This document shows, piece after piece, positions 1 to 64,000 of a DNA stretch of 64,000 nt. Numbering within the stretch: position 1 is the stretch's first letter; each line of letters opens with the position of its first letter. Origin of the DNA: Haliotis rubra (taxonomy: Eukaryota); the NCBI RefSeq assembly GCF_003918875.1, contig NW_025767019.1, positions 620,001-684,000 on the forward strand, written 5' to 3'. The notes under the pieces were generated by a model that was not told the DNA's origin, did no database searches, and was given only the letters and a program-made list of their open reading frames with translations. Made by a program: the position numbers and the translations under genes.

Positions 1-214
1 GTGTGTGTACATATACTGTATATATATACTTGTCTTAGGACTGTATCATATTTTGCTCTTTCTCTCACACACACATATATTTGACATCACATTTTTTCCC
101 CAAGCCTCCTCTCTATAATAAACGATCAGTGCCCTAAGTAATGTTCAAATTGATAACCTTTTCATTTGAAGAAAACAATACAGTTCTATGTGTGACGACA
201 TAACCCGGCACTGA

Positions 215-11180
<10,966 letters not shown>

Positions 11181-12328
11181 CTCTAAATATTTGACCTTTT
11201 AGCTGAGAACCACTGCATTTCCATCTTAATCCTGTAAGAAAGGAATCCCTGTTATAACATAAATTCTAGCATTAGTCTGTACAAATTCCCAAATTTGAAT
11301 TAAAAGCCTGCCCCATATATGACAGCAATATTATTAATGTTGTGACCTTGCAGATAAAAAAATATGATGAGGAAGAAGCTGTACTGAAAGGTTTTATAAT
11401 CTAAACTTGCAATGCTACAAATACAATACCTCTGATTATTGGGTAATGGGAACTATGCCATATCGAAAATCCAGTTCCATTTTGGGGTTGCCAATATACA
11501 AGTGCTAACCATGGATGCCTATGATTACAAACAATGTAGATGTTGTGGGTAGAGTCTGAAAAGAAATAATTATGCCTCTCTCAAACAGTTCAATAATTAT
11601 TTGTTTAAAATGGATTTTTTTAAAACAGTTGATAACTTTAAAGGTTAACAGAGCATTCAATACATTATATTGAAATTAAGTATTCACAGCCATTTATTGT
11701 TCCTGTTTTGAATGAAATGTAGGTCACCTCTGTCATATCTCCACTCCCATAACACTAGAAATGATAGGTTCTATGAAGTGGGCAATCTTAAATTCCAGTT
11801 CAGGAATCTAAGCAGACATTTGTTGCAGATCTGGGCTATGTGTTTGAGCAGGACAAAAAAAACCTAAGGATGTGTAACACTAAGTTACTGACTAAGGACA
11901 GAAGCTCTCACATGTTATTAAATAGATCTCTGTCTGTCCAACTGTTAAACACCTGGTAATGAAAATAGAAATCATAAACAAATGATCCATGGAATCCACT
12001 GAGTGAACGCTGGGGTCTCGAGTAGACTTCCTTGTGAAAGTAACCTTATTTAACATGAGATTCAACTTTTGACAGACTTTAAATTGATAAACAGATACTT
12101 GCAATCATACTTTAGACACTTCTGGGAAAGCATAAGACTTGAAAAGTCCAATGACACTGACACTGACAGGGCATATCTTTTTTGGCGAACGCTTCCTGGG
12201 TAAGTGTGTTTGGATGACCAACACTGGACAATGTGAGCTCCGTTGTAGATAACAACATGGACACGAGAATAGCGGTAAACGTTAAGAAATTACAAATTAC
12301 ATTGACGTGGATTCACCAAACTATCTAC

Positions 12329-12545
12329 CTTTTTATCCAACAATATTTCACCTCACACGAAAATCTCTACCCCTGTCCGGGTAAGTGTTGTGTTGAACGT
12401 CATCGATTAATGTGTTCAGTAACCTGTGCTTTTACAACTCAAATTACTCTTTCATTCACCCATCTTTCGGCACGGAAGGGAGAAAACTGGAGAAGAACAG
12501 TAATTGGAAAGCTGAAGTCATGTGACTTGCACAAAATGGCGGAAG
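12329..12545. promoter_or_regulatory. Putative bidirectional promoter between R3HCC1L (-) and the TIR-TIR-SLOG gene (+)
   Basis: Minus-strand donor AAAG|GTAGAT at 12329 (likely non-coding exon 1). Plus strand has GTCATGTGAC (CLEAR/E-box-like, 12517-12526) and CAAAATGGCG (YY1-like, overlapping ATG 12536). Local CpG enrichment. Confidence 0.55.
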
Positions 12546-14598
12546 GTGGGAAAGTTGAATAGCTCTGTTATTTACCAGCAAACGTTTGTTCTGATCATCA
12601 TGCAGTGTCATTAAAAATTTTTGATTCGTTTCATAGTAGCGATAAACAAATCATTCTTGTCTTTTCAGTAGGTCTCTATGCGGCATGGTAGATACTGGCT
12701 CCTGTCAGTGTCAAATTTGGCAACGTGGTTGTTGACAGAACATGTTGTGCAAGACTCTACTGGCTGCCGAACAGTTATCGCCGTATTTTAGCGGTACAAA
12801 ATTATTCCGCCAATCGTTAAATTAATGAAGCAGAATTAATTTTGATACTCAAGTAGCTATTCACCGATGTGTCCAGACCGTTCACTGCCGCCGATTGTGT
12901 ATTTATATAACGCGGCGGAAGGGAATCATGGCAGTACAAATCGATGTTTTCTCACAGCTAACTGTAAAAGTTATATCCAGTTTAGCATGTCTTATGTCAT
13001 TCGTGAAATATAATATATTCATATCATAAAGTAACCTAGAATAATTGATTGTGTGACTAGTTGAGTGGTTTTTTTAACAGTAGATTGATAGTGAGTGAAA
13101 CAATTAATGACTTTTGTGAACTTGAAATTGCTATTATATACATCGCGTGACATTCTCCCGACTAAGTTAAAAAAAAATATATGGTTCATAGCTTTATCTT
13201 TGATTTTTCTCTTATTTTACTTACCATTAAGAATTTTCTTTTGCAGTCCTTTATTGTTGTCAAATACCATGAGAATAAATACCGGAATTGTAATTGACCG
13301 GAACTGATTTATTGGCGATAACTGTTCGGCAGGTAGTAGCTGAAAACATTTTCCCAATAGATACAAACCACTAATGCTAACTGCTTTCGTCTGCAGCTCA
13401 AACATCAGTACAGATTCTTATATCCAAAAATATAATAAAGAAGTTTTCATCCATAAAGTATAATACCTTTCTTATTATTCATCAACTTTTGAAATGTCAG
13501 TCAAACAGATCATACACCACAGTCATTCATTCAGATGAAGAGTTTATTTAATGGCTCCTCATATGTACATAAGACTGGCTAAATATCATGAGAGTGGTGA
13601 CTGACAGAGACATCAAATCTAAAAAATTGAAGGATGTACTATTAAATCTAATTGAGGTTTTTACATTGATGACATGTGTTTGAAACAGAAATGTCAAAAT
13701 TATACATTGTTTTAAAACAAATAATCCAAAGGAATTTCCTTGTTATCCCCCTTTGTTATCCCTAATGTAATCATGACTACAAAATGTTGGCAACTGACTA
13801 TACTTAAGTAAGATCTATAATTCAGTATGTGGTAAATATGATCTGCAAGACCCATGAAGATCCGGGTTTGAATATTGGTCTTTAGTAACCCATGCTTGTC
13901 ATAAGAGCCTAATAACGGGATCGGGTGGTCAGGCCCTCTGACTTCGGTTGACACATGTCATGACACATATCCCAATTGCGTAGATCGATGCTCATGCTGT
14001 TGATCACTGGATTTTCTGGTCCAGACTCTATTATTTACACACTTATAGCTGGAATATTGCTGAGTACGGCATTTAACAACAAATCAACCAACCAACCTTT
14101 AACACAATATGTTGAAATACAAATTATTTGCTTGAAGAAAGTCCAGTATCTGTATCAGAGTGTTTGTGTTAGCCTGTGCTAGTATGTTGGCCTATGTTTT
14201 CAGCTGGAGAGGAGGCTGATGAACCACTGATTGTTGGTGTGTCTGTTGTGTGTGAGACCAGCATCCAACCACATCTAACACTAGGCTGCCTTGTCCTCAA
14301 AGAGTCCCAGAAATCTGAATCTCTCTCATCTCTTCGATGTCAGATAAATGCCCAAATAAGAAGTCTCCCATCTGAATACATCTTCGTCACATCTCACAGG
14401 TTCATAAGTCTTTGTGAATTTTGTCCTTTCATATTTAACTTTCAAGTGATTATGTTATAATCTGATAACAGCACATTATTGTATTACAAGGAATTTAGAT
14501 ATAGACAGAAGAAATGTTTGGTTATACTGTCTATTTGAATGGCAAAACTAACTCTTGTTGTTACTTACTTTCTTACTTACTTACTAGCCGTTACTAAA

Positions 14599-14631
<33 letters not shown>

Positions 14632-17600
14632 GGGGCGGTGGGGTAGCCTAGTGGTTAAAGCGTTGGCTCGTCACACCGAAGACCCGGGTTCAATTCCCCA
14701 CATGGGCACAATGTGTTAAGCCCATTTCTGGTGTCCCCCCCATGCTGAATATTGCTGTAAATAAACTCATTCAGTCAAACTTACTTACTTACTTACTTAC
14801 TTACACTCACTTACTTTANNNNNNNNNNNNNNNNNNNNNNNNNNNNNNNNNNNNNNNNNNNNNNNNNNNNNNNNNNNNNNNNNNNNNNNNNNNNNNNNNN
14901 NNNNNNNNNNNNNNNNNNNNNNNNNNNNNNNNNNNNNNNNNNNNNNNNNNNNNNNNNNNNNNNNNNNNNNNNNNNNNNNNNNNNNNNNNNNNNNNACTTA
15001 CCGCGTTGCTCTTAGCACATAAGGCCGTTACTAGAGTTTTCCAATGCTGTCTATCCTGGGCCCATTGCTTGCCCCTGTCCCCAGGTCCACCCTTCGTCCT
15101 TCATCTCTGCCTCCACAGATCTTCTCCATGTCTCTTTTTATCATAGGATATTTATATAGCGCACATATCCAGGCAACTAGTGCATGCTCAAGGCGCTGGT
15201 ATTTGTCCCCTCGATCATTGGATGTCAATCTCAACGTCACATCGTATTATCAATCTCAACTCCCTGGGGAGTATACAACTCTTGCAGCCACTAGGCGCAC
15301 CGAGTTATTGTGGTTTTCTCATCCTAACGAGCTAGCCATTCACAGCTGGGTGGACTGGGACACATAGTCACAGTACTTTGTCCAAGTTCACTGCACGTTG
15401 CTGTACCCGCAACTAGGTATTTACACGTATTCATGTGGCCACCATCTGGTCATATACCAACGGATTCATGGGTTCTTTTAAGTGCGGAGGGTTGTGTACT
15501 GTACACTAGGGGTTGCACACAAAGTTGACTCCAAGGTTGTTTTACACCCGGTCACAGGTGGGCTCGATCCTGACACCTCAACCTCGCTGGATCACTAGCC
15601 TGGCGCCTTAGCCAGCTCGCCCACCGCGCCCCCTTGGGACATCCTCTGTTTCTTTTTCCTGTTGGTGTCCATCGCATAGCAACCCTTGGTATGGAATCTG
15701 GGTGCATCCTGCAGACATGACCGATCCAACGCCATCTTCTCTTCTGGATCTCGAGGGACAGTGGGCTGGTGTCCGATAGTTCTTCATTTTAGACGGTGCT
15801 TGGCCAGAAGATGCAAAGTATTCTTCTGAGACATCTGGTTTGGAATACATCAAGTTTGTTGCAGATGTTGTGGGATATTTTCCAGGATTCTGCGCCATAC
15901 AATAGGACTCCAAGAATGTTGCTCTTGAAGATTCGCAGTTTGGTGACTGTGCTGATTGATTTTGACCTCCAGATGTTCTTCAGTGAACTGAACGCTCCGC
16001 TAGCTTTGCCTATTCCCGACTGTATATGTGCTTCTGAGTTGCCGGTGGCTGTGATCTTGCTGCCAAAATAAGAGAAGTCTTGAACTTTGTCAATGTTTGT
16101 ACTTCCAAGGGATACAGGCAGTGTAGATTTAGCATTAATCTTGAGGATTTTGGTCTTTTCAGTGTTGATCTTCAAGCCAATCGTTTCTCCTGTTGTGGCA
16201 AAGTCTTGTGTTTTGTTTTGGATGTCTTGGAAACATTGGGCAAGTAGGGCAATGTCATCAGCAAAGTCAAGATCTTCTAGACTCTTGGTGAATGTCCAGC
16301 TGATTCCTCTTTGCTTGCTCTTGGTGACTCTCTGTAGTATCCACTCCAAGCAGAGGGTGAAGAGGAGTGGGCATAAGCCTTGTTTCACTTCTGTTCTACA
16401 GCATTTTCATGATAGAGATTAGTTTGTCTGTGATCCCATAGTGGGCGAGGACTTTCCACAGAGTGGCTCTGTTAATACTGTCGAAGGCCTTGGAAAAGTC
16501 TATGAAGTTGGCATAGATGGTTGCGTTCCATTCGTTACTTTGTTCTTCCTTTCCTGAAGCCAGCTTGTTCTTCTCGCATGAGCGTGTCCATGGTTCTCGA
16601 ACGTCTGTTGAGGATTACTCGGCTCAGTACTTTGCTGGTGACAGAAAGCAACATTATCTCTCTCCAGTTGTTGCAGTTGGTCAACCCCCTTTCTTTGGCA
16701 GTTTTACTCATAAGTCTGTCTTCTAGGTCTCTGGTGCTTCTTCAGACTCCAACATGTTTGATATTATGTCTGTTAGTAGCGCTGGTATTACTGAGTCCTC
16801 TCCCTTGAGCATATCTGCATATATCTGGATCTTTCCTGGTGCTTTCCCGTTCTTTAGTGCCCTTATTGCTCTTTTCACCTCTTCAATGTTGGGTGGTTCT
16901 GTGCTGATGTCCAGCTGTCGGCTGCAGGTTTGATGTTTGCTTCTATATCTGGATCTTCCCGGTTCAGCACTTTCTCGAAGTGTTCTTTCCAGCATTGCAA
17001 GACTTCTTCCTCTTTGGACACAATGTTCCCTGTTGGTGTCTGACTGGTCCAGCTGCAGTTTGGCATTTCCCTGAGTGTGTCTTGGTCAGTCTGTGGAGGG
17101 TTTTCATGTCTTGTTTGGATGCTGCTTGCTCGGCTTCCTCTGCTATTCTTTCAATGTTATTTCCTCTTGTCTGATCTTGCTCCCTTTTTCACTTCTTTGT
17201 CCAAAGCTTTATAGCTTGTCTGCAGTTGTTCTTTTAATCTCTGCGACCTGGTGCCAAGGATTTTCCTCTTTTCTTCTTGTTGTTTCAGGATTGATAATTT
17301 CTTTTACACCATTAGATGTTAATTCCTTAAAAGTTTGGGTCGTCTGACTGTGATATAGAGTTGACTTGTATTGTGTCTTCCTGCCACTAGGTGGCCTGTT
17401 GAGAGAAGTCAGGAAAGCTCACTTCATCTTCAACACATTTTGACTCCAGAGGAGCTGTATGGATCAGCAAGCAATATGGTAGGTCACTGTGTTGTTTTTC
17501 ATTCACAAGGTCTTTGAAATATGGATGAAATACTCCCAATATGATGTATTATTTAAATTTAAACTCACTCTTTATATATCTATTAGTTTAAGGAGCCCCC

Positions 17601-20600
17601 AGTTTACACTGTGGATTTGTGCTTCTTGCTAGTAACTGCTTGTTCTATTCCCATATTTGCTTTATGATTTGTGTGTGTGGCAGAACCATGCCTTCTCATT
17701 TAATGGTTTTACTGAAGTGGTATTAACATCTGAAACTTGTGTTAGTTGAACTTTTGTTGAACATTATGCTGACAACACCAAATGCCATTAAACCAAACTC
17801 ACTCACACATGTGACAGAGCTTCATGCAAGCTTCATTGTCAACCTTCAACAGATAAAACAAGACTTGAAAATGTATCTGATCCCGGCCATTTGCCTGTTT
17901 GTCTTGTACCATTGTGTTTTGACAATATTGGTCTCTTTTTAATAAAGCATATGACTTTATGGATAACAACTTCTTGTTTACTGCTAGAGTGGCGTTTGCG
18001 GTGTAGATTCTTACACCATTTTCAAGTCTACAAGTGTGATATATTTTGGTCACATGAACAGGGAGTATATTCATCACTCTGTTACTGTTATTCAATATTA
18101 TTCCAGCAAAGCCAAAGATTGGAATCAAAGCTAAGACTGGCATGGCCCTGGGCTTTGTGTTTACAGACTTCACCAGCAGACTGTCCAGTCTTCGACAGGC
18201 CATCAACCAAGAGGTGAAATATGTCCCTCACACATCAGTGATGACATCAGTACATTGAGAATATGGCACAAAATTATAGGATAAGATCCAGTGGAAGTGC
18301 TGATAAATTGGTTCACCCATCAAATGGAAATTTGCTTGACCAATCCTGGACAGTAGAAACTAAATTCAGCAATTTGGACTGGAGGGTATACCTAAATATG
18401 GTGCGATATTTGCAGTTGGATAAAATGGTTCTGTCCGTCTTGAAGCTTTTTAATATGTCTTATGTACAACTTTTGGTTGTGAGAAAGAAAACAATGCAGA
18501 ATAAAAAAAGTACAGAGAATGGAAAATATTTTTCATCATGAATACCCTACATTTTATATTTTCTTTAAGACATTTATGGTTTCCTCCAGAGCTGGGTTTT
18601 CCTTCAAGCGTCACATCAATGTGGCAAAAGACAGTAACATTGATAGTGATTAATGTCCAAATGGATTTTGTGATGTGATGTGATGTATTGGGAATAAAAA
18701 TTGAATCATGCAAGTCGGACAGTATTATTTGATGTCTGAAGATGACAATGGAATGTTCATCCATATTTCAGTTAGCATTTTTTTGTGGGATTCCAAACAC
18801 CTACATGTTCTTGGATCCAAACGGTTGGCCGATTAGCAAGAGCCTGGAGTCTGATTGGTCAGTTCTTGACGTTGTCGTAGATGGCTGTGTTGTTGTGTGT
18901 GCAGACACCATGTCCATGGATATGATAGAAAACAAAAATGATATTGATCTGTTTCCCGCCTTCGAACCTCCCCGCAAGAAGATCAGAAGGTATTTATTAA
19001 TATTTGTTGTTCATGAGTAACTGGAGCATTGTGTAGGCAACCTGTGTAATCATGCGAACCCAATAGTACTGAATTGTTTGGAGGACAACTGAAAACTCAA
19101 TGATTGATAGTCAAAGACGGATAACCCCAAATCCACAAGTGTAGCTTGACAAGGGAGGTAACTCTGTGGGTAACCCTTGAAATGAGGATATTGTAACAGA
19201 TATGCTAGGTGAAGATTACATGTAATATAATGGAGAGTGAAAATTAGAATGCACTTTTCCACTATCTATAACCTAATTTGTCATTTTTCTGGTTTTAAAA
19301 GACTAAGACAGCTGAGTTTCCGCACATCGAAGGATACAGATCGGCAGTCGAGTGTTGATGTGACGGAAGTGACTGACACGTCACCAGACACGAAGCAGCT
19401 TCTCATCAGCTATGTTACGTGCCGAAGCTGCTGACCATGCCCTCAAGTTGAAGGAGGAGTTGTCTGTCCTTGGATTTAGCGTGTATTTGGTATGATGATA
19501 CATTTGAACATAGAGGTGATGAGATATTTCAGCAGAATTAAATCACATCTACTTTATTTTTACATGATTTCCTTCATGTATGTTCTATATTTAGGTATTT
19601 AATTACACATTCAACTCAAGCCCAAGCCATAGTTATATTTCTTGAGAAAGTATGAAACCTGTCCATTCTTTGACCTGTAGTTTCCAACTGATTCAGTATT
19701 GTGAAGCCGATCCTAAGTCTGTAGGGTGTAAACTGCCTCTAAGCTGCTTCTGTGCTTCTTTCAGGACGTCCATGAGATAAAGAGTGGAGTAGACTGGCAG
19801 GACTCCCTAAACGATGCTGTCAGCAATTGTGAGGTGTTTGTGCCCCTCGTTACACCGAGATATGGCGAGACACAGTGGACAAATAGAGAGGTGGGTGCTG
19901 CTTGGTGTATACATGTATAGCTAAATGACTGGTTCATCTCTTTCAGTCTCTCACACAAATCATGATTGGCGCATACAGTCATTTATGCAGAGCTGATTTT
20001 GTTTAGTAGGTGTCATCAAAGTACCACAAACACTGGTTTCTGAAGCCACACCAAAATCAGGAAACAAAAATGCTGGCTTACACAATGTTTGATTTTTGTG
20101 ACTTGTTTTAAACATATTTTATTCGTGAGAAAAGGATTGGGAACAAGTTATACAACTTAGAACACCCTCTCCGTAGTATTTACATAGTATTATTTACATT
20201 CATTCTACAAGATGGACAGAGAAGAACAGAACAGAAATATGGGAAAAAGAGGAACAATTGCAACAATTAAGAAAATCGTTTTGAATGACAAATATATGTT
20301 TGAACAATTTTAAATATGTTTTGATTTATGTGAACAGTCAGATCTGCATTGCCATGTAATAGTAACTCATAGGTTATATCCACATTTTTGTGACTTCACT
20401 GCAAACAGAATCTAAGTCTGCTGAAACTAGCATCACCCATTAACCACCAACATTAAACTCCTTGACAATTGTTGGTGCATGCATGCAGACAAAATCTGAA
20501 TCTGCTGAAACTAGCATCACACCATCAACAGCTAACATAAATTCTGTGACCACCCCAGGTATAAACTTGCTGACTTGCCATTGCCTGCTCTAGGTGAAAC

Positions 20601-23600
20601 TGGCAGACGTGTTGGGCAAGTATATACTCCCGGGTCAACTTCCTGGACACTTGGCCGCCCCGATGTCTGGCAATACAGTTCGCAACAACACAGTACATCT
20701 GTTGGAAGTCTCCAGCTCAGATACAGACAGGTGGGTTGCCAGGATCAGTGCCGATACTCTCAACACTCACTCTTTTAATAAAGTTTAAGTCAGACCTGTC
20801 TATGACCATTTTTCAGACATTTGTTTCAAAATGCCATGAAAATTGGAACACAGGTGGTGGTGCTCAGTCATGTATATTCCATCTTTTGTCGTATTATATA
20901 ACATTTTGGCCTGTGCACTTTTCACCGTTTTGAATGCTGAAACTTACGGCTTAGTAGTGATATTAAGGTTGACTTTTGCTCTTGCTCTTTGTCTATGTTA
21001 CAAAAATGCATTTTAGCTCAAGAACTTAATCTCCTGAAATTGATGGACTTCATACAGGGATTTACAGGACGCGAATTCCTGCATCCTATATGCATAAAAA
21101 ATTGACAATGGACGCAACCAAATTTATTAGCGCGTCCACAGGGACTCAGAAAAAGTACAAATACTATTTGTAAAAATTCCAATCAAGTGACAATAAGTTA
21201 TCGGTGAGTTTGCTATTAGCTGGGTTATGGTAATATTTGCAATTTAATTACTGTAACAATGTGATGATCATGATACACAATACAATAACGGTATTAATAA
21301 TAATATTTAAGAGTCTGGGACACCCATTTTGTTGTCCAGGACCCCTGAAAATTAGTATGAGTATGAGTCCCAGGGATCCTCAAATACAGAACCCCATGTA
21401 AATCCCTATTGATAGAGCTTAGCATCTGCTTGTATCTTTCTCCTAAGTTTGACATCATATTTGATGAACCTTTCAGGTTTTGGTAAGAGTTTTTAGTCCT
21501 TCAGTAAATTGTTATCACTTCTGACTGCAATTTTACTTTCTTGACATTTTCAAACTGTTAACTACATATCTAGGTGAGCTACAGTGATTCTATTGTTCAT
21601 TCTTCCTCTCGTACTACCAATGTCTCTCATTAAACAGGAAATTGTTTGATGGATATTGATTTGCCATAAGTAATGAGTCTGCTTGTAATTCTTGTACAGA
21701 GGTGGATCAGGGGAAGGGCTCTCAGGCCACAGACATCCGCATCTGGGACAGAGGGTATATAGAACAAACGGCCAGCCAGATTGGAGAGAGGCTAGAGCAA
21801 CTCAGACAGGGAGTGATGAACAGAGTTCCCTCCCTTACCCGCCGGGTAAGTACAAGCTTGCTCATATGCTTAGGCTGATCCTAGAGAGGCAATGTGGTTG
21901 TGTTTCTCTCTATTTTGTTTCGTTATTTTGTTCTTTATAGGGATTCCAGCAGAATAGGGTCCTGAGACCTCCTTTCTGACAAAAGAACTAACTTGTATGG
22001 GGAGCAGGGCCACCTCGAGGGTGTTGAACGCAATTGTTTTTACCAGCGTAAACCTTTTTAGTCTCCATTGTGTCAGACATTGGTGTTGTCACACTATCAA
22101 GGGGAGATTCTTGAGAGGCATTTAGAAGTTGGTGAATATATAAGACGAGTATATGGATGGCAACTTCTTGTTTATTGTATAACACAACGCTTCTGGGCTA
22201 CTTTTTGCCCCTTCATCAGGTAATTCTAATCACGTGAACAAGGGGCAAGAAGTAGCCCAGAAACAATAAACAAGAAGTTGCCATCCATATACAAGGGGAG
22301 ATATTCAAGGAGAGATTTGTGTGCGGAGTTGCTGCCCTTAGTCATGGGTTTGAATTCCGGATTGCCCTTAATATGTGTTTTGTTTTACCCAAGCCATACA
22401 CATGTTTGTGGGTTTATACTGAAGTGGTAAATGTTTAAAACCTGCACCATTTCTAGCTTCCCTGAAATGTCAAGCTGTGATTGTTTTAATGGAGTTAAAC
22501 CCAAATGACTCACTCACCCATTTGACCACTGGTTTGTCTGGTCCAGGCTTATTGTACTGTAGCTGACCAGGATATTACCCATAGTACCTGACTTATTCTT
22601 ACTTAAGCCTTACTTAATATCAGTTTTGATTTTTATGTATTTTCACAGAAACTGTTGGCATATGTCTGTAGGATCTCACTATGTAATATCTCTTCGGCAG
22701 AAAACTCTGATGAAAACATTTGCCGGCAAGCTGCCGGAGGGCATCGTCAGTATAGACGAGTCTGTAAACGGGGAGAAGGCGTTGGTTGTTATCTGTGTGC
22801 ATCCCAACCAAACTGCATTTGTAAGTATAGATGTCATAACTGGCGACTTGTACATGTTACAGCGAGCAGCTTATTCATTTCATGACTAGCAATTATATCA
22901 CCGGTATGTCCTGACTAGCAGAATTTACAAAGCTTACTTACTGCCTCGGTTGTGCAGTGGATAGAGTATGTTGAAGGTCAGTGGTTTAATTCTGGTTGTG
23001 TGATGCTTACAGAAGTTGTAAGAGTCTTATGTTGTGGGGTAGACACATTAAACTGAGCCTAACATGGTCTAGTGGTCTAACGCTATAAACCCAGAATACA
23101 TCTGGGCGAGCACAAGTAGCCACACTCACATGTAGGTGAATGCAGGCAACCATCTTTATAGCGAATATGCTTGTAATGAACTCAGGGATATAACTAACTA
23201 AGAATACACAATGCCATTTAGAAAGTGCTCTGAAATTCAAACCCTTACTCTCAAAGTCAGGTACCTACTCCCCAGCACAGAAAGTCAGCAATCTAACCCA
23301 ATCTGCCACCTCGGCTTCCATTTAATGGTTCCACTGTGTTGACATATGTCATCATATCCCAATTGCGTAGATCGATGGTGATTATGTTCATTACTAGACT
23401 TGTATATTTACATGTAGCAGGAATATTGCTTAGTGCAGTGTTAAGCAACAAACAAACCTCATACATGTTGTCTGTCCACAGGCTAAGAACCTGTGGCAGC
23501 TCCTTGAGGGGGCGGGGCTGGGGGTGTGGTGTACAGCAACACACAAACCTCATACATGTTGTCTGTCCACAGGCTAAGAACCTGAGGCAGCTCCTTGAGG

Positions 23601-26600
23601 GGGCGGGGCTGGGGGTGTGGTGTACAGCAACACACAAACCTCATACATGTTGTCTGTCCACAGGCTAAGGACCTGAGGCAGCTCCTTGAGGGGGCGGGGC
23701 TGGGGGTGTGGTGTACAGCAACACACAAACCTCATACATGTTGTCTGTCCACAGGCTAAGAACCTGAGGCAGCTCCTTGAGGGGGCTGGGGGTGGGGTGT
23801 GGTGTACAGCAACACACAAACCCCTTGAGCATACATGTTGTCTGTCCACAGGCTAAGGACCTGAGGCAGCTCCTTGAGGGGGGGGGCTGGGTGTGTGGTG
23901 TACAGCAACACACAAACCCTCATACATGTTGTCTGTCCACAGGCTAAGGACCTGAGGCAGCTCCTTGAGGGGGCGGGGCTGGGTGTGTGGTGTACAGCAA
24001 CACACAAACCTCATACATGTTGTCTGTCCACAGGCTAAGGACCTGAGGCAGCTCCTTGAGGGGGTGGGGCTGGGTGTGTGGTGTACAGCAACACACAAAC
24101 CTCATACATGTTGTCTGTCCACAGGCTAAGAACCAGAGGCAGCTCCTTGAGGGGGCGGGTCTGGGGGTGTGGTGTACAGCAACACACAAACCTCATACAT
24201 GTTGTCTGTCCACAGGCTAAGGACCTGAGGCAACTCCTTGAGGGGGCGGGGCTGGGGGTGTGGTGTACAGCAACACACAAACCTCATACATGTTGTCTGT
24301 CCACAGGCTAAGAACCTGAGGCAGCTTCTTGAGGGGGGGGGCTGGGGGTGTGGTGTACAGCAACACACAAACCTCATACATGTTGTCTGTCCACAGGCTA
24401 AGAACCTGAGGCAGCTCCTTGAGGGGCTGGGGGTGTGGTGTACAGCAACACACAAACCTCATACATGTTGTCTGTCCACAGGCTAAGAACCTGAGGCAGC
24501 TCCTTGAGGGGCGCGGGCTGGGGGTGTGGTGTACAGCAACACACAAACCTCATACATGTTGTCTGTCCACAGGCTAAGAACCTGAGGCAGCAACACACAA
24601 ACCTCATACATGTTGTCTGTCCACAGGCTAAGAACCTGAGGCAGCTCCTTGGGGGCGGGGCTGGGGTGGGTGTACAGCAACACACAAACCTCATACATGT
24701 TGTCTGTCCACAGGCTAAGAACCTGAGGCAGCTCCTTGAGGGGGCGGGGCTGGGGGTGTGGTGTACAGCAACACACAAACCTCATACATGTTGTCTGTCC
24801 ACAGGCTAAGGACCTGAGGCAGCTCCTTGAGGGGGCGGGGCTGGGTGTGTGGTGTACAGCAACACACAAACCTCATACATGTTGTCTGTCCACAGGCTAA
24901 GGACCTGAGGCAGCTCCTTGAGGGGGCGGGTCTGGGGGTGTGGTGTACAGCAACAGGGGAGAGAGACACAACAGAGTCAGAGTCAGACACTCTACCCCTC
25001 AGCCAAGACAGTAAGTTGTACAGATACAGCTAACCTAGTCAGTCACACAGCAGCTGAACCATACTGTTCTCTCTTCTGCTCAACACTCTCTGTAATGATT
25101 TAGCACTGAAAGAAGCAAGTCTAGATTTACACAGGTTGTGAATCTCAATTTCCTTAGTGCTTCTTTTTAAGTTAAATGTAGTTGATTTATTTCTCAATCA
25201 TTTTTATATATTTTCAGAGACTGAGATTTAGCCAAATGGTAACAGCTTGCTGTAGTGGATCAATTTTTACATAATAAAGAGATTATGCATAAAACATCTG
25301 TCTAAATACATAGCTCAAGAGTTCAGAAGCAGATCAGATGACTTATTGTATGGTAAGATCAATTACTTGGTCTGATTTTCTGACCTACTTATTTCAGTTT
25401 TGGGAGCCAAGAATTAAACAACAATGTGTTAACCCTGTGTCCTAGCAACCAGAAATTCCAAGAATTTGCAGACAGGGCATCTGTTGTTATCATCATTTTG
25501 TCACAAGCTTTCTCAAGGTCAAGGACATGTCAGCAGCAGGTGAGAAATTGAATAAATTCTATGTTTGTGTATTCTGTTTGCTCTGCTGAAATATTTTGAA
25601 ACTTATCCTATCTCTCAATTCTAATGCAGGTGTTTTATTGTGAGCACCGGAAGCGAGTGATTCCTGTCAAGTTTGAGGAGTTTCGCATGCCTGGCTGGTT
25701 GAGTATGCTGATTGGGACAAACTACATTGAGGTGAGACCTTGGGACCAACTCTTTTGGGGTTAGAAATTGGGAACAACTATTTGGAGGTACAACATTGGG
25801 ACCAACTGCATTGAGGTGAGACACTGGGGCGTACTCTTTTGAGATAAGACATTGTGCTCAACGCCTTTGAGTTAAGACATTGGCACCAACTCCATTGAGG
25901 TAAGACATTGGGACCAACTCCATTGAGGTAAGACATTGGGACCAACTCCATTGAGGTGAGACACTGGGGCGTACTCTTTTGAGATAAGACATTGTGCTCA
26001 ACGCCTTTGAGTTAAGACATTGGCACCAACTCCATTGAGGTAAGACATTGGGACCAACTCCATTGAGGTAAGAAACTGGGACCAACTCCATTGAGGTAAG
26101 ACACTGGGACTGACTCCTTTGAGGGAAGACATTGGGACTGACTCCTTTGAGGGAAGACATTGGGACTGACTCCTTTGAGGTAAGACATTGGGACCGACTG
26201 CGTTGATGTGAGACATTGGGACCAACTCCATTGAGGTAAGTCACTGCGTTGATGTGAGACATTGGGACCAACTCCATTGAGGTAAGACACTGGGACCAAC
26301 TCCATTGAGGTAAGACACTGGGACTGACTCCTTTGAGGTAAGACATTGGGACTGACTCCTTTGAGGTAAGACATTGGGACCGACTACGTTGATGTGAGAC
26401 ATTGGGACCAACTCCACTGAGGTTAGATATTGTGACCAACTGCATTGTGGTAAGACACTGGGACTGACTCCTATGAGATAAGACATTGGGACTGACTGCA
26501 TTGATGTGAGACATTGGGACCGACAGCATTGATGTGAGACCTTGGAACCAACTCCATTGAGGTGAGACCTTGGGACCAACTCAATTGAGGTAAGACATTG

Positions 26601-29600
26601 GGACCAACTGCATGGAGGTAAGACCTTGGGGCCAACGACATTGAAGTTAGAAATTGGGACCAAATGCATTGAGGTAAGACACTGGGACCAACTGCATTGA
26701 GGTAAGACACTGGGACCAACTCCTTTTGGGTAAGACACTGGGACCAACTCCTTTTGGGTAAGACACTGGGACCAAATGCATTGAGGTAAGACACTGGGAC
26801 CAAATGCATTGAGGTAAGACACTGGGACCAAATGCATTGAGGTAAGAAACTGGGACCAAATGCATTGAGGTAAGACACTGGGACCAAATGCATTGAGGTA
26901 AGACATTGGGACCAACTCCTTTGAGGTAAGAGACAGGGACCAACATTTTCTACTGCTTGTTTTTATTGTCTGTCACACCATATTGTGAGTTTGTGGTGAT
27001 GGATATCTTTGTTTTCCAACAGAGCGTGAAGCAGACAAACTTCGGACAGAGTCTGTTGACGCGGGTCCAGAGGTGTACCGATCCCAGCAGCTGCAACAAC
27101 CTGCGGGAGGAGTTTGATGAAGTCCGACTCACACGTACAGTGAGTAGTCCTACATCATCATAGCCATTATGTCCATGAATGTTAATTTTAGCTGGTCCAT
27201 TTGCTATTGGCCAGATTCCATGAACCAGGTTTATGGTCATGGCACTACATAAGGTGTGCAAGGTGTGCTTCCAAAGTGGTTAAGTTGTGCAGAGTTTTCA
27301 CAGTTTCGAGACTAATTAGTCTTTAATAAAACAACATTGTTCACATAATCAGGTTGATAATCTTAAAGCATATCAATGCTGTTTTCAAAATTTTGAAATT
27401 GACATTGACTTTTGAAACGCAAAGAATTTAGGGGAGGCGAGTCCATAAGGAATGGACATGCCACTGGAGTGTCTAAATTTGGGCCTGTGAGAATTTGCCC
27501 ATAAAACTAGCACAATCATCAATTTTAAGTCCGAGTCAGAGTAGTCTCCCTTGGCTGCTTAGTAACCAGAGGTTTTGTGGTATTTTTTTCTGAGACAGTG
27601 ATAATAAGATGATAATAAGAGTTCAAGTTAAAATCTGAGGCTTCGTAGTCCCAGGTAGTTGTTGTGTCATTTGTTTGATAGCTCTGGTAATACGGGAAAA
27701 GTGGTACTGAAGTGTTATGATAACTCTGCAGGTGAACCACATCAAGGGTCGAGTCGGGCAGACGTCTTGTGTGTACATCTCTGGCAGCACTAAGTTCTAC
27801 AACACCATCACTGAGGCCGTCTGTCGGTAAGTTCAACATAAATCATCAGATAAAAGTTAGCCTAATAGTTGAAAATAATGTAACTTTACCCATCATTCTG
27901 TCTGTTCTTTTTGTCAGATCAATTGGAAGTGAGTTGGCGCAGCTCCCAAACATCGCCATGGCAACTGGTGGGTTTTTTGGTGTTGGCGAAACTGTCAGTC
28001 TGACTTTTTATGAGGAATCTCAAAGACTGTGGAGGAAGAACAGTGTGTGGCATGTCCTGCCTGAACGTGATAACCAGGTCAGAGTCAGGATATATTCCTA
28101 AAACAGTTGACTGTACCCGTGAAGATCTGGGTTAGATCTTCAGTAACTCATGCTTGTCGTAAGAGGCTGACTAATGGGATCGGATGGTCAGGCTCGCTGA
28201 TTTGATTGACACATGTCATCGTATCCCATTTGCGTAGAACGATGATCAAGATGTTGATCACTGGATTGTCTGGTCCAGACTCAATTGTTTACAGACCGCC
28301 GTCACATAGCTGGAATATTGCTGAGTGCGGCGTAAAACTAAACTCACTCACTCACTCACTCACTCAATTTGGGAACTGACACATTCTAGAGGGGCGGGCA
28401 CACATTCTTTTTAAGGAGAGAAAATATTTTCAGATATTTGTTACAACTTAAAATACTTTTATGCTTACTAATTTATTGTCACACATGTCAACACAACTGC
28501 ATTGTGTGTAGGAGTTAAGCATTACCAAGCATTGTTTCCAAACAATGGAAGACAAACATGCTTTTGTTACAAATGTAGGGATTATGTAAGCACCGATATT
28601 GTGCTTCATTCTTGATTGTCTCATAGAGAGGGTACAGTATATGAATTAGCATGGGTTTTGAAGGTTTTACAGGGGGTTGATTTATTGGTGGGGTTGCCCT
28701 ACAGATGGCAATATACCTTTAGATCTTTTATTTGTGAATGTACATACTAAAAGTAATTGTATAAATTAGACTATGACTACAGTTACTCATTGGTGCAATT
28801 TTAACAATATTACTGAATGCAGATTGCTGTGTCACTGAATGCACTGGGGTTTTTTTCCTTTCAGAATATTGAAAGTTGTAATACGCAGCTGACAGTGTCT
28901 TGGTGATATGGTTAAGTGTAATAATGGAGATTGATATCTTGAAAATGGTTCAGTGATCATGTATACAACCACCAGGTTCTTTTTTCCCAGGATCGACACC
29001 AGCAAGCCCGCCAAAATCCAGATCTCACCTTCGGTATTGTTCCTTTTGGGAAGACAATATTCTGTGGCGACAGTGTGCGTGAGAGGGAGAATGTCGTGGC
29101 TCGAACTTTTGATGTCTGCATTCTCATTGAAGGTGAGTCAGTGTGTCACAAAGTCAGATTTGGTTTGGTAAATTAGAAATGGTTCCACCCATGAAGATCC
29201 GGGTTAGAATTGGTCTTCAGAAACACATGCTTGTCATAAGAGGCGAGGGTGGTCAGGCTGGCTGACTTGGTTGACACATGTCACCGTATCCCAATTGCAT
29301 AGATTGATGCTCATGCTGTTGATCACTGGATTGTTTGGTCCAGACTTGATTATTTACAGACTGCCGCCATATACCTGGAATGTTGCTAAGTGCAGCATTA
29401 AACAACCAACCAACCAAGAAATGGTTCCCAGCAGCCTGTGCCGAGCATGAGACATGACCAAATGTCCTTGGTTATTTGGGTCAGTGACTGAACCGATGTG
29501 TCACCCCAGGGGCAAGGATCACTGGATTATCGGACCCAGACTCTCTACAGATCTGAGTGCAGCAATAAACAACACAGTCAAGGTCTTTGGGGAATATCAA

Positions 29601-31583
29601 ACACATACCTTCAATATCTTTATCTTCTTTGTTTTGTTATGTTTATATTTCTGTGACAAAGACTTTTCTGCTTTTCTCATTGCATGGAGTCATTGCACAC
29701 TTTCAGTCAGTAGTTGTGCTAATCAAGATTTGCTGAATGCTGTTGTATTGTTGGCTATAAAATGTTGTTTTCTCTTCTAATAAGCTACAGTATATTAACA
29801 GCAAACAAGAAACATCAACCAAATGGGGGACTGAGTATGATCAGGTCCTCGGCAATTTATGTTGTCATAGGAAGCACTAAATTGGATCGTGAGGCACTGC
29901 TTGTTCACTTGGTTGATTGATTGTAGCCGCTAGGTGTGGATGGTTGCTCTGAATATCAATCACTGGCTTGTCAATTATGTATTGGCCATTTTTGTGTGTG
30001 TTAAGCTAGAATCAGAAAATGAAACATCATGTGATCATTATTTCAGTGCTGGAATGACAGCCAGTAACATGAAGGTTTTGCTTTTGTATTGTCAAGAACT
30101 ATCGATTATGATATTTGCACATGCTTTTCCCAGTCAGATTTTGTAAGGAGTTAAATTCACAGCTTTAAAATTGTATATATGCACCATGAAGGTCGCTTGT
30201 CTATATGGTGCTGTCAGTCAGAAGGTTCCTAATTTTGGGTTTCGCCACTAGGTGGCCCTGGTGCAGCACATGAGGCAGAACAGTTTGTATGGAACGACCA
30301 TGTTGTGATCCCGGTCCGGTGCACAGGGGGCGCTGCAGGCGGCAAGTTTAGCATCCCAGACAAGATATTTGAGGTTTGTTTGTTTTATTCTTTGTTTGAT
30401 TAATGTCACACTGAGTGCTTCCCTAGCTTCAGATGGCTGTAAGCAATCGAGTCATTTGTAGCTAAGGGCCATTTTAAACACAGATCTCCTTAGAGACATT
30501 TGAGATGGGCAGATCATATCTCGACTTACTTTCATGAGTTTCCTTAGTGACCAGATATTGTAGAAATACATGCACCTTTATGACAGGTTCTGTGATACAT
30601 TGATTTACTGTATTGTAAATGTGTCAAACTACTCCATGTAGTTAATATCAGTCTTGGCATTACAGTTTAACTATAGTTGTATAAATGATAAGGTTGTGTC
30701 CAAGTCCTCTGGAGTAGTATATATAGGAGAATAGGGTGCATTTACTATAATCAATGGAAACGGACATATGTTTTTAAAACTATTTACCAAAAATCGACAT
30801 AAAGAAGTTTCGCATAGCTCTCTCGTTTTCGTTGCTCTCCCATGAATTATTTATTGAAACTGGCAGGTATACAGGTATACAAAGAGAAAACAGAATATGT
30901 CAATTATGTAATATGAATACTGTTGAGGATGAACTACATTTCCTTCTAATCTGTCCTGTTTATACGACTCTACAAACAAAATACCTAAAGCCATACTATT
31001 ATAAGCATCCAAGTGTAGGAAAATTACTTTCACTATTAACAGATACTACCACATCACTATTACAGAATCTGGCAATGTACATCTTTTTCGTTATGAGTTT
31101 AAGAAAAAGTATTGTTATAGAGATGAATTTATAAATTACTTCTATCTACTCATGTAAACTTTAAATGTACTATAGGCCTTTGGCCTTTTTAAGTCCTGAA
31201 TAAAGATTGATTGAAGTGTGAATGTTCATGATGTTATTGTGTTTCTTGTGAAACAACAAGTTTGTTGTGTGCCTGGTTGCTGAAGGATTTCATAGATAAA
31301 TTGTTAAATGATTGGTTATCAGGTACCACATGGAGTGTCAGAATATGATTGGAGCATGCTTGGCAAACCAGATGTCTCAGCCATTGAAATTGGCCAATCA
31401 GTGAGCAGGATTGTACAGGCACTGTTTGACAAGATGTCAACAGAAGATTTAGCATCTCAGCAAGACACACCCACAAAGGTCACCAGTGTGACCCCCTCAA
31501 TGTCCCCCTGCAAGACCCCTAGCCCATCTCGGGTAGCAGGAAAACCCAGTCTCACAACCATGAGGACGGTGCTACTTGGCTAA
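12536..31583 (+). CDS. Uncharacterised ~863-aa protein: two ubiquitin-like N-terminal repeats, TIR, TIR-like and SLOG (SMF/DprA/LOG-fold) domains; 19 exons
   Basis: GT-AG exons: 12536-12545, 14204-14399, 17391-17478, 18107-18213, 18772-18989, 19302-19489, 19765-19890, 20594-20730, 21700-21845, 22701-22820, 24896-25010, 25398-25539, 25630-25731, 27023-27139, 27732-27826, 27918-28077, 28991-29132, 30252-30373, 31323-31583 (TAA). Phases are consistent apart from four 1-bp indels (~17450, ~19416, ~20632, ~25398). TIR motifs LLISYVRAEA..LGFSVYLDVHEIKSGVDWQDSLNDAVSNCEVFVPLVTPRYGETQWTNREVKLA; SLOG motifs VYISGS, ATGGFFGVGE, LIEGGPGAAHE, VIPVRCTGGAA. Confidence 0.85.
13849..14096 (+). mobile_element. 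~250-bp interspersed SINE-like repeat (family 2)
   Basis: Near-identical copies at 28115-28366 and 29187-29416; shared tail gctggaatattgctgagtgcggc..(caac/ctca)n. Confidence 0.8.
14560..14818. repeat. (CTTA)n microsatellite, probably the (TAAG)n 3' tail of the minus-strand RTE LINE; next to assembly gap 14819-14995
   Basis: cttacttact.. runs on both sides of the SINE at 14632; the LINE 3' end resumes just after the N gap. Confidence 0.75.
14632..14777 (+). mobile_element. Short tRNA-derived SINE (family 1)
   Basis: A box TAGCCTAGTGG, B box GGTTCAATTCC, conserved body cacatgggcacaatgtg..gcccatttctggtgtccc; copies at 50060 and 57028. Confidence 0.85.
14996..17300 (-). mobile_element. Degenerate RTE-clade LINE (reverse transcriptase and C-terminus), 5'-truncated
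   Basis: ORF fragments KAPGKIQIYADMLK, FIDFSKAFDSI (16470-16510), LEDLDFADDIALLA, LLYGAESW and the terminal RGRP..ETWRR..WKTLVTALC; several frameshifts. Confidence 0.88.
15135..15634 (-). mobile_element. ~500-bp tRNA-headed SINE inserted into the LINE 3' coding region
   Basis: Minus strand begins GGGGGCGCGGTGGGCGAGCTGGCTAAGGCG..GGATCGAGCCC (A/B boxes). It splits the LINE between ..GAAGATGTCCCAA and GAGACATGGAGAAG. Confidence 0.65.
19395..20730 (+). other. TIR domain 1 (TIR_2/SARM-like, catalytic Glu present) of the TIR-TIR-SLOG gene
   Basis: QLLISYVRAEAADHALKLKEELSVLGFSVYL|DVHEIKSGVDWQDSLNDAVSNCEVFVPLVTPRYGETQWTNRE|VKLADVLGKYILPVNFLDTWPP after correcting two 1-bp insertions; the Glu codon is GAG at 19888-19890. 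Confidence 0.85.
21055..21408. mobile_element. Possible MITE (hAT-like termini)
   Basis: cagggatttaca at 21055 and tgtaaatcccta ending ~21408; no clear target-site duplication. Confidence 0.4.
22150..22295 (-). mobile_element. Penelope-like terminal-repeat remnant in inverted arrangement with a hammerhead-like core
   Basis: Inverted pair (tatatggatggcaacttcttgtttattg..ttctgggctactttttgcccctt / aaggggcaagaagtagcccagaaacaataaacaagaagttgccatccatata); minus strand reads CTGATGAAGGGGC..GCCCAGAAGCGTTGTG. Confidence 0.5.
22775..25731 (+). other. TIR-like domain 2 (Glu replaced by Gln)
   Basis: ALVVICVHPNQTAF|AKDLRQLLEGAGLGVWC..FQEFADRASVVIIILSQAFSRSRTCQQQ|VFYCEHRKRVIPVKFEEFRMPGWLSMLIGTNYIE follows the TIR beta/alpha pattern. 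Confidence 0.7.
23452..24955 (+). repeat. 91-bp minisatellite (~17 copies) made of a splice acceptor plus the 5' part of exon 11 of the TIR-TIR-SLOG gene
   Basis: Unit acacacaaacctcatacatgttgtctgtccacag|gctaaggacctgaggcagctccttgagggggcggggctgggggtgtggtgtacagca; only the last copy continues into unique exon sequence and a GTAAGT donor at 25011. Confidence 0.92.
25711..26942 (+). repeat. 28-bp minisatellite (~44 copies) made of the exon 13 3' end plus its splice donor
   Basis: Unit attgggaccaactccattgag|gtaagac; the first copy is the real exon end attgggacaaactacattgag|gtgagac. Confidence 0.9.
28115..28366 (+). mobile_element. SINE-like repeat family 2
   Basis: Matches the 13849 and 29187 copies; (ctca)n tail. 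Confidence 0.8.
29187..29416 (+). mobile_element. SINE-like repeat family 2
   Basis: Matches the other copies; flanked by the direct repeat agaaatggttcc (target-site duplication). Confidence 0.8.
30760..31214 (+). mobile_element. 3' fragment of a CR1/L2/Crack-type LINE
   Basis: ORF SHELFIETGRY..RICQLCNMNTVEDELHFLLICPVY (C-terminal CCHC-like motif of LINE ORF2), followed by aataaa and an (attg)n tail. Confidence 0.75.
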
Positions 31584-32995
31584 CAACTGGTTCCTCATCA
31601 AAGAAGAACTGTGATACAGTAATGTAATGCATTATAAATACAGCAGTTACCGTAATGCATTAATTATATTTTCTAATTATTTTTTATTAATATGATTGTC
31701 ACTCATAACAATTGATGTATTCTTGCCTGATATCTGAATGACAAGTGCTGTTTAGAGTAATAGGAGTGTTTGAATTAAAGAGACATATGCTTTGTTATAT
31801 AATGGGGTATATTTTATGAAATGGTTACATGTTTTACTCCAGCACGAGTGATTTATCATGCTGTATTTATGTATCAGGGGCCATTACTGTTATTGTATAA
31901 ATTGTCTGTCAGTATTGTGATGCAGTCATTGTTGTTTAAAGAGTATTTTATGTTTCAATGCAAACTTTTTGCCATACCCAAAAATCATATTTGCCAACAA
32001 CTTATTTTTTAATATTATTTTCCACCCCCTTTTTTACATTCCTCATGAAAATAGTTGCTTCAGAGAAATTTGAAAATTTTACATTTATGTCCAGCCTAAC
32101 TGGTCTTTCATTAGAACAAATGTTTGCTTGTGTAGACCCTGCCAAGTATATTAAGTATCGGCACCCATTTTGAAATAGAATAATGTTGATGTTATGAATC
32201 TTGTTGCTTTGACATGTGTCGAACAATTGTGTATAAATGTTCATTTCAGTATCATTTGACTAATAATAAGTGTAACGGAAAGTAGTCTGCTTGTACTAAG
32301 AGTAGTTGTAAGAATGAAACCATGACAACATTACTAATATATGCATTTGTTTTGAGGTTTGTATAGGATATATATGTATGTTCCTTTCATTTTATACATA
32401 TTTATGAGGAATTGAATATTATTTGTTGAACAAGCATTATATATATTTGAGTTTGGTGATGGAAGGGATTTATTTATGTGTTTTTGAAGCAGACATTTCA
32501 TCCAAGTTCCAAGATTAGCAAGGTTAGTTTCAGTTCAACTCTGACAAACATGTTGAAGAGTGCATCCATAATTTACTCAAAATACATTTTTCATTCACAG
32601 GGTTTTAATCATAAAATAAATGGGGTTTTATTACTAGCTGTACTATGAATTTTGAAAATACTATAATCTGACTAGTCAAACAGAGGTTTCAAATCATAAT
32701 AACAACCTCTGATTAAAACGTAGGTCTACATCACCCTGTTATGTTTAGTTAACCCCCAGTAAAAGAACATATAGCTTATAACATGCTGTCTACACTGCCA
32801 TTGTTTATGTTTGTAGTCAAAAGTATGCATATATTGGTTTCTTTCCGCTTATTAGAAATATTAAGATGTGATTTTTTTGACAACTTTCTGTGGTATGTTC
32901 TAAAGATTCATGAGAGAAAAGCTTTCCCAATTTTATCTGATCTGACTCCACCATGAACCAGATTCCAGTATTTATTGCCTTGATACTGTTATGAT

Positions 32996-35582
32996 ACAGC
33001 AGACTGTACAACATTCCCACATTTCTCTCACAGCTGACTGTATAACATCCCCACATTTCTCTCACAGCAGACTGTACAACATTCCCACATTTCTCTCACA
33101 GCTGACTGTATAACATCCCCACATTTCTCTCACAGCTGACTGTACAACATCCCCACATTTCTCTCACAGCTGACTGTATAACATCCCCACATTTCTCTCA
33201 CAGCAGACTGTACAACATTCCCACATTTCTCTCACAGCTGACTGTATAACATCCCCACATTTCTCTCACAGCTGACTGTATAACCTCCACACATTTCTCT
33301 CACAGCAGACTGTACAACATCCCCACATTTCTCTCACAGCTGACTGTATAACATCCCCACATTTCTCTCACATGTATAACATCCCCACATTTCTCTCACA
33401 GCTGACTGTATAACATTCCCACATTTCTCTCACAGCTGACTGTATAACATCCCCACATTTCTCTCACAGCAGACTGTATAACATTCCCACATTTCTCTCT
33501 CTACAGCTGACTGTATAACATTCCCACATTTCTCTCACAGCAGACTGTATAACATCCCCACATTTCTCTCACAGCTGACTGTATAACATCCCCACATTTC
33601 TCTCACAGCTGACTGTATAACATCCCCACATTTCTCTCACAGCTGACTGTATAACCTCCACACATTTCTCTCACAGCAGACTGTACAAAATCCCCACATT
33701 TCTCTCACAGCTGACTGTATAACATCCCCACATTTCTCTCACAGCTGACTGTATAACATTCCCACATTTCTCTCACAGCTGACTGTATAACATCCCCACA
33801 TTTCTCTCACAGCAGACTGTATAACATTCCCACATTTCTCTCACAGCTGACTGTATAACATTCCCACATTTCTCTCACAGCAGACTGTATAACATTCCCA
33901 CATTTCTCTCACAGCTGACTGTACAACATCCCCACATTTCTCTCACAGCTGACTGTATAACAGCCCCACATTTCTCTCACAGCTGACTGTACAACATTCC
34001 CACATTTCTCTCACAGCAGACTGTATAACAGCCCCACATTTCTCTCACAGCTGACTGTATAACCTCCCCACATTTCTCTCACAGCTGACTGTATAACCTC
34101 CACACATTTCTCTCACACCAGACTGTATAACAGCCCCACATTTCTCTCACAGCAGACTGTATAACGTCCCCACATTTCTCTCACAGCTGACTGTATAACA
34201 TCCCACATTTCTCTCACAGCAGACTGTACAACATCCCCACATTTCTCTCACAGCAGACTGTATAACATCCCCACATTTCTCTCACAGCTGACTGTATAAC
34301 ATCCCCACATTTCTCTCACAGCAGACTGTATAACGTCCCCACATTTCTCTCACAGCAGACTGTATAACATCCCCACATTTCTCTCACAGCAGACTGTACA
34401 ACATCCCCACATTTCTCTCACAGCAGACTGTACAACATCCCCACATTTCTCTCACAGCAGACTGTACAACATCCCCACATTTCTCTCACAGCTGACTGTA
34501 TAACATCCCCACATTTCTCTCACAGCAGACTGTATAACATTCCCACATTTCTCTCACAGCTGACTGTATAACATTCCCACATTTCTCTCACAGCAGACTG
34601 TATAACATTCCCACATTTCTCTCACAGCTGACTGTACAACATCCCCACATTTCTCTCACAGCTGACTGTATAACATCCCCACATTTCTCTCACAGCTGAC
34701 TGTATAACCTCCACACATTTCTCTCACAGCAGACTGTACAAAATCCCCACATTTCTCTCACAGCTGACTGTATAACATCCCCACATTTCTCTCACAGCTG
34801 ACTGTATAACATTCCCACATTTCTCTCACAGCTGACTGTATAACATCCCCACATTTCTCTCACAGCAGACTGTATAACATTCCCACATTTCTCTCAGCTG
34901 ACTGTATAACATTCCCACATTTCTCTCACAGCAGACTGTATAACATTCCCACATTTCTCTCACAGCTGACTGTACAACATCCCCACATTTCTCTCACAGC
35001 TGACTGTATAACAGCCCCACATTTCTCTCACAGCTGACTGTACAACATTCCCACATTTCTCTCACAGCAGACTGTATAACAGCCCCACATTTCTCTCACA
35101 GCTGACTGTATAACCTCCCCACATTTCTCTCACAGCTGACTGTATAACCTCCACACATTTCTCTCACAGCAGACTGTATAACAGCCCCACATTTCTCTCA
35201 CAGCAGACTGTATAACGTCCCCACATTTCTCTCACAGCTGACTGTATAACATCCCCACATTTCTCTCACAGCAGACTGTACAACATCCCCACATTTCTCT
35301 CACAGCAGACTGTATAACATCCCCACATTTCTCTCACAGCTGACTGTATAACATCCCCACATTTCTCTCACAGCAGACTGTATAACGTCCCCACATTTCT
35401 CTCACAGCAGACTGTACAACATCCCCACATTTCTCTCACAGCAGACTGTACAACATCCCCACATTTCTCTCACAGCAGACTGTACAACATCCCCACATTT
35501 CTCTCACAGCAGACTGTACAACATCCCCACATTTCTCTCACAGCAGACTGTATAACATCCCCACATTTCTCTCACAGCAGAC
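32996..35582. repeat. 34-bp satellite array (~76 copies) with an ~1.05-kb higher-order duplication
   Basis: Unit cagctgactgtataacatccccacatttctctca; rare variants recur ~1051 bp apart. Confidence 0.95.
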
Positions 35583-35769
35583 ACTGGGTGTTTTCCTCTG
35601 CACTCTCAGTATGATTAACAGGTATGAAATGTACAATTTCTTACCTCACTGTAAGCTTTTACTGGTTGCATCAGATATGATCTACAATCACACACTACAG
35701 TCAGACTTTATTGACAAACTTGGATGTGTCTTGTCTTGAATTCACTTTCCGGCCCCTGCGATTTGTCTC

Positions 35770-38700
35770 AGATCCATTGAACATACTAGTGAGGAAGGGA
35801 GTACGCTGCTCTTATTGACACGCCAGATCCATTGAACATACTAGTGAGGAAGGGAGTACGCTGCTCTTATTGACACGCCAGATCCATTGAACATACTAGT
35901 GAGGAAGGGAGTACGCTGCTCTTATTGACACGCCAGATCCATTGAACATACTAGTGAGTAAGCTGCTCTTATTGACACGCCAGATCCATTGAACATACTA
36001 GTGAGGAAGGGAGTACGCTGCTCTTATTGACACGCCAGATCCATTGAACATACTAGTGAGGAAGGGAGTACGCTGCTCTTATTGACACGCCAGATCCATT
36101 GAACATACTAGTGAGGAAGGGAGTACGCTGCTCTTATTGACACGCCAGATCCATTGAACATACTAGTGAGGAAGGGAGTACGCTGCTCTTATTGACACGC
36201 CAGATCCATTGAACATACTAGTGAGTAAGCTGCTCTTATTGACACGCCAGATCCATTGAACATACTAGTGAGGAAGGGAGTACGCTGCTCTTATTGACAC
36301 GCCAGATCCATTGAACATACTAGTGAGGAAGGGAGTACGCTGCTCTTATTGACACGCCAGATCCATTGAACATACTAGTGAGGAAGGGAGTACGCTGCTC
36401 TTATTGACACGCCAGATCCATTGAACATACTAGTGAGGAAGGGAGTACGCTGCTCTTATTGACACGCCAGATCCATTGAACATACTAGTGAGGAAGGAGT
36501 GCATTGCTGCTCTTATTGACACGCCAGATCCATTGAACATACTAGTGAGGAAGGGAGTACGCTGCTCTTATTGACACGCCAGATCCATTGAACATACTAG
36601 TGAGGAAGGGAGTACGCTGCTCTTATTGACACGCCAGATCCATTGAACATACTAGTGAGTAAGCTGCTCTTATTGACACGCCAGATCCATTGAACATACT
36701 AGTGAGGAAGGGAGTACTGCTGCTCTTATTGACACGCCAGATCCATTGAACATACTAGTGAGGAAGGGAGTACGCTGCTCTTATTGACACGCCAGATCCA
36801 TTGAACATACTAGTGAGGAAGGGAGTGCGCTGCTCTTATTGACACGCCAGATCCATTGAACATACTAGTGAGGAAGGAGTACGCTGCTCTTATTGACACG
36901 CCAGATCCATTGAACATACTAGTGAGGAAGGAGTACGCTGCTGCTCTTATTGACACGCCAGATCCATTGAACATACTAGTGAGGAAGGAGTACGCTGCTC
37001 TTATTGACACGCCAGATCCATTGAACATACTAGTGAGGAAGGGAGTACGCTGCTGCTCTTATTGACACGCCAGATCCATTGAACATACTAGTGAGGAAGG
37101 GAGCACGCTGCTCTTATTGACACGCCAGATCCATTGAACATTGAACATAGTGAGTGAGGAAGGGAGACACGCTGCTCTTATTGACACGCCAGATCCATTG
37201 AACATACTAGTGAGGAAGGAGTACGCTGCTCTTATTGACACGCCAGATCCATTGAACATACTAGTGAGGAAGGAGTACGCTGCTCTTATTGACACGCCAG
37301 ATCCATTGAACATACTAGTGAGGAAGGGAGCACGCTGCTCTTATTGACACGCCAGATCCATTGAACATACTAGTGAGGAAGGGAGTACGCTGCTCTTATT
37401 GACACGCCAGATCCATTGAACATACTAGTGAGGAAGGAGTACGCTGCTCTTATTGACACGCCAGATCCATTGAACATACTAGTGAGGAAGGAGTACGCTG
37501 CTCTTATTGACACGCCAGATCCATTGAACATACTAGTGAGTGGAGTACTGCTCTTATTGACACGGAGATCCATTGAACATACTAGTGAGGAAGGAGTACG
37601 CTGCTCTTATTGACACGCCAGATCCATTGAACATACTAGTGAGGAAGGGAGCACGCTGCTCTTATTGACACGCCAGATCCATTGAACATACTAGTGAGGA
37701 AGGAGTACGCTGCTCTTATTGACACGCCAGATCCATTGAACATACTAGTGAGGAAGGGAGTACGCTGCTCTTATTGACACGCCAGATCCATTGAACATAC
37801 TAGTGAGGAAGGAGTGCGCTGCTCTTATTGACACGCCAGATCCATTGAACATACTGTGAGGAAGGAGCTGCTGCTCTTTATTGACACGCCAGATCCATTG
37901 AACATACTAGTGAGGAAGGAGTACGCTGCTCTTATTGACACTTCAGATCCATTGAACATACTAGTGAGGAAGGGAGTACGCTGCTCTTATTGACACGCCA
38001 GATCCATTGAACATACTAGTGAGGAAGGAGTACGCTGCTCTTATTGACACGCCAGATCCATTGAACATACTAGTGAGGAAGGGAGAACATACTAGTGAGG
38101 CTGCTGCTTATTGACACGCCAGATCCATTGAACATACTAGTGAGGAAGGAGCACGCTGCTCTTATTGACACGCCAGATCCATTGAACATACTAGTGAGGA
38201 AGGAGCACGCTGCTCTTATTGACACGCCAGATCCATTGAACATACTAGTGAGGAAGGAGTACGCTGCTCTTATTGACACGCCAGATCCATTGAACATACT
38301 AGTGAGGAAGGGAGTACGCTGCTCTTATTGACACGCCAGATCCATTGAACATACTAGTGAGGAAGGAGTACGCTGCTCTTATTGACACGCCAGATCCATT
38401 GAACATACTAGTGAGGAAGGAGCACGCTGCTCTTATTGACACCAGATCCATTGAACATACTAGTGAGGAAGGGAGTACGCTGCTCTTATTGACACGCCAG
38501 ATCCATTGAACATACTAGTGAGGAAGGGAGTACGCTGCTCTTATTGACACGCCAGATCCATTGAACATACTAGTGAGGAAGGAGCACGCTGCTCTTATTG
38601 ACACGCCAGATCCATTGAACATACTAGTGAGGAAGGAGTACGCTGCTCTTATTGACACGCCAGATCCATTGAACATACTAGTGAGGAAGGAGCACGCTGC

Positions 38701-39241
38701 TCTTATTGACACGCCAGATCCATTGAACATACTAGTGAGGAAGGAGAGTGCAGCTGCTCTTATTGACACGCAGATCCATTGAACATACTAGTGAGTAAGG
38801 GAGTACGCTGCTCTTATTGACACGCCAGATCCATTGAACATACTAGTGAGTAAGGGAGTATGCTGCTCTTATTGACACGCCAGATCCATTGAACATACTA
38901 GTGAGGAAGGAGAGTATCGCTGCTCTTATTGACACGCCAGATCCATTGAACATACTAGTGAGGAAGGAGTGCGCTGCTCTTATTGACACGCCAGATCCAT
39001 TGAACATACTAGTGAGTAAGAAGGAGACACGCTGCTCTTATTGACACACCAGATCCATTGAACATACTAGTGAGGAAGGAGATGCCTGCTGCTCTTATTG
39101 ACACGCCAGATCCATTGAACATACTAGTGAGGAAGGAGTACGCTGCTCTTATTGACACGCCAGATCCATTGAACATACTAACATACCAGAGAAGGAGTAC
39201 ACCTGCTCTTATTGACACGCCAGATCCATTGAACATACTAG
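35770..39241. repeat. 54-55-bp satellite array (~63 copies)
   Basis: Unit agatccattgaacatactagtgaggaagggagtacgctgctcttattgacacgcc. Confidence 0.95.
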
Positions 39242-40486
39242 GATCCTAGCCTGTGCTCATGGCTTCATCCAAGTGGAAGACATTCAGTGACAGCACTACT
39301 TCAGGCTGACAGCCCATGATATAACTGAAATACTGATTATTTTATAGTTAGCTCATTATGAATATACTTGTTATCACTTGTCTTAAACCAGAGGCTGATG
39401 CTGTGGCTTTTGTATCAACAACCACTCAGCAATACACGACAGCGGAATATACAAAACACAGATCTTTATTGAACATGATCAGCAATAAACAATGAGAGAT
39501 ATACACAATCGTTTTATTAGTAAAAATAATGCATCTCTTTTATTTCCCTGATTGATGCTTGAGTTATTTTTGCATCAACTGGCAAGCCATGCTTGTTATT
39601 ATATCGTGTGTCTGGCTATCTGGATTAAAAGCCATCGTATGCAGACATTCAGAAATATAGATATTTAGACAGTGATTGTCCAGGTTCTATAATCCAGCAC
39701 ATCAAAAAGCATTAAGGCACAGAAAGTGATTGTGAAGTAGTAAGGCCAGATTTGATGAAAGAACCTAGTTCACAAATTTGCCATAAAATAGAAATATGCA
39801 AAATTGAGTTTGTGTTTCTCACTCTAGAATAAAGTCAAAGATTTTAGACAAGAACAAACTTTCAAAACCAGTATAAATATATTATATATAAAAGCTTCAG
39901 TTACACCAAATGCAAATGTTTTTTACTTAAAAGCTTCAAAACAAAAAATGAGGATGACTATTTTGAAAAAACCCAAAATGATATACTGAAATTGGAATAA
40001 ATACACAATTGCTGACCTTTCAACCAAAATTTGGAGACCAAACATCCATAAACCAAACACAATTATTAAATACAGCCTCGGAACTGATGATTGCATAGGA
40101 GACACATGGAAAGCAAATGAAATAAGCAGGACTGGCACTGGAAAAGAGAAATATAAGTGTTAAAGTCTAAATAGAACCAATATCATTTAGTTAAGGACTA
40201 CTGTATATACTGGTATCATATATGAAAAAAACATAAGGAAACACAAAAAGCAACCTTAACAAAAAAAATCCAGAATAGATCTTGGACTAATACAGGTGAA
40301 AATACTGTTACCGTGGTTACTGATCTTCTACTGGGAACAAAGATGTACAAAGACAAATCAGTGTAAGGGTCAACAAAACATGACACATCACTGTGGCAGG
40401 TCATTATGTAGGATAAACTCCCTTGGTGCCATCACAAGGCAGATAACTCGGTCAACATGTGTAACATTACAGTATATTAACAATGC

Positions 40487-40592
40487 ACAAACATTAACAT
40501 GTGGAACACAAACATTAACATGTGGAACACAAACATTAACATGTGGAACACAAACATTAACATGTGGAACACAAACATTAACATGTGGAACA
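40487..40592. repeat. 21-bp tandem repeat (~5 copies)
   Basis: acaaacattaacatgtggaac repeated. Confidence 0.85.
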
Positions 40593-40643
40593 TCACAATA
40601 CATTAACATTGCAGATAACTTGATATGTGCAACATTACAAAAC

Positions 40644-43600
40644 AATATGTAATTTTCTGAATATAATTGATATTTTATACTTATCCTGACTCATGCTCTT
40701 TTGCTTGTCTTCTTCTTCTTGCGAACATAGTGGAACACTTGTATCTCCTATTGAAGCTCCCTTCAATAAAGAATAGACGTAAAATCACTCCTACCAAGAG
40801 TTATCTCTACTGCCGTTTAGGCGGGAAACTGTGGCGCCACCGTGCCCACATGCCTCACTCTCTCCTGATTATGAGTCCGACACTTGAATTTGCAGGGAAA
40901 TCCAAAGTGTCTAGTGGGGAGGCTGGGTGGGCTTACCTCATGAGTCAGGATAAGTATAAAATAGCAATTTTATTCAGAAAATTACATATTTTCCTTATCC
41001 TGACTCATGCTCTTTTGCTTGTAGAATCCGACGGATTTGGTGGTGGGAAAAGCACTTTAGGATTTCTTTAGTGAATTTTACGTCATTATACGGGAACTTC
41101 GTAATGGCACTGTATTTACTGGTAAACTCTGCTGCTGTTGCGACCCTGACCTTCCAGCTGCCTTTAAATGGGGGGACCACAATAGTTAACTTTTGGTCCT
41201 TTCTTCTGTTAACATTTTATGTGGATTTTGCGACTCTATCTCTTGATGCAAGCACCAAGTGGAGAAGCGACCCATTCCTGTACAAGTATCCTTACAAGTA
41301 CTGGGTCATATCACTTATGCTAGTTGTTAGATGTGCATTGTGACTTAAGCAGAACTCCGCTGAGTGTAAGCTTAGTAAGTCATGCGATAAAAAGGGCGAG
41401 ACTCCGTCTCAGCGCCTTAGTGGGACTGTCAATTGTTGTGTTACAATAAGTGGGCCGAAATGGTGAATGTAAGAAGAGCCGTCCTCAGTGGCGATGTCCC
41501 TCAAGTGGTGGTTGGCAAACACCATGTCCCATTTCCAGAAGCAGCCCTCCATTATCGCCCCTGATAGAGCGATTCCCAAGTATAGAGAGCGCTAAGGCCA
41601 GAGCTCTCACTTCATGTGGGTTGGAGGCTCTTGGAGGATCCAGTCCTGCTGCTTTGTAGGCCCGTAGGATGACAGTTCTGATCCAGCTTGATATCTTAGT
41701 GCAGAAGACCTTCGTCTGTGCCGCTGTTGATATCGAGACGAAAAGACACTTGAATTTCCGTCTCATGGACCTGGAACACTGTAGGTAGACTTTCCATGCT
41801 CGTACTGGGCACAAGGATAAGACCTGCGTATCCTGTGGTCCAAGGGCTGATGATAGTGTTGGGACGTGGAACTGTCTGTCTGGATGACCTGGCAGTTGAT
41901 TCTTTGCTATGAAGTCCCATCTCAGTCCCATATGCACGATATTTGATTTGTATCAAATTGTGTTCTCTCAAATCCAGAGCATGTATTTCCGACATCCTTG
42001 CTGCTGTTACTAAGGTTATCAGGAACAGCCCTTCTGTGTCAAGAACTCTAATGATGTTCTCTGTAATGGTTCGTAGATGTCACTAGTGAGATGTCGTAGA
42101 ACAACGCTGAGGTCCCATACCGGAGCTTTAAATCTCTGATGTTGGTCCTCCAATTAAAAGGGCATAGTAAGGCCAGTAACTCTGGTACTTTTGTCAGTTG
42201 CACTCGTCCTCATGACGATAACTGATCTCCATGCCGCTAGGTATGTTGAGAGCGTTGACCCTTTTAACCGCTTCCTTTGTCTAGGTGACAAAGGTAGTCC
42301 GCCACTTCAGGATGTGTCACTTTCATGGCTGTGAAGCCGATCCTCGAAACGTATCTTTTGTCTCAAAACGTCACTACTTGTCGTCAGACAAGTTGCGTGA
42401 AGACTTGCGTAAAGCTAGTGTGACTGCTTTCGCTGCTCTGGCAAAATATCCTCTCTTGTTTAAGCATGCCTGATACCGTCCACACGTGTAGCCGGAACAC
42501 CTCCGGGTTTCCGTGCGCCTGCTTTGTGTGAGGATGTACTAGTAGATTCGTACACTCTGGTAGTTGCAGTAGAGGCAGTCCTAGGTCTTGTATGAGAATA
42601 GGAATTCATATTCTCGCTGGTCAAAAGGTGTGCCCTAAATAGTTGTGGGTCTCTCGCCTGACTGATTTCTGTAATACCCTAGGTATTAGAGCTGGTGGAG
42701 AAACACGTAAGTGTTTAGTCCTAGGCAGGAGATGCTTCGCATGTCCGTTGCCCCTGTCCGTGGATCTGGTTGAAGATCTCTGAATGTAGCATCCAGTCTG
42801 TTGAGAATGGCTGCGTTGGACAGGATAGTGTATCTGCTAACCCATTCTTGGTTCTTGGAATGTGGCATACTCTGCTGTGGACAGACAGGTTGACTGTTAT
42901 GCTGATCAACTGAAAGCAGAGGTCCAGAAGGTTCGCCAACTTTGTTGATCCTTCTGTGGATGTAGACCGTCACTGTGGAGGTGACTGTGTGTACCATTAG
43001 ATGAGCATTTTATAAAAAAGCTGATCCGGTGGAGTATGGCGTTTATCGCTGCTTTCATTTCCAGCATATGGAAGTGCAGATCGCCTCTGCTATGGTCCAT
43101 ATCCCAGCTGACACATTGTTGACAAGGTGTGCTCCCACTCTAGGAGAGATGCGCCCCCATAGAGATGCGCCTTGTACTGCAAACCCCGCACTAATTAGGT
43201 GCGCCTGCAACCCTCCTCGCGACGGAGTTCACCATATATAGATATGGGTTATAACCTGTCCGGATCGTCCGTTGTACATTCATGAAGACCAGTAGTGGGC
43301 GAAGTTGTAATTCCCTCTGCCTGTAATGTCTTGTGCTGACGCGGCGAAAACCAACAGATTCCGCTACTGTAGTAAAACGGAGAGAGTAGTGCTTGAGATA
43401 CAAGAACTTGTATCTATATCCTACGATCTTGACACCCTTACCGCGTCTGTAAGGAAATGAAGCGATGGCCGACTCTGTGACTGCCATCGCTATAACTCTA
43501 TGTAAAAATCGCCTGGCTGCCACGCCCTCGCCTTCAATGATGACAGGGGAGGTCTCTAACCCCATGAAGGCAGCCAAATCACGGGGTCCAGTCTAACTGG

Positions 43601-46600
43601 ACTGTAATGGAGGAGTTGCTCGCCGCTGACATGTTGTTGTCACTTGTAACCCATTTCTTGATCTGTGAACTACGTCCGACCTCTGCTCAGGGCGTTGTCC
43701 CTCGCGGTCCAATCAAAACAAAGCATTTTGATTCTTTAGGCTAGCCGCTGTGATGTCACCGGTGTAGCAGGAAAAAGATCCTTGTAGAATCTAGTGCCGC
43801 CGCTGATATCTGATCAATCGCCGGTCTTGTCCGTAGCTTTCCGGGTTACACGAGTGACCACGCAGGTCGAGGGTTAAATGGTAAACTCGCGAATATTTCG
43901 CTATTTAAGCCGCAATATCGATGCTGGGTAGGCTGTTTTCCTGGCTGCTGTGACTCTTACTTCAGTTTTGAAGATAATGCCATCGTCCTTATACATAGGC
44001 TCAACTGAACTTCCACGTTGTCAGCTTGTAGACTGCATACATCAATGAAGCGTCGTAATTGTAGAATTAATGCTGAACTTGTTGTAAATTTTACTCAGGG
44101 AATCGGTGACGAGTATGTAATTTCCTAGCTGTAGCAAGGCTGCTGTTGAACTCCGCCAGTGAGAATGTCTGCAGATCTGTACGAAGGTGAAGATCTCCAT
44201 AAGGCCATGAATCTTCTAATGTAGATATATCAATCTATGTGAATCCCGTCCTGGATTCCGTCTGAAGATCCGAGCTAGTGATGAATTCTGACAAGAGTAC
44301 CTCTCTTGTACTGTATGACCTATCTTCAGTCTGTGTACCGACGAAGATCTTTTCCCTTCTAGGATGACGCTACTTTGTGTCCTAGTTGAATAACCTCGAC
44401 GATCTGCGTAGTGATCTGCGTGGTGGTCGGCTTGGTGTGACTGTATGGCTTTGCATGTAGATAATCGTCTTGTAGTCGGGATTGCCTACCTGGCAATATA
44501 TACGGAAATGGTGATTCCCGTGATGATCTGCGAAGCGTCGTTGATGCCCTTGATGTAGGTAGTTGGTCTGAAGATCCTTTATTAGGCTCTTCATCTGTTG
44601 ACCGTCTCTGAAGATAGCGCTGTCCTTCGCGCAAGTTGTAGACTATATGTAGCGTTCTGTTAAGAAGTTAAGTACTGCGACGTCTCTGCCTTGTGGATGG
44701 CCTGTGCAAATGCCTTTGCGCAGGCTCGGTGATGACATGTAGCGTTCTGTTGAGAAAGTAAGTACTGCGGCGTTTCTGCGTTGTAGATGGCCTGCGCGAA
44801 TGCCTTCGTGCAGGCTTGTAGACGGCATGTGGCGTACAGTAGAGAGACGAAGTACTGCGATGTCTCTGCTTCGCTGGAGACCTGTATGGGAATCTGCGTG
44901 GAAATCGGCGAGGAGATCGACGTGGTAAATAGCCCGACGAACTGTGCCTGTAGGTTGACCTGTAGGTACGCGAAGGTCCTGGTGAATCCTCGACGATCTA
45001 TAGGACGAAGATGCTTGTATACTGTATCTGACGTCCTTCGCGAAGGCCTCATCTGAGTCCGCACTTGGGGAGTGGCGACTGGTGCTTCGCGAACGTCTTC
45101 GCGAAAACGCTGGTCGTCCGATTCTGTATCCGGGGATGGAAGAATTTTCCTTCGCAAACGCTGATTCCGCATCTGGGGGATAGCGACTGGTCCTTCGCGA
45201 ACGCTGGTGGTCCAATTCTGTATCCAGGGATGGAAGAATTCTCCTTCGTGAATGCCTTCGCGAACGCTGATTCCGCATCTGGGGGATGGCGACTGGTCCT
45301 TCGTCGCTTCTCGCTTGGCGAACGCTTCTGTATCCGGGGATGGCAATTCCTCCTTCGCGAACGCCTTCTCGAATGCTGATCGTCCGTGTCCGCCGCAGGG
45401 GATGGTTGAGTCGACCTTCGCGAAGGCTGGCCTGTAGTGTAGATCTGCTGCCAGATGTCACGTTGATGGAGGGTCCCTCAGAGACGACGTCTGCGTTGGA
45501 ACCTTCGCGAGGGCTCGGGACCTCGTTGTGGGCTGTGATGTCTTCTCCAGGCCGTAACGCTGTTCATTTCCTGCATAAGGTCCCCCCGGTTTGAAGGTCT
45601 GCGGTGGTAGTAGCGCTGCCCTTTCTGCGTTGATAGCGACATGGCCCACAGGACGCTCATCTGTTGTCATCGTAGATACCTCAGGTACCGTGGAGATCTG
45701 CGCTGAAGTCACCGTAGCTGACTGGTCGCTACTTGTGATGAACCTCTGGGAAGATGATCGGGTTGATCATCGGAGAGTCCCTGTACCGTCAACGGAACAA
45801 TCTCGGCAGAAAGTCCTTGTAGTCTCGCAGAGACGTCCCGTAGAGTTGTCGCCATCTAAGGGGTGTGTAGCCTTCTCTGGGTAGAGGATGGCGCCTATAC
45901 ATCGCCTGCCATGATTGTAGAGCTGCCCTCTCTGCGTTGATAGCGATATGGTCCGGAGATCGCCTCATCTGTCGCCCTCGGACTGCGTGCTGTATCTCTG
46001 GGATGATCAGCAGTGGCTTATCATGAAGCCCTCTCACTGGCATCAGGATGAGGCTTCATTCTGCGTGAGGATGGCTTCTTCTACGCCTGCGTTGAGGGGT
46101 TGTCCGATGTAGAAGCCAACGTCTTCGGCAGCAAGGTGGACAACATCCCACCCATCCTCCAAGGATATCTCCGCAGGTCACTTGATGGTAGTAAGTCGCC
46201 TACAGCAGTAGACAGCTCATGAGGGACTCAGCCAGTTACCCATGACTTGGAAGTCACCTGGATAGTTGATAGTACGTCCTAAGCACGGAGAAAAATTATA
46301 TATTAATTTGAATTTCAATTAAAAGCTGATAAAGATTACAGCTATAGCTGGAAGTACATATTGTTGTGCAGCTAGGGCACAATCAACGCGGGTCTGCAGC
46401 AGCGAATCTAAATCAACAACGAAAATAGGTTATCATGAAATGTAAACAACTGAACAAATACGGACAATACCGTGAATAAACAGTGCTAAATACGATTAAA
46501 TATCCAACCATATTGTTGTAGGATACTAACTAAACCTCTATAAAAGTAGAATAGAGGAGAATAACTTATTAATTAAAGGATATAGTGCCGTTTAGGAGAC

Positions 46601-46826
46601 ACAGGTGCTCTCACAACCTGCCCACAGGGCGAAGAAGGAGAGAGTGAGGCATGTGGGCAGGGTGGCGCCACAGTTTCCTGCCTAAACGGCTGGAGAGATA
46701 ACTCTTGGTAGGAGTGATTTTACGTCTATTCTTTATTGAAGGGAGCTTCAATAGGAGATACAAGTGTTCCACTATGTTCGCAAGAAGAAGAAGACAAGCA
46801 AAAGAGCATGAGTCAGGATAAGGAAA
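40644..46826 (-). mobile_element. DIRS1-type tyrosine-recombinase retrotransposon, degenerate
   Basis: ~185-bp inverted terminal repeats (40681-40866 / 46637-46822); internal complementary region 40938-41022 pairs with both ends. YR fragments APVWDLSVVLRHL, TAARMSEIHALD, LCPVRAWKVYL, PHEVRALA; RNase H fragments HMLEMKAAINA, HIPRTKNGLADTLS; repetitive gag-like region 44600-46200. Confidence 0.9.
41485..42420 (-). pseudogene. DIRS tyrosine recombinase, frameshifted
   Basis: Catalytic R (ARMSEIHAL) and H-x-x-R (PHEVRA) motifs spread over several frames. Confidence 0.8.
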
Positions 46827-47179
46827 AATAACATATACTCTGTTTAACAATACACAGTGGGTAGGAATATGTAGAAATAACACTACATTGATATAGAAAA
46901 TATAGCTTGTCTCATCCTCATTCTCAAAGAATTTGTTTTGTTCTGATTATATTGAATATTAGTTTTTGACATGTTCATGTTTACAACCTTGTCCATGTTT
47001 ACAAATAATGCTAGCAACGACTCAACATCGGCTGATCTCCAGTGCAGAACTTCTGCCATGGCTGCCATCAGCAGTGGCAGATTTCGATGGACATTCCCGC
47101 CAATCTTCAACAAATGCACTCAGCTTTCTATCACACCTTCTTACAACTTACAGTGACATATCATTTACAGTGAAACCAT

Positions 47180-47262
47180 AAGGAAGATTGTTTTTATGGA
47201 TGGCAAGTTGTTTATATTGAGGAACACAACGTTTCGGTGTATATCCAAACTCTTTCATCAGA
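47180..47262 (-). mobile_element. Penelope-like terminal-repeat remnant with hammerhead-like core
   Basis: Minus strand CTGATGAAAGAGTTTGGATATACACCGAAACGTTGTG..ATAAACAACTTGCCATCCATA, similar to the 22150 copy. Confidence 0.5.
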
Positions 47263-47913
47263 ATCTACAAACTTCCAGATAACAAAACAGAGGTGCATAG
47301 TTATGTGTCTTTGTTGTCATATTGGAATTCCCAGCAGTATTAATCTGAAATGTCAGATCTCCAGATTAACAAGCTTTTAATGTATATGACTACAGCAGAT
47401 GTAAGAAGACACAATTACAGTCGGACGTTCTTTACCATTATGCACCACAGTGATAACACCCCATTCCATCAAGTGGGGTGTGTGTGATGCATCACACAGA
47501 AAAACATGTGGGTGGTGTGTGCTGCTAAAATTTATCACAAAAATTTAGGTTTGTTATTGATGTCTGTGTGTTAAATATTGTTACATAAAATGCAGATCAT
47601 CAAAATATGATACAGTCCTGAATACAAACCCACTGTCCCCTAACCCTCTGATAGAGAAATCCCTCCTGAATGTTAAACACTTGTTGAACATAAAAATCGT
47701 TTTATACTAAGTATATAAAATTCAACAATGGAACCAACATGAGCTGTAAGCATGCGGTAGTGATTGGTTGTCATGTTTGATTAAGTTCTCTCAGTACTCC
47801 CTTTCTTCATGCCAGGCTTCATTTGACATGTTAATATGCTACATACTCCCTCCATAGTTCAGATTATAAGGCACATTGGGTTCTTTGTTTCAAGATTCAT
47901 GAAAAACAATTGT

Positions 47914-50838
<2,925 letters not shown>

Positions 50839-51495
50839 ATTGCTGATTGAGATGCAAGAATCACTGAAATATAATCAATAACATGTATAACTAAACGAGA
50901 CACAGATTAACAATACTGTTATCAATACTTGGTGTTGTACAGAGACTGTAGCATTAATATGGTTATGGCTACTCAAAGTTCAGGAAACAAAGTTCACAGA
51001 ACACAAATTGGGGTTCAAAATGTTAACTTTTGAACTGAAAAAGACTGACCCATGGTTCTGTAAATAATAATAATAATAAAACATTTAAGAAATGTTCATT
51101 CTGTGAATTATTGCCAAACTTACAAGTAGAGGTGTTATTGTGGAAAACACCAACGTCAAATCCACTAATTTTGACAGTTCCGACTCTGTTCGCAGTTATT
51201 GCGTTCGTTGTGATCAGCACCTCACTGTTGTTCAATCTTCGATGTCTAAGGGCTTGAAAAATCACTATGACAATTACACAAGAGTGTTATCAGAACAGTC
51301 TCGTTCGTGTTCATGCGATATGACTAATGTCACGATCTTGTGTTTTGGTAAGCCAGATTTAGTTACCTACCTGTCTGTCACCTTTTGTTTACCTGCCCAC
51401 GTGCATCGGTGTTACTGAACTGTCCAACACAATGTCCAAATTATCGTGTATTCCGATTGTAATCTATCGAACTTACAAATTAAACCCGATCTTAC

Positions 51496-51674
51496 CTTAG
51501 CCCACCTGACAAGGGCGTGGCAAGTCCTGTGAGTTGGGGTACGTTCTCTTCCTGGTTCTCACCTGTACGTAAAACGTCACGAGTTTGGAGGTCACCCAAA
51601 TTTGCACCTGTACACAAAACGTCACGGATTCGGGGGTCATGGAATCATGACGTAAGCGGCAGTGTACGGTCAAC
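51496..51674. promoter_or_regulatory. Putative bidirectional promoter of MORN4 (-) and LCOR/E93 (+) with CRE-like sites
   Basis: Minus-strand donor (cttac at 51491-51495); duplicated cacctgtac..aaaacgtcacg (51560-51581 and 51605-51626); TGACGTAA at 51648-51655; CpG-rich. Confidence 0.55.
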
Positions 51675-51768
51675 ATGGTTGATTGCGGGAGCCCGCAGTG
51701 TGCTCAAGAGCGGCGAAATTTTAGGAAAGAATTACTCTCATGGAGCAAGAAAATTCCCGTCACCATTG
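51675..51768 (+). CDS. LCOR: First coding exon of an LCOR/LCORL/E93 (Eip93F, Mblk-1) family transcriptional regulator; remaining exons beyond a long intron, outside the window
   Basis: CAAC ATG G context; MVDCGSPQCAQERRNFRKELLSWSKKIPVTI G|GTAAGT matches the conserved N-terminus (vertebrate LCORL [20 protein letters not shown]..VG; insect E93 C..ARCVQERR..KKEL.RW.K). Confidence 0.8.
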
Positions 51769-54700
51769 GTAAGTGCCTTATTCTAACGATTCCGATAGTT
51801 TTCCGCCCTTTAGAAGTCTTCTGGGAGCCTGTTTGAGTCGGAAACTCGCGGCTCATCATTGTCAAATTTTCGCCAATATTTGGTCATCCCTGGGCTCGAT
51901 CGATACAACGGCACCTTCCGCAGTCAAAAAGAATACTGGCTTATTTTTTGGCGTCGTAGAGGACCAGGCAGTGAAATTGTTGCTTTGTTATCTCAGACTG
52001 TTGATTAAACCAGAACAAATCAAAATTTCCCGCTTTTCCGTGTAAGCTTACCTTGATGACTATACAAAATTGATCCTTTTTCACCCAAATTTCCCAAACC
52101 ATATTGTGCATCATTTTCATAACCGCCATATTTGTGCCCTTATAAAGATTCATCACAATAGCCATATCAAATTCATCTCCGGACATGGTTTCACAGGTGG
52201 GGGAATTATTTCGGTGAGGTTTTATATTTGGAAGTTTACCTTTGTGTTATTGATCTTTTTGTAACATAGGTAAGACGAACAACGATCGATGGCTTTTGAT
52301 GTAGGTTACTGTGCAAGACGTGACCTCGCCCGCACTATGCTAATGAGCCTGTTGAGCGGCTTACTCCGTAGCCTTGGTTTGGTGATGGTGCCACGCTTGG
52401 TGCCACAAGACGACAACAGTCACTGGGGGTGAGGTTTTGGAGGCAGGGGAGGGGCAAACGGATGGCTTGATGCGGACCACAGCTTACCGCAGGGCAGGAG
52501 AACTGCGACTAATAATTTATTTAAGAGATGTTTGGACATGTTTACAAATTTCGTAGATATGAGTTTTTGAATGTTTTTAATTATGATAATGCAGCTTGTT
52601 TATTGATTCTGTTGTAGTTTTCGTTCTGTCATTGTTGGAAGTGTATGGAGGTCACAGTCAGAGTATGTCTGTTTCCATTTTACTAACAGGCCAGTTCTTG
52701 AGTTGTCCTATGGGGAAATTATTTTTTAGGGACAGTTTGAGATTAGGAAAATGTCATATGTGGTTCTGAAGAGCTGGGGGGCATATGTAAATTAGATAAT
52801 GTTTTAGCAGCAGACTGTGTTTTTACATAATCAGATTTTGAGTTGAGAACAAATCATACAAGGAATTGTTTGGGTTTTAGTTGTTGGTATTTTTACAGTA
52901 CGAATGAGTTAAAATATCATCAGACCCAAATACCCATGTTTTTCTCACCTTACTTAGTGCCATTCCCATTGAGTATTGGCACACAGAAATCAACATGTTG
53001 GTTAGGCATCCCAAACATGGGCTACCGTGAATCATGGAATAGTGACTAACAACTGGATGGTTGCAAACCTTAAGCTGTTGAGTAATCATGGTGACGAGAA
53101 TGAAGAGCGATAATATTTTATGTATATTAATGAAAAGGGGATACAGTTTTTAAATTTCAAAATTAAGATTTTGATGTAAATCATAAAGATCATAGACTAT
53201 GGATCCTTGCATGGAATGCAACACAGTGTATTGTATGTATCCCTAGGTAGGAAAACTTTAAAAACAAATGTTCCAAACTTGTGATTTTCTTACTATAAGA
53301 CGTATCTTCTTTCAAGGAAGAATGTACAAATATGCATATTATAATTCCAAACTTGGGATTTGAATGATGGTTCTTATCTTTTAATCCTAGGAAGGTTCTT
53401 TGTTCAAAGAATATCTGACTATGCATGGAACCTTTTCAGTCTTCTTTATGAATTTGTTTGTTTTGAAATTTAAGTCAACTCTGCAAAACCATAACATTGG
53501 TTACCATATAACTCTTTCAACATAGGTTTGGGCATTTTTTAATTTAGACTAAGGAATTTGTGTTGATATTTGTTGCCTCTGAGGAAGTGGTTAAACTGTA
53601 AAGGATTGTTTTCAGATGGCTGTGGCATCTTTGCTATGGGTGAGTGGTGGTATGGTGGGGATTGTTATGATTCCTAATGGTATGGGTTCGGTTGGGGGTT
53701 TATTATAATTCCTAATGCTTCCTGCCAACTGAAATTTAACTTGGATTATCGACATCTATAGCTGGTCGGTGTGTGACCATCCAAAGGCTGTAAGGGTCAG
53801 AACCATCTCAACTTGTGGACCTGCCATAGATAAATAATACTTGGAAGCTGATCAGAAAGATGGCATAGACATGTTGAAAAATTAGCAGTAAGTTCTATCA
53901 TGGCAATGTTGGAAAAATTAAACTTTAATTCCTGTTCTGGAAATGATGAAAAAATTTAACAGTAATTTCTATAATGGAAATATTGAAAAAAATTGAACTT
54001 TTATTTCTATAATGAAAATGCTGAAAAAATGAAACAGGAAGTTTAATTATGGAAATGTTAAAACACTGTAGATAATGTGTTTTATCATGATAAATGATGT
54101 ATATGAATATCAGCATTAATATGTATGAGTAACACAGTCATATGGTTGAAGGGTTGTGTGGACACAGGTTTAAGTATACACAATAAAACTGGATTTCAAG
54201 TTCCTGGTTGAAAGGGGGATAGCCAGGGGCATTTAATATACAATAGATTTGTTTTGTAGCATTAACATGACAGCAGGTTATAGCTCAGTCTAAACAGGTT
54301 CAATAATAGCATATTATATTTTCTGAAATAGTTGTTTTTAAGTTCACTGAGTCCGAAAGATTTTGCACATTATCACCTTTGTCTGAATGATCTCATGTCA
54401 TTCAATCAAGAAGCTTTATATATTTTGTACCGTTCCCAAATTTAGAAAAATAAATTAAGGGCACAATTTAACACATTTTAAACAATATTTTGACCTCTAT
54501 AATATATATTAGGCATATGCACTCACAATTAATGCTGTAAAAGACTTATTATCCCTTACGACTTGCCTGACATTGATAATTGAAACTTTGAGGCGAACAG
54601 CTTCCAAACAAAACACTTGCCATGTACGGAATGTAAACAATTGCTCCGTACATCGAAAACTGTCACACACGGTGTTGTTGGTGTTTGCCGAACTGGTTGA

Positions 54701-57027
54701 TATTCGTAAAGAGCGCTCCAAGGGACATAACTATATGGTGTTCGCTTAAAATAATGGTCAGCCGATAGAGAGCATGCGGGTCGATTCAATGCAACGTTAC
54801 ATTAATTCATTTGAACCTTTTACTTTATGTTGTAATCTAAATACGTTTTTTGGATAAAGTGTAAGGTAGCTTCCCTGAGGGCTGATAGTTAGTATTATTG
54901 AGAGAAATGAATTATGTATTTTTAGAGAAGTGTGGTGTGAAATAGTGCCCTTAACAACAGTCTGTCAGTATCACAGAAAAGACAACCTGTAGAAATACAA
55001 GATGTTTTGGCATATATTTATTTCCTGTTTTCTTTCCTTAACTTATAAACAGGAATTAAACAGTTATTTTAGGGCTTGTTATCACGATGCTGGTTGTCGT
55101 CAGACCTGCTGAATGAGATTTCGTGATCAGTCAGCAGTGGTAAAATTCAGAGAATTCATGTCCTGCTTAAAATTCTTTTAATGTGGATGAAATCTGCAAG
55201 TAGAAAATTTCACAATTGTTCACAATGTACTGTATTTTTGTATCTTGGGTCCTTTACAGAAGTTTGTGCCCAATAATTATATTATTATATCATATGTAAT
55301 ATTTTTCAGCCAAAGTAATGGCTTGGTATGGTTCACTGAGTCTGTACTAAACTCAACCTATACCAGTGTAAAACACTTCGCACAATAATTGTCTTGAACA
55401 AACTTGTTTAATCAGCATACTGCATTTGTCATAGCTTATTAGAAAAGTTATTAAATCTTCAAAGATTATGACATGAAATATTACTCAAAAGAAAATTAAG
55501 AAATAATCATACATCACTCTTTTCAAGTATGAACAACAGTTTTGTACTCGTCCAGACATATAATATTTTCCCTTGAACAATGAATTGTTAGCTGTTATGT
55601 GTCCTAAGTAAATATTAATAATTTCTGCAATCTTTCTTATATATATTTCCTCAAAGTAATTATTTTTTTCCATCTTTATTCATGCCTGCCTATTAATGCT
55701 CACATGCTCAAGCATGAGCCTTGAACATTTTTTTACAAGTAATATCATTGTTGAAAAAATCTTTTCATCCTGTTTAGTGTTCAAAGCGTGTTTTTCCTCG
55801 TCAACCACACCATCCCCTACTTGAAACATATTTCGGCCTTTTCTTCACATAATCATTTACTTTCTCCGTCACATTTGAGTGTATGTAACAAGTCACAACC
55901 AAAATGGCAATATAATGACCTATCTTTAATAATTTGTTTCGCCCTTCTGTGCAAACACATTTTTCTGTTTGATTCTGCCAAATACACTGTCTGTTTTTTT
56001 CATAAATGAGTGTATTTTATTATCATCACTAAGAACTTGAAAGATATGAAAATATATTTTTTAGTTCAAATTTTTCCTGTACATATTTAAATTTCTTTTA
56101 TTAAAGATGAATTTGTCTGATTGAAATATGTTCTTGCCCCAAGTGTTTGTTCACTTCAGCTTCACAATGTAAATGTGGCCAGTCTTAAATCCTAACGGTG
56201 TAATGATACAGTTTATCAATTTCTAAGAATATGTGTCCTTGCATATCATGTTTTATTGATTTAACATTTTTTTATTGAAAACAAGTTTTATTGAATAATG
56301 CCATGGTGAAGACACCTAGCTTAAGGCTTTCTCCCCTACAGTATCCCATTTCCGTTCTTGAAATTTGAAAGAAGATGGCGTATGAGCGCTTGAAGTAAGA
56401 GTATTGTATCAGGATACAAACTGTATGACACTCAAATGATTGGTGTACATATTGTATCATGGTTTCGTTGTATCTTAACTCCCCTGTAAATGCAAGCGGA
56501 TGAGTGGATTTTTCAAGACTATGAACAGTTTGACTTGAATGTTTGGATTTGAGCTTCCTGTGGGCAAGAGAGAAACTTCTATGCATTTATGTTGTTTATG
56601 TTTATTTATCTGAAGATCGAAGGGCTATTACCTGAAAAGGATAAAGAAATCTGGTAAATACCAGATATATTGTGAGATATAATCAAATGCAGATAATAAA
56701 CTTGCACTAACTTTTCACATAGCACATGAAAAACATGAAATTTGTTTACAAATCCGGGTTACTTAAGTGTGCCAAAAGTGTGTCTAACCACAACGTTCAA
56801 TAAAGAAAAATGGGTACAAAGTGTTACATGGCAGAAAAAGTAAGAAATCGTATTACAGGCATGGCCTATTGCAGTTGCAAGACACCAGTAAATCTAAAAG
56901 TGTGATATCCCAATGGGTGCAGTGTTTCCGTTATAGTATGACCAGAAATTATTGAGAATTTTAGGAATATGTTTAATTGGATTTCTAGTATAAACAACCT
57001 TGACCAGCTTTCAAGTGCTAGGGTTTC

Positions 57028-57196
57028 GTGCGGTGGGTAGACTAATGGTTAAAGCTTTGGCTCGTCACGCGCCCGAAGACCCGGGTTCGAATCCCCACAT
57101 GGGTACTATGTTTGAAGCCCATTTCTGCTGTCCCCTGCCTTGATGTTGCTGGAATATTGCTAAAAGCGGCGTAAAACCAAACTCAGTCAGTCAGTG
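57028..57196 (+). mobile_element. Short tRNA-derived SINE (family 1) nested in Tc1
   Basis: B box GGTTCGAATCC, family body and (cagt)n tail; flanked by an imperfect direct repeat agtgct(a/t)g(g)gtttc. Confidence 0.85.
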
Positions 57197-57306
57197 CTTG
57201 GTTTCATTCAAGAGAGACAAATCCATTAATCCGTTTTCATTAGTTTGTGAAGAGTTATTCCCCTTTGTTTACTTGCTAGCAGATGACATTTTCAGTGATC
57301 CTCAGT

Positions 57307-58270
57307 ATGGATGATTTAGAGAAGAGGAAGTTGATTTTAGAGTATTGTAACAAGGATATCAGATCAGCTAAAGTGATTTCAAGTAGAACAGGCATCCCTT
57401 TGTCCACTGTTTATTGTGTTTTGAAAAATATTGCAAATGGATATGGCATTGAGCACCAGGGAGGCGCAGGTAGGCCCAGAAAATTGACTGACGGTGACAG
57501 GAGGTGGCTTGGTATTCTTGTTTCTAAAAACAAACGAAGGAGTTTAGAAAACGTAAGGCTGGATATCATTGATAGAGGAACTGTGGCTGTCTGTAAGGAG
57601 ACAATTAGAACTGAGCTGCATGCAATGGTTTGGCAGAAAAGTCGAGGAATTCCATCACCAATCATGAAACCTGAACAAAAGGAGCGAAGGTTGAACTGGT
57701 GCTTACAGCATAGAAATTTTAACTGGGACAATGTGATTTTCTCAGATGAAAGATCTCTGTGGCTGTTTCCTAATACACTGAAATTCTTGACCAAACAAAC
57801 TGAAAAACCTTTGTATCAGCACCCAAAGTACAGTCCGAAATTTAACGTGTGTTGTGGCATATCTGTGTTAGGGGCAACGCCCCTCTGTGTATTTGAAGGG
57901 AATAGGAACAGTGAGCGGTACACAGATATTCTCGAGGGACATTTACTTCGATCTGCTCACGTGGATTTTCCAGCAGGACAACAATCCAAAACATCGTTCA
58001 AAGCATTCACAGGCCTGGTTTCGGACCCAAAATATGACATTATTAGATTGGCCAAGCTATAGCCCTGACCTAAATCCAATAGAAAATGTTTGGGGACTTA
58101 TGAAGGAAAGTGTCAATAAGAAAAATCTGACAAATATTGCTGAAATGAAAGAAGAGGTGGTCCGATATTGGGACAGCATGGACCACGACTTTCTAACTTC
58201 TTTGATCAGTAGTATGCCCCGCTGCATTGAAGCCTGCATTGCTGCCCATGGTGACTTGACAAAATACTAA
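57307..58270 (+). pseudogene. Tc1 transposase with a deletion/frameshift near 57960
   Basis: The overlapping ORFs 57283-58062 and 57887-58270 each carry part of the DDE domain. Confidence 0.85.
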
Positions 58271-60002
58271 CTGTTCACCTGTCTTTGAATCTGGAGTTAT
58301 GTTCTGCTAATATGCACATTTAATAGGTGAGTACTGAGTGAAAAAAAAAAAAAATTACAATCTTAAATTCTCAATAATTTCTGGTTTTCCTGTGTCTCTG
58401 GTATATATTGGACTTTGACCGGTACAAAGTTAGAATGTGCAGTAATTTCAAAGGCTGTCGGTCATCGTGTCTGGCAAATTTTAAAATCAATTTTCTAATT
58501 AACTCTGTCAATTTTATTTCTCCTCGAAAAAGATTACGTTTTCACAATGACATTGAGGTGTTGTCAACTAAAGACTAGCAGTTTTGGAAAACTCCAAGGA
58601 TAAAAATAGCAGCATTGATGCATTGCGCTAGCCTCTACAATTCTGATTGGCTGTTAGGGTGCAAGGTCTCGTGCACAATGAAAAGCGTGATCACTTGACC
58701 AGTAAAATTTACAAGTGACCGGTATTTGAAATGCTAGCCAGTCACAATGTCCAGCTGTAAAAATATGCCAGCGGAAACACTGGGATGGAACCTTATCTGC
58801 AAACGGATGGCTTTAACCCTAGGGTGGGTAGAGGAAGGCCTAGAAGTACCACCTCCCCAGCAGGATCCAATTGTTCACACAGTTGTGTTGAACAGATTCA
58901 TTTTTGCACAAAAACTTGAGAACAACTTCAAATCTGTCACGGGAATTTAACCTTGAAGAAATTCAGTTGAAACAGACTGAAAAATTCAGGTCTGAAATCA
59001 AGATGTCCTCCAGAGACATACATAGGCCATTGTAGACTGTGGCGCTCAACACCAGCATGTTTGAAGTCAGCATGGAGAGGCTGCTCTCCTGCAGCAGCCT
59101 GTGTGGTAGGTATGCTGGTGGCAGCATCATGGCATTACATCAACAGGATAGATCTGACGATTGTGTACAGGAACATGACCGGAAAACATTATGTGGACCT
59201 TGGATATTTCATTTGGTCATCATCAGATTTTGCCTGATGTGGAGTCGGAAATTTGAGTTCCTGGGCCCCGTTCCTCAAAGCGACCGTAGTTCTACCACAT
59301 TCGTAAGTCTATGTTGAAGTATGGGAGTTACGATCATCTTAGCATTGCGATCGCTTTGAGGAATGGGGCCCAGAATGGCAAAGTAGAGTTCATGTTGCAG
59401 TGGACTGAATCAGCAAGATGTCCACATATTGTCCTGGCCTGTCAAACTACCAGACGTGTCACCATTTTCTCTTTCTTTCTTTTTTTATCTTTTTTCTTTC
59501 TTTTTTTTTTTCTTCCAGATAAAGACCTGTTATATTTAGAGGTCCATGCCCAACCTGTCACCATTTTCACTTGTTTCTTGGGATTGTGCAGCAGTGTTTA
59601 GTAACCTGGGGTGGATAGAAGCATTCTGACATTTATGTTTATGGGAAAAGATAGGATATTTTGAACAGACTATTTGACTTGTAGAGTTGCCTTTGGATGA
59701 TGATAGAGCAAGACTCCTTTTCAAATAAGTACAGAGCTATATGTGTTTCTCCTGTCATTATCCCATTGTTCCATCTTGGCTATTTATATTTGGTTGGATT
59801 AACCTATTACCATGTACACAACTAGAGTAATTGATGTAATTACTCAATTACAAATCAAACAATGCCATCGACATGAAAAGCACATGGTAGATTTAATGAC
59901 ATTGGATGATGTCTGCATGAGATAGAGTTGTGATGAGAATGCAGGACTTCAAGAGAGTTTTAATTGAGATACATGTATTTGAGATAGGAAGAACACATTT
60001 GT

Positions 60003-60790
60003 GAGAGTTTTATTATGGACACATCTGTTGGAGATGGGATGTTGGCCTTCATGAGGGTTTTATTATGGACACATCTATTGAGATGGGATGTTGGCCTTCA
60101 TGAGAGTTTTATTATGGACACATCTGTTGGAGATGGGATGTTGGCCTTCATGAGCGTTTTATTATGGACACATCTGTTGGAGATGGGATGTTGGCCTTCA
60201 TGAGAGTTTTATTATGGACACATCTATTGGAGATGGGATGTTGGCCTTCATGAGAGTTTTATTATGGACACATCTGTTGGAGATGGGATGTTGGCCTTCA
60301 TGAGCGCTTTTCTATTATGGACACATGAGAGTATTGAGATGGATGTTGGCCTTCATGAGAGTTTTATTATGGACACATCTGTTGGAGATGGGATGTTGGC
60401 CTTCATGAGAGTTTTATTATGGACACATCTGTTGGAGATGGGATGTTGGCCTTCATGAGGGTTTTATTATGGACACATCTATTGGAGATGAGATGTTGGC
60501 CTTCATGAGCGTTTTATTATGGACACATCTGTTGGAGATGGGATGTTGGCCTTCATGAGCGTTTTATTATGGACACATCTGTTGGAGATGAGATGTTGGC
60601 CTTCATGAGAGTTTTATTATGGACACATCCATTAGAGATGGGATGTTGGCCTTCATGAGGGTTTTATTATGGACACATCTGTTGGAGATGGGATGTTGGC
60701 CTTCATGAGAGTTTTATTATGGACACATCCATTAGAGATGGGATGTTGGCCTTCTTGAGAGTTTTATCACGGACACATCCATTAGAGATT
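60003..60790. repeat. 50-bp minisatellite (~16 copies)
   Basis: Unit gagagttttattatggacacatctgttggagatgggatgttggccttcat. Confidence 0.93.
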
Positions 60791-61146
60791 ATATTTATTT
60801 ATTGTTGGTAATGTACATGGATGTACCTGGTCCTGTGTGAAAGAGACAAATATATTTCTTGTTTTTACATTTTCAAGATACATAAAATACATACAATGTT
60901 AATATTAATGAATGGCTTTTGGTTGATTATTGATATTATAACATCCACACAGCCCTTTAGAATGTTCCTAACCTTTATACCTAACTTTCAAACTCTAGAT
61001 ATTAAAAACATATAATTCATGGTTGTGATGCAAATCATATCACACCATATATTATCTTAACACCATGTATAATCATGATGATCATCAACAAACTAACAGT
61101 AGCTGTCCCATTGTACTACCAAGCCTGTCTGTTGTGTAACAGGTTA

Positions 61147-63812
61147 TCCCATACAGTAGCTATCCCTTGTGTACCATACTGTCTCCCCGTAGTATAACAC
61201 ACTGTAATCAGCAACAGATTAACCCACACACTCTCCCTGTAGTATAACACACTGTGTAATCAGCAACAGATTAACCCACACAGTTGCTATCCCTTGTGTA
61301 CCATACTGTCTCCCTGTAGTATAACATTGTGTAATCAGCAACAGATTAACCCACACAGTAGCTATCCCTTGTGTACCATACTGTCTCCCCGTAGTATAAC
61401 ACACTGTAATCAGCAACAGATTAACCCATACAGTAGCTATCCCTTGTGTACCACACTGTCTCCCTGTAGTATAACATTGTGTAATCAGCAACAGATTAAC
61501 CCATACAGTAGCTATCCCTTGTGTACCACACTGTCTCCCTGTAGTATAACACAGTGTGTACAATCAGCAACAGATTAACCCACACAGTAGCTATCCCTTG
61601 TGTACCACACTGTCTCCCTGTAGTATAATACTGTGTAATCAGCAACAAATTAACCCACTCACTCTCCCTGTAGTATAACACACTGTGTAATCAGCAACAG
61701 ATTAACCCATACAGTAGCTATCCCTTGTGTACCACACTGTCTCCCTGTAGTATAACATTGTGTAATCAGCAACAGATTAACCCATACAGTAGCTATCCCT
61801 TGTGTACCACACTGTCCCTGTAGTATAACACACTGTGTAATCAGCAACAGATTAACCCACACAGTAGCTATCCCTGGTGTACCAGACTGTCTCCCTGTAG
61901 TATAGCACAGTGTGTAATCAGCAACAGATTAACCCACACAGTAGCTATCCCTAGTGTACCACACTGTCTCCCTGTAGTATAACATTGTGTAATCAGCAAC
62001 AGATTAACCCATACAGTAGCTATCCCTTGTGTACCACACTGTCTCCCTGTAGTATAACATTGTGTAATCAGCAACAGATTAACCCACACACTCTCCCTGT
62101 AGTATAACACACTGTGTAATCAGCAACAGATTAACCCATACAGTAGCTATCCCTTGTGTACCACACTGTCTCCCTGTAGTATAACATTGTGTAATCAGCA
62201 ACAGATTAACCCACTCACTCTCCCTTAGTATAGCACAGTGTGTAATCAGCAACAGATTAACCCATACAGTAGCTATCCCTAGTGTACCACACTGTCTCCC
62301 TGTAGTATAACATTGTGTAATCAGCAACAGATTAACCCATACAGTAGCTATCCCTTGTGTACCACACTGTCTCCCTGTAGTATAACATTGTGTAATCAGC
62401 AACAGATTAACCCACACACTCTCCCTGTAGTATAACACACTGTGTATTCAGCAACAGATTAACCCATACAGTAGCTATCCCTTGTGTACCACACTGTCTC
62501 CCTGTACCACACTGTCTCCCAACAGTAACCCACTATAACTCACTGTGTAATCAGCAACAGATTAACCCACACAGTAGCTATCCCTTGTGTACCACACTGT
62601 CTCCCTGTAATATAACATTGTGTAATCAGCAACAGATTAACCCACTCACTCTCCCTTAGTATAGCACAGTGTGTAATCAGCAACAGATTAACCCATACAG
62701 TAGCTATCCCTAGTGTACCACACTGTCTCCCTGTAGTATAACACACTGTGTAATCAGCAACAGATTAACCCACACAGTAGCTATCCCTTGTGTACCACAC
62801 TGTCTCCCTGTAGTATAACATTGTGTAATCAGCAACAGATTAACCCACACAGTAGCTATCCCTTGTGTACCACACTGTCTCCCTGTAGTATAGCACAGTG
62901 TGTAATCAGCAACAGATTAACCCACACAGTAGCTATCCCTTGTGTACCACACTGTCTCCCTGTAGTATAACATTGTGTAATCAGCAACAGATTAACCCAC
63001 ACAGTAGCTATCCCTTGTGTACCACACTGTCTCCCTGTAGTATAACATTGTGTAATCAGCAACAGATTAACCCACACAGTAGCTATCCCTTGTGTACCAC
63101 ACTGTCTCCCTGTAGTATAACACACTGTGTAATCAGCAACAGATTAACCCATACAGTAGCTATCCCTTGTGTACCACACTGTCTCCTGTAGTATAACACA
63201 CTGTGTAATCAGCAACAGATTAACCCACACAGTAGCTATCCCTTGTGTACCACACTGTCTTCCTGTAGTATAGCACAGTGTGTAATCAGCAACAGATTAA
63301 CCCATACAGTAGCTATCCCTTGTGTACCACACTGTCTCCCTGTAGTATAACACAGTGTGTAATCAGCAACAGATTAACCCACACAGTAGCTATCCCTTGT
63401 GTACCACACTGTCTCCCTGTAGTATAACATTGTGTAATCAGCAACAGATTAACCCACACAGTAGTTATCCCTTGTGTACCACACTGTCTCCCTGTAGTAT
63501 AACAGTGTGTAATCAGCAACAGATTAACCCACACAGTAGCTATCCCTTGTGTACCACACTGTCTCCCTGTAGTATAACAGTGTGTAATCAGCAACAGATT
63601 AACCCACACAGTAGCTATCCCTTGTGTACCACACTGTCTCCCTGTAGTATAACATTGTGTAATCAGCAACAGATTAACCCACACAGTAGCTATCCCTTGT
63701 GTACCACACTGTCTCCCTGTAGTATAACATTGTGTAATCAGCAACAGATTAACCCAGACAGTAGCTATCCCTTGTGTACCATACTGTCTCCCTGTAGTAT
63801 AACACACAGATT
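61147..63812. repeat. ~75-bp satellite array with internally deleted variants
   Basis: Unit gtgtaatcagcaacagattaacccacacagtagctatcccttgtgtaccacactgtctccctgtagtataacatt. Confidence 0.95.
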
Positions 63813-64000
63813 AACTTTCTGTATCATCACCCCAGAAAGTATCAACATGATCAACACGGGGTATATTTCTTGTATTGTCACTCATTGTGGAAATTGTTGG
63901 AAACTATCTTGAAATAGCTACTCCTATTCAATCATCATGATCAACAGGACATATTTCATATATTTCCCTATTTCGTCAGAAAGTAGGGAGGCTTGTATCT

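Follow-up and report, generated by a model that had tools for sequence, protein, structure and literature searches.

A 19-exon abalone gene of an ancient animal family joins two ubiquitin-like folds, two TIR domains and a putative ligand-binding SLOG domain

The window is a stretch of 64,000 nucleotides from the abalone Haliotis rubra (contig NW_025767019.1, positions 620,001 to 684,000). Its plus strand carries, at positions 12536–31583, one gene of 19 exons encoding a protein of about 863 aa, as established by tblastn with full-length homologues and by inspection of the splice sites. All 18 introns have GT–AG borders, the start codon is the ATG at 12536 and the stop codon occupies 31581–31583. 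An earlier sequence-only reading of this DNA had proposed 19 spliced exons, and the homologues and splice sites agree with it.

Exon 1 (12536–12545) comprises the ATG and seven further bases before a GT donor, and its split codon fits the H. asinina start MAEAGEE. The first ubiquitin-like domain (Ubl1) is encoded by exon 2 (14204–14399) and ends in exon 3 (17391–17478), which has a one-base frame break near 17450; exon 4 (18107–18213) encodes Ubl2, and exon 5 (18772–18989) encodes Ubl2 and a basic linker. Exon 6 (19302–19489), with a frame break at 19417, contains the linker and the start of TIR1, the core of which lies in exon 7 (19765–19890); the last codon of exon 7, GAG at 19888–19890, specifies the catalytic Glu. 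TIR1 continues in exon 8 (20594–20730; frame break at 20633) and ends, together with a linker, in exon 9 (21700–21845). TIR2 starts in exon 10 (22701–22820), runs through exons 11 (24896–25010), 12 (25398–25539) and 13 (25630–25731) and ends in exon 14 (27023–27139), which also encodes a helix leading into the SLOG domain; exon 12 has a frame break in its T run (25398–25401) and closes with a CAG codon for Gln (25537–25539). The SLOG domain is distributed over exon 15 (27732–27826; strand 1 with a Gly-Ser loop), exon 16 (27918–28077; glycine-rich GGxxGxGE loop), exon 17 (28991–29132; conserved Arg-Glu), exon 18 (30252–30373; GGPGxxxE motif) and exon 19 (31323–31583), which holds the end of the domain, a Ser/Thr/Pro-rich tail, a conserved C-terminal motif and the stop codon.

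Intron 2 (14400–17390) contains a non-coding assembly gap of Ns (14819–14995) with (ACTT)n repeats on its flanks. The block enclosing the gap (14525–17279) has nothing corresponding to it in the intron of H. asinina and includes, on the minus strand at 15789–16388, a reverse-transcriptase fragment of a retroelement (RVT_1, 32.9 bits); it is a lineage-specific insertion of repeats and a retroelement. Exons 2 and 3, which flank the gap, match consecutive residues of the orthologue (aa 1–70 and 69–89), and no exon is missing in it; the reading frame is independent of the gap and the coding sequence is complete. Two plus-strand minisatellites reiterate exon borders. The one in intron 10 (23444–24955) has about 16.6 copies of a 91-bp unit that includes the acceptor site plus the opening portion of exon 11, and the one at intron 13 (25711–26944) has about 44 copies of a 28-bp unit that includes the final 21 nt of exon 13 with a GTAAG or GTGAG donor.

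The exons are about 100% identical to H. rubra LOC124284791, which NCBI labels ‘LOW QUALITY PROTEIN’. This public model is erroneous: besides being frame-corrected, it misframes exon 4, omits exon 5 and takes minisatellite units as coding. The spliced window model is 93.6% identical, over 865 columns, to the intact H. asinina orthologue (P0092), 48% identical to the Babylonia protein and 42% identical to Patiria isoform P0110. Folds were predicted on the H. asinina orthologue as a proxy, and the window model, with X at each break, was used for local profile tests.

Family domain profiles span the conceptual protein end to end. On the window model, the two ubiquitin-like domains (aa 1–191) score 206 bits, TIR1 (aa 237–395) 243 bits, TIR2 (aa 431–590) 193 bits and SLOG (aa 596–816) 335 bits. 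When Pfam is applied to single exons, TIR_2 in exon 7 is the sole match (36.9 bits, cut-off 28), the SLOG exons being individually too short. The predicted N-terminal fold (pLDDT 90.5) is matched structurally by di-ubiquitin, ISG15 and FAT10, in agreement with the two ubiquitin-like repeats claimed earlier. A tripwire, in which a protease would cut after a ubiquitin-like GG motif, was considered and rejected, as no GG motif follows Ubl2. The TIR domain and second TIR-like domain of the earlier claim also stand: 58 of 59 family members retain the catalytic Glu of TIR1, 56 of 58 carry Gln at the catalytic position of TIR2, and Pfam TIR_2 is found in all 58 TIR2 segments scanned. The TIR1 core has 30 invariant columns, and TIR1 of the window is 78% identical to the cADPR-making TIR1 of Patiria. 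Pfam scans and hydropathy revealed no LRR, SAM, death or transmembrane domain, as had been stated from the letters; the highest hydropathy window (1.65) falls in a β-strand of a ubiquitin-like domain, and Pfam gave no match of the Toll-like receptor/MyD88 type, be it an LRR ectodomain with a transmembrane segment or a death domain.

Sequence comparison identifies the window gene as the abalone orthologue of an ancient animal family with the fixed order Ubl–Ubl–TIR1(Glu)–TIR2(Gln)–SLOG. A survey across Metazoa, suggested in the sequence-only reading, found the family from sponges and placozoans to echinoderms and hemichordates; XP_076461074.1, H. asinina P0092 and Patiria A0A914B4U3 are examples. 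The statement that no animal gene of this architecture had been characterised is outdated, since the TIR1 domain of A0A914B4U3 (857 aa), the orthologue in Patiria miniata, has been assayed, and it cleaves NAD+ and makes cADPR (bioRxiv 10.64898/2026.04.20.719644, Table S4 row 129). The assay employed isolated TIR1 overexpressed in E. coli, with lysates at four hours, and, according to the text, the activity of TIR domains required the catalytic Glu in every case; the same 2026 preprint draws the TIR–SLOG architecture and lists a flatworm TIR(Glu)+TIR(His)+SLOG protein and two tardigrade TIR+SLOG proteins (bioRxiv 10.64898/2026.04.20.719644). Locus tags gave no match in the literature. The gene is interesting but not the first of its kind, being a member of a catalogued, barely studied family. 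The ecTIR-DC classes are reportedly those of Gerdol et al. 2017, and the SLOG family classification is said to come from Burroughs et al. 2015.

Comparison of the SLOG family profile with PDB sequences gave only sub-significant matches (TRPM2, E 0.37; LOG, 0.51; TM1055, 0.67), so that a fold search was needed. The AlphaFold2 model of the domain, built on the H. asinina proxy (pLDDT 95.8), is matched in VIA-align by TM1055 (Z 18.4), by the BcThsA SLOG domain with 3'cADPR (Z 17.6; rmsd 2.8 Å over 170 residues) and by PpnN (Z 17.2), with LOG (Z 14–16) and TRPM2 (Z 13–14) lower; these matches at Z 17–18 to TM1055 and ThsA support the C-terminal SLOG domain proposed from the letters. Pfam finds LDcluster4 in 62 of 68 SLOG segments and STALD in 45 of 68. 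The SLOG domain of the orthologue reaches 27.9 bits with Pfam (cut-off 26.3); the STALD HMM gives 20.2 bits, below its cut-off of 24, with the fold, the Gly-Ser loop and the GG...E motif present. The LOG family of Pfam is unmatched at E 0.01, and a related motif, EGGPGAAHE, is present. The near-invariant pocket residues are G31, G62, G63, G66, R130, E131, E145, G146, G147 and E153, and a conserved Arg...Glu pair has a spacing of 23 residues. Stand-alone SLOG relatives recovered by profile search are mainly fragments of the same animal family. Two LDcluster4 proteins (P0209 and P0210) are 31% and 35% identical to the SLOG domain, one of them on a compact prokaryote-like contig, and no close bacterial donor emerged from the profile search for short stand-alone relatives.

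The reading preferred here, with a probability of roughly 0.55, is that of an intact abalone Ubl–Ubl–TIR1–TIR2–SLOG protein in which TIR2 would be a non-catalytic partner and the SLOG domain a ligand pocket coupled to TIR activation. TIR2 would help to form or restrain the TIR–TIR contact that TIR enzymes require. The SLOG domain may provide a nucleotide pocket for an ADP-ribose-type ligand, the binding of which would be linked to TIR enzyme assembly and activation, on the model of SLOG over SIR2 in ThsA and of STING over TIR in oyster TIR-STING. The ligand could be the protein's own product, in a feed-forward manner, or could come from other TIR enzymes; self-sensing would need another ligand specificity, because the orthologue makes canonical cADPR, which is inactive on ThsA.

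An unlikely alternative, though one of some weight, is that the SLOG domain is a LOG/PpnN-like N-glycosidase that edits or destroys the TIR1 product or another nucleotide, and is not a sensor. The hydrolases PpnN and LOG, along with TM1055, are among its top structural matches. The LOG motif is PGGxGTxxE, with a catalytic Arg, and near-invariant R130 and E153, in the GGPGxxxE motif, resemble these elements; moreover, LOG hydrolases likewise have their catalytic Arg and Glu 23 residues apart, so an enzymatic role of the domain is conceivable. An ADP-ribosylglycohydrolase gene adjoins the nearest LDcluster4 gene of the stand-alone, prokaryote-like kind, and some SLOG domains are predicted to cut the bond between ribosyl and adenine in signals of the cADPR type (Iyer et al. 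2022, PMC9503650). The Pfam assignment, however, is to LDcluster4/STALD, families linked to conflict systems, STALD being described as a SLOG family that associates with Sir2 and TIR; the LOG family itself is unmatched, and the SLOG domain of ThsA, a pure sensor, stands level with the best structural matches.

It is improbable that both TIR domains are purely protein–protein adaptors in Toll/IL-1-type signalling and that NAD+ chemistry plays no part in vivo. The role of adaptor is the classical view of animal TIR domains. The preprint data, furthermore, come from bacterial overexpression, and their authors grade the conclusions as speculative at present. Retention of the catalytic Glu across hundreds of millions of years nevertheless argues for an enzyme, as do the extreme conservation of the TIR1 core, the fusion to a nucleotide-binding-type SLOG domain and the fact that the nearest solved relative, SARM1, is an enzyme.

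The preferred reading also presupposes an intact gene. The four one-base indels reported from the letters are real differences from H. asinina DNA: in the window, the G run near 17450 (exon 3) is one base shorter, the G run at 20633 (exon 8) one base longer and the T run at 25398–25401 (exon 12) one base shorter, while exon 6 has one additional A at 19417, outside any homopolymer run. Three of the four thus alter the length of a G or T run. Frame breaks could be avoided by a donor at 17482 and by another acceptor for exon 12, but both were rejected, as H. asinina DNA shows a single-base run-length difference at each place. Were the frameshifts genuine, H. rubra would carry a pseudogene, with the working gene only in other species. 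Four indels within 2.6 kb of coding sequence and the NCBI low-quality tag are in keeping with this, and because run length does not explain the extra A at 19417, a very recent pseudogene is conceivable from sequence alone. On the other hand, the coding sequence lacks in-frame stops, all exons are present and every splice site is intact. The comparison with H. asinina gives a dN/dS of 0.107 at a dS of 0.27, by which the gene is under strong purifying selection, and the large exon of the upstream neighbour gene is likewise frame-broken relative to H. asinina. Because of this ratio and the broken neighbour, assembly error is favoured; the four indels are probably such errors in a gene that is intact in the animal, far likelier than a pseudogene, for which the chance appears slight.

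That the TIR and SLOG exons form two neighbouring genes joined in error, a danger raised by the sequence-only reading itself, is extremely improbable, given that orthologues from more than 10 phyla have all domains in a single protein of about 850–950 aa, exon phases match at every junction of the window gene, the locus is collinear with that of H. asinina, and some full-length members of about 840–930 aa run uninterrupted on intron-free contigs of 2.8–3.1 kb (P0088, P0089, P0167), which are probably transcript assemblies, being too short for introns.

A tentative and rather doubtful extension of the reading of an intact protein with a coupled SLOG pocket is that, since the first animals, the protein has been a single-chain Thoeris-like unit: a cADPR-type signal made by TIR1 would be read by a SLOG domain, either on the same chain or on a neighbour, leading to feed-forward assembly with TIR2 as a scaffold. 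If true, the protein would rank as the first animal receptor dedicated to a nucleotide made by a TIR domain. For a long time animal TIR domains were seen as adaptors, and recent work has found many to be cADPR-making enzymes; to our knowledge, no animal receptors for TIR-made cADPR signals are known besides channels. An active-type TIR domain and a ThsA-like SLOG pocket are kept in one protein from sponges to sea urchins, and a reader of TIR-made nucleotides in animals is therefore testable with one recombinant protein. The points specific to the window are narrower, namely the faulty public H. rubra model and apparent gene damage that is most likely assembly error.

The closest comparison is with the Patiria miniata protein A0A914B4U3, a full-length orthologue, which shares with the other listed animal TIR–TIR–SLOG proteins and the abalone protein the order TIR1(Glu), TIR2(non-Glu), SLOG; the cADPR result covers the isolated sea-star TIR1. 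As for bacterial systems, the best NCBIfam match of TIR1 is Thoeris type III ThcB4 (72.5 bits, E 2.8e-20; equivalog cut-off 220), its best PADLOC match is ThsB1, and the SLOG domain matches PADLOC ThsA/STALD. The Thoeris-like character proposed by the sequence-only reading accordingly holds as homology; its suggestion that the protein makes and senses its own signal is conjectural, the product of the sea-star orthologue being canonical cADPR. Type I Thoeris shares the ThsB1-type TIR domain and, in both model match and BcThsA fold, the SLOG domain, but consists of two operon genes with a SIR2 effector, whereas the abalone has one polypeptide without SIR2 in Pfam scans. Canonical cADPR fails to activate ThsA proteins, in which SLOG is the ligand sensor (10.1101/2022.05.07.491051), so type I ThsA would not respond to what the sea-star orthologue makes. 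Type III Thoeris, with several TIR proteins and a SLOG effector, likewise combines more than one TIR domain with SLOG, and TIR1 has ThcB4 as its best NCBIfam match; the score, however, is far below the equivalog cut-off, and the abalone SLOG domain has no match to a type III model.

Among animal proteins, SARM1 has the closest solved TIR domain by sequence (E 3e-10 with the TIR1 profile), and the abalone Glu aligns to its catalytic E642. SARM1 hydrolyses and cyclises NAD+, with cADPR among its products; its architecture is ARM–SAM–SAM–TIR, whereas the abalone protein, in which Pfam recognises TIR_2 and SLOG families only, lacks ARM and SAM and has two ubiquitin-like folds at its N-terminus. 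SARM1 is regulated by an ARM domain that senses NMN and NAD; regulation of the abalone protein would be via SLOG. The N-terminal MHR1/2 of TRPM2 is a SLOG-like animal domain, and ADP-ribose-bound structures of the channel have been solved; TRPM2 is an ion channel, and the abalone SLOG domain is less similar to it than to ThsA, TM1055 and PpnN. Oyster TIR-STING and the bacterial TIR-SAVED and SIR2-SLOG effectors share the logic of a nucleotide sensor fused to an NAD+-consuming domain, to which the abalone protein, with SLOG as the putative sensor, adds a probably dead TIR2 and two ubiquitin-like domains.

No long open reading frame runs across positions 12536–31583, and stop-free plus-strand segments of this interval show recognisable TIR and LOG-like motifs. 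Exon 7 (19765–19890) alone matches Pfam TIR_2 at 36.9 bits (threshold 28 bits). A single SLOG exon, searched exhaustively with HMMER, matched 74 proteins; the full-length ones, about 750–950 aa, align with this exon near residues 560–780, bear TIR_2 together with the SLOG families LDcluster4 and STALD (Pfam) and come from gastropods, bivalves, echinoderms, a nemertean and a sea spider. Nearly all homologues are annotated just as ‘uncharacterized’, ‘hypothetical’ or ‘TIR domain-containing’. The full-length homologues give a collinear run of exon matches to the window (tblastn). In its exons the window matches Haliotis rubra LOC124284791, flagged by NCBI as ‘LOW QUALITY PROTEIN’, at about 100% identity, and the intact orthologues of H. 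asinina (863 aa) and H. cracherodii (865 aa) at 81–97%. These orthologues, together with the splice sites, gave a 19-exon model. All 18 introns are GT–AG. Translated with X placed at every frame break, the model contains no internal stops and is 93.6% identical to the H. asinina protein over its entire length. Family profiles span it completely, with two ubiquitin-like (Ubl) domains at residues 1–191, TIR1 at 237–395, TIR2 at 431–590 and SLOG at 596–816. The exon model, the collinear matches and the end-to-end profiles bear out the spliced two-Ubl, two-TIR and SLOG gene proposed earlier.

Residues 1–205 of the H. asinina orthologue, used as a proxy for the folds, form two β-grasp units (AlphaFold2, pLDDT 90.5) and resemble linear di-ubiquitin, ISG15, FAT10 and the Ubl domains of USP7. 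The basic linker following Ubl2, PPRKKIRR-LRQLSF (18960–19330, across the junction of exons 5 and 6), is kept in Babylonia and resembles a nuclear-localisation or basophilic-kinase site. Conservation of TIR1 is extreme: 30 columns are invariant. TIR2 matches TIR_2 in all 58 members tested; aligned on TIR1, it carries Gln where TIR1 has its catalytic Glu (56 of 58 members). The two codons, Glu at 19888–19890 and Gln at 25537–25539, each end their exon and are followed by a phase-0 intron, which suggests that TIR1 and TIR2 arose by internal duplication. The protein has no LRR, SAM or death domain and no transmembrane segment, confirming the absences claimed earlier.

SLOG segments match LDcluster4 in 62 of 68 members and STALD in 45 of 68. 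The AlphaFold2 model of the domain (pLDDT 95.8, pTM 0.92) has SLOG-type folds as its top PDB matches in Foldseek: TM1055 (Z 18.4, VIA-align, as for all Z scores here), TRPM channels (TRPM2, Z 13–14), the SLOG of BcThsA, a type I Thoeris effector, with 3'cADPR (Z 17.6, RMSD 2.8 Å over 170 residues), PpnN (Z 17.2) and LOG. PDB 8bto is also among the structural matches. The SLOG assignment proposed earlier is upheld by the model and by the BcThsA match. The near-invariant residues, a Gly-Ser/Gly loop past strand 1, GGxxGxGE, Arg-Glu and EGGPGxxxE, map to loops that bind nucleotide in the SLOG fold. By simple position offset, rather than structural alignment, the first loop and last Glu would correspond to BcThsA G289/S290 and E403, which touch 3'cADPR (10.1101/2022.05.07.491051). 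The protein ends in a conserved motif, approximately S-L-x-x-M-K/R-T-V/I-L/I-L-G (31550–31580, end of exon 19), which in the chiton and most of the gastropods checked lies at the extreme end; in a crinoid, a priapulid and a hemichordate, a comparable motif sits close to the C-terminus. Outside the window, the nearest stand-alone LDcluster4 SLOG gene of a compact, prokaryote-like contig (31% identical; positions 1863–3503 of that locus) adjoins an ADP-ribosylglycohydrolase gene.

TIR enzymes require TIR–TIR contacts, so the tethered, dead TIR2 probably provides or obstructs such a contact. The SLOG domains of ThsA dimerise, and ligand rearranges the oligomer, turning on the attached NADase (10.1101/2022.05.07.491051). 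The most economical reading of the abalone protein would be a TIR enzyme gated by a ligand, SLOG serving as the gate; the ligand could be its own product or that of another enzyme. Alternatively, the SLOG domain, which also resembles LOG (Z 14–16), may be a LOG-like hydrolase rather than a sensor.

When every exon was aligned with the genomic sequence of H. asinina, exactly four one-base differences fell within exons, the four indels reported earlier: in the window the G run near 17450 is shorter, one A is added at 19417, the G run at 20633 is longer and the T run at 25398–25401 is shorter. Three of them are homopolymer length changes. That these breaks mark a pseudogene is unlikely, and assembly error is favoured over decay, since the 19-exon model has no stop codons, missing exons or broken splice sites, dN/dS against H. 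asinina is 0.107 (dS 0.27, 860 codons) and the large minus-strand exon of the upstream neighbour (3534–5371) is also split in the window, into two frames near 4007–4031, but runs as a single 613-aa open segment in H. asinina (net 10-base difference, A-rich stretch). Elsewhere, a plus-strand Tc1/mariner-type transposase (57283–58270) lies in two overlapping frames, HTH_Tnp_Tc3_2 then DDE_3, reflecting either decay or one more one-base assembly indel.

Intron 2 contains an assembly gap (14819–14995) flanked by (ACTT)n. The surrounding block, 14525–17279, is absent from the corresponding intron of H. asinina and includes a minus-strand reverse-transcriptase fragment. Exons 2 and 3 match consecutive orthologue residues across the gap, which costs no coding sequence and leaves the reading frame unaffected. 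Intron 10 carries about 16.6 copies of a 91-bp minisatellite (23444–24955); each unit reproduces the polypyrimidine tract with its CAG acceptor, together with ~53 nt from the beginning of exon 11, whose true start is the final unit. The equivalent H. asinina intron is just ~550 bp. In the NCBI model of H. rubra, unlike the present one, some of these units are read as coding, exon 4 is placed in a different frame and exon 5 is omitted. In intron 13, about 44 copies of a 28-bp minisatellite unit (25711–26944) each duplicate the final 21 nt of exon 13 together with a donor, either GTAAG or GTGAG, so the array holds dozens of decoy 5' splice sites; H. asinina has a shorter array of this type (~430 bp) there.

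Named full-length members occur in molluscs (many gastropods, a chiton and bivalves, with two genes side by side in the bivalve Tegillarca), nemerteans, annelids, a priapulid, chelicerates, echinoderms, hemichordates, homoscleromorph sponges and Trichoplax; a preprint adds tardigrades and a flatworm (10.64898/2026.04.20.719644). No vertebrate, insect or nematode member was seen among the 120 matches listed. Several full-length members occupy contigs of ~2.8–3.1 kb, with no room for introns; these are probably transcript assemblies, which would place TIR and SLOG on one mRNA.

The same preprint, a screen of animal TIR domains (bioRxiv, April 2026), lists Patiria miniata A0A914B4U3 (Table S4, row 129; 857 aa, TIR 254–417, catalytic residue 327) and scores its TIR as active, with cADPR made after four hours; according to its text, production required the catalytic Glu. 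Its Figure 3 legend counts SLOG among the domains drawn, Table S2 gives Macrostomum as TIR(Glu)+TIR(His)+SLOG and two tardigrades as TIR+SLOG, and its text contains no discussion of SLOG function (10.64898/2026.04.20.719644). The architecture and the TIR1 chemistry are therefore already known, and the abalone gene belongs to a known, barely characterised family. The sequence-only reading was right in its observation and only partly so in its interpretation; its statement that no characterised animal gene has this architecture does not hold.

The assayed Patiria sequence, found within the sea star family member, is the family's TIR1, a cADPR maker 78% identical to TIR1 of the window. In the PDB, the TIR1 profile matches the SARM1 TIR (E = 3e-10), the family Glu lying opposite SARM1 E642; its best matches among defence-system models are those of Thoeris, type III ThcB4 (72.5 bits) and ThsB1 (51.7 bits). 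ThsA proteins, in which SLOG switches the attached NADase, are not activated by canonical cADPR (10.1101/2022.05.07.491051), whereas this is what TIR1 of the Patiria orthologue makes; a make-and-sense loop would therefore need a pocket of other specificity.
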